From Vulcanimicrobiota bacterium (lineage in GTDB: Bacteria > Vulcanimicrobiota > Vulcanimicrobiia > Vulcanimicrobiales > Vulcanimicrobiaceae): DNA of 64,000 nucleotides. A program made the position numbers and the translations under genes. Where the stretch lies: NCBI GenBank assembly GCA_019235995.1, contig JAFAJV010000078.1:108372-172371 (forward strand), in the 5' to 3' direction. A model generated the notes under the pieces. It saw only the letters and a program-made list of their open reading frames with translations. It was not told where the DNA came from and ran no database searches. Below, piece after piece: positions 1-64,000 of this stretch (its first letter is position 1; each line of letters starts with the position of its first letter).

Positions 1-1
1 C

Positions 2-1045
2 GGTGGCCGTCAAGATCCGCTCGATTTCGTCGCCTCATCGGTGGGACTCAAGTCCAGCGAGTATACGACCTATAAGTCGAACCGCGAGTCCGGCAGCGTC
101 CAGTGGGGCGAGCCGTTCGAGTTCCCGCAGATCGGCGGCCCCATCGTTATCCCGTTCCGTCCGAGTGACTTCGCGGTTTCGCAGATCAAGCTCTCGACCT
201 GGACGTACTGCGCAATAGCCAACGGCACGGTCAGCGACTGGAACGACGGCGCGATCACCGCCGACAACGGCGGCACATCGGTGACCGGAGGCGTCTCGCA
301 GACCATCAAATTCTTCTTCCGCGGGGACGGCGGCGGAACGACCTACGCATTCGAAAACCACCTGAACACAGTTTGTAACGTGTCCTTCAAGTCGCCCTAT
401 TCCAAGCCGCCGTACGGCGGAAACGGCCGCAGCGCGGCGTGGGCGTTCGGTGTCGGCACCACGTGGGCCGGGCCGGGCTCGTCGGGCGATCCCGACCCCA
501 ACTTCGTCGGGGAGCAGGGCGATCCGGGAATCGTGAACGCCGTTCAAACGACGGCATTCGGCACGGGGTACGTGACGGGCGCCTACGTGCGGGCGGGCAC
601 GAGCCCACGGCTCGCCCAGGCGCTCCTGCAGAACGGTACTAACAGGACCGGCGCTGCCGTGTTCACCGATCCGACCAACAAGAAACAGGTCGTCGCCGCG
701 CTCAAGAGGGTGACGGCGCGCGCGATCACTTACGGCGAGGGCAGCGACGGACAGCCGCTCGGGACGAGCGCGCCATGGTGCGTCCTATACGTCGATCCGA
801 AGAACTTCGTCAATCCGCCCAAGGGCGCGTATCCAATCGTCACGATCAGCTACCTGCTGTTCTACGGGCAGAACAACGGCGTCCACACCGCCGATAAAAA
901 GACGCTCGTCAAGTGGCTCCAGGGCAAGGCTGCCAATACCGTCACCAACCGGCTCGAATATGCGCCGATGTCGTCGGGGATCGAGACCGCCGTCCTGGCG
1001 GCGCTCAACGGCAACGGGGGAAGCGAGCCCGCCTGCTTGCGCTGA
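2..1045 (+). CDS. pstS: Phosphate ABC transporter substrate-binding protein, PstS family (5' end outside window)
   Basis: Frame is open from the window edge. PstS-like motifs: DFVASS..., ISDWNDGAI, FFRGDGGGTTYAF, YPIVTISYLLFY. Confidence 0.75.
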   Translation, partial: GGRQDPLDFVASSVGLKSSEYTTYKSNRESGSVQWGEPFEFPQIGGPIVIPFRPSDFAVSQIKLSTWTYCAIANGTVSDWNDGAITADNGGTSVTGGVSQTIKFFFRGDGGGTTYAFENHLNTVCNVSFKSPYSKPPYGGNGRSAAWAFGVGTTWAGPGSSGDPDPNFVGEQGDPGIVNAVQTTAFGTGYVTGAYVRAGTSPRLAQALLQNGTNRTGAAVFTDPTNKKQVVAALKRVTARAITYGEGSDGQPLGTSAPWCVLYVDPKNFVNPPKGAYPIVTISYLLFYGQNNGVHTADKKTLVKWLQGKAANTVTNRLEYAPMSSGIETAVLAALNGNGGSEPACLR

Positions 1046-1055
1046 CCCAAAAAAG

Positions 1056-1081
1056 GGCTGCCCTGCCCGCAGCCGCTTCTT
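1056..1081 (+). terminator. Possible stem-loop terminator after pstS
   Basis: GGCTGC-cctgccc-GCAGCC hairpin 10 nt after the stop, followed by gcttctt. The T-run is weak. Confidence 0.3.
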
Positions 1082-1155
1082 GGGGCGGGACGTTATAATG
1101 GAGGTAACAGGGGGCTCGCAAGTGGCCCCCTTCCCCATCCACGAGACGGAGCGCG

Positions 1156-1632
1156 ATGCGGATCAAGTACGAGGTTTCGGCGGGCGGATTGCTGTTGCGC
1201 CGCCGTGATTCGACCTACGATGCGCTTTTGATCGGCCGCGGCGCGCCGCCGCGCATCTGGACGCTGCCGAAGGGTCACGTCGAGCACCGGGAGTCGACCG
1301 AGCAAGCGGCGCTTCGCGAGGTTCACGAGGAGACCGGTTGCTGGGGAGAGATCGTCACGCAGCTCAGCGAGATCGCCTACTGGTTCTACGTGGGCAAGGC
1401 CAAGCATCGGAAGTCCGTCACGTTCTTCTTGATGCGCTACCTCTCGGGAGATCCGGCGAATCACGATCACGAGGTCGACGACGCTCGCTGGTTCGACGTG
1501 GCGCATGCCCGCAAGACACTGAAGTACGTCAATGAGAAACGCTTGATCGATCTGGCTATGGAATTCTTGGCGGCGAACCCCGCGGCGCTCGGAGAGCCCG
1601 CGGTCGCCGCGCAAACGTCGCTGTCCTCGTAG
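1156..1632 (+). CDS. NUDIX hydrolase
   Basis: NUDIX box: LPKGHVEHRESTEQAALREVHEETG. Confidence 0.85.
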   Translation: MRIKYEVSAGGLLLRRRDSTYDALLIGRGAPPRIWTLPKGHVEHRESTEQAALREVHEETGCWGEIVTQLSEIAYWFYVGKAKHRKSVTFFLMRYLSGDPANHDHEVDDARWFDVAHARKTLKYVNEKRLIDLAMEFLAANPAALGEPAVAAQTSLSS

Positions 1633-1634
1633 CG

Positions 1635-2378
1635 TTGTCGAGCGAAACGGTCAACGACGCCGCGTTTTGCGTGCGGCTCGACGCGTTCGACGGGCCGCTG
1701 GATCTGCTGCTGAGTCTCATCAAGGAGCAGCAGCTCGACGTCGCCACCGTCCCGCTTGCCGTCGTGGCCGAGCAGTATCTCGCCTACGTGCGGACGATGC
1801 AGGCGCTCGATGTCGAGGTCGCCGCCGAGTATCTCGTGATCGCGGCGACGCTCGTCTTCCTAAAGTCGAAGGCGCTGCTGCCGCCGATTCCGGAGGAATT
1901 CGCCGAAGAGCCCGGCGAGACGCCGGAAGAGGTCGAGGAACGGCTGCGCCGTCGCCTGATCGCGTACTCGAAGTATCGGGATTTCGGCGAGGAGCTACGC
2001 GACCGCCAGGAAGAGGCCGCATCGTTCTTCTATCGCGAGTCGGGCGATCCGGCCGGCGAAGTGGTTCAGCGCTACGATATCAATCCCGAGAAACTCAAGC
2101 GGGCCTTCATCACGATGCTGAGCCAGGCGCGCCCCGAGAAGCGTTCGATCGCGCGCGAGCGAATTTCGCTGATCGCATCGATGGATTACATCATGCGCCG
2201 AATCAAAGACGCCGGCGAGGTGTACTTCTCGCAGCTGTGCAACGAACTGGGAATGACGCGCGACGTCGTGATCGTCACCTTCCTCGCGATCCTCGAACTG
2301 ATTCGCCGCCGCCGCATCCGTTTCGAGCAGCCCGTTGCCTTCGATGACATCCGCCTCTGGGCGAAGGCGGCGGCGTGA
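1635..2378 (+). CDS. scpA: Segregation and condensation protein A
   Basis: N-terminal FDGPLDLLLSLIKEQQLDV motif. TTG start. Overlaps the scpB start. Confidence 0.9.
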   Translation: MSSETVNDAAFCVRLDAFDGPLDLLLSLIKEQQLDVATVPLAVVAEQYLAYVRTMQALDVEVAAEYLVIAATLVFLKSKALLPPIPEEFAEEPGETPEEVEERLRRRLIAYSKYRDFGEELRDRQEEAASFFYRESGDPAGEVVQRYDINPEKLKRAFITMLSQARPEKRSIARERISLIASMDYIMRRIKDAGEVYFSQLCNELGMTRDVVIVTFLAILELIRRRRIRFEQPVAFDDIRLWAKAAA

Positions 2379-2941
2379 CCGCCGAGCTCGATGAGGCGAT
2401 CGCGCGCCTGCAGCGTCCGGTGGAGGCGCTCCTCTTCGTCGCGAGCGAGGCGCTCTCGATCCGCGAGTTGGCGAAGCTTCTCCGCGCCGAAGAGCACGAG
2501 ATCGCGGCGGTACTGCAGCGCATCGAGGCCGAGTACGCGGACCGGGGTGTCGTGCTGCGCGAGATCGCCGGCGGCTACCGTTTCGCATCGTCGCCCCTCG
2601 CGCGTGATGCCGTCGAGGCGTACCTGCTGCCGCCGAAAACGAGCCTCTCGACGCCTGCGCTGGAGGCGCTCGCGATCGTGGCACACCTCCAGCCGGTCAC
2701 CCGCAGCGAGATCGAGGCCATTCGCGGCGTCAACTCCGACAGCGTCGTGAACACGCTGCTCGACCGCGGGTTGATCGGCGAGGCCGGCCGCAAAGACGTG
2801 GTAGGACGGCCGATGCTGTACGTGACGACGCCGTTCTTCCTCGAATCCTTCGGCCTCCGCTCGCTCGACGATCTCCCGACGCTCGAGCTGGAACCGGGCC
2901 AGGCCCTCGAGTTCGATCTCGAAGCAGCGAAAGTTTCCTAG
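2375..2941 (+). CDS. scpB: Segregation and condensation protein B
   Basis: PVEALLFVASEALSIRELAKLL and GRPMLY motifs. GTGA start/stop overlap with scpA. Confidence 0.9.
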   Translation: MTAELDEAIARLQRPVEALLFVASEALSIRELAKLLRAEEHEIAAVLQRIEAEYADRGVVLREIAGGYRFASSPLARDAVEAYLLPPKTSLSTPALEALAIVAHLQPVTRSEIEAIRGVNSDSVVNTLLDRGLIGEAGRKDVVGRPMLYVTTPFFLESFGLRSLDDLPTLELEPGQALEFDLEAAKVS

Positions 2942-2949
2942 GGCATTCG

Positions 2950-3792
2950 ATGCGGATAGGGCTGCACGTGCACGTCGCGGGCGGCTATGTAAGGGCCGTC
3001 GAGCACGCAAAGGCGGCAGGGTGCTCCGCGATGCAGGTGTTCTCGTCGAATCCGCGCAGCTATCGCCCCGCGGCGATGGATCGAGCCGCGCTGGAATCCT
3101 TCGCGCAGTTGCGGCGCGACGCCGGGATCGAGCCCTGCGCGATTCACACGCCCTACCTGATCAACCTCGCGAGCGCGGATCCGAAGATCGCGCAAGGCTC
3201 GCTGCGCCTGCTGCAGCACGATCTTGCCGTAGCGGCGCTCGGCCGGATGCGCTTCGTCAACACCCACCTCGGCTCGTATGGCGGGCGCGATCGCGCCGAA
3301 GCGTTCGGCGCGACGTGCCGCGCGCTGGAGACCGCGCTGGGTGCGATCGAACCGGGCGTGTTCCTCGTGCTCGAAAACTCGGCTGGCGCGGGTCAGCTCA
3401 TGGGCGGGACGCTCGAAGAGCTCGGGGCGTTCTCGCGCAGCTTGCCGCATCCGCAGCTGGGATTCTGCATCGACACGGCCCACGCGTGGGCATCGGGCTA
3501 CGAGCTCAACTCGGGTGCCGGCGTCGATCGTTTCGTCGATGAGGCGGAGCGCCGGATCGGCGTCGAGCGCATCATGCTGTTTCACTTCAACGACACGCAG
3601 GTGCCGCTCGGCGCCGGCCGCGACCGGCACTGGCACATCGGCGAGGGCAACATCGGGTTCGAAGGCTTCCGGGCGATCCTCGCTCATCCCGAGCTGCGCG
3701 CGAAAACGGCGATCTTGGAGACGCCGGGTACGGACGAGGACGACCTGCGCAACATGCAGACCATCCTCGCAATTCAAAAGGGAGCCGCTTGA
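2950..3792 (+). CDS. nfo: Endonuclease IV (AP endonuclease family 2)
   Basis: MRIGLHV..., HLGSY, LENSAG, CIDTAHAWASGY and FHFND metal-ligand pattern. Confidence 0.9.
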   Translation: MRIGLHVHVAGGYVRAVEHAKAAGCSAMQVFSSNPRSYRPAAMDRAALESFAQLRRDAGIEPCAIHTPYLINLASADPKIAQGSLRLLQHDLAVAALGRMRFVNTHLGSYGGRDRAEAFGATCRALETALGAIEPGVFLVLENSAGAGQLMGGTLEELGAFSRSLPHPQLGFCIDTAHAWASGYELNSGAGVDRFVDEAERRIGVERIMLFHFNDTQVPLGAGRDRHWHIGEGNIGFEGFRAILAHPELRAKTAILETPGTDEDDLRNMQTILAIQKGAA

Positions 3793-3805
3793 GCTCCCTT
3801 TCTTG

Positions 3806-3943
3806 CTACATCACCCGCAGGTGCGGGAGGCGCAGGTTGGACTCTACGAAGAGTGCGGAATCAGCCCGGTTGATCCTCAGGCGAAGATCGACGTCGCTGA
3901 TGTCCGAGACGAACGGGGCGGTACGAATGGGATCGCGGAACAT
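3806..3943 (-). CDS. Small hypothetical protein (45 aa)
   Basis: ATG preceded by AAGAGG with a 6-nt spacer. Third codon positions are mostly G/C. Lies downstream of a perfect consensus promoter. I recognise no homology. Confidence 0.4.
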   Translation of the reverse strand: MFRDPIRTAPFVSDISDVDLRLRINRADSALFVESNLRLPHLRVM

Positions 3944-3953
3944 TGTGAACCTC

Positions 3954-3982
3954 TTGACGAACGGGTAACCTTCAATCATTAT
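3954..3982 (+). promoter_or_regulatory. Candidate plus-strand promoter TTGACG-N17-CATTAT for the CGNR-dinB operon
   Basis: TTGACG at 3954-3959 and CATTAT at 3977-3982. Its -10 overlaps the -10 of the minus-strand promoter. Confidence 0.35.
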
Positions 3983-4006
3983 ATAGTGGTGACAGTAACT
4001 TGTCAA
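3978..4006 (-). promoter_or_regulatory. Sigma-70 type promoter, perfect consensus TTGACA-N17-TATAAT (minus strand)
   Basis: On the plus strand, tgtcaa at 4001-4006 and attata at 3978-3983, with a 17-nt spacer. Confidence 0.55.
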
Positions 4007-4044
4007 TCGGTTTTGGCGGTGAAAGCGCCGACCGGTCGGACCCC

Positions 4045-4581
4045 GTGAGCGCGGCCGCCGATCTGGCGCCGGGCGGCCTCGAGCTCGTCCGCCGGTTCGT
4101 CAACACGGTCGAGCTGCCAAGCGGGCCCGACGAGCTGGATTCGCTCGAGGGGGCGCGCGCGTGGTGCCTGAGCTACGGGCTAGCCCCGGCGAAGGATGCG
4201 GCACACCTCCAGCTGTTGCGGGGCTTCCGCGAAACACTCCGCGACCTGCTCTTCGCCAACAACGGCGAGGGCGATGCGTCCGATGCCTGGGAGCGCCTGC
4301 GGCCCTTCCTGGCGAGCACGCGTCTGAGCCTCGCCGTCGATCCCCAGCGTGGCCTCGAGCTGTCTCCCGAGGACAAGGGGCCGATCGCCTCGCTGCTGGC
4401 GACCGTCTACGAATCGCAGCTGTTGGGCACGTGGAATCGCCTGCGCGCGTGTCGCAAGTCGAGCTGCCGTTTTGCGTATTACGACCGCACGAAGAACGCG
4501 TCGCGCGCCTGGTGCAGCATGGCGACGTGCGGCAATCAAGCCAAGGCGCAGCGGCGCCGCGAGCGTGAACGCCAGAGATAA
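4045..4581 (+). CDS. CGNR zinc-finger (ABATE-domain) protein
   Basis: C-terminal CRKSSCRFAYYDRTKNASRAWCSMATCGNQAK motif; N-terminal LELVRRFVNT. Start is uncertain (GTG 4045 or TTG 4000). Confidence 0.8.
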   Translation: MSAAADLAPGGLELVRRFVNTVELPSGPDELDSLEGARAWCLSYGLAPAKDAAHLQLLRGFRETLRDLLFANNGEGDASDAWERLRPFLASTRLSLAVDPQRGLELSPEDKGPIASLLATVYESQLLGTWNRLRACRKSSCRFAYYDRTKNASRAWCSMATCGNQAKAQRRRERERQR

Positions 4582-5623
4582 ATTCGTCGCGCACTTCGAC
4601 GTGGACGCGTTTTACGCGAGCGTCGCGGTGCGCGACCACCCGGAGTTGCGCGGCAAACCCGTCGCGGTCGCAGGCAGCAGCCGGCGCGCCGTGGTTCTGA
4701 CGGCCTCGTACGAGGCGCGTCCCTACGGCGTGCGCTCCGCGGTTCCGCTGTACAAGGCGCGCATGGCCTGCCCCGACCTGATCGTCGTTCCGCCCGACAT
4801 GCAGAAGTATCGCGCGATCTCGCGCGAGATCTTCGAGATCTTCGAGCGTGACGGGCGAACCGTCGAAGGCATGTCGATGGACGAGGCCTTCGTTGCCGTC
4901 GAGGCCGCGACGCTGGACGAAGCGCGCGAGAGCGCGGCGCAGATTCGCCGCGAGATCTTCGCGTGCACGCGGCTCACGGTCAGCGCCGGGGTCGCGAGCG
5001 GAAAGATGATCGCCAAGATCGCATCCGACTCGTGCAAGCCGGACGGCCTGCTCGCGATCGCGCCGGGCGACGAGGCCGCGTTCCTCGCGCCGCTGCCCGT
5101 CGGAAGACTCTGGGGGATCGGTCCGAAGATGCAGGCGCGCCTCGCAGTCTTCGGGATCGCGACGATCGGCGAGCTCGCCGCCCTCGACGACGCGCGCATG
5201 CGCGAGCTGTTCGGCTCGTGGTGGCGCGAGGCGCGCGAGCTCGCCCATGGCATCGACCGGCGTCCGGTCGAGGCGGAGCGCGAGACGAAATCGATCTCGA
5301 CTGAGGAGACGTTTGAGTACGACGTGAGCGACGAACGTCAACTCGTCGGCGTGCTGCGCGCACAGGCGCTGGAGTTGGCCGAGGCGCTCGAGCGCGCGCA
5401 CACCGTCTGCGCGACCGTCGGGGTCAAGGTCCGGCGCGCGGACTTTACGGTCGTCGGCCGCCAGGCGCACCTGAGCGAGCCGACGCGCGAGGCGCGCCGC
5501 ATCTTCCGCACCGCGGTGCATTGTCTGCGCCGCGTCGAGCTGCAGGGTGCTCCGGTGCGTCTGCTCGGGACGCGCGTCGCCTCGCTCGTGGAAGGCGACG
5601 CGCGCCAGACGAGCCTCTTTTAG
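4565..5623 (+). CDS. dinB: DNA polymerase IV (Y-family)
   Basis: HFDVDAFYASVAVRD, MSMDEAF and ASGKMIAKIASD motifs. GTG start chosen a few residues before the conserved N-terminus. The longer ORF from 4349 is an upstream extension inside the CGNR gene. Confidence 0.9.
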   Translation: MNARDKFVAHFDVDAFYASVAVRDHPELRGKPVAVAGSSRRAVVLTASYEARPYGVRSAVPLYKARMACPDLIVVPPDMQKYRAISREIFEIFERDGRTVEGMSMDEAFVAVEAATLDEARESAAQIRREIFACTRLTVSAGVASGKMIAKIASDSCKPDGLLAIAPGDEAAFLAPLPVGRLWGIGPKMQARLAVFGIATIGELAALDDARMRELFGSWWREARELAHGIDRRPVEAERETKSISTEETFEYDVSDERQLVGVLRAQALELAEALERAHTVCATVGVKVRRADFTVVGRQAHLSEPTREARRIFRTAVHCLRRVELQGAPVRLLGTRVASLVEGDARQTSLF

Positions 5624-5625
5624 AA

Positions 5626-7248
5626 ATGGAACGCGCCGTGGAGTATGGGCCGGTGCCGTTGCTGCTCGGCGTCGTAGGCCATCGCCGCCTGCCTGAGCCC
5701 GCCGACGATCTGCGTCGCGTCGTGCGCGGGCTGCTCGATGGTTTTCGCTCGCGCTATCCATCGACGCCGATCGCGGTGCTGTCGTCGCTCGCGGAAGGCG
5801 CCGATCGGCTCGTGGCGAGCGAGGCGCTCGACGCGGGCTTCTCGCTCGTGGTGCCGCTGCCGATGCGACGCGAAGAATACGAAAGAGACTTCGTCACGCC
5901 GGAGTCGCTCGCGGAGTTCCGCAGCCTGCTCGACCGCGCCGTCGCGGCGTTCGTCGTGCCCGCCGAGGCGCACGAGATTCGCGCCGACCGGCGCATGCTC
6001 TACGCGAATTGCGGCGCGTATATCGCTCGGCGCTCCTTCGAGCTGATCGCGCTCTGGGACGGAAAGGAGTCATCGAAAGTCGGCGGCACGGCGGAGACCG
6101 TCAGGTTCCGCCTCGAGGGGATTCCGCCGCCGTTCGTGCCCGAGGAGCGTGCGTACGACCCGTCGCTGTGCGGGCCGGTCATCGCGGTGCTAACGCCGCG
6201 GGGACCGGCGGCAACCGCCAGCGCGCCGCATCCGGTGACCGTGTTATACCCCCGGTCGGCGCTCCTCGATCCGGCGACCGCATTCGAGCGCGCGAAGTAC
6301 GATCTCGACACCTTCAATCGCGACGCGACGCGCGGGCCGTTCGCGAGCCGCGTCCGCGGGCTCACGCTACGGCGGCAGACCGAGGGCCTCGCCAACGGCT
6401 ATCAGCGCCTCACGGCTCGCTCGCTGTTCGCGATCTCCGGACTGGTCTTCATGGCGGTCGTCGCGTTCAACGCTTACACGATCTTCCCGAGCCATCCGGT
6501 CGCGCTGCTCGCAGCGTATGCGTTCTTCACCGCGGCGGCGTTCGTGGCATATCTGTTCGCGCGCCGCGGCGAGTGGCAGCTGCGCTATCAAGACTATCGC
6601 GCGCTCGAGCAGACGCTGCGCACGTGGGAATACTGGCGCCTCGCAGGCATCGAGCGCTCCGTGGCGGCACGCTTTGCAGAGACGGAGCGCACGAAGGTCG
6701 ACTGGGTGGCCGTTGCGCTCAAAGCCGTCACGGAGCCGTTCGAGCCGGACGCCCCCTCGGCGCACCGCGCCTCTGCGGAGGACCTCAAGGCGGTCTACCA
6801 GGACTGGATCGTCGACCAGCAGCGGTACTTCACGCGAGTTGCCGGGCGCCGCGAACGGCGGCGCGAGCGCATCGCATCGCGAGTGGTGACGACGTGCGTC
6901 GCGCTCTCGATCGCGTTTACCATCGCGTCCTCGTGGCGTTTCTTCGGTGGGGTTGCCAACGCGGTGCTGTTCGGAGCGACCCTGTTCGCCGTCGCGGCGG
7001 CGCTCGTGCACAACTTCGGCGACAAGCGCGGCTGGAGCGAGCACGCGCGGCACTACGAGCTCATGGCCGCTCTGTTCGGCTACGCCGCGAATCGCATCGC
7101 GCCGCTGTTGGAGAACCCCGGGCTCGAGCCGGCAGACGCCGCAAAAGCACGGGCGATCCTCATTTCGCTGGGCGACGAAGCGATCCGCGAAGACGTCGCA
7201 TGGCTGAACCTGCACCGCTCGCGCCCCGTGAACGTGCCGCGCGTGTGA
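5626..7248 (+). CDS. SLOG-like nucleotide-binding domain fused to four TM helices (two SLATT-like 2TM modules)
   Basis: ATG lies 2 nt after the dinB stop. N-terminus: GVVGHRRL, LSSLAEGADRLVASEAL, LVVPLP, LWDGKESSKVGGTAETV. C-terminus: TM pairs SLFAISGLVFMAVVAF/VALLAAYAFFTAAAFVAYLF and VVTTCVALSIAFTIASSW/AVLFGATLFAVAAALV. Each pair is followed by an R/Y/W-rich helix. Confidence 0.7.
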   Translation: MERAVEYGPVPLLLGVVGHRRLPEPADDLRRVVRGLLDGFRSRYPSTPIAVLSSLAEGADRLVASEALDAGFSLVVPLPMRREEYERDFVTPESLAEFRSLLDRAVAAFVVPAEAHEIRADRRMLYANCGAYIARRSFELIALWDGKESSKVGGTAETVRFRLEGIPPPFVPEERAYDPSLCGPVIAVLTPRGPAATASAPHPVTVLYPRSALLDPATAFERAKYDLDTFNRDATRGPFASRVRGLTLRRQTEGLANGYQRLTARSLFAISGLVFMAVVAFNAYTIFPSHPVALLAAYAFFTAAAFVAYLFARRGEWQLRYQDYRALEQTLRTWEYWRLAGIERSVAARFAETERTKVDWVAVALKAVTEPFEPDAPSAHRASAEDLKAVYQDWIVDQQRYFTRVAGRRERRRERIASRVVTTCVALSIAFTIASSWRFFGGVANAVLFGATLFAVAAALVHNFGDKRGWSEHARHYELMAALFGYAANRIAPLLENPGLEPADAAKARAILISLGDEAIREDVAWLNLHRSRPVNVPRV

Positions 7249-7251
7249 TGC

Positions 7252-8379
7252 TCAGCGTTCGAGCACCCGTACTTCATTGTCGTTGTCGTCGTTGAAGTAG
7301 ACTTTCGTATCGGCGGCGCTCGTGCCGGTGGCGACGATGCCGAACAGCGCTCCGGCGGTCCCCGTGTCGACGTTGCGTACGTCGAGCACCTTGCCCGCCG
7401 CAGACAGCTCGATCAGCAGATTCTTCCCGTTGGGATCGAGCGTGTTGCCGACGACGAGGTTGCCGTTGGGGAGCAATGCGGTGCTGATGGGCCCGTTGAG
7501 CGGACTGCCCGCGAGGACGACCCGCGCGTCCTTGGCCGACGGTCCGCCGAACTTCATGCCGTCGCCTCTGGCGGTAACACCGCCCGCGGGGATCTTCGTC
7601 ACGTCCTTGAACGCGACGACCGTGTTGTTCTGGCCGTCCGCGAAGTAGAGCGTGTCGAGGTTGGGGTCGTAGGCGAGTCCGGACGGCGCCAGAGCGGTTC
7701 CAGGCTTGCCGTGGTTCACCGGAAACCCGGTGGCGATCACGTCGTACGTGAATTTCGACCCGAGATTGATGCGCACGATGGTGCCCGTGCGTGCGTTCGT
7801 CTCGTAGAATGCCGGCGGGCCCTTCTTGGGCGCTGCGAAAATCTGTCCCCACGGCTGAGCGAATGGTTTGCCGGATATGTTGGTGACGAGCTTGCCGTTG
7901 ACGTCGAGCACCGGATTGTCGTCGGCGACCATCGAGGCCGCCCAAATGGTGTCGTCGCTGCCGAGCGCGAGCGCGTCGCACCCGAAGAGCGTTTTGTCCG
8001 AGCTGACGTGCAGCGGCTTCGATCCCGGTGCCGGATGGAGCGCCACGATCGAGCGGCCCGTTCCCTGGACGTTGGATTTCGCGTTGAAGTTGCAAACGAC
8101 GAGATCGCCGGCGGTGAACTTGCCGGCGGTGACCGGCGCGACGGTCAGCCCGTAGGGATTCTGAGCGCCGTTTGCCGGATCGACCGTGGAACCAATGACT
8201 TCTTGTTTGCGCAGCTGCTTCAGGATTGAAACGCCGCCCGCGCCGGCGTCCGCCGGCACGGCGCGCGACATCGCCTGCGGCAATGCCGCGGACGTTCCGC
8301 CGCCGGGACTGCAGCCGCTCGCGACCAACGTCGCGCCAAGCGCCGTGACGAATACATGCGTAGCTTTCATTCGACGCAC
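7252..8379 (-). CDS. Secreted lipoprotein, beta-propeller-like repeats
   Basis: Lipobox LVASGC. Repetitive G/N/D-rich beta-strand pattern. Start is either GTG 8379 or ATG 8370. Confidence 0.65.
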   Translation of the reverse strand: MRRMKATHVFVTALGATLVASGCSPGGGTSAALPQAMSRAVPADAGAGGVSILKQLRKQEVIGSTVDPANGAQNPYGLTVAPVTAGKFTAGDLVVCNFNAKSNVQGTGRSIVALHPAPGSKPLHVSSDKTLFGCDALALGSDDTIWAASMVADDNPVLDVNGKLVTNISGKPFAQPWGQIFAAPKKGPPAFYETNARTGTIVRINLGSKFTYDVIATGFPVNHGKPGTALAPSGLAYDPNLDTLYFADGQNNTVVAFKDVTKIPAGGVTARGDGMKFGGPSAKDARVVLAGSPLNGPISTALLPNGNLVVGNTLDPNGKNLLIELSAAGKVLDVRNVDTGTAGALFGIVATGTSAADTKVYFNDDNDNEVRVLER

Positions 8380-8431
8380 GTTAACGGCGCAATGTAAAAA
8401 AACTCTGAACTTTACAATTCTGAATTTTGTT

Positions 8432-9391
8432 TCAGATGTGATCGGTCGGCCAGGAGAAGTCCGCGTTCGAGTTGCACGAAAGCTTTTCGATCAGCCGCTC
8501 GCCATCGCCGCTCAACGGAGCCATCATGAGCGTCGCCGTCTTGCGATGCCGCGTCGTGCCCTTCGGCAGCGTGTGCCGTGCGCCGTCGGGCGGCAGCCAT
8601 CCGGCAACCCGGCGCAGATCGCCGGCGGCGGCGCGTAGCAGAGAGGGAAGCATCGCGGCTCCGGAATCGTCGGAGAAGCCGAACTCGTCGTACACGTACG
8701 TATCGCGTTCCGGAACGCGCACGCCGAGCACGTAGGCGCGCAGCGTGCGTCCCAGTCTCACGCCGATATTCGTCGCATGCCCGGCGGAGTGTTCGGAGAC
8801 ATGCGAAGCGCGCGTCGCTATCCAGTGCCACACCGCCTCGTCGCGGACGAACGCCGCGGCGCGGCGCGAGTCGGTGCGCTCGAAGCAGCGCCGTACGGCG
8901 GCCCAGTCGCGGGCGCCGAGCGGGGCGACCTGCAGCCGCTGGGATGGCAAGGCGTCCGCGCGCAGCGTCAAGTTGCGGGACGGCAGCGCGCGAAATCCGA
9001 GGGCTGCGTAGAATTGCGGCCTGATGTCTGAAAACAAATACGCGACGTCGTAACCGCCGCACCGCGCCGCGTCGAGCGCCGACGCCACCATGAAGCTCGC
9101 ATAGCCGCGGCCGCGTAGCTCGTCCGGAGTGAAGACTGCGCCGAAGCCGATCGCACCCAGGCGGCGCGCTCCGTCGCGAAGATCGCGTTCGTAGCGCTTG
9201 AAGGACGCCAGAAGTCGGCCCCCGTCGTAGAGGCCCACGGTGCGGTAGCGGCGTCGTCCATACGCGCTATTGGCGAGCTCGATCGTCTGCGCGACGTACT
9301 GGTCGAAGCTGCGGCGTCCCGCCCACAGCGCCGCCGTGTGCGGAAGCACGTCGCGCGCGTAGGCGTTCGCGGAGATCGTTCGGAGCTTCAT
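8432..9391 (-). CDS. GNAT family N-acetyltransferase (two-domain, Eis-like)
   Basis: Acetyl-CoA motif ELRGRGYASFMVASAL. ATGA overlap with the stop of the upstream helicase gene. The 732-aa ORF is an artefactual extension. Confidence 0.8.
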   Translation of the reverse strand: MKLRTISANAYARDVLPHTAALWAGRRSFDQYVAQTIELANSAYGRRRYRTVGLYDGGRLLASFKRYERDLRDGARRLGAIGFGAVFTPDELRGRGYASFMVASALDAARCGGYDVAYLFSDIRPQFYAALGFRALPSRNLTLRADALPSQRLQVAPLGARDWAAVRRCFERTDSRRAAAFVRDEAVWHWIATRASHVSEHSAGHATNIGVRLGRTLRAYVLGVRVPERDTYVYDEFGFSDDSGAAMLPSLLRAAAGDLRRVAGWLPPDGARHTLPKGTTRHRKTATLMMAPLSGDGERLIEKLSCNSNADFSWPTDHI

Positions 9392-11457
9392 CGCCGAAGC
9401 TCTTCGAGAAACTCCGGAGCGGTAACGCCCTTGGTCGGAGCGCCGGACGCCGTGATCAAGACGCTGTCGCTGGCGCGGCGCAGCGCATAATTGAAGGCGC
9501 GGCGCTCGGCGTTGTTGTACCGCCGAGTCGCCTTCGATGCGAACATGTAGTAGCTGAACTTGGCGGTCCGCGACGCGCGCGCGGCGCCCGAGTTCTCTTT
9601 CGGAACGACGCCTAGCCGGGGGCTGAAGAGAAACGACTCCGGCGAGTGCCAGAGCGGAAACGAGCCGGGGCGAACGTTGCCGACGACGACCCGCTCGAAG
9701 TGCATTCCACGTGCCGCCTCGACGCTGAGCAGCCGCACGAAATCCGCATCGCCGTCCGGGGGCGCGCACCCCTCCAGGTCGCTCGCCATGCGTTGCTCGG
9801 CGTAGTGCAGCACCTCGCCGAGATTCGCGCAGGGGCTGCGCACGATGAACTCGTTCAGTCGCGCGAGCAGACGGCGCAGCACGGCCTGCTGCGCCGCGGC
9901 GGCCGGCGAACCCGCGTCGCCTTCCCGAGCGAGGCCTTCGCGCCACACAGCGCGCGCGAACGCCTCGAACGGCTCGCGGTCCGCTCGCCTCACCCACTCC
10001 TCGCGCAGCCGGCGAAAGCTCCGTATGCGCGCGCGGGCCTCCGCACTCAGCGCGTCGTCCCGCTCGCCGCGTATCACGTTCCATCCGAGCCGCAGGTCGC
10101 GCTTGGCATCCCATCGACCCGGGCGTACCGTCGGCGCGGGTTCTTCTTCGAACGTGAAGAGCTGCCGCTGGGGATCTGCCGGCTCGCCGCAGAGCGTCGC
10201 GAGCGACGCGTCGGAGAGTCCCAGCGCGGGGTTGGACAGCGTGCGCAGCAGCCAGTCGTGACGGAACGGGTCGTGAACGTTCCAGAGTAAGGCGAGCGCA
10301 TCGAGCACCCGGCGATCCTCGAAGATATTCGCGTCGCCGCTCACGATCGCCGGCACGCCCCGGTCGAGCAGCGCGGCCTCGTAGACCTGCACGTTGCGCA
10401 CCGAGCGGAAGAGCACGGCGACGTGCTCCGGTGCGATGCCGTCGGCGAGCCAGCCCGCGACGCGTTCTGCGATCAGCTGCGCCTCCTCGAACTGCGTCGG
10501 GAGCCGCGCGCAATCCAATTTCGCGAGGCGATCCGGCCGGCGCAGCTCGACGCGCGTCGCGGCGCGCGCGAACGTAGCCTCCGGCTGCGTCATGCGGACG
10601 AGCGAGATCGCCGACGACGGGTCGCCGCACAGCGTCACGCCGGCAAGGGCGTCGCCGAAGATAGCGGCGAGCAGCGCGAGCTGTGCGCCGGTGAGCTCCT
10701 GAGCGTCGTCGATGAAGGCGGTGCGATGGCGCTCGCGCAGGCGTGCCGCCAGGCTCGCGTCGGTCTGCACGCGGCGCGCCGCCGCGGCCGTGGCGTCGCG
10801 TCCCGTCATCTTGCCGGTGGCTTCGGTCAGCTCAACGTATGCCTCGTAGAGTCGCGTGAGGATCTTGGCGAGGTCGAGCTCGCGCCGCCGTTGGCGGTCG
10901 AGCTCCGAGTGCGAGACGTCGAGCGAGTCGTGGTAGGCGCTCTTCGTCGCGGCAAGCAGCGACGGGTCGGCGAAGTTCGGCGGTTTTGCGTAGAAGGCGG
11001 TAGCGCCCGTCTGCGCCGCCGCCAGGAATGCGGCCGGCGTCACGCCCGCATCGCGCAATCTCCGCAGCAGCCGGAACGCCGACGCGAGGAAACGCTCGGG
11101 CGAACGCAGGCCGGGCACCTCTGGGTCGAGTTGATCCTGGGCGAACTCCGGCCATTCGAGCGCGAACAGCGGAGCGCACGCCGCGGCGAAGAGCAGCTCG
11201 GCGGCGACGTCGTCCACGATCGTCACCTCGACACCCTCGGAGCGCAGCAGGTCCGCCGCGTATGCATCGAGTTCGCGCGCCGCGTTCACGTACAGCGGAT
11301 CCGCGCCCGGAAACTCGGCACGCGCGCGCTCTACGCGCTCCGCCAGCGCGGTGCTCTTACCGCTTCCCGGGGCGCCGACGATGGCGACGCACTCGTCGAT
11401 GCTCGTCTCGATCAACTTCCGAAGCGCCGGCCCTCCGGCGGCGGCCTCCGCGCGCAC
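9388..11457 (-). CDS. UvrD/Rep-type superfamily 1 helicase
   Basis: Walker A AIVGAPGSGKST; motif II FIDDAQELT. GTG start proposed about 24 aa before the P-loop. The upstream part of the 952-aa ORF is Arg-rich and lies inside the nuclease gene. Confidence 0.8.
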   Translation of the reverse strand: MRAEAAAGGPALRKLIETSIDECVAIVGAPGSGKSTALAERVERARAEFPGADPLYVNAARELDAYAADLLRSEGVEVTIVDDVAAELLFAAACAPLFALEWPEFAQDQLDPEVPGLRSPERFLASAFRLLRRLRDAGVTPAAFLAAAQTGATAFYAKPPNFADPSLLAATKSAYHDSLDVSHSELDRQRRRELDLAKILTRLYEAYVELTEATGKMTGRDATAAAARRVQTDASLAARLRERHRTAFIDDAQELTGAQLALLAAIFGDALAGVTLCGDPSSAISLVRMTQPEATFARAATRVELRRPDRLAKLDCARLPTQFEEAQLIAERVAGWLADGIAPEHVAVLFRSVRNVQVYEAALLDRGVPAIVSGDANIFEDRRVLDALALLWNVHDPFRHDWLLRTLSNPALGLSDASLATLCGEPADPQRQLFTFEEEPAPTVRPGRWDAKRDLRLGWNVIRGERDDALSAEARARIRSFRRLREEWVRRADREPFEAFARAVWREGLAREGDAGSPAAAAQQAVLRRLLARLNEFIVRSPCANLGEVLHYAEQRMASDLEGCAPPDGDADFVRLLSVEAARGMHFERVVVGNVRPGSFPLWHSPESFLFSPRLGVVPKENSGAARASRTAKFSYYMFASKATRRYNNAERRAFNYALRRASDSVLITASGAPTKGVTAPEFLEELRR

Positions 11458-12722
11458 GCCGTCGCATAGTTGCAGAAGGCGCAGGCCGCGGGATCGGTCG
11501 CCACCTCGAACGCGCCGACGTCGCCCGACGACAGCCGATCGCTCAGCTCGATCATACGCGTGCGCGAACGCTGTAGCTCCTCGAGGCCGATCGAGCCGCG
11601 CACCGATTTGCCGTTGCGGGATCGTTCCGGCGCGCGCTCGGCGACGTCGAGGACGATCGGTCGCACGTCCAGGAGCGCGTCGCGCAGCGGTATGAGCACG
11701 AGCTTCGTGACGCGGTCGCCGGCGGCGGTGCGCGCCCAGTAATAAAATGGGAGCTGGAAGTCGCGAAAGCGGCGCACCTTGTCGCAATACTCCGCCGCGC
11801 TCATGGCGATGCTCCCCGTCTTGTAGTCGACGACTCCGATCCCGCCCGAGCGCTCGTCGCGGTCGAGACGGTCGATGAAGCCGACGAAGGCGCGCCCCTC
11901 GAGGTCGAGATCGGCGGCAACTTCCCGGCCGAGCACCTCGAAGGGAGCCTCCGTCTCTTGCACGAGCAGCCAGTCGACGTAACGCTGCGCAGTCCGCTGC
12001 GCGCGGCGAACTTGCAGCTCGAACTCGACCGCCGTCTCGAACCCGTCGCGGTTGCGTTCGAAGGCCCAGGTCACGCACTCGCGTATGCGCCGGCGCATCG
12101 CTGCGTCGTCGCGCGCCGACGGACGCGGATAGTCGGCGTGGAAATCCTCGAGCGCGAGGTGCAGCGCGGTGCCGTACGCCGCTGCGGCCGAGCCTGGGTC
12201 TTCGACGGCCGCGCAAGCATAGCGGTAGAACCACTTGCGCGCGCACTCGGCGTACGCATTGAGCGCCGAGGCGCTGAAGTGCCGTTGCCAGCCCTCGACG
12301 CCGGCCCGCGGCTCCGGCGGGGGCGCCTGTGCGAGCTCGATCTGACCGCCGGCAGCCGAGCGCTCATGCGCGTGAAACGCGCGCGCCGCGATCTTGGGCA
12401 GCTCGAAGATCTCTGCGATCAGCGAGTGCAGCCCTTCCTCTTCGACGTCGTGCGGAATCGCGCGGATGCGCCGCGCGCGCCGGGCAAACCGCAGCACCTC
12501 GTCGCGCTCCGCGAGCGGCAGCGCCAACCGGCCGCCGTCGATCGCATCGAGCAGCGCGCCGGTTCGCCGCGCGAGCGTCGCATACGCGGCGCCGACGTCG
12601 TGGCCGACGCCGGAATATGGTGAACGAATGAGGTTGAGCAGGGGTTCCTCTCCGCCGGACCGGTGCCACTGCGCGGCATCGGCGACGAAGGACTGCGGAA
12701 GCGTGGACTCGGGCGGCGCCAC
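11412..12722 (-). CDS. PD-(D/E)XK nuclease, RecB/AddB/Cas4-like with 4-Cys cluster
   Basis: GFIDRLD, VVDYKTGS, QLPFYYWA, an early Cys (AECARKW) and C-terminal CAFCNYATAC. Confidence 0.8.
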   Translation of the reverse strand: MAPPESTLPQSFVADAAQWHRSGGEEPLLNLIRSPYSGVGHDVGAAYATLARRTGALLDAIDGGRLALPLAERDEVLRFARRARRIRAIPHDVEEEGLHSLIAEIFELPKIAARAFHAHERSAAGGQIELAQAPPPEPRAGVEGWQRHFSASALNAYAECARKWFYRYACAAVEDPGSAAAAYGTALHLALEDFHADYPRPSARDDAAMRRRIRECVTWAFERNRDGFETAVEFELQVRRAQRTAQRYVDWLLVQETEAPFEVLGREVAADLDLEGRAFVGFIDRLDRDERSGGIGVVDYKTGSIAMSAAEYCDKVRRFRDFQLPFYYWARTAAGDRVTKLVLIPLRDALLDVRPIVLDVAERAPERSRNGKSVRGSIGLEELQRSRTRMIELSDRLSSGDVGAFEVATDPAACAFCNYATACARRPPPEGRRFGS

Positions 12723-12780
12723 GCTCTGAAGTTACAGTTTCTACCAGGCGCCCCTGCAGGCAACGTATAACGGCCTTTCG

Positions 12781-13344
12781 ATGCGGCGCATCATCATCGG
12801 TGTTAGTGGCGCCAGCGGCAGCCTTTACGGTTACATGGTGCTGCAGGCGTTGCGTGCGATCGGCGGCATCGAAACGCACCTGGTGCTGACCGCGGCTGCC
12901 CGCCGGACGATCGAGCTCGAAACGGAGATGACTGCTGAAGACTTCGAGGGTCTCGCCGACGTGGCGCACCGTGACGACGACCTGGCAGCGGCGATCTCGA
13001 GCGGCTCGTTCCTGACGGACGGCATGCTGGTCATCCCATGCTCGATGAAGAGCGCGAGTGCAATCGCCTACTCGATGAACTCGAACCTGCTGGTCCGCGC
13101 CGCCGACGTCTGCCTGAAGGAGAAGCGGCGGCTGGTTCTCGTCGTGCGCGAGACCCCGCTGCACCTCGGCCATCTTCGTACGCTCGCGCAGCTCGCGGAG
13201 ATCGGCGCCGTGATCCTGCCGCCGGTGCCGGCGATGTACGCCAACCCGCAGAGCGTCGACGACATCATCGCGCACACGGTCGGCAAGGCGCTCGACCAGT
13301 TCGGCATCGCCAACGAGCTCTTCAAGCGCTGGCGCTCGCCCTAA
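12781..13344 (+). CDS. ubiX: Flavin prenyltransferase
   Basis: IIIGVSGASGSLYG, IPCSMKSASAIA and VVRETPLH motifs. Confidence 0.9.
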   Translation: MRRIIIGVSGASGSLYGYMVLQALRAIGGIETHLVLTAAARRTIELETEMTAEDFEGLADVAHRDDDLAAAISSGSFLTDGMLVIPCSMKSASAIAYSMNSNLLVRAADVCLKEKRRLVLVVRETPLHLGHLRTLAQLAEIGAVILPPVPAMYANPQSVDDIIAHTVGKALDQFGIANELFKRWRSP

Positions 13345-13353
13345 GCGACACCG

Positions 13354-14655
13354 CTAAGGCATGACGTCGAATACGGTGCCGTTTCCCGACGTCCCACCCG
13401 TGGACGTCGTGCTATAGAGGTCGCCGCCGCTGCCGAAGATGAGATCGCCGGATGGACCCGCCCCGTCGGTCGCGCCGGAGGAGCCGAAGGTGTACAGGAC
13501 CTTCTCCATATACGTGTCGCTTTTTGCGGGCGTCAGGACGAACACCGTGCCGGCGTTCGTGGTGCCGCCAAGCAGGGTAGTACCGTAAAACGCTCCGTTC
13601 GAGCCTCTTATGAGGCCCGCTACCGGGCCGAGCCCGTCGCTGCCCCCTTTGAACCGATAGATGATGCTCTCTGAGAAGCGCCTGCCCGCGGGAGTTAGCT
13701 TGAAAACCGTCCCGCAGCCGCTACTGCCGCAAGCGGAGCCGGTATTTCCGCCTCTGCCGGTCGTACCGTAGATCGCTCCCGTTGGATCGGCGATGAGGTC
13801 GCCGTACGGATTCGCGCCGTCGCTGCCGCCTTGAAACCGGTAGGCGATCGACTCGACGTAGTGGCCGCCTTTAAGCTTGAGGCGAAAGATAGTGCCGCAA
13901 CCGGTCGTGCCCGAGAAATTGCAGGATGTTCCCCCGCCGTTGAGCGTCGTCCCGTAAAGAAGATTCGAACCCACCGCCAAGAGCCCCGCGCGCGGCGTGG
14001 TGCCGTCCGTACCGCCCTTGAAACTGTAGAGGACCTCTTCCGAGTATCCCGATCCAGCGGGCGTCAATCGGAAGACCGTGCCGGCACCGTTCGCGCCCCC
14101 CGCGGTCGTGGTTCCATAGAGGTTCCCTGCGGCGTCGTTGGTCAGAGCCCCATTAGGATTGGACCCGTCCGTTCCACCGCGGAAAAAGTATATGACGCTC
14201 TCGCTATACGCGCCGCCGCTCGGGGTCAGTTTGAACGCGGTGCCGTTATACGCGGGGCCGCCGCCGAAGGTGAGCCCGTACAGCGCTCCGCTCTTGTCTG
14301 CGATGAGGCTGCCCAGCGGTCCCGAGCCGTCCATGCCTCCGCCGCGAAACGCGTACACGATTGTCTCCGAATAGCCTCGGATCGAAGGCGACAACTTGAA
14401 AACCGTACCGGTGCCGCCCGATCCGGCACCTTGCGTCGTTCCGTAAAAGTCGCCGGCGATGTCGAGCAGGCCATCGAAGGGATGCGAGCCGTCCGTCCCC
14501 CCGAGAAACCGGTAAAGGACCTGCTCGGGAGAGAATACATTGGTACCGGCGCTCGCGTTCGATCGCGGCAAGACGCCGTTATTTTGCGCGCAAGCGGCGA
14601 GCAACGTCGCCGCCGCGAAGATCAGCCCAAGATGGATCGAACGTAAAATCCTCAT
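13354..14655 (-). CDS. Lipoprotein with GloVer-type (choice-of-anchor) tandem repeats
   Basis: Lipobox LLAAC. About 8 units of about 48 aa of the form GGxDGxxPxxxLxxxxxGxLYGTTxxGGxxxxGTVFxLTP. Start set at ATG 14655, preceded by AAAGGAG. Confidence 0.8.
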   Translation of the reverse strand: MRILRSIHLGLIFAAATLLAACAQNNGVLPRSNASAGTNVFSPEQVLYRFLGGTDGSHPFDGLLDIAGDFYGTTQGAGSGGTGTVFKLSPSIRGYSETIVYAFRGGGMDGSGPLGSLIADKSGALYGLTFGGGPAYNGTAFKLTPSGGAYSESVIYFFRGGTDGSNPNGALTNDAAGNLYGTTTAGGANGAGTVFRLTPAGSGYSEEVLYSFKGGTDGTTPRAGLLAVGSNLLYGTTLNGGGTSCNFSGTTGCGTIFRLKLKGGHYVESIAYRFQGGSDGANPYGDLIADPTGAIYGTTGRGGNTGSACGSSGCGTVFKLTPAGRRFSESIIYRFKGGSDGLGPVAGLIRGSNGAFYGTTLLGGTTNAGTVFVLTPAKSDTYMEKVLYTFGSSGATDGAGPSGDLIFGSGGDLYSTTSTGGTSGNGTVFDVMP

Positions 14656-14687
14656 CTGCCTTGCTCCTTTCGCCGACACGAATCACA

Positions 14688-15332
14688 ATGACATCGCAAG
14701 ACTTCTTTGGTGGCCGCAATCCCACGAGCCACGAGCGTCGGTCCGGGCAACCCTGGAATGCATCGTACCACGACGGTCCGGCGCCGTGGGATACTGGCCG
14801 CCCACAGCCTGCAATAGTCCGTCTGGCGTCTGAAGGGGCTTTCGCCGGAGCGGTGCTCGATGCGGGCTGCGGGACCGGTGAAAATGCGCTTCTGGTCGCC
14901 TCGCTGGGGTTGCCGGTCCTCGGGGTCGACGTGGCCGAAACGGCGCTGGCAACCGCGCGGAAGAAGGCCGCAGAGCGTGGGATCACGGCCGAGTTCGCGG
15001 CCGCCGACGCGCTTGCGTTGGAGCTTTTGGACCGCACGTTTGCGACGGTGCTGGACTGCGGCCTCTTTCATACGTTCGACCACGACGAGCGCGTGCGATA
15101 CGTAGCCTCTCTCGCGAGCGTGATGGATGACGGTGCGCTTCTCTATGTGTTGTGCTTCAGCGACGAGGGAACCGACATCGGGCCGCATCCGGTCAGTAGG
15201 GCCGAGCTAAGGGCTGCGTTTGATTCCGGCGGTGCGTGGGACGTCACGGCGATCGAGCCGGAACGAGTCGAGACGAGATTCCACGGCGCAAACGGCGCGC
15301 CCGCCTGGCTCGCGACGATCAAACGCGTCTGA
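14688..15332 (+). CDS. Class I SAM-dependent methyltransferase
   Basis: Motif I VLDAGCGTGENAL. ATG at 14688. Confidence 0.8.
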   Translation: MTSQDFFGGRNPTSHERRSGQPWNASYHDGPAPWDTGRPQPAIVRLASEGAFAGAVLDAGCGTGENALLVASLGLPVLGVDVAETALATARKKAAERGITAEFAAADALALELLDRTFATVLDCGLFHTFDHDERVRYVASLASVMDDGALLYVLCFSDEGTDIGPHPVSRAELRAAFDSGGAWDVTAIEPERVETRFHGANGAPAWLATIKRV

Positions 15333-15402
15333 CCAAAGGCCGCGGCGGCAACGGCGCGGAAACCTTCGCTCCGTCAACGCGTCTGCGAAAGGAGCAAAGC
15401 AG

Positions 15403-16623
15403 ATGAGACCTTCGGCGCTGACCCCCTGCGCAGTCGTGGCCTGCTGCGTGACAATCGCGGCATGCTCGCAAGCGACTGAACCTTCGCGCTTGCCATATGC
15501 CCCGACGGTCCGGGTCGCTCCCGACCGCGTTGTCGAGCCGCTGAGCTACCGCGTGCTATTTAGCTTTGGCAGCGCCACGTCCGGTCCGTCGGATGGATGC
15601 AGCCCTCGCGCGGGGCTGATCGACTCGGGAGGCACGCTGTACGGCACGACGAGTGAGGGTGGTCATCCTGCCAGCCAGGGCTTCGGCACGGCCTTTAGCC
15701 TGACCGCGCAAGGTAAGGAGACGGTGCTGCACAGCTTCGGCAAGGGAATGGACGGCCGGGTACCCGAGGCGGGCCTGATCGACGTCGGCGGCACACTATA
15801 CGGTACGACGCTGGACGGCGGCGCGAACGGCGACGGCACGGTCTTTACCGTTACGGCGAGCGGCACCGAGAGCGTGCTCTACAGCTTTGGCAAGAGCGGC
15901 GGCGACGGCCACGGCCCGGCTGCAGACCTGGTCGATGTCGGCTCCACGCTCTACGGAACGACGGACGCCGGCGGCACGCACGGCGGCGGCACGGTCTTCA
16001 GCATCACGACCGGCGGCAAAGAGAAGGTGCTGCACAGCTTCGGCGGCGGCAAGGACGGCCGCGCCCCCGTGGCAAGCCTTATCGCCGTGGGCGGCACGCT
16101 CTACGGAACGACGTTGAGCGGCGGCTCACAAGATGACGGCACGGTCTTTAGCATCACGAAGCGCGGTAAAGAGAAAGTGCTCTACAGCTTCGGCAGTTCA
16201 AGCGGCGACGGCGTGGGGCCGGCCGCAGGCCTGGTCGACGTGAGCGGCACGCTCTACGGCACAACCGATTCCGGCGGCGCGCACGGTGTCGGCACGGCCT
16301 TTAGCATCACGACCGGCGGCTCGGAGACGGTGCTCTACAACTTTGGAGTAAATAGATTGGATGGCAGGCAGCCCGAGGCGGCGCTAATTGTCGTCGTCGG
16401 CACGCTCTACGGGACGACCCAGGTCGGCGGCACGCACGGTGCCGGCACGGTCTTTAGCATCACGACCGACGGCTCGGAGAAAGTCCTGTACAACTTCGGG
16501 CTTCGGGGGACAAGTGGAGGGTTGCCGTCGGCGCCTCTGATCGAGGTTAGCAAGACGCTCTATGGCACCACCGCGGAAGGCGGTCAACATAGTTGCGGAA
16601 CGGTCTTTGCCTTAAAGCCGTAG
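15403..16623 (+). CDS. Lipoprotein with GloVer-type tandem repeats (paralogue)
   Basis: Lipobox TIAACS and the same repeat unit (GTLYGTT..GG..G.GTVFSIT). ATG 15403, preceded by AAAGGAG in a leader nearly identical to that of its paralogue. Confidence 0.8.
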   Translation: MRPSALTPCAVVACCVTIAACSQATEPSRLPYAPTVRVAPDRVVEPLSYRVLFSFGSATSGPSDGCSPRAGLIDSGGTLYGTTSEGGHPASQGFGTAFSLTAQGKETVLHSFGKGMDGRVPEAGLIDVGGTLYGTTLDGGANGDGTVFTVTASGTESVLYSFGKSGGDGHGPAADLVDVGSTLYGTTDAGGTHGGGTVFSITTGGKEKVLHSFGGGKDGRAPVASLIAVGGTLYGTTLSGGSQDDGTVFSITKRGKEKVLYSFGSSSGDGVGPAAGLVDVSGTLYGTTDSGGAHGVGTAFSITTGGSETVLYNFGVNRLDGRQPEAALIVVVGTLYGTTQVGGTHGAGTVFSITTDGSEKVLYNFGLRGTSGGLPSAPLIEVSKTLYGTTAEGGQHSCGTVFALKP

Positions 16624-17154
16624 CGTCGCGGAGCCGCCTTCGGGTCGGTACGGATCCGGAAAGTTCGGATTCATCTGCCGGTAATACCGTACGGTGCCGT
16701 TAGCGAGCGTTTCGATACCGTCCCAAACGCCTGGGCCGCCGCGTGCACGGTCGTAATCGATGACTTCGCGCAGAGCGTTCCATACGCGGACACAGCGGGA
16801 TCCCACTTGACAGTAGACCGCATCGGGGTCTATTAATCCGAATTTCACGAAGGAGCCGACCTTTTCGAAGAAGGCGAGTATCGGCAAGTAGCGGTGAATG
16901 GATTCATCGGTCATGCCGTCGATCACACGCTGGCGGAACTCAGGTTCTCCCATCTTTGTGGTTAGCTCATCCACAACGAAACGATACGAGCTGACGTACG
17001 CCGGAGCGTCCATTTCCGCCAATATACGCATCAGGCCGTCGAGTTGTGTGGAACGGCGGAGCAGCTGCACCTGATGGCGCGCCATGATAACGGTTGCGAT
17101 CAAGACGACGGTCGTTATCGCGCTCGCAACGGCGGTCACCGCTTCCCACGTCAT
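16612..17154 (-). CDS. Hypothetical protein with N-terminal TM anchor (DUF4760-like by recollection)
   Basis: N-terminal helix AVTAVASAITTVVLIATVIMA. Visibly lower GC than its neighbours. Convergent 12-nt overlap with the upstream gene. Confidence 0.55.
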   Translation of the reverse strand: MTWEAVTAVASAITTVVLIATVIMARHQVQLLRRSTQLDGLMRILAEMDAPAYVSSYRFVVDELTTKMGEPEFRQRVIDGMTDESIHRYLPILAFFEKVGSFVKFGLIDPDAVYCQVGSRCVRVWNALREVIDYDRARGGPGVWDGIETLANGTVRYYRQMNPNFPDPYRPEGGSATLRL

Positions 17155-17241
17155 GCCGGCCGGCCCCTTTCCCAGGCTGTCTTGGGGAGGCTTCTCTGGA
17201 AGCCGCAGAGATACTCCATTGTAGCTTCGACGCGATCACCC

Positions 17242-18432
17242 ATGCTGAAACATCGAACCGCGGTCGGCGCTAGATCTGTTGTGCATCTTTTCTTTTCCGC
17301 TTTGCTTTTGGCCGTTTCGATGATTCCGGGCCTGTATAACGACCAGAATGGGCGCTCGGTTTATGCGGCGCTGGACGTCGAAGACGGGGCGGCCGTTAAC
17401 TGGATCGATCCCGGCAACCAGCACGACGGCGTGCTGCCCGCACTTCCCAAGACGTGGCGGCTGCAGCGACAAGTCTATGAGAAGCCCTTTACCGTCGAAG
17501 CGCCGCAGGGCCGCCTCGGCGTCTCCCTCTACTACGCCGATCGCGAGCGTCGAGCGACGGTCATCCTCATCCACGGCAACGATAACGAGACGCGCGACAT
17601 GGGCTATTTGATTCCGATATTTGCGCTCAATGGCGTCAACGTGGTCTCCTACGATCAGCGAGGAACGGGCGAGTCCACCGGATCTTGGCGAGAGAACGGA
17701 CCGGAGCAGCGTGCTTCCGATGTGAACGCCATTTACGACGCGCTGCAGCGCGAGCAGCTCGTCGACGCCAAGCGCATCGGTTTGTGGGCATTTAGCAATG
17801 GCGGCTGGACCGCACCGATCGTGTCGCTGCAACGGCGGGTCGCATTTATGATGCTCGTCGGTGCGCCGGCATCGAGCATCGCGAATAACATCTATTACGA
17901 GATTCGCCAGGAAGGGCCGCATCGCGGATTCGATCGGGCGACGACGGAGCAGGCGGTGACGACGATGCGCGCGCTGCTCGACGCCGTCGCAGGGACCGGC
18001 TCGTGGGAGAATGCAGCCCGGCAATACGACTTAGTGCGAAATCAGCCTTGGCTGGCTGCGCTGAACCTTTCGCCCACGATGAGGATACCGCCGCCGCGGC
18101 AGCGGATCGACGCGCTTCTCAGGGCGGATATCTACGATCCCGCGCAGACGCTCGCGCGCGTGACCGTGCCGACGCTGGCGCTGTACGGCGCTCTCGACCA
18201 CGCGGTCGATACGGCGCACGACGCACCGACGTTGCAGAGTGCCTTCAAGAAGGCCGGCATGACCGACTTCACGCTCCGTATCTACCCGCAAGCCGGACAT
18301 TCACTCTTCGTGTCGCAAACCGGTTACTCGGATCAACGCAGCGCACCGCGCCGCCGCGTGCCCGGTTACACGCAAACGATGCTCGGCTGGCTGGAGACGC
18401 GAGGCTTTACCAAAGCCACGGTACCCATCTAG
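17242..18432 (+). CDS. Alpha/beta hydrolase with signal/TM anchor
   Basis: VILIHGN, YDQRGTGES and a nucleophile elbow in WAFSNGGW. ATG 17242 precedes a hydrophobic N-terminus. Confidence 0.75.
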   Translation: MLKHRTAVGARSVVHLFFSALLLAVSMIPGLYNDQNGRSVYAALDVEDGAAVNWIDPGNQHDGVLPALPKTWRLQRQVYEKPFTVEAPQGRLGVSLYYADRERRATVILIHGNDNETRDMGYLIPIFALNGVNVVSYDQRGTGESTGSWRENGPEQRASDVNAIYDALQREQLVDAKRIGLWAFSNGGWTAPIVSLQRRVAFMMLVGAPASSIANNIYYEIRQEGPHRGFDRATTEQAVTTMRALLDAVAGTGSWENAARQYDLVRNQPWLAALNLSPTMRIPPPRQRIDALLRADIYDPAQTLARVTVPTLALYGALDHAVDTAHDAPTLQSAFKKAGMTDFTLRIYPQAGHSLFVSQTGYSDQRSAPRRRVPGYTQTMLGWLETRGFTKATVPI

Positions 18433-19178
18433 CCGCGCACCAGCCGTTCCGCCAGGGGAACGTCGCTGACGCGGTCGACGTTGACGGCGGTCTCCGCATA
18501 GGGCGAAACCAGCGCGCGCACCGGCGCGCCCAGAATCTTCGACGCGCGCGCCTCGGCGGCGGCGATGCTCAGCTGGGCAATGGCGAAGCGCGCCAGCATG
18601 TCCCAGCCGAAGAGCGAGGCCACGCGGAATGGGTGCTTGCGCGCCGCGCCCAGCCGCTCGACGAAGCGCTCGAGCAGCGGCAGCGCGCGCGGCTTGATGC
18701 CGACGATTCCGCCGCCGCAAAACGTACCCTCGCGCATCCGCGCCCAGGTGTGCGGAACGTCGGGATAGCTGCGCAGGTGCGTGCTTTTCTCGACGCAGCC
18801 GTAAACGAGGTCGGCATCGAGCGCGCCCAGCCGCGCGATGAAGTCGTCGACCGCCTCGACCGTCAGCACCGGCATGTCCGACGCGACGATCAGCACGGCG
18901 TCGTCCGGCTTGAACCCCGCGAGCCCGTTGCGCAGGCTCTCGGTGATGCGCGCGCCGTCGGGCCGCAGCTCGTCGGCGTTTGCCAGATCCGGATGCCCCG
19001 TCACGCTCGGCGGTGCGACGACGACGATCCGGCCGATCGCGCGCGACCCGCGCAGCGCCGTCATCACGCGCCCCACCAGCGTGAGGTTATCGATCCGGAC
19101 GAACGCCTTGTTCGGAGCGCCCGGCTGTAATCGCGCGATGTCGTCGAGCGGTCCGCCGGCGAGAACGACCGCGTCCAT
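18429..19178 (-). CDS. NTP-transferase (MobA-like nucleotidyltransferase) family protein
   Basis: MDAVVLAGG...NKAF N-terminal signature and the VASDMP motif. Confidence 0.7.
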   Translation of the reverse strand: MDAVVLAGGPLDDIARLQPGAPNKAFVRIDNLTLVGRVMTALRGSRAIGRIVVVAPPSVTGHPDLANADELRPDGARITESLRNGLAGFKPDDAVLIVASDMPVLTVEAVDDFIARLGALDADLVYGCVEKSTHLRSYPDVPHTWARMREGTFCGGGIVGIKPRALPLLERFVERLGAARKHPFRVASLFGWDMLARFAIAQLSIAAAEARASKILGAPVRALVSPYAETAVNVDRVSDVPLAERLVRG

Positions 19179-19181
19179 GCG

Positions 19182-20042
19182 TCAACGCCACTCCGGCGTG
19201 GCCGCGAACGCGGCGGCGTAACAACCATATGCGCCCGGCAGTTTCAGACGCTCGCGGATCGCTTCGACGCCTGCGCGTTGCGGCGCGAGCGTGAACACGC
19301 ACGAGCCGGAGCCGGCCAGCAGCGCGTTGTGCGCGCCCGCGTTGCGCAGCGCGTCGATCGCCGTTGCGACCTCAGGCGTCTGCGCGGCGATGACGTCGTG
19401 AAAGTCGTTGCTCAGCAACGCCTCGACGCACTCGAAATCCGCCCGCTGCAACGCTTCGAGAAGCGCGATCGAGACGCTGCCGGTGCGCGTGCGCTGCGGC
19501 CGAGGCGCGGCGTCGAGCGCTTCGTATGCGCGTGCCGTCGAAATCGCGACCGGCGGCTTGAGGATCAGCGCGTGCCAGCGCGGTAGCGCTCCGGCCGGCG
19601 TAACTCGTTCGCCGGTTCCCTCGACGAGCGCGCCGGCGCCGCTGAGAAAGAACGGCACGTCCGATCCGAGAGCGCGCGCGACTCCGAGCCAGTTGCGCGG
19701 CCGCGGCTCGCCGAGGAGGCCCATCATCGCCGCGCGCAGCACCGCCGCAGCGTCGCTCGAGCCTCCGCCGAGGCCGGCCTGCGCGGGGATCCGCTTACGC
19801 AGCTCCATCCGCACGGGCGGCGCCTCGCCGAGCGCGCGGACGGCTGCGACTGCGAGGTTGCGCTCGTCGTCGAGATCGCGGACGTCGCACGAGAAGCTGA
19901 AGCGGTCGCTGGGTTCGATTGCCAGTTCGTCGGCCAGGTCGAGCGGCACAATGACGCTGCGAATGCCGTGATAGCCGTCGTCACGCCGCGCAAGGACCTC
20001 GAGCGTGAGATTGATCTTCGCCGGAGCCTGAAGGGTCGGCAT
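19182..20042 (-). CDS. ispE: 4-diphosphocytidyl-2-C-methyl-D-erythritol kinase
   Basis: APAKINLTLEVL..RRDDGYH and GLGGGSSDAAAVL motifs. Start trimmed to ATG 20042. Confidence 0.9.
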   Translation of the reverse strand: MPTLQAPAKINLTLEVLARRDDGYHGIRSVIVPLDLADELAIEPSDRFSFSCDVRDLDDERNLAVAAVRALGEAPPVRMELRKRIPAQAGLGGGSSDAAAVLRAAMMGLLGEPRPRNWLGVARALGSDVPFFLSGAGALVEGTGERVTPAGALPRWHALILKPPVAISTARAYEALDAAPRPQRTRTGSVSIALLEALQRADFECVEALLSNDFHDVIAAQTPEVATAIDALRNAGAHNALLAGSGSCVFTLAPQRAGVEAIRERLKLPGAYGCYAAAFAATPEWR

Positions 20043-20111
20043 CGCGGCTCTCGTTTGCCGCGGCGGGAGGAGGCGCCTTTGCGCTCGGCGCCGCACTAGG
20101 CTCTTAGAGAC

Positions 20112-22556
20112 ATGGGGTCGAGTTATGATGCGCAACGCAACGAGTTTTGCGCTTATGTCCTGCACGAATCGGAAACGCCCTACGGGCTATTGCTCGGTAA
20201 CTTGAAGACCTACGCGCAATCGACCGCCAAGGGCGGCGTGCGCGGCCTGTGGGACGCCGACACAGACCAGATCATCTTCGGCACCCATCACATCGCCTAT
20301 CGTCTCGGCGATCGCACGTTCTTCCCGCACCAGATCGAGCGCGATCTCACGTTTCTTCCGTACGCGCAGATCTCCGAATTCACGCTCGAGCATCGCGTGC
20401 ACGTCACGGAGGCGTTTTACGTGCCGTTCGGCGCGGGATTCGATCGCGCCGTCTCCTTCGTCGTCGACGTCACGCTGTACAACCCCGGGGCGGAGCTGAT
20501 CGAGGTCGCGCTCTTCCCCTGGGCGATGCTCGTCGGCCAGCGCTTCTACGGAGAGCCGGAGCACGAGGTGCGCGCCTGGAACGATGGGCGGTTCATCTGT
20601 TCCAGAAACCTCGAGACCGGAGGGGAGCGGTGGTGGGGCGGCTCGCGCGCGCCCGTCGCCGTGCAGCTCTCGTTGCGGGAGCAGGTGCTGCTCGAGGCCA
20701 TGCGCCGCGCGACCCTCGCGACCGAGGACTCCCCGCAGACGCTGGGCGACGTCACGCCCCAGCAGGCCGAGCTCGTGAGCCGGCGGATCTTCGGCGCCTT
20801 CGAGTATCGCATCACCGTCGCGCCCGGCGCGCGCGAGTCGTTGCGCCTGGCCGTCGTCTACGACAAGGGCGGCACCGAGCGCAGCCGGCCGGTCCTCGAG
20901 TCGCTGATCCGCGACCAGCGCGCGCTGCACGACACGCAGGGATATTTCACGCAGCGACTCGCCGACGCGCGCTTTCTCACTCCGTCGCCGGAGATCAGCC
21001 GAGGCATGGCGTGGGCCAAGGCCAACATGCTGCGGATCGTCAAGGAGTATCCGCACGGATGGGGCGCGACGAACTCGCCGCCCTCCGACATCCTGGTGTC
21101 GCGCGACACGTCATGGCTCGTTCACGGTTTCGATTATTTCTGGCCGGAGTTCAGCCGCAACGCGCTCGAAGTCTTCAATCGCGCGATGGAAGACAGCGGG
21201 CTGATGGTCGAATACGTGCGAGGCGTCAGCGGCTACAAGACCGACTACGACCTCAACATCAACGACGACACGCCATTGCACCTCATCGCGATGCTGCATC
21301 ACTACAACGCGACGCTCGATGACGAGTGGGTTCGCCGGCATAGCGCGATGATCGTAAAGCTCGCGGACTACATGCTGGCTCAGCGCGACGATCATGGCCT
21401 CATCTGCTGTCGAGCCAAGGGCGTCGATCTCTACGGCATCAGTTCGTGGCGCAACATCATTCCGTACTACACGCTCGACGGTGCCGTCACCGAGATCAAC
21501 GCAGAGGCCGTGTTCGCGCTCGAGGCGGCCGCGATGCTGTGCGCCGTGATCGGCGACAACGATCACTGGGAGCGCTACGGTAGCGAGGCGCAGCGGATGC
21601 GCGAGGCGATGATGGACTTCCTCTACAACGACGACACAGGCGCGTTCGTGCTGAACTACGATCAGGAAGGAAACTATCAAGATAACTTCACGGCCGACGA
21701 GATCTTCCCGGTGCTGTTCAACATCGCCGAGGAGCCGCAGCGCCGCGCGATCCTCGCCCGGCTGCAGGAGGCGGACTTCGTAACGCCGGTTGGGCTGCGC
21801 ACGATCTCCACGGCGGACGCGTGGTATTTTCCGTCGTACGGATCCGGTCTGCTGGGCGGCATCTGGCCCGACCTGACGCTATGGTGCAGCGTCGCCCTCG
21901 CGCGCAACGGCATGACCGACGCGTGCGTGCGCTTTCTCAACGTCTCGTACGCGGCGATGGAAGGCGGCAGCCCGCGCAACACCGTGCCGGGCGAATTCGC
22001 GGAATGGTTCGACGGAGGGTCGTTGAGCAATCGCGGCATGTACCTCTCGCCGTGGACTGGAGCGAAGTATCTGTGGGCGGTGGCCGAGACGGTCGGCGGG
22101 CTCAACGGCTATCGCACGAGCGGGCGTCCCCACCTCGCGCCGCTGCGACCGAAAGGATGGCAGTGGGTCGCCGCCGCGCGCGTGCACTGGGGCGGACGCC
22201 GCTGCACCTACGTCGTGGACCTGCGCAACGATACGATCTACGGCGACATGCCGGAGCTCTCGGCGGAGGAGCCGTTCAAGTGCATCTTCGCGGGACGCGA
22301 CGTGAGCGACGAGGTCACGACGTCACCCGTGGAAGTGGGCGCGATCGCGTTTGAAGACGAGCACGGCGCGGTGCGAATCTTCGTTGGCAACCTCGCCGAC
22401 CGCGCGCGCAACGTCTTGCTCGAGTTTCGCGGTCATACGGCGCGCGTGGACATGGCGCCCGGCGAGTTGCGCGAGGTGCATCTCATCGGTAAGCCGAGCG
22501 ATCGCCGGGCACGCGCGGCCAAGCTCGACGTCGTACGGCCGCTGGCGCGCGTATGA
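20112..22556 (+). CDS. Glycogen-debranching-enzyme-like (alpha/alpha)6 glycoside hydrolase
   Basis: SRDTSW, DDTPLHLIAMLHHY and GLRTIS...GGIWPDLTLW resemble the GDE C-terminal / amylo-alpha-1,6-glucosidase family. Confidence 0.6.
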   Translation: MGSSYDAQRNEFCAYVLHESETPYGLLLGNLKTYAQSTAKGGVRGLWDADTDQIIFGTHHIAYRLGDRTFFPHQIERDLTFLPYAQISEFTLEHRVHVTEAFYVPFGAGFDRAVSFVVDVTLYNPGAELIEVALFPWAMLVGQRFYGEPEHEVRAWNDGRFICSRNLETGGERWWGGSRAPVAVQLSLREQVLLEAMRRATLATEDSPQTLGDVTPQQAELVSRRIFGAFEYRITVAPGARESLRLAVVYDKGGTERSRPVLESLIRDQRALHDTQGYFTQRLADARFLTPSPEISRGMAWAKANMLRIVKEYPHGWGATNSPPSDILVSRDTSWLVHGFDYFWPEFSRNALEVFNRAMEDSGLMVEYVRGVSGYKTDYDLNINDDTPLHLIAMLHHYNATLDDEWVRRHSAMIVKLADYMLAQRDDHGLICCRAKGVDLYGISSWRNIIPYYTLDGAVTEINAEAVFALEAAAMLCAVIGDNDHWERYGSEAQRMREAMMDFLYNDDTGAFVLNYDQEGNYQDNFTADEIFPVLFNIAEEPQRRAILARLQEADFVTPVGLRTISTADAWYFPSYGSGLLGGIWPDLTLWCSVALARNGMTDACVRFLNVSYAAMEGGSPRNTVPGEFAEWFDGGSLSNRGMYLSPWTGAKYLWAVAETVGGLNGYRTSGRPHLAPLRPKGWQWVAAARVHWGGRRCTYVVDLRNDTIYGDMPELSAEEPFKCIFAGRDVSDEVTTSPVEVGAIAFEDEHGAVRIFVGNLADRARNVLLEFRGHTARVDMAPGELREVHLIGKPSDRRARAAKLDVVRPLARV

Positions 22557-23005
22557 GGCTGAGCCTGCCCACGATCCTCCTCGCGGTCGGCGCCGCGGTG
22601 CTGCTGATCGCGGTCGCCATCGGCGAGCGCATGGGCGACCGTGTCATCGGTCAGGCGACCGAGCAGACGTTGCAGTCGGTGGGTCCGGTTTCAGTGAGCC
22701 CATCGCCGAACGCGTCGCCGCAGCCGTACGGCCCCGATTGGAAGCGCTCGCAGGCCCTCTCCGCGGCCGGCGATCCGCACTTCCCCGATCCGCGCGTTCC
22801 ACCGCAGCCGCTGCCGACGCTCCCGCCGACGCCGAAGCCGCGCCCGACGCCGGTCCCGACGCCGACGCCGATTCCGAACGTACCGATCTGGCGGCAAAAG
22901 CCGCTGCCGACCGTGCCTCCGACGGTGGCGCCGGTCCTGCCGGCCACCGAGGCGCCATCGCCGCAGGCCTCGCCGCCCGGCAGCACGGCTCCTGCACCGC
23001 CATAG
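22553..23005 (+). CDS. Membrane-anchored proline-rich protein
   Basis: ATGA overlap with the upstream gene. N-terminal TM helix followed by a PT/PxP-rich low-complexity tail. Confidence 0.5.
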   Translation: MRLSLPTILLAVGAAVLLIAVAIGERMGDRVIGQATEQTLQSVGPVSVSPSPNASPQPYGPDWKRSQALSAAGDPHFPDPRVPPQPLPTLPPTPKPRPTPVPTPTPIPNVPIWRQKPLPTVPPTVAPVLPATEAPSPQASPPGSTAPAPP

Positions 23006-23015
23006 CCTGCGTGGC

Positions 23016-23039
23016 GTTCCCAATGTTCTCATTGGGAAC
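23016..23039. promoter_or_regulatory. Perfect 10-bp inverted repeat GTTCCCAATG-ttct-CATTGGGAAC upstream of pdxS
   Basis: Read directly from the sequence. Ends 18 nt before the pdxS ATG. No T-run follows it. Confidence 0.4.
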
Positions 23040-23057
23040 GGCTGATATCATAGGAAC

Positions 23058-23948
23058 ATGGAAAGCACCGGAACGATCGTCGTCAAGCGTGGGCTCGCCC
23101 AGATGCTCAAAGGCGGCGTGATCATGGACGTCGTCACGCCCGACCACGCCGCGATTGCCCAGGAGGCGGGTGCGGTCGCGGTCATGGCTCTGGAGCGGAT
23201 TCCCGCCGACATCCGCGCGGCGGGCGGCGTGGCGCGCATGAGCGGCATCGATCTGATCCGCGGGATCATGGACGCCGTCACGATTCCAGTCATGGCCAAG
23301 GTTCGCATCGGCCACTTCGCCGAGGCTCAAGTGTTGCAACAGCTCGGCGTCGATTACATCGACGAGTCGGAGGTCTTGACGCCGGCCGACGACCGGTATC
23401 ACGTCGACAAGCACGCCTTCAAGACGCCGTTCGTGTGCGGCGCTCGCGATCTCGGCGAGGCGCTGCGCCGAATTGCCGAGGGCGCCGCCATGATCCGGAG
23501 CAAGGGCGAGGCCGGCAGTGGCAACATCGTCGAGGCGGTGCGCCATATGCGCGCGATCGGCGATGCGATTCGCGACCTGAGCGTCGCTCCGAAAGAGGAG
23601 CTCGTCGCGCGGGCGCGTGAGCTCGGGGCTCCGCTCGAGCTCGTCAGGGAGGTCGCCGCGAACGGACGGCTTCCGGTCGTGCTGTTCTGTGCCGGCGGCG
23701 TGGCCACGCCGGCCGACGCCGCGCTCATGATGCAGCTCGGCGCTGAAGGTATCTTCGTCGGCAGCGGCATCTTCAAGTCGAAGGATCCCAAGCGGTTCGC
23801 CCGCGCGATCGTCGACGCGACCACGCATTTCAGCGAGCCGAGCGTCGTACTCGAGGCCTGCCGTTCGCTCGGCATGTCCGAGGCAATGCCCGGACTCGAC
23901 GTGCGCCAGTTGAGCGAGGCAGAGCTCATGGCCCCCCGTGGGAATTAA
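23058..23948 (+). CDS. pdxS: Pyridoxal 5'-phosphate synthase lyase subunit
   Basis: [15 protein letters not shown] and [13 protein letters not shown] motifs, plus strong similarity along the full length. Confidence 0.95.
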
Positions 23949-24552
23949 TCCTTCGACTCCACGGGTAGGCATACTCGCGCTGCAAGGCGACGTCGTCGAG
24001 CATCTCGCGGCGATGCGCAGTGCCGAGGTCGAGGCGGTCGAAGTGAAGAACTCGCGCGACCTCACGGGCGTCGACGCGCTCGTCATTCCGGGCGGTGAGT
24101 CGACGACGGTGATGAAGCTGCTCAATCGCTTTTCGCTCGACCGGCCGATCGTCGCGCGCGTCCGCGCGGGGATGCCGCTGTGGGGCACGTGCATGGGGAT
24201 GATCGTCGCCGCGCGCGAGGTCGCCGACGTAGCGCAGCCCACCCTGAATCTGATCGACGTCACGGTGCGGCGCAATGCGTTCGGGCGGCAGAACGAGTCC
24301 GCCGAAATGGACCTCTCGATCGCGGTGCTGGGCGAGGCGCCGTTTCCTGCGATCTTCATCCGTGCGCCGTGGATCGAGCGGTGCGGCCCAGGGGTCGAGT
24401 TGCTCGCACAGCGTGACGGTCACGGCGTGATGGTGCGCCAAAATAACGTGCTCGCAACCTCCTTTCACCCCGAGCTCGCCGGCGATCTGCGCGTCCATCG
24501 CTACTTCCTCGACATGCTTGTCAAGCAAGGGAAGAAAACCGCAGCGGCGTAA
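23938..24552 (+). CDS. pdxT: Pyridoxal 5'-phosphate synthase glutaminase subunit
   Basis: [18 protein letters not shown] and GTCMG motifs. Confidence 0.9.
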
Positions 24553-24564
24553 GTCTGAGCCGAG

Positions 24565-24855
24565 ATGTCTAACTCGGCCGCCTCTCCGGATATGCACGGA
24601 GGCTTTCAAGGCCAGATACCGCCCGTTGAGCCGCTGCTCGCCGAGGTGATCACGACCCTGGCGCTCGCCGCTCACGCGTATCTTACGGAAGGCGAGGGAC
24701 GCGATCCGGATCACTCGTCGGCGGAAGTTGCCATCGACGTCGCGACCGCTGCGTTCGAACGGGTGAAGGAAAGGTTAGGCCCAGACCAGCGGTTAGCGAT
24801 CACACAGATGCTAACCGAAACGCGGCTCACGTTCGTCCGGAAGCGAGGCACCTAG
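24565..24855 (+). CDS. DUF1844-like small protein
   Basis: LLAEVITTLALAAHAYL core and an ...LTETRLTFV C-terminus. Confidence 0.65.
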   Translation: MSNSAASPDMHGGFQGQIPPVEPLLAEVITTLALAAHAYLTEGEGRDPDHSSAEVAIDVATAAFERVKERLGPDQRLAITQMLTETRLTFVRKRGT

Positions 24856-24928
24856 TTATAGAAACTCTAGGGGGACCCGCGCGGCGAAGTCAGCGCCAGG
24901 CGAGGCGCATCGTGCCGAGCCTTTTTAA

Positions 24929-25459
24929 ATGAGCGAGGTGCTCGTTCTCAATTTCACGTACGAGGCGTTGAACGTCACGAGCTTTCAGCGCGCCGTGAAG
25001 CTGATTTTTGCCGGGAAGGCAGAGATGCTGCATGGACGCGAGCGGATCTTGGCATCGCCGAGCTACGAGATGCGCATGCCTTCGATCATCCGAATGCTGT
25101 ATTACATTCGCAGACCGATGCAAAAGGTGGCGCTGACGAAGAAAAACGTCTTGATCCGGGACGACCACACCTGTCAATACTGCGGTACGCGCGGAGAACG
25201 CCTCATGACGGTGGACCACGTCGTTCCCCGCAGCCGGGGCGGAGATTCGACGTGGGAGAACCTCGTGTGTGCGTGCATGCGCTGTAATAATCGCAAGAAC
25301 AACCGCATGCCGCAAGAGGCCAACATGTCGTTGCAGCGCAAGCCGCGCCAGCCGAAGTACATCCCGTGGATCCAGATCAAGCGCAACACGCTGCCGGACG
25401 AATGGGGCAAGTTCCTCTTCCTGTATAACGTCTCGATCGAAGAGCGCATCGAAACCTAA
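24929..25459 (+). CDS. HNH endonuclease (stand-alone, McrA-like family)
   Basis: CQYCG...VDHVVPRSRGGDSTWENLVCACMRCNNRK. Confidence 0.85.
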   Translation: MSEVLVLNFTYEALNVTSFQRAVKLIFAGKAEMLHGRERILASPSYEMRMPSIIRMLYYIRRPMQKVALTKKNVLIRDDHTCQYCGTRGERLMTVDHVVPRSRGGDSTWENLVCACMRCNNRKNNRMPQEANMSLQRKPRQPKYIPWIQIKRNTLPDEWGKFLFLYNVSIEERIET

Positions 25460-25467
25460 CGGGCCGC

Positions 25468-26085
25468 ATGGCTTTGCAGAATCGCGTGACCCCGTACGGG
25501 GAGATCGTCGCCGTGCCCGGCCGCGGCCTGATGATGGGCAACCGCGGCATCCTCCACGACGACGCTCGCCGGATCATTCGGACGTTTCAAGTGAAGCGCT
25601 GGATCGCGTGCGTGCTCGAGTTTCGCGGTCGCCGGCGCGAGGTGATGACTCCGCACCGTTACACCGAGCTTTTCTTTCTCGACGAGGCGGCCGCGTTTAG
25701 CGCCGGCCATCGCCCCTGCGCCGAATGCCGCCGCGCGGACTACAACCTTTTTATCGGCCTATGGGGGTCGTGGTCGGGCGCGCCGGCGACCGCGGACGCC
25801 ATGGACGCGCGCCTGCAGGCCGACCGCATCGAGCGCAAGCGGAAGAAGACGTACCGCGACGAGCTCGCCAAGCTGCCCGACGGCGCGTACGTGGCCCTCG
25901 ACGGCCAGGCCTGGCTCGTTTGGGATTCCTACCTGTTGGCGTGGTCCGACTCTCGATACACCCGGGGACGCCCGCGCTCGCGGGGCCAGGTTGAAGTGCT
26001 GACGCCGCGTTGCGCGGTCGCGATCCTCGCGGCCGGCTACCACCCGATGGTCCACCCGTCGGCCGGCGAGGTAGCGCTCCACTAG
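25468..26085 (+). CDS. Conserved hypothetical protein
   Basis: Coding-like GC3. Starts 8 nt after the HNH gene. AAAFSAGHRPCAECRR resembles the tail of the Ada Zn-binding motif. Confidence 0.55.
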   Translation: MALQNRVTPYGEIVAVPGRGLMMGNRGILHDDARRIIRTFQVKRWIACVLEFRGRRREVMTPHRYTELFFLDEAAAFSAGHRPCAECRRADYNLFIGLWGSWSGAPATADAMDARLQADRIERKRKKTYRDELAKLPDGAYVALDGQAWLVWDSYLLAWSDSRYTRGRPRSRGQVEVLTPRCAVAILAAGYHPMVHPSAGEVALH

Positions 26086-26102
26086 CACCGAAGCCGCGAG
26101 AG

Positions 26103-26522
26103 ATGCCCCTGCTGCTCGCCGCTTTTTTATTAGGTTGTGTCGCCGGTCTGCGTACGTTCACCGCACCGGCCGTGCTGTGGCTGATGCGACACACGTCACT
26201 TCTCGCATATCTGCTCGCCGTCGCCGCGCTAGCCGAGCTGCTCGTCGATCTCCTGCCGAAGGTGCCGGCTCGCACGAGCAGCGGTCCGCTCGTGGCGCGC
26301 ATCCTGACCGGCGCCTTCTGCGGCGTCGGACTGGCCTGGTCGACCGGACGGGCGATGATCGCCGCCTGCGCGGTGGCGGGCGCGCTCGGCGGCATCGCCG
26401 GCGCGTACGCCGGCTTAGCGCTGCGAATGCGCCTCATCGCCGCGATCGGCGGCGTTCCCGCGGCGCTCGCGGAGGATGCCGTGGCGATCCTCGGCGCGAT
26501 CGCGATCGTCGCCTACGCATAG
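26103..26522 (+). CDS. DUF4126-like integral membrane protein
   Basis: Four hydrophobic segments. ATG 26103. Confidence 0.6.
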   Translation: MPLLLAAFLLGCVAGLRTFTAPAVLWLMRHTSLLAYLLAVAALAELLVDLLPKVPARTSSGPLVARILTGAFCGVGLAWSTGRAMIAACAVAGALGGIAGAYAGLALRMRLIAAIGGVPAALAEDAVAILGAIAIVAYA

Positions 26523-26535
26523 CCCCGCCGTAACG

Positions 26536-27705
26536 ATGGCTCACCTTTGGCTGCCGTTCACGCAGATGCGGAGCTTTCGCCCACAGACGCGCACGTTCGT
26601 GCGCGGGTCCGGCACGATGCTCGAGGATGCGCGCGGCACGCGCGTCTACGATGCCGTGAGCTCGATCTGGACGATCCTGCACGGACACTGTCATCCGCGC
26701 ATCGTCGAAGCGATCGCGCGCCAAGCCGCGACGCTCGATCACGCCACGCTGCTCGGCGCGAGCAACCCGGCCGCAGCGACGCTCGCGGAGCGCCTGTGCG
26801 CGCTGACCGACATGGACCGCGCATTCTTCTGCAGCGACGGCGCGAGCGCGATCGAGGCGGCCATCAAGATGGCGGCGCAATATTGGCAGAACCTCGGCCG
26901 GCCGCAGCGACGCCGCTTCGTTCGGATGGCCAACGCCTACCATGGCGATACGATCGGCGCCATGAGCGTCTCCGACATCGGCCTTTTCAAGTCGCGCTTC
27001 GGCGAGCTGACGTTCGAGACGCGAGCGTTACGTGACGGAGCGGCGCTCGGCCCGGACGTCGCCGCGGTGATCGTAGAGCCGCTGGTCCAGGCGGCCGCCG
27101 GGATGCAGCTGGTGGACCGAACCGCCTATGACGCGCTGCGCGACATCGAGCCGCTGCTCATCGTGGACGAGATCGCGACGGGGTTCGGTCGCACGGGAAC
27201 GATGTTCGCCTACGAGCAGACGGCGCTGCGCCCCGACGTCCTCTGCCTCGGTAAGAGCATCACGGGCGGCGCCCTCGCGCTGTCGTGCGCGCTCGTACGC
27301 CGCCGCGTCTACGACGCTTTCCTCGGCGACGACGGCGCGCGCGTGCACTTCTTTCACGGCCACTCGTACGCAGGAAATCCCGTCGCATGTGCGGCGGCGC
27401 TGGCGTCGCTCGACCTCTTCGACGAAGAGACGACGCTCGAGCGCGCCGCAGGGATCGCGCGCCGCGCCGGCGCGCGTCTGCAGAATCTGCGCCACCATCC
27501 GCTCGTGCTCGAAGCGCGGCAGTGCGGCGCGATGATCGGCATCGAGCTGCGCGGCGACGCCTGGCGGGTCGCAGACCGGCTCTACGAGGCCGGCCACTTC
27601 ACGCGCCCAATCGGCGAAGTGCTCCAGTTCGTCCCTCCGCTCTGTTCGACCGATATCGAAATCGACGCATTTTTCGACGCGCTCTCTGGAGCGTTGGCAT
27701 CATGA
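26536..27705 (+). CDS. bioA: Adenosylmethionine-8-amino-7-oxononanoate aminotransferase
   Basis: LWLPFTQM N-terminus, DEIATGFGRTG, and PLP lysine in GKSITGG. Confidence 0.9.
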   Translation: MAHLWLPFTQMRSFRPQTRTFVRGSGTMLEDARGTRVYDAVSSIWTILHGHCHPRIVEAIARQAATLDHATLLGASNPAAATLAERLCALTDMDRAFFCSDGASAIEAAIKMAAQYWQNLGRPQRRRFVRMANAYHGDTIGAMSVSDIGLFKSRFGELTFETRALRDGAALGPDVAAVIVEPLVQAAAGMQLVDRTAYDALRDIEPLLIVDEIATGFGRTGTMFAYEQTALRPDVLCLGKSITGGALALSCALVRRRVYDAFLGDDGARVHFFHGHSYAGNPVACAAALASLDLFDEETTLERAAGIARRAGARLQNLRHHPLVLEARQCGAMIGIELRGDAWRVADRLYEAGHFTRPIGEVLQFVPPLCSTDIEIDAFFDALSGALAS

Positions 27706-28808
27706 CGTATCTCAATCGCGTCGCCGCGATGCTCGACGGCATCCGCGCGCAAAAGCGCTATCGCGATCTGCCGGAGCGCCAGCTCGCCAACGTCATAGAC
27801 TTCTCGTCGAACGACTATCTCGGATTGGCGGCGGAGCCGCAGGTGGTCGAGGCGCTGAGGCGCGCGACGCGCGTAGGCTCGGGCGGCGCGCGGCTGCTCG
27901 CGGGACGGCATCGCGAGCTGTCGCTGTTGGAAGGGGAGCTCGCGGAGTGGCTCGGGCGCGAGCGGGCGCTGATCTTTTCGTCGGGCTATCACGCCGCGGT
28001 GGGCGCGATCCCCGTGCTGGCGCGCTGCGTCGCGAGCATCGCGTCGGATAGGCTCAACCACGCTTCGCTCATCGATGGCATCCGGCTCGCGCCAGTCCCA
28101 CACGCAATCTACGACCACGCAACGATCCCCCGGGCCGGCAACCGCCCAACCTGCATCGTCAGCGAGACGATCTTCAGCATGGAGGGCGACGCGAGCGATC
28201 CGCGCGCGTTGCTCGCGAACGCAGGCTCCGAAGACGTGTTGCTTTTCGATGAGGCACATGCGCTGGGCATCGTTGGCGATGAAGGAGCCGGCCTCGCGCG
28301 TGAGCTCGACGATCCGCGCGTCGTGGTGCTCGGCACGCTATCGAAGGCGCTCGGCGCGCACGGCGGCTTCATCGCGGGCCCGGCGCCGGTGATAGAGCTG
28401 CTGGTGAACGAGGCGCGCGCGTTCGTCTTCGATACGGCGCTGCCCGCCGGGATCGCGCTCGCGGCACGCATCGCACTGCTGCTCTCGCGCCGCGCCGGCG
28501 ATCGGCGCGCGCGCCTTCACGCCAACGTCGAGCGCCTCCGCGAGGGCCTTCGCGCGATCGGTCGCTCGGTGCCGGCGGCGGCGGGCGCCATCGTTCCGCT
28601 GCCGCTTGGCGACGAAGAGCGCACGCTGCGCGCCTCGGCGATGCTCCTGGAACGAGGGGTCTTCGTGCCGGCGATACGGCCGCCGAGCGTCCCGCCAGGA
28701 ACGTCGCGCTTGCGTATCTCGGTGCGCGCGGATCACACGACGGAGCAGATCGATCGGCTCGTCGAGGAGCTCGCGAGAGCTCAGTCGGCTGAGGTTACGA
28801 ACGCTTAG
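27702..28808 (+). CDS. bioF: 8-amino-7-oxononanoate synthase
   Basis: NDYLGL and PLP lysine in TLSKALG. ATGA overlap with bioA. Confidence 0.9.
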   Translation: MTYLNRVAAMLDGIRAQKRYRDLPERQLANVIDFSSNDYLGLAAEPQVVEALRRATRVGSGGARLLAGRHRELSLLEGELAEWLGRERALIFSSGYHAAVGAIPVLARCVASIASDRLNHASLIDGIRLAPVPHAIYDHATIPRAGNRPTCIVSETIFSMEGDASDPRALLANAGSEDVLLFDEAHALGIVGDEGAGLARELDDPRVVVLGTLSKALGAHGGFIAGPAPVIELLVNEARAFVFDTALPAGIALAARIALLLSRRAGDRRARLHANVERLREGLRAIGRSVPAAAGAIVPLPLGDEERTLRASAMLLERGVFVPAIRPPSVPPGTSRLRISVRADHTTEQIDRLVEELARAQSAEVTNA

Positions 28809-29028
28809 GAATCCGAGTGAGCCAATACTCGACTCCGTCGATGGTGACGCGCTTGCGGCGCCGGCTGATCTGCGGCGAGAACATCGCTCCGTCGTCTCGG
28901 TAATAGAGGAGCATCCAGGCGATAAGCCGGGCGCGGTCCTCCGGCGTGAGGCTCTTTATGGCGGCGCGTACGGCCGTCGCATCGCGGGTTGGCTCGTCCA
29001 GGCGCGCGTACTCGGGAGGCCTCGCCAT
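28795..29028 (-). CDS. Small hypothetical protein (77 aa), antisense insert in the bio cluster
   Basis: Fills the bioF-bioD gap on the opposite strand with coding-like codon usage. I recognise no family. Confidence 0.4.
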   Translation of the reverse strand: MARPPEYARLDEPTRDATAVRAAIKSLTPEDRARLIAWMLLYYRDDGAMFSPQISRRRKRVTIDGVEYWLTRIPKRS

Positions 29029-29070
29029 GAGGCGAACAGGTGTTCGAAGCGCAACGGACAAGCCCTCTTG

Positions 29071-29724
29071 ATGCACCGCTACTTCGTGACAGGGACGGAC
29101 ACCGACGTGGGAAAGACGCGCGTCGCTGCCGCCTTGGCGCTGGCGTTGCGGCGCGCCGGTCGGCCTCCCACGATCGTCAAAGTCGTGCAAACCGGGGCCA
29201 CGGCGGATGCCAAGGGCGATGCGGCCCGGGCCGGCGCGCTCGCCGGCGTGCCGTACGCCGAGCTCGCGCGCTTTGCAAAGCCGGCCGATCCGTGGTCGGC
29301 GGCGCTCGCGCAAGGCGCGACGCTGCGCGCCCGGGAGCTCGTCCGGCGAATCGACGCGCTCGAAGGCCCGCTCGTCGTCGAGGGCTCCGGCGGCATGATC
29401 GTGCCGCTCGGCGAGCGCGAGCATCTCGGCGACGTCGCGCGCCTCGCGAAGCTCGACGTCGTGCTCGTGGTCGGGCTGCGCCTGGGCTGCATGAACCACG
29501 CGCTGCTGACGCTCGAGTTTTGTCGCGCGGCGGGAATCCCGGTTGCCGGCACGATCCTCGTCGAACGCTGGGGCCCGACGCATCGGTCGTATCACGAGGA
29601 CGTGACCCGCGCGTTGCAGGGAAAGTCGCCCCTCCTTGGCATTCTGCCGTTTGCGCCCGAGGAGGCGGATTCCGTCGCGGCGGGCGCAAACGATTTGCTG
29701 CCATTTATCAACGGAAGCCGATGA
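29071..29724 (+). CDS. bioD: Dethiobiotin synthetase
   Basis: YFVTGTDTDVGKT P-loop and EGSGG motif. Confidence 0.9.
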   Translation: MHRYFVTGTDTDVGKTRVAAALALALRRAGRPPTIVKVVQTGATADAKGDAARAGALAGVPYAELARFAKPADPWSAALAQGATLRARELVRRIDALEGPLVVEGSGGMIVPLGEREHLGDVARLAKLDVVLVVGLRLGCMNHALLTLEFCRAAGIPVAGTILVERWGPTHRSYHEDVTRALQGKSPLLGILPFAPEEADSVAAGANDLLPFINGSR

Positions 29725-30710
29725 CGCAATCTCACGCCATCCTCGACCGCGCCCGAACGAGAGTGCTCGGCCGCGGGCTTGCCGCCGACGAGCGCCTCCT
29801 GCGCGAGCTCGCGGCGCTGCCGGAGGAGGGAATTCCCGGTCTGCTCGCGCTGGCCGACGACGTGCGGTCGCGCCACACGGGCAACGCGATCGCCGTCGAG
29901 GTGCTCTACAACGCGAAGAAGGGCGGCTGCTCCGAGGACTGCAATTTCTGCTCGCAGAGCGCGCGCTACGCGACCGACATCGAAACCGAGCCGCTCTCGA
30001 GCGTTGAGGGTTTCGTGGCGGCGGCGCGCGACGCGCACGCCCGCGGCGCCGGCGAGTTCTGCATCGTGGTCGCCGTGCGGGGGCCGTCGGAGAGGCTGCT
30101 CGAGCGCGTCTGCACCGCCGTCCCGGAGATCAAGCGGGAGCTTCCACTTACCGTCGCCGTCTCGCTCGGCATTCTGACCGACGGCCACGTGGAACGGCTC
30201 GCGCAAGCCGGCGTCGACAAGGTGAATCACAATCTCGAGACATCCGAGCGTTACTTCCCGTCGATCTGCACGACGCATACGTACCAGGAGCGTTGGGAGA
30301 CGTGCCTGCGCGTGAAGCGTCACGCACTCGAGCTCTGCTGCGGCGGCATCATCGGCATGGGCGAGACGCTCGACGATCGTATCGCATTTCTCGTCGCGCT
30401 GCAGGAGCTGCAGCCCGAGGAGATTCCCGTGAACTTTCTCAACCCGCGGCCAGGCACACCGTTCGGCGATAGGCCGCTGCTCGATCCCGCCGAGGCGCTT
30501 CGCTTCGTCGCAATGGTGCGGCTCGCGCTGCCGAGCGCGCTCGTGCGCTTCGCGGGCGGCCGCGAGGTCACGCTCAAAGGCCTGCAAGAGCTCGGAATGC
30601 GCAGCGGCGCGAGTGGCATCGTGCTCGGCGACTACCTCACCACGCCGGGGCGCGGCGACGCCGAGGACTTCGGCATGCTCGATCGTCTCGGGTTCGAAGT
30701 TCTGGCCTGA
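29721..30710 (+). CDS. bioB: Biotin synthase (radical SAM)
   Basis: CSEDCNFCSQS cluster motif. ATGA overlap with bioD. Confidence 0.9.
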   Translation: MTQSHAILDRARTRVLGRGLAADERLLRELAALPEEGIPGLLALADDVRSRHTGNAIAVEVLYNAKKGGCSEDCNFCSQSARYATDIETEPLSSVEGFVAAARDAHARGAGEFCIVVAVRGPSERLLERVCTAVPEIKRELPLTVAVSLGILTDGHVERLAQAGVDKVNHNLETSERYFPSICTTHTYQERWETCLRVKRHALELCCGGIIGMGETLDDRIAFLVALQELQPEEIPVNFLNPRPGTPFGDRPLLDPAEALRFVAMVRLALPSALVRFAGGREVTLKGLQELGMRSGASGIVLGDYLTTPGRGDAEDFGMLDRLGFEVLA

Positions 30711-30713
30711 GCG

Positions 30714-32198
30714 TTGGACCAAGAGAAGACCCCGTACTTCCAGGCGCTGCTCGACTACGTCGACGCCGGCGTGTTGCCGTTCCATACGCCGGGCCACATC
30801 CAAGGCGTCGGCATGGACCTGGCGTTTCGCGAGTTCGTCGGCGACAATTTCTGCGCCATCGACCTGACCCCGATGCCGGGCATCGACGACCTGCTGCAGC
30901 CCACGGAGTCCATCAAGGAGGCGCAACAGCTGGCGGCAGCCGCGTGGGGCGCGGACAACACGTTCTTCCTCATCAACGGCTCGACGAGCGGCAACCAGTG
31001 CATGATGATGGCCGCGGTCAACCCCGGCGAGAAGATCGCCGTCCCGCGCAACTCGCACAAGTCCATGCTGGGCGGGCTCGTGATGAGCGGCGCGGAGCCC
31101 GTGTACATGCGGCCCGAGGTCGACGCGGAGCTACGCATGGACCACTGCGTCACGCCGGAGACGGTCGCGGCGACGCTGCGCGAACATCCCGAGGTCGTCG
31201 CGGTCTATCTCGTCTCGCCGACCTATTACGGCGTAGCGGCCGATCTCGAGACGATCGAGCGGACCGTTCACGAAGCCGGAAAGCTGCTGCTCGTCGACGA
31301 GGCGTGGGGCCCACACTTTCATTTCCACGCGGCGCTGCCCATCTCGGCGACGGCGGCCGGCGCCGATCTGAGCATCAACTCGACGCACAAGATGCTCTCC
31401 GCCTTCTCGCAGTGCGCGATGCTCCACCAGAAGGGGCCGCGCGTGCGGCTGGACCGGCTCAAGGCCGTGCTGAAGATGTTCCTCTCGACCTCGCCCAATC
31501 TCCCGATGGTCGCGTCGCTCGACGTCGCCCGCAAGCAGATGGCGACCGAGGGCGCGGCGTTGCTGTCGCGCACGATCGAGCTCGCCGAGCAAACGCGCAG
31601 CCGCCTCAATACGATCCCCGGCCTCTACTGCTTCGGCGAGGAGCTTCAGGGGCGCGCCGGGATCTTCGATCTCGATCCCACAAAGATCACCGTCACCGTA
31701 AAGGGCCTCGGTTATACCGGATACGAGGCCTCGGAGATCCTGCGCCGGCGCTACAACATTCAGGTAGAGCTCGCCGATCTCTTCAACGTCGTCGCGCTCT
31801 TCACGATCGGCACGACGCGCGAGGCGGCGCAGCGCCTCGTCGAGGCGTTCGAGGAGCTGGCGCGCGGGGAGCGCGATCTCGATATGTTTGCGCCGTCGGG
31901 TATCTTAGAGCAGCGCCTCAAGCGTGGAACCTTTCATCTCCCGGCCGTGCCGCCGATGCGGATGCGGCCGCGCGAGGCGTTCCTCGCCGACACCGAGCTC
32001 GTCAAGTTCCGTGAGTCGCGGGGACGCATCTGCGCCGAGACGATCACGCCCTATCCGCCGGGGATCCCGGTGATCGCGCCCGGCGAAGAGCTGACCGCCG
32101 ACATCATCGACTACTTGCGTCTCGAGCTGAAGGCCGGCGTCCGCATTCAGGGGCCGTACGACGACAAGCTGCGCACGATCCGCGTCGTAAAGGAGTGA
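30714..32198 (+). CDS. PLP-dependent Orn/Lys/Arg decarboxylase
   Basis: FHTPGH and INSTHKMLSAFSQ motifs. TTG start 3 nt after bioB. Confidence 0.85.
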   Translation: MDQEKTPYFQALLDYVDAGVLPFHTPGHIQGVGMDLAFREFVGDNFCAIDLTPMPGIDDLLQPTESIKEAQQLAAAAWGADNTFFLINGSTSGNQCMMMAAVNPGEKIAVPRNSHKSMLGGLVMSGAEPVYMRPEVDAELRMDHCVTPETVAATLREHPEVVAVYLVSPTYYGVAADLETIERTVHEAGKLLLVDEAWGPHFHFHAALPISATAAGADLSINSTHKMLSAFSQCAMLHQKGPRVRLDRLKAVLKMFLSTSPNLPMVASLDVARKQMATEGAALLSRTIELAEQTRSRLNTIPGLYCFGEELQGRAGIFDLDPTKITVTVKGLGYTGYEASEILRRRYNIQVELADLFNVVALFTIGTTREAAQRLVEAFEELARGERDLDMFAPSGILEQRLKRGTFHLPAVPPMRMRPREAFLADTELVKFRESRGRICAETITPYPPGIPVIAPGEELTADIIDYLRLELKAGVRIQGPYDDKLRTIRVVKE

Positions 32199-32231
32199 AG
32201 GCGCACCCCACATAAAACTGACAAAGCGCCT

Positions 32232-33812
32232 TTGGGGAAGGTGCGGAAACGGGGATCAGTATTGGCGGTCAGAGTTCATCACGTTTCCCCTAGTTGGGAA
32301 CTCTCTCAGCTCCTCGACATTTTCCCACTCGCAATACGGCAAGCGCTCGTCCGTCTCAACAACATCGAAGATATCATCGAAGTGGTGCTCGATCTCGGGC
32401 GGCCGCCCGAGGCGCGTTTCGAAAGCGACTTCAAGTACCTCACCGATTCGCCGGTAAGCCACGAAGACATCGCGCACGTGTGCTCGCGCATATCGCCGTT
32501 TGGTGCCGACAACCGCGCGGGCATCGAGCAAACGCTGCATCGCATCAGCGCGATCCGAAATCGCACGGGCAAGATCGTCGGCCTCACGTGCCGGGTCGGC
32601 CGCGCCGTTTACGGAACGATCGACATTCTGCTCGACGTGCTGCGCAGCGGCAAGTCGATCTGTCTGCTCGGGCGCCCCGGGGTCGGAAAGACGACGATGC
32701 TGCGCGAGTGCGCGCGCGTGCTGTCCGAGGAGCGCAAGCGCGTCGTGATCGTCGACACGTCCAATGAGATCGCGGGCGACAGCGACATCCCGCATCCCGG
32801 CATCGGGCTCGCGCGCCGGATGCAGGTCGCCGACCCGGCGCTCCAGCACGCCGTGATGATCGAGGCGGTCGAGAATCACATGCCCGAGGTGATCGTCATC
32901 GACGAGATCGGCACCGCAGCGGAGGCAGAGGCGGCCCGAACGATCGCCGAACGCGGCGTGACCCTGATCGGAACGGCGCACGGCCAGACGCTGGAAAACC
33001 TGCTTATGAACCCGACGCTCTCGGATCTCGTCGGCGGCGTGAGCGCCGTCACCCTCTCCGACGAAGAGGCTCGCCGCCGCGGCACGCGCAAGACCGTGCT
33101 CGAGCGAAAGGCGCCGCCCACGTTCGACGTCGTAATCGAGATCCACGATCGCGACCGCCTCGCGATTCACAAGAACGTCGCCGACGTCATCGACGCGCTG
33201 CTGCGGGGCTACCAGCCGCAGCCTGAGATCCGCCAGCGCGAGGCCAGCGGCGCCGTCACGGTCGTCCAAGAAGCCGATACGGAGTCGATGCCGCGCCTGG
33301 CCGACCGCTACGATCACGAGCGCGAGCACGAAGAGCGCGATCGCCCGCTGTCGATTTTCCCCTACGGCGTCTCCCGCAACAAGATCGAACGCGCGATCGC
33401 GAACCTGCGCGTGAACGCGTCGATCGCCCGTAACTGGGACGACGCCGACGTCGTCCTCACCCTCAAGACGCTGGAGCGCAAGGAGCAGCCGAAGCTCAAG
33501 CAGATCGCCTCCGACAACGTGCCCATCTACTCGATCAAAACGAACACGACGACGCAGATCCAGGCCGCGCTGCGTGACGTCTTCAACCTCGGATCCATCG
33601 ATCACGAGGAGCTCGCGTTGCGCGAGGCCGAGGAGGCGATCTATCAAGTGCTGCTGACGAATCAGGCAATAGAGCTCTCGCCCCAGACGTCGTACGTGCG
33701 GCGAATGCAGCACCAGCTCGCCGAGCGCTATCGCCTGCAGTCGCGCAGCACCGGACTCGAGCCCAACCGCCGCGTCAAGATTTACAAGACCTCAGACGCC
33801 TTGTCACCCTGA
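32232..33812 (+). CDS. AAA ATPase with C-terminal R3H domain (Ycf45/SpoIIIAA-like)
   Basis: LLGRPGVGKTT, VIVIDEIG and a C-terminal RRMQHQLAERYRLQSRSTG. Exact start is uncertain. Confidence 0.75.
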   Translation: MGKVRKRGSVLAVRVHHVSPSWELSQLLDIFPLAIRQALVRLNNIEDIIEVVLDLGRPPEARFESDFKYLTDSPVSHEDIAHVCSRISPFGADNRAGIEQTLHRISAIRNRTGKIVGLTCRVGRAVYGTIDILLDVLRSGKSICLLGRPGVGKTTMLRECARVLSEERKRVVIVDTSNEIAGDSDIPHPGIGLARRMQVADPALQHAVMIEAVENHMPEVIVIDEIGTAAEAEAARTIAERGVTLIGTAHGQTLENLLMNPTLSDLVGGVSAVTLSDEEARRRGTRKTVLERKAPPTFDVVIEIHDRDRLAIHKNVADVIDALLRGYQPQPEIRQREASGAVTVVQEADTESMPRLADRYDHEREHEERDRPLSIFPYGVSRNKIERAIANLRVNASIARNWDDADVVLTLKTLERKEQPKLKQIASDNVPIYSIKTNTTTQIQAALRDVFNLGSIDHEELALREAEEAIYQVLLTNQAIELSPQTSYVRRMQHQLAERYRLQSRSTGLEPNRRVKIYKTSDALSP

Positions 33813-33824
33813 GCCTCTCGAAGG

Positions 33825-34415
33825 GTGTTCGTCGTCGTTGAGGGCATCGAGGGCAGCGGAAAGAGCACGCTCGTCGCCGGGCTCGCCGCTCGCCTGGGGA
33901 AGGAGCGCGGCGGCGTCGTGGCCACGCGCGAGCCCGGCGGGACCCAGCTCGGGGACGCCGTGCGCGCGATCTTTCTGGACCGATTCCTGACGATCGAGCC
34001 GCTCGCGGAGGCGTTTTTAGTCAACGCGGCGCGGGCCCAGCACGTCGAGGAGGTCATCCGGCCCGCGCTGGCGTCGGGCGGCCTGGTCGTATGCGACCGT
34101 TTCACGGACTCGACCCTTGCGTATCAAGGCTATGGGCGCGGCATGGATCTCGAGCTCCTGCGCGCGCTGTGCGATTTCGCGACCGGCGGAGTGAACCCCG
34201 ACCTCGTGCTGCTCGTGGATCTGCCGGTGCACGCCGCCCGAGCGCGTCTCGGCGATCGGGCCGGCGCGCCGGATCGCATCGAAAACGAGGACGACGGATT
34301 CCACGAACGCGTCCGGGACGGCTTCCTCGAGCTCGCGCGCGGCCCGCGGCATCGCGTCCTCGATGGCGCGCTGCCGCCGCGGCGTCTGCTTGAAGAGGCG
34401 CTGCGCCAGCTGTGA
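33825..34415 (+). CDS. tmk: Thymidylate kinase
   Basis: VVVEGIEGSGKST and DRF..S..AYQG motifs. Confidence 0.9.
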   Translation: MFVVVEGIEGSGKSTLVAGLAARLGKERGGVVATREPGGTQLGDAVRAIFLDRFLTIEPLAEAFLVNAARAQHVEEVIRPALASGGLVVCDRFTDSTLAYQGYGRGMDLELLRALCDFATGGVNPDLVLLVDLPVHAARARLGDRAGAPDRIENEDDGFHERVRDGFLELARGPRHRVLDGALPPRRLLEEALRQL

Positions 34416-35416
34416 ACGAGCTGCGTTTCGACGTGGTAGGCGCGGAAGGCGCGAAGCGATTCTTTGGAGCGCTGACGCCGCAGACGCTCGCGCACGCATA
34501 CTGCTTCACCGGTCCGTCCGGCGTCGGCAAGAAAACCTTCGCGCGGCGCCTCGCGCAGTCGCTGCTCTGCCTCGCGCCGCACAGCGGCGTGCTCGGATAT
34601 GACGGCACGTGCTCGTCGTGCGCGCTCTTTCGCGGCGAGAATGCGCGCCACCCCGACTTCCTCGAGCACGAAGGCGTGCTGCGGATCGGCGAGCGGGACG
34701 CGCCTGCGGCGTTTGCCGACGGAGAGGCGCTGTCGGCGCGGGACCTCGTGCGACAGCTCTCGATGCAGTCGTACAGCGGCGGCATGCGCGTGCTGCTGCT
34801 CGGAGACGTCGAGTTCGCGACGCTGCACGCGGCCAACGCGCTGCTGAAGTTCTTAGAGGAGCCGCCGGCGGGGGTCGTGATGATCGTGACGACCGCGACC
34901 CCGGGTCGCCTGCTCGAGACGATCCGCTCGCGGGTGGTCGAAGTGCGCTTCCCTCCGTTATCGAACGCCGACGTCGCGGAGATTCTGCGCCGTATGCACT
35001 ACGGCGACGCCGACGCACAGCTGGGCGCATCGCTCTCGGGCGGAAGCGTGACGCGGGCGCTCGCGGCGCTCGAGCAAGAAGAGGAATCGCTGCGCGCAGC
35101 GGTCGTGCGCTGGTTCTTCGAAAGCGTGGAGGGAAAGTCGCCCCAGGAACTCTGGGCGACGCGCGAGACGCTCACCGAGGGGCTGGAGACGATCAAGATG
35201 CTCGTGCGCGACTGGATCGTTGCGGGGGGGCACGACGGCGTCGCGCTAATGTCGGTGGATCACGCCGATCGTTTGCGCAAGCTAAGACCGTTGGGCCGGC
35301 GCGAGGCGGCTGCGCTGCTCGCGAAGCTGGACGAGGCTGCGCGCCTGGCGCGCACCAACGTCAGTCCGGGGCTGATCGGCGAATTCGTGCGCATGGCGCT
35401 CACCAGTAGCCGGTGA
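34412..35416 (+). CDS. holB: DNA polymerase III delta' subunit
   Basis: HAYCFTGPSGVGKKTFA and LLKFLEEPP motifs. GTGA overlap with tmk. Confidence 0.85.
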   Translation: MNELRFDVVGAEGAKRFFGALTPQTLAHAYCFTGPSGVGKKTFARRLAQSLLCLAPHSGVLGYDGTCSSCALFRGENARHPDFLEHEGVLRIGERDAPAAFADGEALSARDLVRQLSMQSYSGGMRVLLLGDVEFATLHAANALLKFLEEPPAGVVMIVTTATPGRLLETIRSRVVEVRFPPLSNADVAEILRRMHYGDADAQLGASLSGGSVTRALAALEQEEESLRAAVVRWFFESVEGKSPQELWATRETLTEGLETIKMLVRDWIVAGGHDGVALMSVDHADRLRKLRPLGRREAAALLAKLDEAARLARTNVSPGLIGEFVRMALTSSR

Positions 35417-36107
35417 ACGCGATGTCGTCGTACTGTTTCGCGAATGGGAACGCGAGATAGGCCAGCGCCAGGGCGCGCGCCGCCGCAGTGACGAGCGACC
35501 AGATCGTCGGAGAGAGATGTACCAAGGCGTACGGCAACGCCAGCGGAACGGCGACATACCATATGGCGAAGAACACGATTGCGAGGACGATGGAGCCGAT
35601 CGGCTCCGCGCGCACGCCGCGGATCGACCCCGAGATGGCGAGCGTGCCCGGCAGCCCGCCGATCGCCGCCGAAGGGATCGTGTAGATCAGGAAGAAGGCC
35701 GCGACCGCCCCGAGCGCGAGACCCAACGCGCCCCCGACGAACGATCCGATGTAGCTCGCGGCCCACACGACGAACTGGAATCCGATGGCGGCGAGCGCGA
35801 TGCCGCCGAACTTCCTGCGCCCCTCCTCCCACGCCTCGTCGAACGTGCCGCGCTGGCGTCGCCAGATGTTGTTTGCCTGGATGATCGTCACGCCGAAGGC
35901 CCAGAGGTACACGAGTTGCACGAGCAAGCCGAACAGCCCGGCTCCCGCGCCGCCGAGGGGATCCGTGAAGAGATACGAGAGCTGCGTGAGCAGGAGGTCG
36001 GCGGCCGCCGCCAATAGCGGCATGGCGAAGACCGACGGATGGCGCAGCAGCAGCGGGACGGCGCGCACGTACATTCCGAGGTCGAGCCGCGGCCGCCGGC
36101 GCTGCAT
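35400..36107 (-). CDS. Polytopic membrane protein, unknown function
   Basis: About 6 hydrophobic helices. Its 3' end overlaps holB convergently by 17 nt. Confidence 0.55.
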   Translation of the reverse strand: MQRRRPRLDLGMYVRAVPLLLRHPSVFAMPLLAAAADLLLTQLSYLFTDPLGGAGAGLFGLLVQLVYLWAFGVTIIQANNIWRRQRGTFDEAWEEGRRKFGGIALAAIGFQFVVWAASYIGSFVGGALGLALGAVAAFFLIYTIPSAAIGGLPGTLAISGSIRGVRAEPIGSIVLAIVFFAIWYVAVPLALPYALVHLSPTIWSLVTAAARALALAYLAFPFAKQYDDIAFTGYW

Positions 36108-36111
36108 CGAG

Positions 36112-36909
36112 CTAGAAGCGAGCCCCCGTGAGCGCGTGCCGGCACGAACAGTCGGCGTTCATGTCGATCGTAGCGACGATCTCACCGATCGCCGCTTTCA
36201 CCCGTTCGTTGTTTTTCGTAAAGACCTCGATGACTTCGTGATGGGAGACCGGTGGCATCCCCTCGAGCCCGACGTCATAATCGGTGATCAGCGAGATATT
36301 TATGTAACACATCTCGAGCTCGCGCGCCAAATACGCCTCGGGATATTGCGTCATGTTGATGACTTCCCATCCCGGAGCTTGAAACCAGTGCGATTCTGCA
36401 CGGGTGGAAAAGCGCGGTCCTTGAATAACGACTACAGTTCCGGTCTCGTGCGTCTCGATGCCGAGCGATCGCAGCACGTCGATGGCGATCGGTCGCAGCG
36501 TCGGACAGTACGGATCGGCAAAACTGATGTGCGTCGCTCTCGGGCCGTCGTAAAACGTGTCTTTTCGCCCGGTCGTGCGATCGACGAGCTGGTCGCACAC
36601 GACCATCGATCCCGGCCGCACGTCAGCCTTGAGCGAGCCGCTCGCGGTCGGAGCGATGATCCACTTCACGCCGAGCTGCTTCATCGCGTACAGGTTGGCG
36701 CGATAGTTGATCGCTTGAGGAGGGAACTGATGGTCTTTGCCATGTCGAGGCAGAAACGCCACGCGCCGGCCGGCGATCTCGCCGAGCGCGACCTTGTCGC
36801 TCGGCGCGCCGTACGGCGTCTCGATCCAGGCCTCATGCGGGCTCTCCATCAGCGCGTAGAAGCCGGATCCTCCGAACACGCCGATATCGGCGCGCAGTTC
36901 ACTTGCCAT
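36112..36909 (-). CDS. mtnP: S-methyl-5'-thioadenosine phosphorylase
   Basis: GVFGGSGFY and NMTQYPEAYLARE motifs. Start set at ATG 36909, because the upstream ATG at 36960 lies inside a dispersed repeat. Confidence 0.85.
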   Translation of the reverse strand: MASELRADIGVFGGSGFYALMESPHEAWIETPYGAPSDKVALGEIAGRRVAFLPRHGKDHQFPPQAINYRANLYAMKQLGVKWIIAPTASGSLKADVRPGSMVVCDQLVDRTTGRKDTFYDGPRATHISFADPYCPTLRPIAIDVLRSLGIETHETGTVVVIQGPRFSTRAESHWFQAPGWEVINMTQYPEAYLARELEMCYINISLITDYDVGLEGMPPVSHHEVIEVFTKNNERVKAAIGEIVATIDMNADCSCRHALTGARF

Positions 36910-36954
36910 AAGCCCCGGCAGGTTCGAGGCATCCGGGCGCCATCCTGGTAACGG

Positions 36955-37368
36955 TGTCATCCTGAGCGAAGCGAGGCGAAGCCGAGCGAAGTCGAAGGAC
37001 GCGAATGTCGTGTCATCCTGAGCCTGTCGAAGGATGACTGAGGGAAAAATCGGAAGCGTTTTGAAGCGGAAACTCTGGTTTTACGGGCGTCTGAAGACTC
37101 CGACCTTGACGAAGAACTCGTCTATAACGGCGTCGATTTTATGGCGTCATATGTTTATGAAACGGGCCACTCCCTGGGTGCTCGCTCGTTCTTCGAAAGC
37201 GTAGCGGCTTCGAAGCTTTCTTTGCGCACGGAATGCGCATCACGCGGCTTGCGTCCCTCGGCTCGCTTCGCTCGCTCAGGACTTCGAGGCACGCGCGTCC
37301 TTCGACTACGGCGCTCCGCGCCTTCGCTCAGGATGACATGATGGCGCGCCTTCGCTGTAGGATGACAC
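36955..37368. repeat. Cluster of hairpin-forming dispersed repeats (GTCATCCTGAG...GTCGAAGGA family) in both orientations
   Basis: Forward units at 36955-37000 and 37010-37038; reverse units at 37255-37338 and 37349-37368. A perfect 17-bp inverted repeat TGTCATCCTGAGCGAAG occurs at 36955-36971 and 37322-37338. Confidence 0.75.
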
Positions 37369-37376
37369 GGAGAAGC

Positions 37377-37853
37377 TTAGCGGTTAAAGTCGCTCGGTTT
37401 TAGGTCGTCGAGGAATTTCTTGAAGCGCGCCATCTCGGTCTCGTTGATGGGCTTCTTCTCGGCTGTGGCCTCCTCGAGGACGATCTTGTCGGAAACGAAG
37501 ATCGGCGCGGGAACGCGCAGTGCGAGGGCGATGCCGTCCGAGGGACGCGCGTCGATCTCCTGCAGCTCTCCGTTCGTGCGCACGACGAGTTTGGCGAAGA
37601 ACGTCGAGTCCTTGATGTCGTGAATCACGACCTGCTCGAGGTTGGCGTTGAGCGATTCGAGGATGTTGCGCATGAGGTCATGGGAGAGGGGACGCGGCAC
37701 CGGCGCGCCTTCCAGTGCGAGCGCGATCGCCGTCGCTTCGAACGGGCCGATGAGAATCGGGAGGTAATGCGAGCCGTCCATGTCCTTGAGGATCACCACG
37801 GGGTCGTGGGTCAGGAGGTCGATGCCGAGTTTGTCGACCTTCATTTGGCGCAT
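37377..37853 (-). CDS. Bifunctional nuclease (BFN/DUF151) family protein
   Basis: LPILIGPFEATAIALALEG..PRPLSHDL. Start trimmed to ATG 37853. Confidence 0.8.
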   Translation of the reverse strand: MRQMKVDKLGIDLLTHDPVVILKDMDGSHYLPILIGPFEATAIALALEGAPVPRPLSHDLMRNILESLNANLEQVVIHDIKDSTFFAKLVVRTNGELQEIDARPSDGIALALRVPAPIFVSDKIVLEEATAEKKPINETEMARFKKFLDDLKPSDFNR

Positions 37854-37955
37854 AACGACGTATCCGACGCGTCCGCGCCATTTTCTTGCCGCGGTCGTCG
37901 TGCCGGCCTGGAAGCGCAAGGGCGGGCAGGACGAGCGGCCGAACCGGCGGGCGCA

Positions 37956-39050
37956 GTGCCACTCTCCTGCGGAATCGTCGGGTTGCCGAACGTCGGGAAG
38001 TCGACGATCTTCAACGCGCTTACGCGCTCGGCGCACGCTCTGGCGGCAAACTACCCGTTTGCGACGATCGAGCCGAACGTCGGCGAGGTCGCCGTGCCGG
38101 ATCCGCGGCTGCCGGTCCTGGCACAGTTCGTCAACGCTCGTAGGATCGTCCCGGCGACCGTTCGCTTTGTCGATATCGCGGGACTGGTCCGCGGCGCCAG
38201 CGCCGGCGAGGGTCTCGGCAACGCCTTCCTCAGCCACATTCGCGAGACCGACGCGATCGTGATGGTCTTACGCTGCTTCGAGGACGCCGACGTGTCGCAC
38301 GTCGAGGGGCATCCGGATCCGCAGCGCGATTCCGAAATCGTGGCGATCGAGCTCGCACTCGCGGATCTTGCTACGCTGCGCCGGCGTATCCCGAAGCTCG
38401 AGCGCGAGGCGCGGGCAAACCCGAAGCTCCGCGAGCATCTCGCCGCGGCGCAGCGCCTGGAAGCGGCGCTCGAAGATGCGAAACCCGCGCGTAGCTTCGC
38501 GCCGGACTCGTTGGAGGCGGCGGTCGCCGCGGATTCGTTTCTGCTCACCGCGAAGCCGGTGCTCTACGTCGCGAACGTCGGCGAAACCGAGCTCGGCTCC
38601 GACGGCGCGCAGGTTCGGGCCGTGCACGAGATCACTCGCAGGCAAGGAGGCCGCGCCGTCGTCCTCAGCGGGAAGGTCGAGGCCGAGCTGGCGGGCCTCA
38701 GCGAGAGCGAGGCCGCCGAATTTCGGCGGGAGCTGGGCATGGAACGCAGCGGCCTGGATGAGCTCGCCGCCGCAGCCTACGACCTGCTTGGACTCATGAC
38801 GTTTCTCACGGCCGGCGAGAAGGAGGCTCGGGCCTGGCCGATTCGCCGCGGCACGAAGGCCCCGCAGGCCGCTGGGACCATCCACGGCGACATCGAGCGC
38901 GGCTTCATTCGGGCCGAGATCGTCTCATACGACGACTACGTCGAATATCGCACCATGGAAGAGTTGCGGGCGGCCGGTCGCGTCCGCAGCGAGGGGCGCG
39001 AGTACGTCATGCAAGAGGGCGACGTGGTCAATTTTCGTTTCAACGTGTGA
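37956..39050 (+). CDS. ychF: Redox-regulated ATPase YchF
   Basis: CGIVGLPNVGKSTIFNALT. GTG start gives about 364 aa, typical of the family. Confidence 0.9.
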   Translation: MPLSCGIVGLPNVGKSTIFNALTRSAHALAANYPFATIEPNVGEVAVPDPRLPVLAQFVNARRIVPATVRFVDIAGLVRGASAGEGLGNAFLSHIRETDAIVMVLRCFEDADVSHVEGHPDPQRDSEIVAIELALADLATLRRRIPKLEREARANPKLREHLAAAQRLEAALEDAKPARSFAPDSLEAAVAADSFLLTAKPVLYVANVGETELGSDGAQVRAVHEITRRQGGRAVVLSGKVEAELAGLSESEAAEFRRELGMERSGLDELAAAAYDLLGLMTFLTAGEKEARAWPIRRGTKAPQAAGTIHGDIERGFIRAEIVSYDDYVEYRTMEELRAAGRVRSEGREYVMQEGDVVNFRFNV

Positions 39051-39090
39051 ATCAAGGGGCCGCGGCGCGGAACCGACAAAAGATTAGGGC

Positions 39091-40380
39091 ATGACCACTG
39101 CGCTGCGCCCTACGACGGGCTCAGGACCCTCCGTGCGCGATGTTTCCGTTTTTGGCGACGCCATAGCCTATTTCAACGAAGCCGCCGATCTGCTGGAGCT
39201 CGACGCCGGAATGCGGCGCATCCTCACGCATCCGTCTCGCCAGATCATCTTCTCGATTCCGTTTCAGCGCGACTCGGGCGAGTTCGAGGTCTACACGGGG
39301 TATCGCGTTCAGTACAACTTCGCGCGCGGTCCGGCGAAGGGCGGCATCCGCTACCATCCGGGCGTGACGCTGGACGAGGTGACGGCGCTGGCGTTTTGGA
39401 TGACGTGGAAGTGCGCCGTGGTCGATCTGCCGTTCGGCGGCGGCAAGGGCGGCGTCACCTGCGATCCCGCGACGCTCTCCTCCAACGAGCTCGAGCGCAT
39501 TACGCGCCGCTACGCGGCGGAGCTGGTCGAAGTCGTAGGCCCGGATAAGGACGTCCCCGCGCCCGACGTCAACACGACGCCCCAGGTCATGGCGTGGTTC
39601 ATGGACACGTACTCGATGCACACGCGCCAAAACACGCCCGGCGTCGTGACCGGCAAGCCGTTGGAGATCGGCGGCTCGCGCGGACGCGTCGAGGCGACGG
39701 GGCGCGGCGTGACGATCTGTGCCCTCGACGAGATGTCGGAGATGGATTTACGTCCCGACAAGGCGACGATCGCCATCCAGGGCTTCGGCAACGTTGGCAA
39801 GCACGCGGCGAAGCTCTTCGAGGAACGCGGCTGCAAGATCTTCGGCATCTCCGACGTCACCGGCGCGTACTACAACGAGGACGGAATCTTCGTCGCGGGC
39901 GCGATGGAGCATTCCGCCAAGTTCGGCACCCTCGAGGGCTTCAAGGGCGGCGAGAAGGTCACGAATGCGGAGCTGCTCTCGAGCGACTGCGACGTGCTCG
40001 TTCCGGCGGCGCTCGAGAAGGTTTTCACGGCCGAGAGCGCCGCCAAGGTGAAGGCCAAGCTGGTCGTGGAGGGCGCGAACGGGCCGACGACACCCGAGGC
40101 CGATCGCATCTTCCGCGAGCGCGGCATCGTGGTGATCCCCGATATCATGGCCAACGCCGGCGGCGTGACCGTGTCGTACTTCGAGTGGGCGCAAGACCGG
40201 ATGGGATACTTTTGGAAGGAGCCCGAGGTCAACGAGAAGCTCGAGGATTTTCTCCTGGGCAACCTGCATCAGATCCGCTCGATCGCGAACTCCCGCCACG
40301 CCACTCTGCGCACGGCCGCGTACACGCTCGCGATCGACCGGGTCGTCAAGGCCTCAAAGCTCCGCGGCATCTACGCCTAA
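39091..40380 (+). CDS. gdhA: Glutamate dehydrogenase (Glu/Leu/Phe/Val dehydrogenase family)
   Basis: KGGIRYHP and LPFGGGKGGV motifs. Confidence 0.9.
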   Translation: MTTALRPTTGSGPSVRDVSVFGDAIAYFNEAADLLELDAGMRRILTHPSRQIIFSIPFQRDSGEFEVYTGYRVQYNFARGPAKGGIRYHPGVTLDEVTALAFWMTWKCAVVDLPFGGGKGGVTCDPATLSSNELERITRRYAAELVEVVGPDKDVPAPDVNTTPQVMAWFMDTYSMHTRQNTPGVVTGKPLEIGGSRGRVEATGRGVTICALDEMSEMDLRPDKATIAIQGFGNVGKHAAKLFEERGCKIFGISDVTGAYYNEDGIFVAGAMEHSAKFGTLEGFKGGEKVTNAELLSSDCDVLVPAALEKVFTAESAAKVKAKLVVEGANGPTTPEADRIFRERGIVVIPDIMANAGGVTVSYFEWAQDRMGYFWKEPEVNEKLEDFLLGNLHQIRSIANSRHATLRTAAYTLAIDRVVKASKLRGIYA

Positions 40381-40398
40381 AGAAGGGGTCCGCATCAC

Positions 40399-40563
40399 AT
40401 GAGACCACCGGAAAACGAGCCCGGCCCCGAAGAGCTCCGAGAGCTTCTCGATGAAGAGGAGAGCAAACTGCTCGACCAGCCCGAGATTCCGGACGACGTG
40501 AAATCCGAGCTCACGGAGCGGCTAGAGCGCCGGCGCGAGGCCGATACCGGCGAAGAGTCCTAG
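40399..40563 (+). CDS. Possible small acidic protein (54 aa)
   Basis: ATG-to-TAG ORF read manually; it is below the ORF-track cutoff. E/D-rich, with no recognisable RBS or family. Confidence 0.25.
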   Translation: MRPPENEPGPEELRELLDEEESKLLDQPEIPDDVKSELTERLERRREADTGEES

Positions 40564-40579
40564 ATCGATCCGCCGCGAC

Positions 40580-42226
40580 TCAAGTGTGCGGCGCGTAAGG
40601 ATCCGGGTAACAAAGTTTGCTGCAACGCGACCCGTCGTAGACGCCCTTGACGTCGACCTCGGGGATGTGCGCGCCGTACGCCTTGTTGATGACCTTGATG
40701 AAATCGTACGCGATCAGAGCATACCCGGTGTCCGACGGGTGAATGCCGTCGAAGCTTAGGATGCCGCCGGGCGCGGCCGTCGATCCGATGAAGTGGATGA
40801 AGCCCAGCGTGCAGCAGACGCCCGGAGCGATCGACGCGGCTGCCGCGAAATATGGATTCGATGGATCGCCGCTGGCGAGGCCGTGGAAGATCGCATTGAC
40901 GTCCACGAGTGGCACCCGCGCAGCCGTCGCGGCGTTGTCGATGCCCTGGTTGATCGCGTCGTTGAGCGCCTGCACCTTCGCTGCGAACTCGGGGGTGATG
41001 TAGTTCCCTCCCAGGCCGCTGCCTTTCACCGCCTTGCAGTGCGGCGCCGGGACCGCGCAGTCGAGGTTTGGCGCGTTCCCATTCGCGCCGATGTAGTTGA
41101 TGATCAGCACGGTGGCCGCGAGCGTGAGGTATCCGCACGGCTTCGTCACCGAAGCGGGCACGCACCCCGGCGCGTTGAGGTGATACTCCTTCGCGATGCT
41201 CGGTAAGAAGCTGGCTACTCCGGGCGATATGGCCATGAGACACCGGGCATAGCTCGCGATCCTGCACGCGTTCGCGCCGCGCAGCGGCCCGACGCGCTGA
41301 AAGTAGCCGGTCTCGAGAATGTTGGGCAGATTCGCCAGGACGACGCGGGCGCCGGAATGCTGTAGCGTCGAGATGGTCGCCCGAATATCGCCCTCGGCCT
41401 GGCCCGCGTTGCGGTCGCCGCCGACGAATCGGCCGCCGCTGCCCATGTACTTGAGCACGTCATTAGCGCCGAGCCACACCGTCGCGAGGCTTGGATGGCG
41501 CGACGCGGCGGCGTTGACTTCCGTGAGGTGCGGGCCGAGGTTCGTGAAGTTCCGCAACACTGGCCAGAACGTGCCGCTCTCCTCGTTGACGACGTCGCTC
41601 AGGAGTCCGGGAATGCCCGGGAGCGGGCTGCACGTGTCCGTTTCCGGCTGGTGAATCGTGATCGCTTCGTGGAGCGTGAGACCCGGGACGCCGACGTCGT
41701 GGACGGAAGTCGAATTCGGATCCATGCGCACGCGCGCCGAGGACCGCAGCCCGAAGCCCGCCTGATTGAAGCCGTGGTCGTACGTGCAGGAGTCGGTGCC
41801 CTTGAATTGGCCGAACGGAGCGAAGTTGCTCGGGCCGGCGGGAACGATTTGATTGTCGAGACCCGGACCTTTGATCAACGGAAGCGGACTGGTCGAGGGA
41901 TCGTACATCTGGGCGATCGCGGCTTGCAACGGGAGGCTCGATGCCTGCTCGGCGAGGAGCGCCCACCACCCGTTCTCTTGCGTCGGCGGGATCGACGAAC
42001 CGGGAAAGATCGGATTTCGCACGCCGGTTTGGCCTAAGATGCCGTCGGACTGATAGCCCGCAGTCAGGCTATCGCCGACGCCGACGATCTTCTGAGTTAC
42101 CGCATCACGAGCGCGTCCCCCGGCTGCCGAGGGAACCACGCTTTGTGCGCCGGTGAGGTTCCCGCCGCCGCACCCGGTGAGTACGGCAAACGTAGTCGCA
42201 AGAGCCAATGCACGCGAGCTTTTCAT
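40580..42226 (-). CDS. SGNH/GDSL hydrolase lipoprotein
   Basis: Lipobox LTGCGG, block I VGVGDSLTAGY and block V DGIHPSDTGY. Confidence 0.75.
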   Translation of the reverse strand: MKSSRALALATTFAVLTGCGGGNLTGAQSVVPSAAGGRARDAVTQKIVGVGDSLTAGYQSDGILGQTGVRNPIFPGSSIPPTQENGWWALLAEQASSLPLQAAIAQMYDPSTSPLPLIKGPGLDNQIVPAGPSNFAPFGQFKGTDSCTYDHGFNQAGFGLRSSARVRMDPNSTSVHDVGVPGLTLHEAITIHQPETDTCSPLPGIPGLLSDVVNEESGTFWPVLRNFTNLGPHLTEVNAAASRHPSLATVWLGANDVLKYMGSGGRFVGGDRNAGQAEGDIRATISTLQHSGARVVLANLPNILETGYFQRVGPLRGANACRIASYARCLMAISPGVASFLPSIAKEYHLNAPGCVPASVTKPCGYLTLAATVLIINYIGANGNAPNLDCAVPAPHCKAVKGSGLGGNYITPEFAAKVQALNDAINQGIDNAATAARVPLVDVNAIFHGLASGDPSNPYFAAAASIAPGVCCTLGFIHFIGSTAAPGGILSFDGIHPSDTGYALIAYDFIKVINKAYGAHIPEVDVKGVYDGSRCSKLCYPDPYAPHT

Positions 42227-42241
42227 ATAGAACCTCTGAGC

Positions 42242-43441
42242 TTATAGCGGGAAGACACTGGGTGAACCGACGCCGAACTGAAGCTGCAGCTGCGTCGCCT
42301 TGAGGCCGCCGATCGCGAGGCCGCATGCGTTGTTGATGGCCTGCTGTACCGTAACGCACTTTATGCCTGTGATGCCGTCCGGCCCCATGTTCGTTGGATT
42401 GCCGCTGTTGAGCACGAGCTGCACGAAAGCGTATTTGCTCAGGCGCTGCGATGCACCGAGGAAGTACGCGATGAGATGCTCCGGATAAGGATCGGTCGGC
42501 AAGTAGTCGCGTGCGCTCTGCGGCTCGAAGAACAGCGTGGTGCCGCGAAACGGCGTGTACTCGAGGTAGATGACCTGCGGCAGCTGCATCGAGTTGCCGA
42601 CGTTCGCGCCGGACGTGTGCACGAGCCACTGCGGCGCCACGGTGAACGTGCCGAACATCTTCGGCGTCTTCAGGAACGGCAGCGTGAAAGCGACCGCATA
42701 GTACTGCGCGGTGCGCACCGGGATGTTGATGACGGGGCCGTCCGGCAGGTCATACGTAAACGGAACGACATCATTGTTATGCGGCGCGAACCCGATCTGG
42801 CCGCCGCGCGCGACGTAGGTCGGCGTGACGACGATCGGAACCGGGCCCGGCAACTTGTCGGACTTGATGACGAACATTTTCTGCAGCATGAAGACGCCGA
42901 ACGTGTCCTTCGTGCGCACGTTGATGTTCCGTCCGGCGCCCGGGCCGCACTTGTTACCGCCGCTGAGGTCGGCGCAGCCCACGGGATTCTGGAAACCGGC
43001 CAGGTACACCGGCGCCAGACCGCTGTTGAAGCCGTACGGCCAGTGCTGCAGCTGGAACATGCTCACGACCAGACGCGTCGACCAGTTGAACCCGTAACCC
43101 AGGGCGGCATCCATGCCGCCCATCAGCCAGCCCTTGCCGTACGAGCCGATGTTGCCCCACGGATAGGCGGCCGATACGTCGAGCCGATACTCGATCCGGT
43201 TGCCGGGCAACTCCATCTTGGGGCCGACGCGGTGTTGCTGCACCGGCGGCACCTGGGCGACGCTTCCGCTGCTCGGCGTGGGCCGCGGTTGGGACATGAC
43301 GCTCTTGATCGCGTCGTTGGCGCCGGGAACGACGGATCGCTGATAGACGTCCTCGGTGCCGTCGGCAAAGGCCGGCAGCGCCGAAGCGCTCAAGAACACC
43401 GCCGCCGCGGCCGCTACGACGCGACACATTTTAACGAGCAT
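42242..43441 (-). CDS. Secreted beta-rich protein, possible outer-membrane beta-barrel
   Basis: Signal peptide ending ALPAFADG, alternating hydrophobic pattern and aromatic-rich strands. ATG 43441 with a GGGAG RBS. Confidence 0.45.
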   Translation of the reverse strand: MLVKMCRVVAAAAAVFLSASALPAFADGTEDVYQRSVVPGANDAIKSVMSQPRPTPSSGSVAQVPPVQQHRVGPKMELPGNRIEYRLDVSAAYPWGNIGSYGKGWLMGGMDAALGYGFNWSTRLVVSMFQLQHWPYGFNSGLAPVYLAGFQNPVGCADLSGGNKCGPGAGRNINVRTKDTFGVFMLQKMFVIKSDKLPGPVPIVVTPTYVARGGQIGFAPHNNDVVPFTYDLPDGPVINIPVRTAQYYAVAFTLPFLKTPKMFGTFTVAPQWLVHTSGANVGNSMQLPQVIYLEYTPFRGTTLFFEPQSARDYLPTDPYPEHLIAYFLGASQRLSKYAFVQLVLNSGNPTNMGPDGITGIKCVTVQQAINNACGLAIGGLKATQLQLQFGVGSPSVFPL

Positions 43442-43569
43442 GCAAGCAACTCCCAAATCCGACGGTGACGGCGGTTATTAAATCTATCAGACGTGCAGCT
43501 TGAGGGGTTGCGCTTACGCGATTCAGTTCCTTCTAACCAAAATCATCGTTTTCGAAATGCTTTCGTCGA

Positions 43570-46500
43570 CTACACGCCGACGCGGGGTGCCGCGGGCTCC
43601 TGCACGATCTCGCCGCGCGTGTGACCGTCGCGTCCGGCCGCGCTGCCGCGCAGCTCGAACGACTTGATGATCACGTAGAGCACCGGCGTGATGCCGAGGT
43701 TGAGAATCGTCGACATGAGCATGCCGCCGAAAACGACGGTGCCCAGTGAGTGTCGCGCGGCCTCGCCGGCGCCCGTCGCGAAGACGAGCGGGATGACGGC
43801 GATCACGAACGCGATCGAGGTCATGAGGATCGGGCGAAGCCGCGTCTGCGCGGCGCGCATCGCCGCCTGCACGATCGACGCGCCCTGCCGCAACTGCTGA
43901 TTGCCGAACTCGACGATTAGAATTGCGCTCTTACTTGCGAGGCCGATGAGCATCACGTAGCCCACCTGCGCGTAGACGTCCTGGGAGAGCGTCGGATCGA
44001 AGAGAAACGGCAGCGGGAAGTGGCGCAGGTTGATGAAGATCAGGGCGCCGAGCAGCGCGGTAGGCACGGCGAGGAGCACGATGAGCGGATCGATGTAGCT
44101 CTCGTACTGTGCCGATAGGACGAAGAAGACGAATACCAGAGCCAGGATGAAGATCTCGATCGTGAGCGGCCCAGCAGCGATCTGATCCAGCTGCAGACCG
44201 GTCCACTCGAAGCTCACGCCCTTGGGCATCACCTGTGCGGCGATCTGCTGCATCGCCGCAATCGCCGTGCCCGTGCTCGTGCCGGGCGCGTTGCTGCCGT
44301 TCAGCTCGATGTTGCGGTAGAGGTTGTAGTGCGAAATGATCGGCGGTCCAAGCACCTTTTCAATCGACATGAGCGAGGAGAGCGGCGTCATCACGGCGCC
44401 GGTCGCGGTGGTCGAGGTCGCTCCGAGGCCGGGGGCCGGCGTCGCGATTGCCGACGGCAGCACCGCCGTTCCCGGCGCAGAGCTCGAATGCACGTAGAGG
44501 TTGCCGAGATCGGAGACTCGCGCGCGATACGGCGCGTCGGCCTGCACGTCCACCTGCCACGAGCGGTTCAGATACGTGAAATTATTGACGTAGAGGGAGC
44601 CGAGGTCGACCTCGAGGGTGGTGAAGACATCGGAGAGCGAGACGCCGATCGATTTGGCCTTATTCCGGTCGATGTTGGATTCGATTTGCGGCGAGTTGAT
44701 CCTGAACTGCGTGAAGACGTTCTCCAACCGCGGATCCTTGGCGGCGGCGCCCATCATCGCATACGCGGTCTGCATCAGGGCGGGCAGCCCGACGTTCCCG
44801 CGATCCTCGAGCTCGAACTGGAATCCGCCGAAGTTGCCCACGCCGTTGATCGCCGGCGGGTTGAATGCGAAGATCTGCGCCTGCGGAATCTGCATGTAGA
44901 AGGCGCCGTTGAGTCGCTGCTCGACGGCGAACACGTTGTGCGGAATGCATGCGTTGGGATGGGCGAAAAGGAAGATCAGTTGGCACCACGCGGGCGATTT
45001 TCGCTCGCCCCAGGGCTTCATCAGCGTGAACATGATGCCGCGGTTGGGCGCCGACCCCGAGAAGCCGAAGCCGCCGACGTCGAACAGATGCTCCACCTCG
45101 GGCTGAGCCCGGATGATGTTCTCGGCCTTGAGCGAGATGGTCCGCAAGCCTTGAAGTGACGTACCCTCGGGGGCCTGGACGAGCGTGATGAAGTAGCCCA
45201 AGTCTTCGTCCGGCAAGAAGCCCTGCGGGGTCCTAGCGGCGAGGAAGAGCGTGACCAGCAATGCGGCCGCGAAGATCCCCGCCACGAGCCAGCGCCGCCG
45301 GAACATGGTGGGCAACACTCGGCCGTACCAGTCGCGGAAGCGCCTGAAGTTCGCGTTGAACCAGCGGAAGAAGGCGAGCTTCGATTCGTACTCGCCGGAG
45401 AGAAGCCGTGCCGACAGTACCGGTGCGAGCGTAAGGGCCATGAAGAGCGAGATCGCGATCGAGGCCGCGATCGTGAGCGCGAACTGCTTGTAGATCTGTC
45501 CCGTGGTTCCCGGTAGGAACCCGACGGGGAGGAACACGGCGAGCAGAACGAGCGAGGACGCGACGACGGCGCTCTGGATCTCCCGCATCGCCTCGGCGGC
45601 GCTCGCGACACCGCTCTGCTTGCCTTTGTTCAAGTCCATGTGACGCGCAATGTTCTCGATGACGACGATGGCGTCGTCGACGACGAGTCCGGTCGCGAGC
45701 GTCAAACCGAAGAGCGTGATGGTGTTGATCGAGAAATGGAAGAGCTGCATCACGAAGAACGTGCCGATCAGCGAAACCGGAATGGTCGCCGCCGGAATCA
45801 GCGTGGACTTCGGATGCTGTAAGAAGACGAAGATGACGAGGATGACGAGCACGATCGAGAGCAGAAGCGTCAGGAGCACTTCCTTGATCGACTCGTTGAC
45901 GAACGTGGTGACGTCGAACGCTACCGCCCAGTGCATTCCGGTTGGGAACTGGGGGGCGAGCTTGGCCATCTCGGCGTTCACCTGGCGCGAGACGTCGAGC
46001 GCGTTGGCGGTCGGATACTGCAGGACGCCCAGGCCGACGACCTGGCTGCTGCCGTCGAAGCGCAGGTCGGTCGTGTAGCTCTGCGCTCCCAGTTCGATGC
46101 GCGCGACGTCGGAGAGGCGCACGTAGCCGCCGTTGGGGTTCGCCCGCAGGATGATGTTGCCGAATTGCGCCGGATCGGATAGCTGCGTCATCGCGTTGAC
46201 CGTGTAGGTATACGGTTGACTTTTCGGCGCGGGTGGGGCGCCGATGCTGCCAGCCGCGACCTCCGCATTCTGTTCCTGCAGCGCGCTGACGACGTCGCTT
46301 GCGTCGAGTCCTTGCTGCGCGAGCTTCACCGGATTGAGCCAGATGCGCATCGCATACTGGCGCTGACCGAAGATGATGACCTGCGAGACGCCGGGCACTC
46401 GCTCCAGGTTGTTGACGACGTTGATCTGCGCGTAGTTGCTCATCGTCAGAGTGTCGAGGCTCTTGCTGTCGGACGTCAGCGCGATGCCCATGACGAACGA

Positions 46501-46899
46501 GCCGGAGTTCTTGGCCACCGTGATCCCGAGCTGCTGCACGGTGGCGGGCAGTTGCCCGAGCGACGACTGGACTGCATTCTGCACGTCGGCAGCCGCGATG
46601 TCGAGGTTGACGCCGAGATTGAACGTGCAGGTGATCGTCGAAGAGCCCTGCGAGCTCGTCGAGCTGAGATAGCGCAGGCCTTGAACGGTGTTGACGGCCT
46701 GCTCTAACGGCGTCGTGACCTGCGCCTCGACCGCTTGTGGGCTCGCGCCGGTGTAAACGGCACTCACGGTGACGACCGGCGGAGCGATTTGCGGATACTG
46801 TGCGATGGGGAGCGCCGGGATCACGACGAGTCCCGCGATCAAGATGAGCAACGAGCAGACCGCCGCGAGGACGGGCCGGTTCAGGAAGAGCTTCGTCAC
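43570..46899 (-). CDS. RND efflux transporter permease (AcrB/HAE1 family)
   Basis: 1109 aa. N-terminus LNRPVLAAVCSLLILIAGLVVIPALPIAQYPQIAPP. 12-TM architecture. GTG start. Confidence 0.9.
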   Translation of the reverse strand: MTKLFLNRPVLAAVCSLLILIAGLVVIPALPIAQYPQIAPPVVTVSAVYTGASPQAVEAQVTTPLEQAVNTVQGLRYLSSTSSQGSSTITCTFNLGVNLDIAAADVQNAVQSSLGQLPATVQQLGITVAKNSGSFVMGIALTSDSKSLDTLTMSNYAQINVVNNLERVPGVSQVIIFGQRQYAMRIWLNPVKLAQQGLDASDVVSALQEQNAEVAAGSIGAPPAPKSQPYTYTVNAMTQLSDPAQFGNIILRANPNGGYVRLSDVARIELGAQSYTTDLRFDGSSQVVGLGVLQYPTANALDVSRQVNAEMAKLAPQFPTGMHWAVAFDVTTFVNESIKEVLLTLLLSIVLVILVIFVFLQHPKSTLIPAATIPVSLIGTFFVMQLFHFSINTITLFGLTLATGLVVDDAIVVIENIARHMDLNKGKQSGVASAAEAMREIQSAVVASSLVLLAVFLPVGFLPGTTGQIYKQFALTIAASIAISLFMALTLAPVLSARLLSGEYESKLAFFRWFNANFRRFRDWYGRVLPTMFRRRWLVAGIFAAALLVTLFLAARTPQGFLPDEDLGYFITLVQAPEGTSLQGLRTISLKAENIIRAQPEVEHLFDVGGFGFSGSAPNRGIMFTLMKPWGERKSPAWCQLIFLFAHPNACIPHNVFAVEQRLNGAFYMQIPQAQIFAFNPPAINGVGNFGGFQFELEDRGNVGLPALMQTAYAMMGAAAKDPRLENVFTQFRINSPQIESNIDRNKAKSIGVSLSDVFTTLEVDLGSLYVNNFTYLNRSWQVDVQADAPYRARVSDLGNLYVHSSSAPGTAVLPSAIATPAPGLGATSTTATGAVMTPLSSLMSIEKVLGPPIISHYNLYRNIELNGSNAPGTSTGTAIAAMQQIAAQVMPKGVSFEWTGLQLDQIAAGPLTIEIFILALVFVFFVLSAQYESYIDPLIVLLAVPTALLGALIFINLRHFPLPFLFDPTLSQDVYAQVGYVMLIGLASKSAILIVEFGNQQLRQGASIVQAAMRAAQTRLRPILMTSIAFVIAVIPLVFATGAGEAARHSLGTVVFGGMLMSTILNLGITPVLYVIIKSFELRGSAAGRDGHTRGEIVQEPAAPRVGV

Positions 46900-46935
46900 G
46901 TTAGCTGTTCCAACCTAAGGAGGATGCGGGCGGTT

Positions 46936-47823
46936 TCAGGCTCCGGGGAACGCTTGCTCTGCATGGTACGAGCTGCGCGAGAGCGGGCTCGACACGACCT
47001 GATGGAAGCCTTTCCCTTTGGCGATTCTTCCGAGCTCGTCGAATTTCTGCGGCGTGATGAACTCGGCGACCGGCAAGTGCTTCTTGCTTGGCTGCAAGTA
47101 CTGTCCCATGGTGAAGATGTCGACGCCGACGGCGCGCGCGTCGTCCATCGCGGTTTCGATCTCCGCGCCGGTCTCGCCGAGCCCGAGCATGAGCGAGGTC
47201 TTGGTATAGCGCTGCGGCGCGCGGCTCTTCGCGTGGGCGAGCACCTTTAGCGACTGATCGTACCCCGCGCGCTTGTCGCGTACCGACGGCGTGAGGCGCC
47301 TGACGGTCTCGAGGTTGTGCGCGAAGACGTCGGGCTTGGCGTCCATGACGATGTCCACTGCCGCAAGGTCGCCGCGGTAATCGCCGCTCAGGATCTCGAC
47401 GCGCGACCCTGGGACGCGCTCGTGAATCGCGCGCACCGTGTTGGCGAAGATCAGCGCGCCGCCGTCGCAGAGATCGTCGCGATCCACCGCGGTCAGCACG
47501 AGATACCTCCAGCCGAGATCGCGCACGGCTTCGGCGACGCGCATCGGTTCCAGCCAATCGACCTCGCCCCGCGGATTGCCCGTCTTGACGTTGCAGAAGC
47601 GGCAGCCCCGCGTGCAGGTGTCGCCGAGGATCATGATCGTCGCCGTTCCCGCGCCCCAGCACTCCGCCAGATTCGGGCATGCCGCCTCGCGGCACACGGT
47701 GTGTAGCCCGAGCGCGTTCACCTTGGCCTTCACGCGCTCGTACTCGTCCCCGATCGGCAACGACACCCGCAGCCACGGAGGCTTACGCGGCCTCGCGGCG
47801 CCGATCAAGTCGATGGTGGTCAA
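46936..47823 (-). CDS. lipA: Lipoyl synthase
   Basis: CREAACPNLAECW and CTRGCRFC motifs. TTG start overlaps the lipB stop. Confidence 0.9.
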   Translation of the reverse strand: MTTIDLIGAARPRKPPWLRVSLPIGDEYERVKAKVNALGLHTVCREAACPNLAECWGAGTATIMILGDTCTRGCRFCNVKTGNPRGEVDWLEPMRVAEAVRDLGWRYLVLTAVDRDDLCDGGALIFANTVRAIHERVPGSRVEILSGDYRGDLAAVDIVMDAKPDVFAHNLETVRRLTPSVRDKRAGYDQSLKVLAHAKSRAPQRYTKTSLMLGLGETGAEIETAMDDARAVGVDIFTMGQYLQPSKKHLPVAEFITPQKFDELGRIAKGKGFHQVVSSPLSRSSYHAEQAFPGA

Positions 47824-48485
47824 GCTACCGCCTGGTACTGCGACGGAGTGAATTCGACATCGAACGTGCGTCCAAGATCTTCCAGCAGGCCGCGCTTTGC
47901 GAGTTCCACCGGGACCGTGCTGCCGCTCTCGGCGGAGAGCGAGGTGATGCCGCGGTCGCGCATGCCGCAGGGGTTGATGAGCCGGTCGTAGTCGAGGCGC
48001 GTGGAGACGTTGAGCGCGATGCCGTGCAGCGTCACCATCGCGCGAACGGCAAGGCCGACCGCGCAGATTTGGTTGAGGCCGACCCACACGCCGGCGTGCT
48101 CGGAGCGGCGCTCGCCGCGCACGCCGAAGCGCGAGCAGGTGTCGATCACCGCAGCCTCGAGGGCGCGCACGAGCGGGACGACCTCGCGGAAGCGCCGCAT
48201 CCTTCGGATGGGGTAGACCACGAGCTGTCCCGGCCCGTGGTAGGTGACGTCGCCGCCCCGTTCGATCGCGACGCGGTCCACGCCCAGCCGCGCCAGCTCT
48301 TCCTCGCTCACGAGCAGGTTCTCACGCTTGGCTTGCCGGCCGAGCGTGATCACGGGCAGATGTTCGACGACGATCCACGTGTCGGGTTCGCGCCCCAAGC
48401 GGACGGCCTCGTGCACGCGGTGCTGGAGATCCCACACCTCACGATATCCACGCACGCCCAGATCGAGCAATCGCGCCCGCATCAT
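47820..48485 (-). CDS. lipB: Octanoyltransferase
   Basis: RGGDVTYHGPGQLVVYP motif. Confidence 0.9.
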   Translation of the reverse strand: MMRARLLDLGVRGYREVWDLQHRVHEAVRLGREPDTWIVVEHLPVITLGRQAKRENLLVSEEELARLGVDRVAIERGGDVTYHGPGQLVVYPIRRMRRFREVVPLVRALEAAVIDTCSRFGVRGERRSEHAGVWVGLNQICAVGLAVRAMVTLHGIALNVSTRLDYDRLINPCGMRDRGITSLSAESGSTVPVELAKRGLLEDLGRTFDVEFTPSQYQAVA

Positions 48486-48492
48486 TTATCCT

Positions 48493-49971
48493 TCAAACCT
48501 TTGCGGGCACCGGCGGCTTCGGTTTGGGGTTGAGGATGTGGATCGCCTTGCCGTGCGCCGCCTCCGACGCATCCATGATGCCCTCGGTCAGCGTGGGGTG
48601 CGGATGCACGGAGAGGCCGATATCCTCGAGGGTCGCGCCCATCTCGAGCGCCATCACGCCCTCGCCGATCAGCGACTCGGCCTGCGGTGCGACGATGTGC
48701 ATGCCGAGCAGTAGGTCGCTCTTCGCATCGCCGACGAGCTTGATCAGCCCTTCGGTCTCGTTCATCGTGCGCGCGCGCCCGCTGGCGGTAAGCGGAAACT
48801 TCCCGATGCGCACCTCGTAGCCGCCGGCCTTCGCCTCTTCTTCCGAAAGGCCGACGGTCGCGACCTCTGGGTCGGTGTAGATGCAGTTCGGAACGGCGAC
48901 GGGGTCGAACGCCGCCGACTTGTCGCCGTTGATCACCTCGGCGGCGACGACGCCCTGCTTCATCGCGCGGTGCGCGAGCAGCGGAGCGCCGGTGACGTCA
49001 CCGATCGCGAAGATGTTGGAAACCTTCGTGCGCTGCTGACGATCCGTCGCGATGAATCCGCGCTCGTCGGTGGCTAGGCCGGCGGCGTCCAAGCCGAGCT
49101 TGTCGGTGACGGGTCTGCGCCCGACGGCGACGAGCACCATATCGAAATCGCGCGCGTCGTCGGAACCTGCCCTGAGCGAAGTCGAAGGGCCGCCGGTTTC
49201 CTCACCATCGATCGTCGCGCGCACGGCGTTGCCGCGTTTTTCAAGCGCGCCTACCTTGGTGTTGAGCATGATCTCGATGCCCTGCTTCTTCAAAATGCGC
49301 CCGAGCGTCTTGCCGATCTCGGCGTCGGTTCCGGTAATGATCTGCGGCATCATCTCGACGACGAGTACCTCCGCGCCGAGACGCGCGTACACCGTCGCGA
49401 ACTCCAGGCCGATCACGCCGCCGCCGATGACCAAAAGCTTTTTTGGAATGCGCGCGAGGCCCACCGCGTCATCGGAGTTGATGATCGTCTCCCCGTCCCG
49501 CGGCCATGCCTTGACGTCGACCGGCGCGGAGCCCGTGGCGATCACCACGTACTTTGCGGTGACCTTCGCGCTGCCGCCGTCCTTCGTCTTGACGGCGATC
49601 TCGTTCGCGCTTCGCAATGTCGCCTCGCCGGCCAAAAACTCCACGCCGTTCGCCTTGAACAGCGTCTTCACGCCTCCCACGTTCGCGTTCACGACGTCGC
49701 TCTTGAATTTCGCGACCGTCTCGCGCTCGATCTCGGCCTTCGGCACCTTGAGGCCGAGCGAGCCGGCGCGCTCGATGTGCCGGATCACCTCGCCGACGTG
49801 CAAGAGCGCCTTGGTGGGGATGCAGCCCCAGTTGAGACAGACGCCGCCAATCTCGTCGCGGTCGATGCAGATGACCTTCTTTCCGAGCTGGCCGAGACGG
49901 ATGGCGGCGTGATAGCCGCCGGGACCGGCGCCAATGACCGCGACGTCAACCTGGTGTTCTGCAGTGCTCAT
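48493..49971 (-). CDS. lpdA: Dihydrolipoyl dehydrogenase
   Basis: VIGAGPGGY and GGVCLNWGCIPTK motifs. Start trimmed to ATG 49971. Confidence 0.9.
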   Translation of the reverse strand: MSTAEHQVDVAVIGAGPGGYHAAIRLGQLGKKVICIDRDEIGGVCLNWGCIPTKALLHVGEVIRHIERAGSLGLKVPKAEIERETVAKFKSDVVNANVGGVKTLFKANGVEFLAGEATLRSANEIAVKTKDGGSAKVTAKYVVIATGSAPVDVKAWPRDGETIINSDDAVGLARIPKKLLVIGGGVIGLEFATVYARLGAEVLVVEMMPQIITGTDAEIGKTLGRILKKQGIEIMLNTKVGALEKRGNAVRATIDGEETGGPSTSLRAGSDDARDFDMVLVAVGRRPVTDKLGLDAAGLATDERGFIATDRQQRTKVSNIFAIGDVTGAPLLAHRAMKQGVVAAEVINGDKSAAFDPVAVPNCIYTDPEVATVGLSEEEAKAGGYEVRIGKFPLTASGRARTMNETEGLIKLVGDAKSDLLLGMHIVAPQAESLIGEGVMALEMGATLEDIGLSVHPHPTLTEGIMDASEAAHGKAIHILNPKPKPPVPAKV

Positions 49972-50032
49972 GGCGCCAGGCTTCGCCGGGACGGAAGCGT
50001 TCCCCAGGAAGATTCGCGAAATGGAATCATCC

Positions 50033-51496
50033 ATGTCGAGGATTGGATGGGCGGGAATCCTGCCGGAGCTCGACCGCGATTCCATCGTTCCGCTGTATCG
50101 GCAAATCTACGAGCACCTCCGCGAGGCGATCCTGGCCGGAACGCTGCCCGAGTCCACGCGCTTGCCGCCCGAACGCACGATGGCGGAGCGCCTTTCCGTG
50201 AACCGGAGCACGATCGTCCATGCCTACCGCGAGCTGGTTGGCGAGGGACTGATCGAGCAGCGGGTCGGCTCCGGCTCACGCGTCGTGCCGCAGCTGCGCG
50301 GAGGGCAGCCCGAGCGAGCGGCCGGCGTGCCGTGGTGGGTCACGCTCCCGCCGTGGCGGGTCGGTGAATTCCCCAACGTGCTCGGCGAGCTCGCGGCCAA
50401 GCACGAGGCCGGACGCATCTCGTTCGTGCAGGGCGTCGCGCCCGACGAGCCGTCGCCGCTCGCAGAGCTTGCAAAGTCGTTCGCGCGCGTCGCGCGCGAT
50501 CCGCGTTTCGTGCTCTCCTACGGCGACTCGGAGGGTTACGAACCGCTGCGCGCCGCCATCGCGGCACGCATGAACGCGCGCGGTGCCGCGTCGATCGCGC
50601 CCGGCAGCGTCATCGTGCTAACGGGCTCCACTCAGGGCATCGCGATCGTCGCGCAGAGCCTCGCCGAGCCGGGCGACGAGATCATCGTCGAATCGCCGTC
50701 CTATCCCGGCGCGCTCCAGGTCTTTCAGATCAACGGGCTGCGCGCGATTCCCGTCACCGTCGACGACGAAGGAATGCGCGTCGATCATATCGAGGCGATC
50801 CTGCGCACGCGTCGGCCTCGCTTCATCTACACGATGCCATCGCTGCACAATCCGACGAATGCGAGAATGAACGAGGACCGCCGCGAACGCCTGGCGACGA
50901 TCGCGCGGCGCGCCGGCGTGCCGATCGTCGAAGACGACCCCTACGGTCCGCTCGGGCCGCCGGGAACGCCGCTCGTCGCGCTCGCGCCGGACCACGTCGT
51001 CTACATCTCGACGTTCTCTAAGACGATCGCGCCCAGCTTGCGCGTCGGTTGGCTCGCCGCGCCGCGGACGGTCCTCGAGCGGCTGCTGCTCCGCAAGCAG
51101 GCGTACGACATGGCGACGAGCCTCTACGTCCAGGCGGCTGTGGTCGACTATCTGGAGCGCGGCTACGACGCCCATGTGGAGCAGCTACGTAACGAGCTGC
51201 TCGTGCGGCGAACGATCGCCGATGACGCCATCGCGGAGCATTGGCCCGCGAGCCTGAAGGTGAGCCGTCCAGCCGGCGGATTCTACCTCTGGACGTCCAC
51301 GCCGCGCGAGCTGCGTGCCCGCGCGCTCCTGGACGCGTCAGAACGGCTGGGGGCATCGTTTCTCTTCGGTGAGGCGTTCTTTGCCAACGCCGGCGGCGAT
51401 CACTATTTTCGCCTCGCGCTGACCGCCGTGGCTCGCAGCGAGATTGCCGAAGGCATCCGGCGCATCGGCAAAGCGATCAAGAGCCTGCGCTCCTAA
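50033..51496 (+). CDS. MocR-type regulator (GntR wHTH fused to aminotransferase-like domain)
   Basis: N-terminus PLYRQIYEHLREAI...RLPPERTMAERLSVNRSTIVHAY; PLP lysine context STFSKTIAPSLRVGW. An alternative ATG lies at 50021. Confidence 0.85.
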   Translation: MSRIGWAGILPELDRDSIVPLYRQIYEHLREAILAGTLPESTRLPPERTMAERLSVNRSTIVHAYRELVGEGLIEQRVGSGSRVVPQLRGGQPERAAGVPWWVTLPPWRVGEFPNVLGELAAKHEAGRISFVQGVAPDEPSPLAELAKSFARVARDPRFVLSYGDSEGYEPLRAAIAARMNARGAASIAPGSVIVLTGSTQGIAIVAQSLAEPGDEIIVESPSYPGALQVFQINGLRAIPVTVDDEGMRVDHIEAILRTRRPRFIYTMPSLHNPTNARMNEDRRERLATIARRAGVPIVEDDPYGPLGPPGTPLVALAPDHVVYISTFSKTIAPSLRVGWLAAPRTVLERLLLRKQAYDMATSLYVQAAVVDYLERGYDAHVEQLRNELLVRRTIADDAIAEHWPASLKVSRPAGGFYLWTSTPRELRARALLDASERLGASFLFGEAFFANAGGDHYFRLALTAVARSEIAEGIRRIGKAIKSLRS

Positions 51497-52182
51497 CCCT
51501 TAGCCTTGCGCGTAATCCTCTTGGCGATGATGGCGGGCGTCGGGCAGATGTGGTTGACCGGACACTGCGGACACTTTGGCGTGGGCGCCTTGCAAACGGC
51601 GCGGCCGTGCAGGATGAGCCAATGCGTCGCGTCGCCCCACTTGTCCGCTGGCACGAGCGCCGTGACGTCTTCCTCCACTTGACGCGGCGTCTTGCCGAGC
51701 GTGAGGCCGAGCCGATGCGCTACTCGGAAGACGTGCGTGTCTACCGCCAGCGCCGCCTCGCGAAACGCCGCCGCCATCACGACGCTCGCCGTCTTGCGAC
51801 CGACGCCGGCCAGCGATTCCAGCGCCTCGCGCTCCCGCGGCACCGTGCCGCCGAAGCGCTCGACCAGATCGCGCGCGCAAGCGATGATGTTCTTGGCTTT
51901 CATGCGGAAGAAGCCGCATGACTTGATGATCGTCTCGACGTCGGTTTGGCGAGCGCGTGCGAGCTTCTCGGGTGTGGGATATTTGGCAAAGAGTTTGGGA
52001 GTCGTCATGTTGACGCGTGCGTCGGTGCACTGAGCCGAGAGGATGACCGCGACGAGCAACTCGTATTCGCTACGATACTCGAGCGCGGTAACCGGGTTCG
52101 GGTACGCCTGCTCGAGGATAGCGAGCTCCTCGACCGCGACCTTTCGGGGTACTTTCTTCTTCGGAAACGGGATTGCTGGCAC
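51493..52182 (-). CDS. nth: Endonuclease III
   Basis: HhH LAGVGRKTASVV and Fe-S motif CKAPTPKCPQCPVNHIC. Confidence 0.9.
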   Translation of the reverse strand: MPAIPFPKKKVPRKVAVEELAILEQAYPNPVTALEYRSEYELLVAVILSAQCTDARVNMTTPKLFAKYPTPEKLARARQTDVETIIKSCGFFRMKAKNIIACARDLVERFGGTVPREREALESLAGVGRKTASVVMAAAFREAALAVDTHVFRVAHRLGLTLGKTPRQVEEDVTALVPADKWGDATHWLILHGRAVCKAPTPKCPQCPVNHICPTPAIIAKRITRKAKG

Positions 52183-52188
52183 GCGGGG

Positions 52189-53100
52189 TCATTCGCGCAG
52201 CGCGATGCCGTCTCCGTCGCTAGTGACGAGCCCGTCGCGCTCCAGCGCCCGCACGAATTCTCGCACGTCGTCGACGCTGCGCTCCGGTATCACTGGAGCG
52301 ACGGCCCGATGCAGGTCGAGCAGGGAGATGCGGCGCCCGGGAGGCAGGTCGCGGAGCCGGTCGACGATGCGGCCGCGCGCATAGCGCGTCGTGCGCTTGA
52401 ACGGCAACGCCCCTTCGACGGAGCCTGGTCTGAGCGGAGTCGAACGGCGAAGCTGCGCGGGCTCGATCGGCGCCGCGGCGCAATCTACGCGCAGTGGGCA
52501 TTTACCGCATTGAGGCGAGCGGGCCGTGCAGACCGCCGCGCCGAGATCCATGAGCGCGGAGTTCCAATCGTGCGCGCGCCCCGGCGGGACGAGCGCGCGA
52601 GCGCGCTCCGCCAGCTCCCGCGCGGTCGCACGGGGCGGGTGCTCGACGCCGAGGCCCAGGCGATGCAAGACGCGTCGCACGTTGGTGTCGACCGGCGCGT
52701 CATCGATGTTGAAAGCGAACGCGCGAATCGCCGCCGCGGTGTACGGCCCGACGCCGGGCAGCCCTCGCAGCGCCGCGCCGTCGCGCGGGAGCATGCCGCC
52801 GTGCCGTTCGACGACGACCTTCGCCAGGTGCTGCACGCGAACCGCGCGCGAGTTGTAGCCGAGCCCCTTCCACTCGCGCAGGACATCGGCCGCCGAGGCT
52901 CGCGCGAGCGCGGCGAAATCCGGGAAGCGCTCGACGAACGCCTCGAACTTCGGCACGACGCGCTCCACCTGCGTCTGCGCCAGCATGAACTCGCTGATCA
53001 CTGTGCGATATGGATCGCGCAGTGCGCGCCACGGCAGGTTCGCGCGCCCGTGCCGCTCGTACCATCGCAGCAACCGCCGCTGCACCCTTAGCGGTGTCAT
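52189..53100 (-). CDS. mutY: A/G-specific adenine glycosylase (MutY family)
   Basis: LLRWYERHGRANLPWR, LPGVGPYTAAAI and CTARSPQCGKCPLRVDC motifs. The ATG at 53100 lies inside a dispersed repeat, so GTG 53085 is an alternative start. Confidence 0.8.
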   Translation of the reverse strand: MTPLRVQRRLLRWYERHGRANLPWRALRDPYRTVISEFMLAQTQVERVVPKFEAFVERFPDFAALARASAADVLREWKGLGYNSRAVRVQHLAKVVVERHGGMLPRDGAALRGLPGVGPYTAAAIRAFAFNIDDAPVDTNVRRVLHRLGLGVEHPPRATARELAERARALVPPGRAHDWNSALMDLGAAVCTARSPQCGKCPLRVDCAAAPIEPAQLRRSTPLRPGSVEGALPFKRTTRYARGRIVDRLRDLPPGRRISLLDLHRAVAPVIPERSVDDVREFVRALERDGLVTSDGDGIALRE

Positions 53101-53119
53101 CCTGAGGTCGTCGAAGGAT
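53092..53119. repeat. Single unit of the GTCATCCTGAG...GTCGAAGGA repeat
   Basis: The sequence cggtgtcatcctgaggtcgtcgaaggat fills the whole gap between the phosphoesterase stop and the mutY start. Confidence 0.65.
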
Positions 53120-54483
53120 TAGAAATCGTCGTCGGAATTTTTGTCAGAGGGCGGCGCGTTGAGGAAGTAGCTCGCCGGCAGCGCGGCTGGAATCGTCTCG
53201 AACTTACGCGGCGCGCGAGCGAAGTTGAAGCAGTCCGACAGGTCGTCCGCGCGGACGTCGGTCGTGCCAAGCGACGGCAGGCCGAACGTCTTCTCGGCGA
53301 ACTTCAAAATGCTGCCGAACTCGTGCTGCTTGCGCGATATGTAGCCCGCGCGCGCGTAAGGAGAGACGACGACCAGCGGTACGCGGAACCCTAACTCGTA
53401 GCTATTGTACTGCGGCGGCTTCACGTGATCGTACCATCCGCCCCAATCGTCCCACGTGATGAAGATCGCGGTATTGTCCCAATATTTGCTGTGGCCGATC
53501 GCATTGACCACCGAGGCGACCCAAGAGGGGCCCGATCCGTCGGTCTGTCCCGCATGATCCGACGATTTGGCCGAGGGCGTGACCCAAACGACGTTGGCGA
53601 GCTTCTCGTGCGAGATATCCGTGAGCACTTGCGACGACGGGGCGACGACGTCGGTTGCATATTCGCGGCTGAACCGTACGTGCCGGATCGCATCGGGCCC
53701 GCTCCAAAGGCCGGGCCCGAGATGCTCTTGGTAGTAGTGCCAGGTCAAGCCCTTCGCCGCTTCCACGAGATCGATCAGCGCGTGCCGATCGAAGCATGGG
53801 AAAACCCTGCGGTTTTCGTTTCCCGCCGCGTCGATCGTCCACACGCGGGAACCCGCGGGCGAGTCGCACCCGCCGGTGAACTTGCGTTGCGGCGTGTAAG
53901 CGTTCTCCGCGGCTCGGAGCGCCGACCCGTTGCGGATCGTCGACGTTCCGCTCAAGATGTACTGGTGTGCCGGCAAGCTCGGACCCTCGTTCGTTTGGAA
54001 CATTCGATTGGCAAAAGCATAACGCTCCGCCATGATGAAGTACGGCTCGACTTCGTGCCGGGGCACGTACCCGTAGGCTCGGATATCGGGCGGTGGGCAC
54101 GTGGCTCCTTTCTTGCAAACGGAGACGACGTTGTTGAAGCCGTCGAGCCTGCCGTTGTCGTACTCCACCTCGAATGCATCATGTTTGTGGCTGATGTCGT
54201 ATGGCGCGGTGAGGGGCTCCGGAAGCAATTTGACGGTCTGCCCAAACGAATTCTTTCCCTCGCGCACGGTGTCGGCCCCGCGCAAGCCGTTGAAGAGATC
54301 GTCCGGAGTGCGATTCTCCTGAAAGATGATGACGACGTGCGTGATCTTACCATCGCCCAAGAGCAGACGGCTCGCGCTGCCTTGAACCGGTACCGCCGCA
54401 AAGGGAATTGACGCGTTCGGCTGCTGACCGCATCCCGCGGATAAAGCAAGCGCGCCGGCGAGGAGAAGCTCTAGCTTTTTCAA
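53119..54483 (-). CDS. Phosphoesterase family lipoprotein (phospholipase C / AcpA-type acid phosphatase)
   Basis: Lipobox LSAGCG. HVVIIFQENRTPDDLFNG, DHAGQTDGSGPSW and ITWDDWGGWYDHV motifs. Confidence 0.8.
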   Translation of the reverse strand: MKKLELLLAGALALSAGCGQQPNASIPFAAVPVQGSASRLLLGDGKITHVVIIFQENRTPDDLFNGLRGADTVREGKNSFGQTVKLLPEPLTAPYDISHKHDAFEVEYDNGRLDGFNNVVSVCKKGATCPPPDIRAYGYVPRHEVEPYFIMAERYAFANRMFQTNEGPSLPAHQYILSGTSTIRNGSALRAAENAYTPQRKFTGGCDSPAGSRVWTIDAAGNENRRVFPCFDRHALIDLVEAAKGLTWHYYQEHLGPGLWSGPDAIRHVRFSREYATDVVAPSSQVLTDISHEKLANVVWVTPSAKSSDHAGQTDGSGPSWVASVVNAIGHSKYWDNTAIFITWDDWGGWYDHVKPPQYNSYELGFRVPLVVVSPYARAGYISRKQHEFGSILKFAEKTFGLPSLGTTDVRADDLSDCFNFARAPRKFETIPAALPASYFLNAPPSDKNSDDDF

Positions 54484-54495
54484 TATGCCGATATC

Positions 54496-55905
54496 CTAAA
54501 AGTCGTCGTCCGGGCTCTCGTTCGAGGCCGGCTGGTTGAGGAAGTAACTCGCGGGCAGCTTGGCGGGAATCGTCTTGAACTTGCGCGGCGTCCGCGCGAA
54601 GTTGAAGCAGTCCGACAGGTCGTCGGCGCGGACGTCGGTCGTGCCGAGCGACCCGAGTCCGAGCGCCTCCTCCGTGAACTTCAAGATGCTGCCGAACTCG
54701 TGCTGCTTGTGCGATATATAACCCCCGCGCGCGTACGCGGAGACGACGATCAACGGCACGCGGAATCCCAGCTCGTAGCTATTGTACTGCGGCGGCTTCA
54801 CGTGATCGTACCATCCGCCCCAATCGTCCCACGTGACGAAGATCGCGGTGTCGTCCCAATACTTGCTCCTGCCGATCGCGTTGACGACGGAGGCGACCCA
54901 GGAGGGACCCGATCCGTTCGTGTTGCCGGCGTGATCGGAGGCCTTTCCCGTCGGCGTCACCCACGCGACGTCGGCTAGGTCCCCGCTCGCAACGTCTTTG
55001 AGTACCTGCGCCGGCGGCGCGACGACGTTCTTCGCATATTCCAGACCGAAGCGAATGTGGCGAATGGCGTCCGGTCCGTTCCACAAGCCCGGCGCGACGT
55101 TTCCTAGGTAGTAACGCCACGTGAGCGATTTGGCTTCCACGAGATCGGATAGCGCGGGCCGGTTGAAGCACGGGTAGGCTTCGCTGTTTTCCCCTCCCCC
55201 GGCGTCGATCAGAACCACCAGCGAGCCCTTCGGCGAGTCGCAGCCGCCGGTCAGGGTTTGATTCGCGGCGTACGGATTCTCCGACGCGCGAAACGACGAG
55301 CCGGCCCTGATGGTCGAGGTCCCGCTCAAGATGTATTGATGTGCGGGGAAGCTCGGCCCCTCGTTCGTCTGGAACATGCGATCGCCGAACACGTACTGCT
55401 CCGCCATCGTAAAGTACGGCTCGACTTCCGTGCGCGGCACGTAGGCGTACGCGCGAGTGTATTTCAACGTGCATTGGCTGTGGCCGCAGTTGGATCGCTC
55501 GAGGTTGAAACCGTCCATGAGCCCGTTGTCGTACTCGACGACAAAGGCCCGGTGCTCGTGGTCCACGTCGTACTTCGCCGTGAGCGATACGGGCTGCAGC
55601 TTGACGTGTTGGCCGGCGGAGTTCAGGCCGAAGCGCTTGGTGTCCGCTCCGGGCAGGCCGTTGAAAAGATCGTCGGGAGTGCGATTTTCTTGAAAAATGA
55701 TGACGACGTGTTTAATCTTTCCCTTGCCGAGCAATAACGGGTTCGCCGATCCGAACGACGCCGCACCCTGCATCGCACCGGAATGCGGCGACAGGGCGGG
55801 AGTCAGCCCCTGATAAGAGCTTCGATTGGCGCTCGGCGTAACGCAACTCGCGACGAAAACAAATACAAGACTTACGAAGAGCTGCCCCTTTCGCACCCCT
55901 GGCAT
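54496..55905 (-). CDS. Phosphoesterase family lipoprotein (tandem paralogue)
   Basis: Lipobox FVASC and the same motif set (HVVIIFQENRTPDDLFNG, VTWDDWGGWYDHV). Confidence 0.8.
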   Translation of the reverse strand: MPGVRKGQLFVSLVFVFVASCVTPSANRSSYQGLTPALSPHSGAMQGAASFGSANPLLLGKGKIKHVVIIFQENRTPDDLFNGLPGADTKRFGLNSAGQHVKLQPVSLTAKYDVDHEHRAFVVEYDNGLMDGFNLERSNCGHSQCTLKYTRAYAYVPRTEVEPYFTMAEQYVFGDRMFQTNEGPSFPAHQYILSGTSTIRAGSSFRASENPYAANQTLTGGCDSPKGSLVVLIDAGGGENSEAYPCFNRPALSDLVEAKSLTWRYYLGNVAPGLWNGPDAIRHIRFGLEYAKNVVAPPAQVLKDVASGDLADVAWVTPTGKASDHAGNTNGSGPSWVASVVNAIGRSKYWDDTAIFVTWDDWGGWYDHVKPPQYNSYELGFRVPLIVVSAYARGGYISHKQHEFGSILKFTEEALGLGSLGTTDVRADDLSDCFNFARTPRKFKTIPAKLPASYFLNQPASNESPDDDF

Positions 55906-55959
55906 ACCTCCGAGCCCAAGCTTACGCGTTCGGCGTCGCTTTCCCCGCGGCCAGGCGAC

Positions 55960-57123
55960 TCAGGCTCGCCCGACGAGATTGCGCGAGATGACGAGGCGCT
56001 GAATTTGCTGCGTGCCCTCGTAGATCTGCGTTATCTTTGCGTCACGCATCATGCGTTCGACCGGATAGTCGGCCGAGTACCCGAAGCCGCCGAGCACTTG
56101 AACGGCATCCGTCGTTACCGACATGGCGACGTCGCCGCACTTCAGCTTCGCCATGGCGGCCCAGAGCGTGACGTCCGGCGTCCCGGCGTCGCAGCGGCGT
56201 GCCGCCTCATACAGTACTAACCGCGCCGCCTCGACCTCCGTCTTCATGTCGGCGAGCATGAATCCGACGCCCTGATGCTGACCGATTGGCTTACCGAAAG
56301 CGATGCGCTCCTTAGCGTAATTCGTAGCGTATTCGAGCGCGCCGGCCGCGATGCCGAGGGCCTGCGCCGCGATGCCGGGCCGAGACTTGTCGAGCACCTT
56401 CATCGCGATCTTGAAGCCTTCGCCCTCGGCCCCGAGGCGATTTGCCGCCGGGACCTCGCAGTCTTCGAAGACGAGCTCGACCGTGGGAGAGCCCCGAATG
56501 CCCATCTTTTTCTCGACGTTCCCGACCGAGAAGCCGGGCGTGCCCTTTTCGATCACAAATGCGGTGACGCCGCGCGAGCCCGCCGTCGGATCGGTGACGG
56601 CGAAAACGCACACGACGTCTGCCACGCTTCCGTTCGTAATCCAAATCTTCTGTCCGTTGAGCACGTAGGCGTCGCCGCGCTTTTCCGCGCGCGTCCGCAT
56701 GGAACCGAGCGCGTCTGAACCGCTCGACACCTCGGTGAGCGCGTAGGCCACGAGATGCTCGCCCGAGGCGATCTTCGGAAGGAAGCGGTGTTTTTGCTCG
56801 TCGTTGCCGCCGATGACGATCGGCAGCATGCCGAGCTCCTGTACGGCGACGATCAATGCGCTCGAGGCGCACGCCTTCGCGATCTCCTCCACGACCTTCA
56901 CGTAGGTGAGGAACGTTCCGCCCAAGCCGCCGTAATCGGCGGGGATCGGAATGCCGAGCAGGTCGTTCTGCGCGAACAGCTCCTTCACGTCCCAGGGGAA
57001 CTCGCCGGCGGCGTCGATCTCGGCGGCGCGCGGCGCGACTTTCTCGGCAACCAGCTCGCGGACGACCGCGAGAATCATTGCCTCTTCGTCGGATGAATCG
57101 ATCTCGGTCGGTGCCGTCGTCAT
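55960..57123 (-). CDS. Acyl-CoA dehydrogenase
   Basis: LTEVSSGSDA and YPVERMMRDAKITQIYEGTQQIQ motifs. Start trimmed to ATG 57123. Confidence 0.9.
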   Translation of the reverse strand: MTTAPTEIDSSDEEAMILAVVRELVAEKVAPRAAEIDAAGEFPWDVKELFAQNDLLGIPIPADYGGLGGTFLTYVKVVEEIAKACASSALIVAVQELGMLPIVIGGNDEQKHRFLPKIASGEHLVAYALTEVSSGSDALGSMRTRAEKRGDAYVLNGQKIWITNGSVADVVCVFAVTDPTAGSRGVTAFVIEKGTPGFSVGNVEKKMGIRGSPTVELVFEDCEVPAANRLGAEGEGFKIAMKVLDKSRPGIAAQALGIAAGALEYATNYAKERIAFGKPIGQHQGVGFMLADMKTEVEAARLVLYEAARRCDAGTPDVTLWAAMAKLKCGDVAMSVTTDAVQVLGGFGYSADYPVERMMRDAKITQIYEGTQQIQRLVISRNLVGRA

Positions 57124-57176
57124 GACGCGAACGTTTCCACGGAGGCGGCGCTCGTTCCGTCGGCGCATTAGGGCTC

Positions 57177-57932
57177 ATGGAGAAGGTCTACGCCTCCTGC
57201 GCGGAGGCGGTCGCAGATATTCCCAATGGAGCCTCGATCGCGGTCGGCGGCTTCGGGCTCAACGGGATTCCGCACAATCTGATCGAGGCGCTGCTGGAGC
57301 AGGGAGCCACGGACCTGGTCACCGTTTCGAATAACTGCGGGATCGACGGCTGGGGCCTGGGCGTGCTGCTCGACCACAAGCGGATACGGCGGACCACCGG
57401 CTCGTACGTGGGCGAAAACCGAGAGTTCGAGCGGCAATACCTGCATGGGGAGCTCGAGGTCGAGCTCGTCCCGCAGGGAACGCTCGCCGAGCGCCTGCGT
57501 GCAGGCGGTTGTGGGATCCCGGCCTTCTACACGCCGGCCGGCGACGGCACGCTGATCGCGGAGGGCGGATTGCCCTGGCGTCACACGCCGGACGGCGGCG
57601 TCGCGATTGCGTCGCCTAAGAAAGGGACGCGCGTCTTCAACGGGCGAGAGTACGTGCTCGAGACGGGGATCGTTTGCGATTACGCGCTCGTGCGCGGGTC
57701 GGTCGGAGATCGCACCGGCAACTTGCTCTTTCATAAGGCGACCCGCAACTTCAACCCGCTCTGTGCGATGGCGGGCCGGATCACCATCGCCGAGGTCGAG
57801 GAGCTCGTCGAACCGGGCACGATCGATCCCGAGACCGTGCACCTGCCCGGCGTGTTCGTGCAGCGCATCGTGCTCGTCGGAGCGCAGGGCAAGCGCATCG
57901 AGCGCATCACGACCAGAAAGCGACGCGGATAG
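57177..57932 (+). CDS. scoA: 3-oxoacid CoA-transferase subunit A
   Basis: [13 protein letters not shown] and [10 protein letters not shown] motifs. Confidence 0.9.
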
Positions 57933-58597
57933 TGGCGTTGACGCGAACGCAGCTGGCGGCGCGCGTCGCGCAGGAGCTGCGCGACGGGCAGTACGTGAAT
58001 CTCGGGATTGGCTTGCCGACGCTCGTTCCGAACTACGTTCCGCCGGACGTGACGGTGACGCTGCAGAGCGAGAACGGCATCCTCGGCATGGGGCCGTACC
58101 CGTACGAAGGAGAGGAAGATCCAGATCTCATCAACGCCGGTAAGGAGACGGTCACCGTGCTTCCCGGTGCGTCGTTCTTCGATTCGGCGCTCTCGTTCGG
58201 GATGATTCGCGGCGGCCACATCGATCTGGCGGTGTTGGGCGCGATGCAGGTCTCGGAGGACGGGGACCTCGCGAACTGGATGATTCCGGGAAAGATGGTC
58301 AAAGGAATGGGCGGCGCGATGGACCTCGTGCATGGGGCGAAGCGCGTGATCGTCATGATGGAGCACGTCGCCAAGGGCAACGCCCACAAGATCGTCCGCA
58401 AGTGCTCTCTTCCGCTCACCGGTCGTCGCGTCGTCCATCGGATCATCACCGACCTCGGCACGATCGACGTCGGCGACGGGCTGATCCTGCGCGAGCTCGC
58501 CCCGGGCGTCACGGTCGAGCAGATCGCCGCGGCAACGGAGCCGAAGCTGCACGTCCCGGTCGCCCCGATGACAATGGAAATCCCAGAGGGAGTATAA
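57932..58597 (+). CDS. scoB: 3-oxoacid CoA-transferase subunit B
   Basis: [12 protein letters not shown] and catalytic Glu context [11 protein letters not shown]. Confidence 0.9.
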
Positions 58598-58638
58598 CTA
58601 TCTGTTTATCATCTCTTGCTACGGAGGTAACCGCTAAT

Positions 58639-58896
58639 ATGTATGTTTCCAAGCTAAGATTAGGCGTGTTCGCCCTGATCTTCGCGGTCTTCTTCGGGTT
58701 CGTCGGGGCCGGCGTGACGCTGGCGCAGCAGTACCAAAGCCACATGGCGCAGGCGCGTACGTATCTGAACTCGGCGCTCAACGAGCTCTACGCGGCGAAT
58801 GCCAACAAGGGCGGACATCGCGTGAACGCGATCAACTACGTAAAAGAGGCGATCAACGAAGTCAACCTCGGAATCAAATACGCAAACAGCCCGTAG
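58639..58896 (+). CDS. Small secreted/membrane-anchored protein (85 aa)
   Basis: GGAGG RBS 10 nt upstream of the ATG. Hydrophobic N-terminus LGVFALIFAVFFGFVGAGV. Confidence 0.6.
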   Translation: MYVSKLRLGVFALIFAVFFGFVGAGVTLAQQYQSHMAQARTYLNSALNELYAANANKGGHRVNAINYVKEAINEVNLGIKYANSP

Positions 58897-58907
58897 CGCT
58901 TTTAGCG

Positions 58908-60713
58908 TTACGCGGATAGGGGTTTGAACTGCGTGCGATAGAGTCGGGCGTAGAGGCCGCCGCGCGCGAGCAACGTCGCGTGGCGGCCGGACTCGACGAT
59001 CCGGCCCCGGTCGACGACGAAGATGACGTCGGCGGCCAGCACGGTTGAGAGCCGATGCGCGATCACGAGGCTGGTGCGCCCACGCATCACGACCTCGAGG
59101 GCCTTCTGAATCGCCGCCTCGCTCTCGTAGTCCAGCGAGCTCGTCGCCTCGTCGAGGATGAGAATGCGCGGGTCCTTGAGCAGCACGCGCGCGATCGCCA
59201 AGCGCTGACGCTCTCCTCCCGAGAGCTTGTGTCCGCGCTCGCCGACGACCGTCTCGTAGCCGGCGGGGAGCGATGCGATGAAGTCGGCGATGTTGGCCGC
59301 GCGCGCCGCCGCATCGATCTCCGGTTCGGTTGCATCGGGTTTGCCGTAGCGCAGATTGTTCGCGACGGTGTCGTGGAAGAGGTAGGTCTCCTGCGTGACG
59401 ATACCGATGTCGCGGCGCAGCGAGTCGAGCGTGACGCCGCGCAGGTCGTGGCCGTCGACGCGCACGCTGCCGTGCTGCGGGTCGTAGAAGCGCGGCACGA
59501 GCGAGGTGATCGTCGTCTTGCCGGCCCCCGACGGGCCCACGAACGCGGCTACCTCGCCGGGACGCACGTGGAACGTGACGCCGTCGAGCACGTTGCGTGA
59601 GCCGTCGTAGGAGAAGACGACGCTGTCGAAGCGGATGTCGCCGGTAACCTCCGGCAGCGCGACGGCGCCGGGCGGCTCGTACTCCTCCGTTTTCATGTCG
59701 AGGTAGTCGAAGATGCGCTCGAAGACCGCGAGCGCGCTCACGATCTGCACCTGGATCCCGGCGAGGGTGGCCGCCGGCCCGTAGAGCCGGCCTTGAATGA
59801 ACGAGACGAACGCGACGATGACGCCGACCTTCAGCGTCGAGGCGATGGCGAGCCATCCGCCGCCGAACCACACGAGCGCTGGACCCACGACGACCATCGC
59901 GGTGACCGATGCGATGAACCAGCGGCCGACCATCGCGAGGTCGATCTCGAGCTGCATGAGCCGAGTCCCGGTGCGGTAGAAGCGCGAACGCTCGTACGCC
60001 TCGCGCGCGAACGACTTGATGAGCGTAATACCGGAGATCGAGAGCGTCTCTTGCGTGATCGACTCGATCTCGTCGCGCTTCTCGCGCGTCCGCTTGCGAA
60101 TCTCGTACATGCGCCGCCCGACCGGACCGAGCGGGAGGACCATCAGCGGCACGATGACCACTGAAATCAGGGCGAGGCGCCAGTCCCACACGAACATTGC
60201 GACGAGGGTTGTGCCGATGAGCACGACGTTGGTGACGATCGTCGTCAGCGTGCCCGTAACGACGTTGTCGACGTTGTCCACGTCGTTGCTGACACGGTTC
60301 ATGATCTCGCCGGTCTTCGTACCGGTGAAGAAGTCGAGCGGCATGCGGTGCAGATGCGCGACCAGACTCGTCCGAATGTCGCGCATGATTCCTTCGCCGA
60401 CGACGGAGTTCAGGAACCCCTGCAGCACTCCGATCGCCGCGGCCAGCAGCGCCGAGCCGAGGATGACCGCGACGTCGATGCCCAGTGCCGTGAGGTTACG
60501 CTTCGGGATGGCCGAGTCGATGATGTGCGCCGTGATGAAGCCGGGGACGAGGCCGAGCGCCGCGACGACGACGATGCATGCGAGCACCGTGGCCTGTTGG
60601 CGCCAGTACGGCGCGAACAGGGCCGCCATCCGCCTCCAGTCGACGCGGCGCTTGACTTTGGGTTTATCGGGCTGATAGATGTTTGACCACATCAGCCCGT
60701 GGCCGGCCATCAT
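58908..60713 (-). CDS. ABC exporter, fused permease/ATPase (MsbA-like)
   Basis: Six N-terminal TM helices. Walker A GPSGAGKTT, signature LSGGERQR, Walker B ILILDEATS. Confidence 0.9.
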   Translation of the reverse strand: MMAGHGLMWSNIYQPDKPKVKRRVDWRRMAALFAPYWRQQATVLACIVVVAALGLVPGFITAHIIDSAIPKRNLTALGIDVAVILGSALLAAAIGVLQGFLNSVVGEGIMRDIRTSLVAHLHRMPLDFFTGTKTGEIMNRVSNDVDNVDNVVTGTLTTIVTNVVLIGTTLVAMFVWDWRLALISVVIVPLMVLPLGPVGRRMYEIRKRTREKRDEIESITQETLSISGITLIKSFAREAYERSRFYRTGTRLMQLEIDLAMVGRWFIASVTAMVVVGPALVWFGGGWLAIASTLKVGVIVAFVSFIQGRLYGPAATLAGIQVQIVSALAVFERIFDYLDMKTEEYEPPGAVALPEVTGDIRFDSVVFSYDGSRNVLDGVTFHVRPGEVAAFVGPSGAGKTTITSLVPRFYDPQHGSVRVDGHDLRGVTLDSLRRDIGIVTQETYLFHDTVANNLRYGKPDATEPEIDAAARAANIADFIASLPAGYETVVGERGHKLSGGERQRLAIARVLLKDPRILILDEATSSLDYESEAAIQKALEVVMRGRTSLVIAHRLSTVLAADVIFVVDRGRIVESGRHATLLARGGLYARLYRTQFKPLSA

Positions 60714-60719
60714 CCCGTT

Positions 60720-61088
60720 TTAGTGAGGGACCGTTATCTGGTGGAGCGAGACCTTGTTGCCTTCGAGGTCGGTAAAGGACGCGATCTTGCAGACCGGCGT
60801 CGCGTAGGGGTCCTCGATCTCGATGCCCTTGGCGCGCAGGTCTTTGACGGTATTATCGATGTTGTCGACTTCGAAGACGACGCCTGAGGCGCTTCCCGGG
60901 TCGCGGTCCGCCCACTCCTGCGTGAGCACGCTGAAGTAGCCGCCGCCGACGTTCGCCTCGTTGTATTTCTCGACGCCGTCCTCTTCATACGGGCCGCTGA
61001 ATTTTAGGCCGAGCTTGTCCTCGTACCACTTGCGCAAGCCGGCGACGTCCTTGGCCGGATACGCGGTGAACGCAATCTCTTTAATCAC
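60720..61088 (-). CDS. VOC/glyoxalase family protein
   Basis: About 120-aa beta-alpha-beta-beta-beta pattern; the WYEDKLGL motif is typical of the family. Confidence 0.75.
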   Translation of the reverse strand: MIKEIAFTAYPAKDVAGLRKWYEDKLGLKFSGPYEEDGVEKYNEANVGGGYFSVLTQEWADRDPGSASGVVFEVDNIDNTVKDLRAKGIEIEDPYATPVCKIASFTDLEGNKVSLHQITVPH

Positions 61089-61235
61089 GAAATTTCTCCT
61101 GGAGGGTGATGTGGGGTCTGGGTGCTTCGATAAACCCCGTCGCGTAACCCCAGGTTGCCGAGCTAGGGCAGCCTTGAGCCGCGAGGCCGGTTGCTTCGAA
61201 ACGCCCTACATCTCGAGACGGCCGTCGAATTCCCG

Positions 61236-61646
61236 TTAAGGCTTCTCGCGTTCGGCGAGGTCGAAGGCCTCGCGCAGGAACGGGACCACCGCGCTCAGGT
61301 CCTTTGGTGTTCGAACGAGCGCAACGTGCGAGATACGCTTGCCGTTCGCGCCGCTCTTGACGAAGATCGGACTCCCGACTTTGCGTCCGAGGTGAATCAC
61401 GACGCGCAGCGCGTCGCGCATTACGGTGAGGTCAGCGAAGATCCGCGTCGTGCGGAATAGAGCGTATCGGTCGCGCGTCACGACCTCGACGTCGCCGAAG
61501 CCGCGCACGGTGCGCTCTAGTCTGTGGTAGACGTCGGCGAGCGCCGGCGGCCGATCCCGCAGCACGCCGGCGACGCTGCCGGTGCCGCACGCGTGTCGCT
61601 GATTGGCTTGGCGAAAGGTGCGTTTACAGCGCGGGCACGCCCACAT
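61236..61646 (-). CDS. Hypothetical protein with N-terminal zinc-ribbon-like motif (DUF5655-like by recollection)
   Basis: MWACPRCKRTF...NQRHAC at the N-terminus. Confidence 0.5.
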   Translation of the reverse strand: MWACPRCKRTFRQANQRHACGTGSVAGVLRDRPPALADVYHRLERTVRGFGDVEVVTRDRYALFRTTRIFADLTVMRDALRVVIHLGRKVGSPIFVKSGANGKRISHVALVRTPKDLSAVVPFLREAFDLAEREKP

Positions 61647-61655
61647 CGCCGCGGC

Positions 61656-62657
61656 CTAGGCTTTACCGTTGCGTAGCGCGGAAAGCTCCTTGAAGAGCTT
61701 CTTCTCCTTGTCCGTGAGATTCGCAGGCAGCTGACCGATCAGGCGCACGTACTGATCGCCGCTGCCCTTGCCTTTGACCTGCGGCAATCCGCGGCCGGAA
61801 AGACGGAGCAGCCGATTGTTCTGCGTTCCCGCGGGAATCGTCATCGCGACCTGCCCGCTGAGCGTGGGCACGTTCACCTCGCCGCCGAGGACGAGATCGT
61901 AGATACTGACGGGAAGATCGACGTAGAGGTCGTCGCCCTTGCGCTTGTACGTCGGATCGTCTTGTAGCCTAACGATCAAGTAAAGATCGCCGTTCGGCCC
62001 GCCGTTGAGGCCGGCGCCGCCCTGCCCGGCGAGCCGGATGCGCTGACCCTCGCCGATCCCCTTGGGGATGGTCACCTCGAAGCGTTTGTTGAGCAGCACC
62101 CGCCCGGTGCCGTGGCACACGGGACAGAGATGTCGCTCCACGGTCCCGGTTCCGTGGCAACGCGGGCAGAGATCCTCGATCTGCAGCGACACGGCCTTCG
62201 TGCCGCCTTCGTAGACGTCGTGCAACGTCAGCTCGATCGTCGTTTCGAGATCTTGCCCGCGACGCTCGAATCCCGGACCGGCCGTCTGCCGGCGGCCGAC
62301 TCCCGAGAAGAACGTGTCGAAGAAATCGGAGAAGCCGCTCGGGCCTCCCGGGCCTCCGAGGTCGAACTCGAACTCTTGCCCGTTGACGGTGGTGTGGTAA
62401 CGGCGCTGCTGTTCCGCTTGCTGCGCGGCCTGCTGCCAGTTGGGGCCGAGGACGTCGTACTTCTTGCGCTTCTCCGGATCGCCCAGGACCTCGTAGGCCT
62501 CGGAGATCTCCTTGAACTTCTCCTCCGCCTCCTTGGTGTTCTTGGGGTTGGCATCCGGATGCCACTTGCGCGCCAGCTTGCGATACGCGGACTTGATATC
62601 TTTCTCGGCAGCGTTTTTCGGAACGCCCAAGATCGAATAGTAGTCCTTGAAATTCAT
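61656..62657 (-). CDS. dnaJ: Chaperone DnaJ (reduced zinc-finger region)
   Basis: J-domain DYYSILGV...WHPD. Only two CxxCxGxG repeats ([16 protein letters not shown]). Confidence 0.85.
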
Positions 62658-63181
62658 TCGCGAGAAGGTTTGGCGACGATGACTTTGGCCGGTCGCAACA
62701 ACTCGTCGCCGAGCGTGTACCCCTTCTGTGTGACCTCGACGACGGTATCCTCGGCTGCTCCGTCGGAGTCGGATGTTCCGATCGCCTCGGCGACACGCGG
62801 ATCGAACGGCTCGCCCTTGATCTCGATGGGCTTGACGCCCTCGCCGGCGAGCACGGCCTCGAATCCTCGCAGCGTCTGTTCCAAGCCTCCGCGCAGGGAG
62901 TCGCCGTCTGCGTTGGATTGCAGCGCGCGTTCGAGGTTGTCGAGCACGGGAAGGATGCGTTCCAACAGCATCCGGCGCCGCGACGCAACTATCGCGTCGA
63001 CGTCGCGCGACAGGCGCTTCTTGAAATTATCGAAGTCCGCCGCCGCCAGCAGAAACTTCTCGTAGTTTTCGTCGGCGCGCGCGGTCGCCGCGGCGAGCTG
63101 CTCCTCGAGGGAGGGCTGCGCCGCGGCGTCTTCGATCTCGGCCTCGCCGGCCTCGGTCTTCAACAGCGGATCGTTCGACAT
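62654..63181 (-). CDS. grpE: Nucleotide exchange factor GrpE
   Basis: NFKKR and [10 protein letters not shown] motifs. Overlaps the dnaJ start. Confidence 0.9.
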
Positions 63182-63195
63182 CGGCTGGCTCGGCG

Positions 63196-64000
63196 TTACT
63201 TGGCTTCCTTGAACTCCGCGTCGATGACGTCTTCACCGCCCGCGCCGGCCGCCGCGCCGTTGCCGGTCGGCGCCCCGTCGCCCGGGGCCTGTTCGCCCTG
63301 CGGCGATGCGGCCTTGTAGAGCAGCTCGGCCATCTTGTAGCTCGCCTGCTGCAACGCGTCGATCGCCGGTTTGATCTCGGCGACCGTGCCGTTGTCGCTG
63401 ACGCGCTTGAGCTCCGTCAAGGCGCGCTCGACTTCGCCGCGCGCATTCGCGTCGAGCTTGTCGCCGACTTCCTTGAGCGACTTCTCGGTCGAGTAGATCA
63501 GGCTCGACGCGCTGTTACGGACCTCGGCCTCGTCGCGCTTTTGCTTGTCGGCCGCGGCCTGCAGCTCGGCGTCGCGCACCATCTGCTCGACTTCCTCTTT
63601 GCTGAGGTTGGTCGAGGCCGTGATCGTGATCGCCTGTTCCTTGCCCGTGCCGAGGTCCTTGGCGCCGACGTTCACGATGCCGTTCGCATCGATGTTGAAG
63701 GTCACGTCGATCTGGGGCACGCCGCGCGGCGCCGCCGGAATCCCCTCCAGCCGGAAGCGCCCGAGCGTCTTGTTGTCGGCCGCCATCTGGCGTTCGCCTT
63801 GCAGCACGTGGATGTCCACCGAAGTCTGACCGTCCTCGGCCGTGGTGAAGATCTGCGACTTTTTCGTCGGGATCGTCGTATTGCGATCGATCAGCCGCGT
63901 CATGACGCCGCCCAGCGTCTCGAGTCCGAGCGACAGCGGCGTGACGTCGAGCAGCACGACGTCGCGAACCTCGCCCGACAGCACGCCCGCCTGGATCGCC
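63196..64000 (-). CDS. dnaK: Chaperone DnaK (C-terminal part; N-terminus outside window)
   Basis: [43 protein letters not shown]. Frame is open to the window edge. Confidence 0.95.

Follow-up and report, generated by a model that had tools for sequence, protein, structure and literature searches.

The gene at positions 5626–7248 of the window, by which we refer to the whole 64-kb stretch of DNA analysed, encodes a protein in which, as its homologs and predicted structures show, a YpsA-like SLOG domain is fused to two SLATT-type hairpins of two transmembrane (TM) helices each, four in total. Linkage of its family to TIR-domain genes is strong and recurrent, and the family is probably an effector of TIR-containing operons; on balance, we favour the reading that the window protein is the membrane effector half of a putative TIR-based, Thoeris-like nucleotide-signalling defence module. 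The window locus itself, an orphaned effector gene lying behind dinB, is not a complete defence system. Judging from syntenic relatives, this copy has probably lost a TIR-NB-ARC-TPR partner gene, while its substitution pattern shows that purifying selection on the remaining gene continues.

Gene, domain architecture and family

Translation of the forward strand from 5626 to 7248 is uninterrupted and yields 540 aa, in agreement with the single gene proposed in an earlier reading of the DNA made without database searches (the sequence-only reading); the seven motifs quoted there were all (7/7) found in their places. The start codon (ATG at 5626) agrees with the N-termini of homologs, close relatives being 540–541 aa long; an in-frame TTG lies upstream at 5521 and is not needed as a start. 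The protein is 100% identical to the NCBI MAG protein JO190_06950 of Ca. Eremiobacterota bacterium, and was modelled at full length with AlphaFold2 (AF2) at a pLDDT of 92.4 and a pTM of 0.91. The features of the locus are listed in Table 1.

Table 1. Features of the effector gene and its surroundings, in window positions
Feature	Positions	Strand	Basis
DNA polymerase IV gene (dinB), upstream, co-directional	4349..5623	+	Pfam IMS/IMS_C/IMS_HHH and NCBIfam Pol IV matches
Complete CDS, SLOG-2xSLATT protein, 540 aa plus stop	5626..7248	+	Open frame
SLOG (YpsA-like) Rossmannoid domain, aa ~10-210, predicted nucleotide-ligand sensor	5653..6255	+	AF2 model, Foldseek, weak YAcAr matches in homologs
First SLATT module, aa ~245-340	6358..6645	+	Hydropathy, AF2 helices, Pfam matches of homologs
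TM1, aa 262-288	6409-6489	+	First SLATT module
TM2, aa 290-312	6493-6561	+	First SLATT module
Second SLATT module, aa ~384-495: pre-TM helix with DQxxYF, TM3, TM4, trailing helix	6775..7110	+	Hydropathy, AF2 helices, Pfam matches of homologs
TM3, aa 416-434	6871-6927	+	Second SLATT module
TM4, aa 439-465	6940-7020	+	Second SLATT module
Conserved C-terminal helix, aa 502-531, family motif ELGxEAL.EN.DW..LHR.RP	7129..7218	+	AF2 helix 502-531
Junction where the TIR-NB-ARC-TPR gene is missing: stop TGA (7246-7248), 3 nt, stop of the convergent gene	7246..7254		Alignment with L003
Convergent 375-aa gene, weak NHL match	7252..8379	-	Ortholog is a 371-aa gene beyond the TIR gene in L003

The dinB stop codon and the effector ATG are 2 nt apart, an arrangement also seen at the syntenic locus L003; since the dinB ortholog there has 352 aa, the window gene probably starts downstream of 4349. 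An nfo-ABATE-dinB neighbourhood around the effector gene is kept in four related genomes, and its conservation stops at relatives of ~80% identity, with L001 (64%) and all other loci differing.

The SLOG domain was also modelled alone with AF2 (pLDDT 90.7) and compared with the PDB using Foldseek. The top 16 matches were all to YpsA, ShosA, DprA, TM1055, MCP and TT1465 (probability 1.00 each), the best being YpsA (2nx2, E 5.3e-7, TMt 0.61), and TM1055, TT1465 and MCP being LOG proteins; further matches comprised TRPM N-termini and the SLOG domain of BcThsA with 3'cADPR. The N-terminal SLOG fold put forward in the sequence-only reading is thus supported by top matches solely to SLOG-superfamily structures, and the comparison with LOG and DprA folds that it had proposed returned both, with YpsA ahead of them. 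As the TM-scores are modest (0.5–0.6) and the BcThsA match (7uxs) is weak (probability 0.97, E 6.5e-3, 9% identity), the ligand of the domain cannot be inferred from these matches. In profile scans, Pfam YAcAr (SLOG, PF10686) gave weak matches in 16 of 78 homologs (E<=0.01), all below the gathering score at no more than ~17 bits against a cut-off of 28.2, and a direct Pfam scan of the window protein gave no match to the SLOG families.

Gly-rich loops of the nucleotide-binding type follow strand 1 of the domain and precede its last core helix. G15, G18, H19 and R20 come after strand 12–18, G154 and T155 form the start of helix 155–164, and all are invariant or at least 90% conserved; the invariant or near-invariant columns that the family alignment shows in this domain include G15, G18, H19, R20, S53, L55-D60, P77-P79, W144-G146, G154 and T155, and the invariant loop residues are G15/G18/H19/R20, S53-D60, W144-G146 and G154/T155. 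The motifs quoted in the sequence-only reading fall on invariant or near-invariant columns of this alignment; in the SLOG domain they are GHRRL (aa 18–22), LSSLAEGADRLVASEAL (aa 52–68), LVVPLP (aa 74–79) and LWDGKESSKVGGTAETV (aa 143–159). The LOG-like GGxGTxxE loop that it had seen in the last of these is retained in part, G154 and T155 being conserved but the Glu not: where LOG enzymes carry the catalytic PGGxGTxxE, the window has VGGTAETV, and the E157 position is variable across the family. With the LOG motif incomplete in this way, the domain resembles a sensor, as predicted from sequence, rather than a LOG-type enzyme.

The remainder of the protein contains four hydrophobic segments (Kyte-Doolittle, 19-aa window, threshold 1.6) in a 2+2 arrangement, approximately bounded as TM1 to TM4 in Table 1. 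Long helices in the AF2 model (248–286, 292–315, 384–435 and 438–468) agree with them, and each TM pair is followed by one more helix (317–339 and 470–495), as the sequence-only reading had anticipated for both the hairpins and the helices that trail them. The conserved amphipathic helix after TM2 (aa 313–339) carries a DYRAL...W motif; the quoted motifs of this half are RRGEWQLRYQDYRALEQTLRTWEYW (aa 313–337), DQQRYFTR (aa 397–404) and GDKRGWSEHARHYELMAALF (aa 465–484), and its invariant or near-invariant columns in the family alignment are D323-A326, W337 and Q398. In the C-terminal helix, G516, E518, E522, W526 and R531 are invariant.

Among the same 78 homologs, the Pfam scan found DUF4231 (PF14015) in 42, SLATT_3 in 21 and SLATT_1 in 10, the hairpin 1 region matching SLATT_3 and DUF4231 and the hairpin 2 region SLATT_1. 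Several of these matches scored above the gathering cut-offs, among them 31.8 bits for SLATT_3 (best, homolog P0074; cut-off 26.3), 30.4 bits for DUF4231 (best, P0108; cut-off 24.7) and 27.8 bits for SLATT_1 (P0056; cut-off 26.3), which upholds the SLATT/DUF4231 modules proposed earlier. The window protein itself gave no significant match in direct Pfam, PADLOC and NCBIfam scans, and its domain assignment therefore rests on homologs and predicted structure. Its matches to DUF6232 (E 0.008) and DUF2207_C were rejected as noise from TM composition, and in the Foldseek search with the full-length model the TM half gave no specific match, only ABC-transporter and TRPM noise with an RMSD > 25 Å. 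The profile searches by which the sequence-only reading was to be checked have accordingly recovered SLATT and DUF4231 in homologs and, for SLOG, weak YAcAr matches in homologs only.

A word-indexed search returned 367 homologs, and an exhaustive profile search at E<=1e-30 placed the family size at no fewer than 4,392 cluster representatives at 50% identity. The family is patchily spread over more than 10 phyla, and one member is borne on the mobilizable Caballeronia plasmid pSBC2-4, with TIR and WD40 genes downstream; its RefSeq annotation is 'DUF4231 domain-containing protein'. Database labels of the family are 'hypothetical' or 'DUF4231'. It is absent from PADLOC v2, whose effector models do not recognise it, with 1 of 78 members matching a generic 2TM effector model. 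The best match of the family profile to PDB sequences was a chance one to an ATPase (E 2.2), and a tblastn search of phages gave no match.

TIR linkage and the missing partner gene

A TIR ORF was found within 500 nt of the effector gene in 35 of 83 non-redundant loci, about 15-fold above background; the expected rate, derived from the TIR density in distal flanks, was ~2.8% (binomial P about 3e-32). Pfam TIR_2 matched 36 of 37 neighbouring TIR ORFs (best 6e-39), ThsB_TIR matched nine, and eight carried NB-ARC/AAA_16 plus TPR; the ORFs also match PADLOC defence TIR models, including ThsB. A near-invariant Glu in their alignment (E83 of A3) is by its position presumably the TIR catalytic Glu. 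Adjacency to TIR genes occurs in most clades of the effector tree with a clade-specific partner architecture, which in the Eremiobacterota clade is a TIR-NB-ARC-TPR (NLR-like STAND) protein, and gene overlaps in L003 (TGATG) and L004 (4 nt) indicate operons. Conflict-type neighbours (TIR, STAND, TPR, CHAT, WD40) recur in family loci. Together with the patchy distribution and the plasmid-borne member, the strong TIR linkage fits the conflict-system context that the sequence-only reading had assumed.

When 1,672 neighbour ORFs were clustered all against all, no recurrent family emerged beyond TIR/STAND/TPR, the rest being antisense artefacts and local synteny blocks. At 46 of the 83 loci, no TIR, DUF4062 or cyclase gene was found within 600 nt, and the whole Bacteroidota/Ignavibacteriota clade is essentially TIR-less, so that a dedicated generator may be dispensable for many members.

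At L003, whose ortholog is 84% identical to the window effector, the effector gene is followed by a 2.64-kb TIR-NB-ARC-TPR gene, with its ATG overlapping the effector TGA and its 3' end overlapping the convergent gene. The window keeps the 'TGATG' and then runs straight into the convergent gene, which begins 3 nt past the effector stop codon; the TIR gene is precisely absent. A six-frame scan of the 64 kb with a TIR HMM built from the family neighbours found nothing at E<=1, no TIR-STAND match was obtained in the window, and a capped word-indexed search returned no TIR-STAND protein with the JO190_ locus tag of the MAG among its named matches, which, given the cap and the MAG, is no proof of absence. 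The sequence-only reading had likewise seen no adjacent nucleotide generator, and its description as a stand-alone sensor-effector is true of the window locus; it is probably not the original design, a TIR-NB-ARC-TPR gene being kept at the same site in L003.

Loss of the partner in the window appears likelier than its gain in L003, because effector and TIR-STAND have diverged equally between L003 and L010 (61.7% and 59.2% identical, respectively), which fits co-inheritance, and because the TIR-STAND gene of L009 is decaying, with a frameshift and an internal deletion, next to an effector that is intact. On these grounds a gain of the TIR gene in L003 was disfavoured. One gain would, however, be the choice of simple parsimony if the four closest genomes alone are considered.

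Ratios of dN/dS were 0.165–0.186 in all six pairwise ortholog comparisons, including those of TIR-less with TIR-less genes; the TIR-less orthologs (window, L006 and L007) are intact, with dN/dS about 0.17–0.18.

Proposed mechanism and alternative readings

As a Thoeris-like effector, the protein would act downstream of a TIR protein that, upon infection, converts NAD+ to an ADP-ribose-derived signal, e.g. a cADPR isomer; in the STAND versions, the TPR array would first recognise a target and the protein would oligomerise before the signal is made. The signal would be bound by the conserved loops (GxxGHR, SxLAEGAD, WDG and GGT) of the cytoplasmic SLOG domain, upon which the tandem SLATT helices would change conformation or oligomerise, and the inner membrane would thereby be permeabilised or depolarised and the infection aborted. 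In the window genome, the effector may be triggered by a TIR protein or another generator encoded elsewhere, or may be a retained remnant with a selectable function.

Against this reading it can be held that, in the usual view, the TIR domain of a STAND protein is an effector that depletes NAD+ and not a source of signal, and NLR-like TIR-NB-ARC-TPR proteins of bacteria are usually assumed to be self-contained in this role. That these proteins are instead signal generators feeding the SLOG-2xSLATT effector, with partner-less genes persisting as 'listeners' to TIR signals elsewhere in the cell, is put forward tentatively, as a possibility that we would not yet bet on. A second point against a Thoeris-like function comes from the '4TM SLOG' class, listed also as 'SLOG and 4TM', which a 2025 preprint gives as a putative Thoeris type that awaits validation (Yirmiya et al., bioRxiv 10.64898/2025.12.03.692087, Tables S1-S2). 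The class has only 5 TIR entries, and neither of its two operons assayed in E. coli, one of Streptomyces sp. GKU 895 and one of Ca. Nitrospira nitrosa, conferred defence (same preprint); these two operons are linked to the present family by the architecture label.

The best-surviving alternative is that of the sequence-only reading, in which the protein is an autonomous sensor-effector whose SLOG domain directly senses a nucleotide of infection or stress and opens or assembles the SLATT part, with no dedicated generator; we regard it as unlikely. Candidate nucleotides for such a sensor are the signal of other defence systems, a phage-made molecule or a breakdown product of NAD+/ADPR. The many loci without an adjacent TIR, DUF4062 or cyclase gene, the solo Bacteroidota/Ignavibacteriota clade, the intact and constrained TIR-less orthologs and the lack of any other recurrent neighbour family all speak for it, but TIR adjacency far above background is spread across the tree, and in this clade the TIR-STAND partner, which diverged in step with the effector, has decayed in one genome and gone from others, which makes the solo status a derived one. 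In addition, a partner may lie elsewhere in the genome, of which the window covers 64 kb.

A housekeeping role, as a nucleotide-regulated channel or a YpsA-like regulator of cell cycle or envelope that is perhaps co-expressed with dinB, appears improbable. It would accord with YpsA as the closest structural match, a SLOG protein described in the literature as related to cell division (PMC6459960), and with the tight coupling to dinB, the nfo-ABATE-dinB order shared by the four related genomes and the purifying selection; however, the neighbourhood is not kept beyond the ~80% identity relatives, and the patchy distribution, the plasmid copy and the conflict-type neighbours point away from it. 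Quite improbable, too, is a catalytic SLOG domain, i.e. a membrane-anchored LOG-like N-glycosidase or an enzyme processing ADPR derivatives that makes or destroys a signal: LOG-family enzymes are among the structural matches and the GGT loop resembles PGGxGTxxE, yet the motif is incomplete with a variable E157, the closest fold is that of YpsA/DprA and not of LOG, and the fusion to tandem SLATT modules fits a sensor-effector design. A decaying, non-functional relic of a broken defence operon, to which the absent partner gene in the window and the pseudogenised one of a relative might point, is very improbable, as the 540-codon ORF is intact with all family-invariant residues present and dN/dS is about 0.17 over a dS of about 0.6, also between TIR-less lineages; a pseudogene was rejected on this ratio.

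Relation to known systems and implications

The reading as a Thoeris-like effector draws on several described systems. In Thoeris type I, a SLOG domain senses 3'cADPR, and in type VII the SLATT effector ThsH responds to cADPR, which it is thought to bind in pockets between SLATT protomers, without a SLOG domain (bioRxiv 10.64898/2025.12.03.692087). SLATT domains have been predicted as permeability effectors regulated by ADPr derivatives, and SLOG domains of the YpsA clade as cADPR sensors (PMC9503650). ThsA (SIR2-SLOG, type I) uses its SLOG domain as receptor for a TIR-made signal, as proposed for the window protein, but its output is a SIR2 NADase rather than a membrane module, and the SLOG domain of the window protein is N-terminal and closer to YpsA/DprA. 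ThsH and the SLATT/2TM effectors of CBASS are likewise SLATT transmembrane effectors triggered by a nucleotide messenger, which is cADPR in the former and cyclic oligonucleotides in the latter; the window protein differs from ThsH in its two tandem SLATT modules and its separate, predicted SLOG sensor. YpsA (DUF1273), the best structural match of the SLOG domain, is in contrast soluble and stands alone, has ~180 aa and is tied to cell division in Firmicutes; YAcAr (PF10686) matched homologs below threshold. The clade has been described as including SLOG domains that sense cADPR (PMC9503650).

The '4TM SLOG' class shares with the window protein the architecture label, SLOG plus four TM; its effectors lie beside a TIR gene, as do those of many family loci, and have been proposed to respond to a TIR signal. 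Its TIRs are only 22–30% identical to the family-neighbour TIRs, and its TM part is not called SLATT. A search for its effectors (IMG 2862473379, 2691454910) via the N. nitrosa TIR led to homologs of no more than 64% identity and to one contig (L086) with a UDPGP neighbour in place of such an effector. TIR-STAND partners were left out of the Thoeris census by design (bioRxiv 10.64898/2025.12.03.692087), on the assumption that they deplete NAD+ by themselves. A TIR gene in the effector operon, by which Thoeris is recognised, was found in 35 of the 83 family loci and is lacking in the window.

The practical message of the window gene is modest, as it is an orphaned effector. By analogy, the TIR-NB-ARC-TPR partner of its relatives suggests an NLR-type sensor whose TIR domain may make a small molecule for a separate membrane-permeabilising protein. 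If these proteins are generators, the two-component layout would resemble that of plants, where a TIR-NLR (TNL) acts through a small molecule on a helper channel; this is an analogy only, EDS1 and helper NLRs not being homologous to SLOG-SLATT proteins. It raises the question of whether a TIR domain that is part of a STAND/NLR-like protein passes a signal on to a separate effector or just burns NAD+, and, from the window and much of the Bacteroidota/Ignavibacteriota clade, that of why effectors stay under selection after loss of their generator. If the Thoeris-like reading is true, a large unannotated family would become a recognisable class of TIR-signal-gated membrane effectors, in which a SLOG receptor, as in Thoeris type I, is paired with a SLATT output, as in type VII.

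Domain architecture and family

The effector frame is open throughout, and its product is 100% identical to JO190_06950, an NCBI MAG protein of a Candidatus Eremiobacterota bacterium. Kyte-Doolittle analysis gave four hydrophobic segments (aa 262-288, 290-312, 416-434 and 439-465), in the 2+2 layout that the sequence-only reading had assigned to its TM helices. Full-length homologs numbered 367 in a word-indexed search, and of 1.84 billion cluster representatives searched exhaustively with a profile, 11,893 matched at E<=1e-3 and 4,392 reached E<=1e-30. In a scan limited to one genome per species, at least 568 loci were located, spanning Eremiobacterota, Acidobacteriota, Bacteroidota/Ignavibacteriota, Chloroflexota, Proteobacteria, Planctomycetota, Verrucomicrobiota, Firmicutes and Armatimonadota. 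The motifs named in the sequence-only reading were all found in place and fall on invariant positions when 78 homologs are aligned; this is a real feature, not a chance pattern.

As direct profile scans of the protein gave no significant match, its domains were assessed via homologs and structure. Pfam scans run individually on each of the 78 aligned homologs matched DUF4231 in 42/78, SLATT_3 in 21/78, SLATT_1 in 10/78 and YAcAr, a SLOG family, in 16/78. In the per-protein tables, the first hairpin corresponds to SLATT_3/DUF4231 and the second to SLATT_1, with several scores above the Pfam gathering score, which bears out the proposed SLATT/DUF4231 modules; the YAcAr matches cover about the first 80 residues and all lie below the Pfam cut-off. 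With the 78-homolog alignment, AlphaFold2 modeled the full-length effector with a pLDDT of 92.4 and a pTM of 0.91, and the N-terminal domain with a pLDDT of 90.7. Searched against the PDB with Foldseek, this domain matched YpsA (2nx2, E 5.3e-7, TM 0.51/0.61), ShosA, several DprA structures, LOG-type TM1055, TT1465, MCP, TRPM N-terminal domains, and the BcThsA SLOG domain with bound 3'cADPR (E 6.5e-3, probability 0.97). All reported matches belong to the SLOG superfamily, as anticipated from the sequence; the TM half gave no specific structural match in the PDB. Both the observation and the domain interpretation were right.

Linkage to TIR genes

At L003, a locus syntenic with the window and encoding an 84% identical effector (P0003), the gene order is nfo, ABATE, dinB, effector, TIR_2-NB-ARC-TPR gene, a 371-aa convergent gene, GNAT and UvrD, with the ATG of the 879-aa TIR protein overlapping the effector TGA. 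The 48% homolog of locus L004, whose chromosomal position is unrelated, is likewise followed by an 871-aa TIR_2-NB-ARC/AAA_16-TPR gene (4-nt overlap). TIR-like ORFs lie within 500 nt of the effector at 35/83 non-redundant loci, and at 28/61 of those flanked by 3 kb or more on each side; about 2.8% per locus would be expected from how often such ORFs occur in the distal flanks (5 over 717 kb; binomial P ~3e-32). Of 37 adjacent ORFs, Pfam verified TIR_2 in 36 (best E 6e-39); 9 carry ThsB_TIR and 8 NB-ARC/AAA_16 plus TPR. The adjacent ORFs also match PADLOC defence TIR models, including ThsB.

On a neighbour-joining tree, TIR adjacency occurs in most effector clades, with clade-specific partner architectures: TIR-NB-ARC-TPR in the clade holding the window, short TIR proteins upstream of the effector in Proteobacteria, TIR proteins of 430-560 aa in Acidobacteriota, and, in a second Eremiobacterota clade, TM-TIR proteins plus a FecR-TPR gene, divergent from the effector in a three-gene arrangement where the TIR domain is C-terminal in a ~570-aa protein. 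Some loci have DUF4062-NACHT-TPR or class III cyclase proteins as further partners; the former, an NPHP3-like STAND, replaces the TIR neighbour at Kapaibacteria, Ignavibacteria and Binatus loci. When all neighbour ORFs were clustered, no additional recurrent partner family emerged. The mobilizable 377-kb plasmid pSBC2-4 of Caballeronia sp. SBC2 carries a full-length member (hhalign probability 99.8%, E 1.8e-27; RefSeq label 'DUF4231 domain-containing protein'); a TIR-domain gene and a large WD40-repeat gene come after it.

Eremiobacterota STAND-TPR paralogs of the L003 protein share 55-62% identity in the NTPase region and differ in their N-terminal domains, which are TIR, class III adenylate/guanylate cyclase (PF00211) or HTH (PF01381); the signalling head looks modularly swapped. 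CHAT-protease and TPR genes, and a weak nSTAND NTPase5 match, a few kb from the TIR-effector pairs of L005 and L018, suggest defence-island-like surroundings.

Coordinates of features in the window and at loci of effector homologs (L numbers; P numbers denote homolog proteins)
Feature	Location	Strand	Remark
Effector	window 5626-7248	+	540 codons
dinB stop to effector ATG	window 5621-5628		2-nt gap
dinB-effector junction, 84% ortholog	L003 5998-6003		arrangement as in window
Sigma-70 consensus	window 3954-4006	-	nfo/ABATE intergenic
GNAT acetyltransferase and large UvrD-like helicase genes	window 8432-12246	-	downstream of effector
Broken TIR-NB-ARC-TPR gene	L009 5521-6950		upstream of intact effector
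STAND-TPR reference	L003 7623-9062		
STAND-TPR paralogs			P0156, P0159, P0160, P0162, P0178, P0186, others
FecR-TPR/C-terminal-TIR loci	L022, L025, L028, L031, L048 ~3000-7100		
DUF4062-NACHT-TPR neighbours	L038 8732-11854; L040 3087-6125; L061 2414-5818		
CHAT-protease and TPR genes	L005 10925-13324; L018 11858-14980		
pSBC2-4 locus	L088 5058-10522		

The partner gene at the window locus

The effector ATG follows dinB (Pol IV) closely and has no obvious Shine-Dalgarno sequence ahead of it, which suggests co-transcription and translational coupling with this SOS-type translesion polymerase. The nfo gene and one for an ABATE/zf-CGNR regulator are found farther upstream; on its downstream side, the effector ends 3 nt from the stop of a convergent 375-aa gene. 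Between nfo and ABATE, in a genome of 65-70% GC, a 12/12 sigma-70 consensus (TTGACA-17 nt-TATAAT) overlaps a plus-strand 9/12 site; shuffles gave a mean of 0.3 sites across the entire 4.9 kb scanned. The consensus is a candidate divergent or regulated promoter of the ABATE-dinB-effector block. The UvrD-like helicase has a long N-terminal extension and weak PADLOC GajB-like matches (E 5e-8). The GNAT/UvrD-like pair is syntenic in L003, L006 and L007; its longest ORFs overlap, so that the boundaries in the window are provisional.

Colinearity between the window and L003 extends to ...GTGTGATG, beyond which the window runs straight into the convergent gene at its 3' end, the 2.64-kb TIR gene being precisely missing. 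Neither an HMM made from the TIR neighbours of the family, searched against the six-frame translation of the full 64 kb, nor tblastn with the L003 TIR-STAND protein gave a match in the window, so the earlier claim of no adjacent nucleotide generator was correct. The close relatives L007 and L006 also lack the TIR gene, with differing junctions (a 37-nt spacer in L007; no convergent gene either in L006).

A single gain in L003 would be allowed by parsimony alone over these four genomes; three observations disfavour it. L003 and the more distant L010 are 61.7% identical in the effector and 59.2% in TIR-NB-ARC-TPR (894 residues), equal divergence that fits co-inheritance from the clade ancestor. 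In L009, the TIR-NB-ARC-TPR gene is broken into three frames without its central third, matching aa 335-663 of the L010 protein, and is a partner pseudogene. In the deeper Eremiobacterota relatives L004, L011, L012, L014 and L015, a TIR-STAND gene lies directly downstream in all. Together these favour loss over gain, and we infer that the window copy is the orphaned effector of a two-gene, TIR-linked system that has lost its TIR-NB-ARC-TPR gene at this locus. No TIR-STAND with the JO190_ tag of the window genome was among the matches listed in a search for a partner elsewhere in that genome.

Proposed mechanism and relation to Thoeris

By analogy with Thoeris and CBASS, the TIR protein would produce an ADP-ribose-derived nucleotide upon infection (bioRxiv 10.64898/2025.12.03.692087; PMC9503650), which conserved loops of the cytoplasmic SLOG domain would bind; the tandem SLATT helices would then oligomerise or rearrange, breaching the membrane and aborting infection. 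In the window genome, the trigger of the effector would have to come from elsewhere or be of another kind. An autonomous sensor-effector is the most serious rival to the two-gene reading, since solo loci are in the majority: a TIR, DUF4062 or cyclase neighbour is absent in 46/83, including nearly all of the Bacteroidota/Ignavibacteriota clade. A housekeeping, YpsA-like function is a further rival, as is a catalytic SLOG domain. The GGxGTxxE loop proposed from the sequence as LOG-like retains G154 and T155 across the family, and its Glu (E157) is variable; with the LOG catalytic motif not kept, the domain resembles a ligand sensor from the YpsA-like branch more than it does a LOG enzyme. A dead relic is contradicted by dN/dS of 0.165-0.186 (dS ~0.36-0.62) in 6/6 pairwise comparisons, including that of the TIR-less L006 and L007: the window effector is not decaying and is under purifying selection.

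In Pfam, the association of SLATT with SLOG is already written into the domain name, 'SMODS and SLOG-associating 2TM effector domain'; it reportedly dates from Burroughs et al. 2015. The combination of SLOG sensor and SLATT output has been anticipated computationally and is still putative, and no PADLOC v2 model covers the family. Among the 29 putative Thoeris types listed in a December 2025 preprint of the Sorek laboratory is 'SLOG and 4TM' or '4TM SLOG', with five TIR entries; two operons of this type gave no protection in E. coli. The preprint also covers neighbouring ground: it validates the SLATT effector ThsH (type VII, canonical cADPR), describes the ThsA receptor for 3'cADPR as SLOG, and leaves TIRs in Avs/STAND proteins out of its census (bioRxiv 10.64898/2025.12.03.692087). 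The effector joins a Thoeris-type SLOG sensor to a SLATT output. Judged by architecture, its family plausibly belongs to the '4TM SLOG' class; the TIRs of that class are only 22-30% identical to those beside the family.

The findings on the effector contradict no current model of nucleotide-signalling defence. They concern a large uncharacterised family, whose TIR-STAND pairing and retained orphan effectors pose testable questions.
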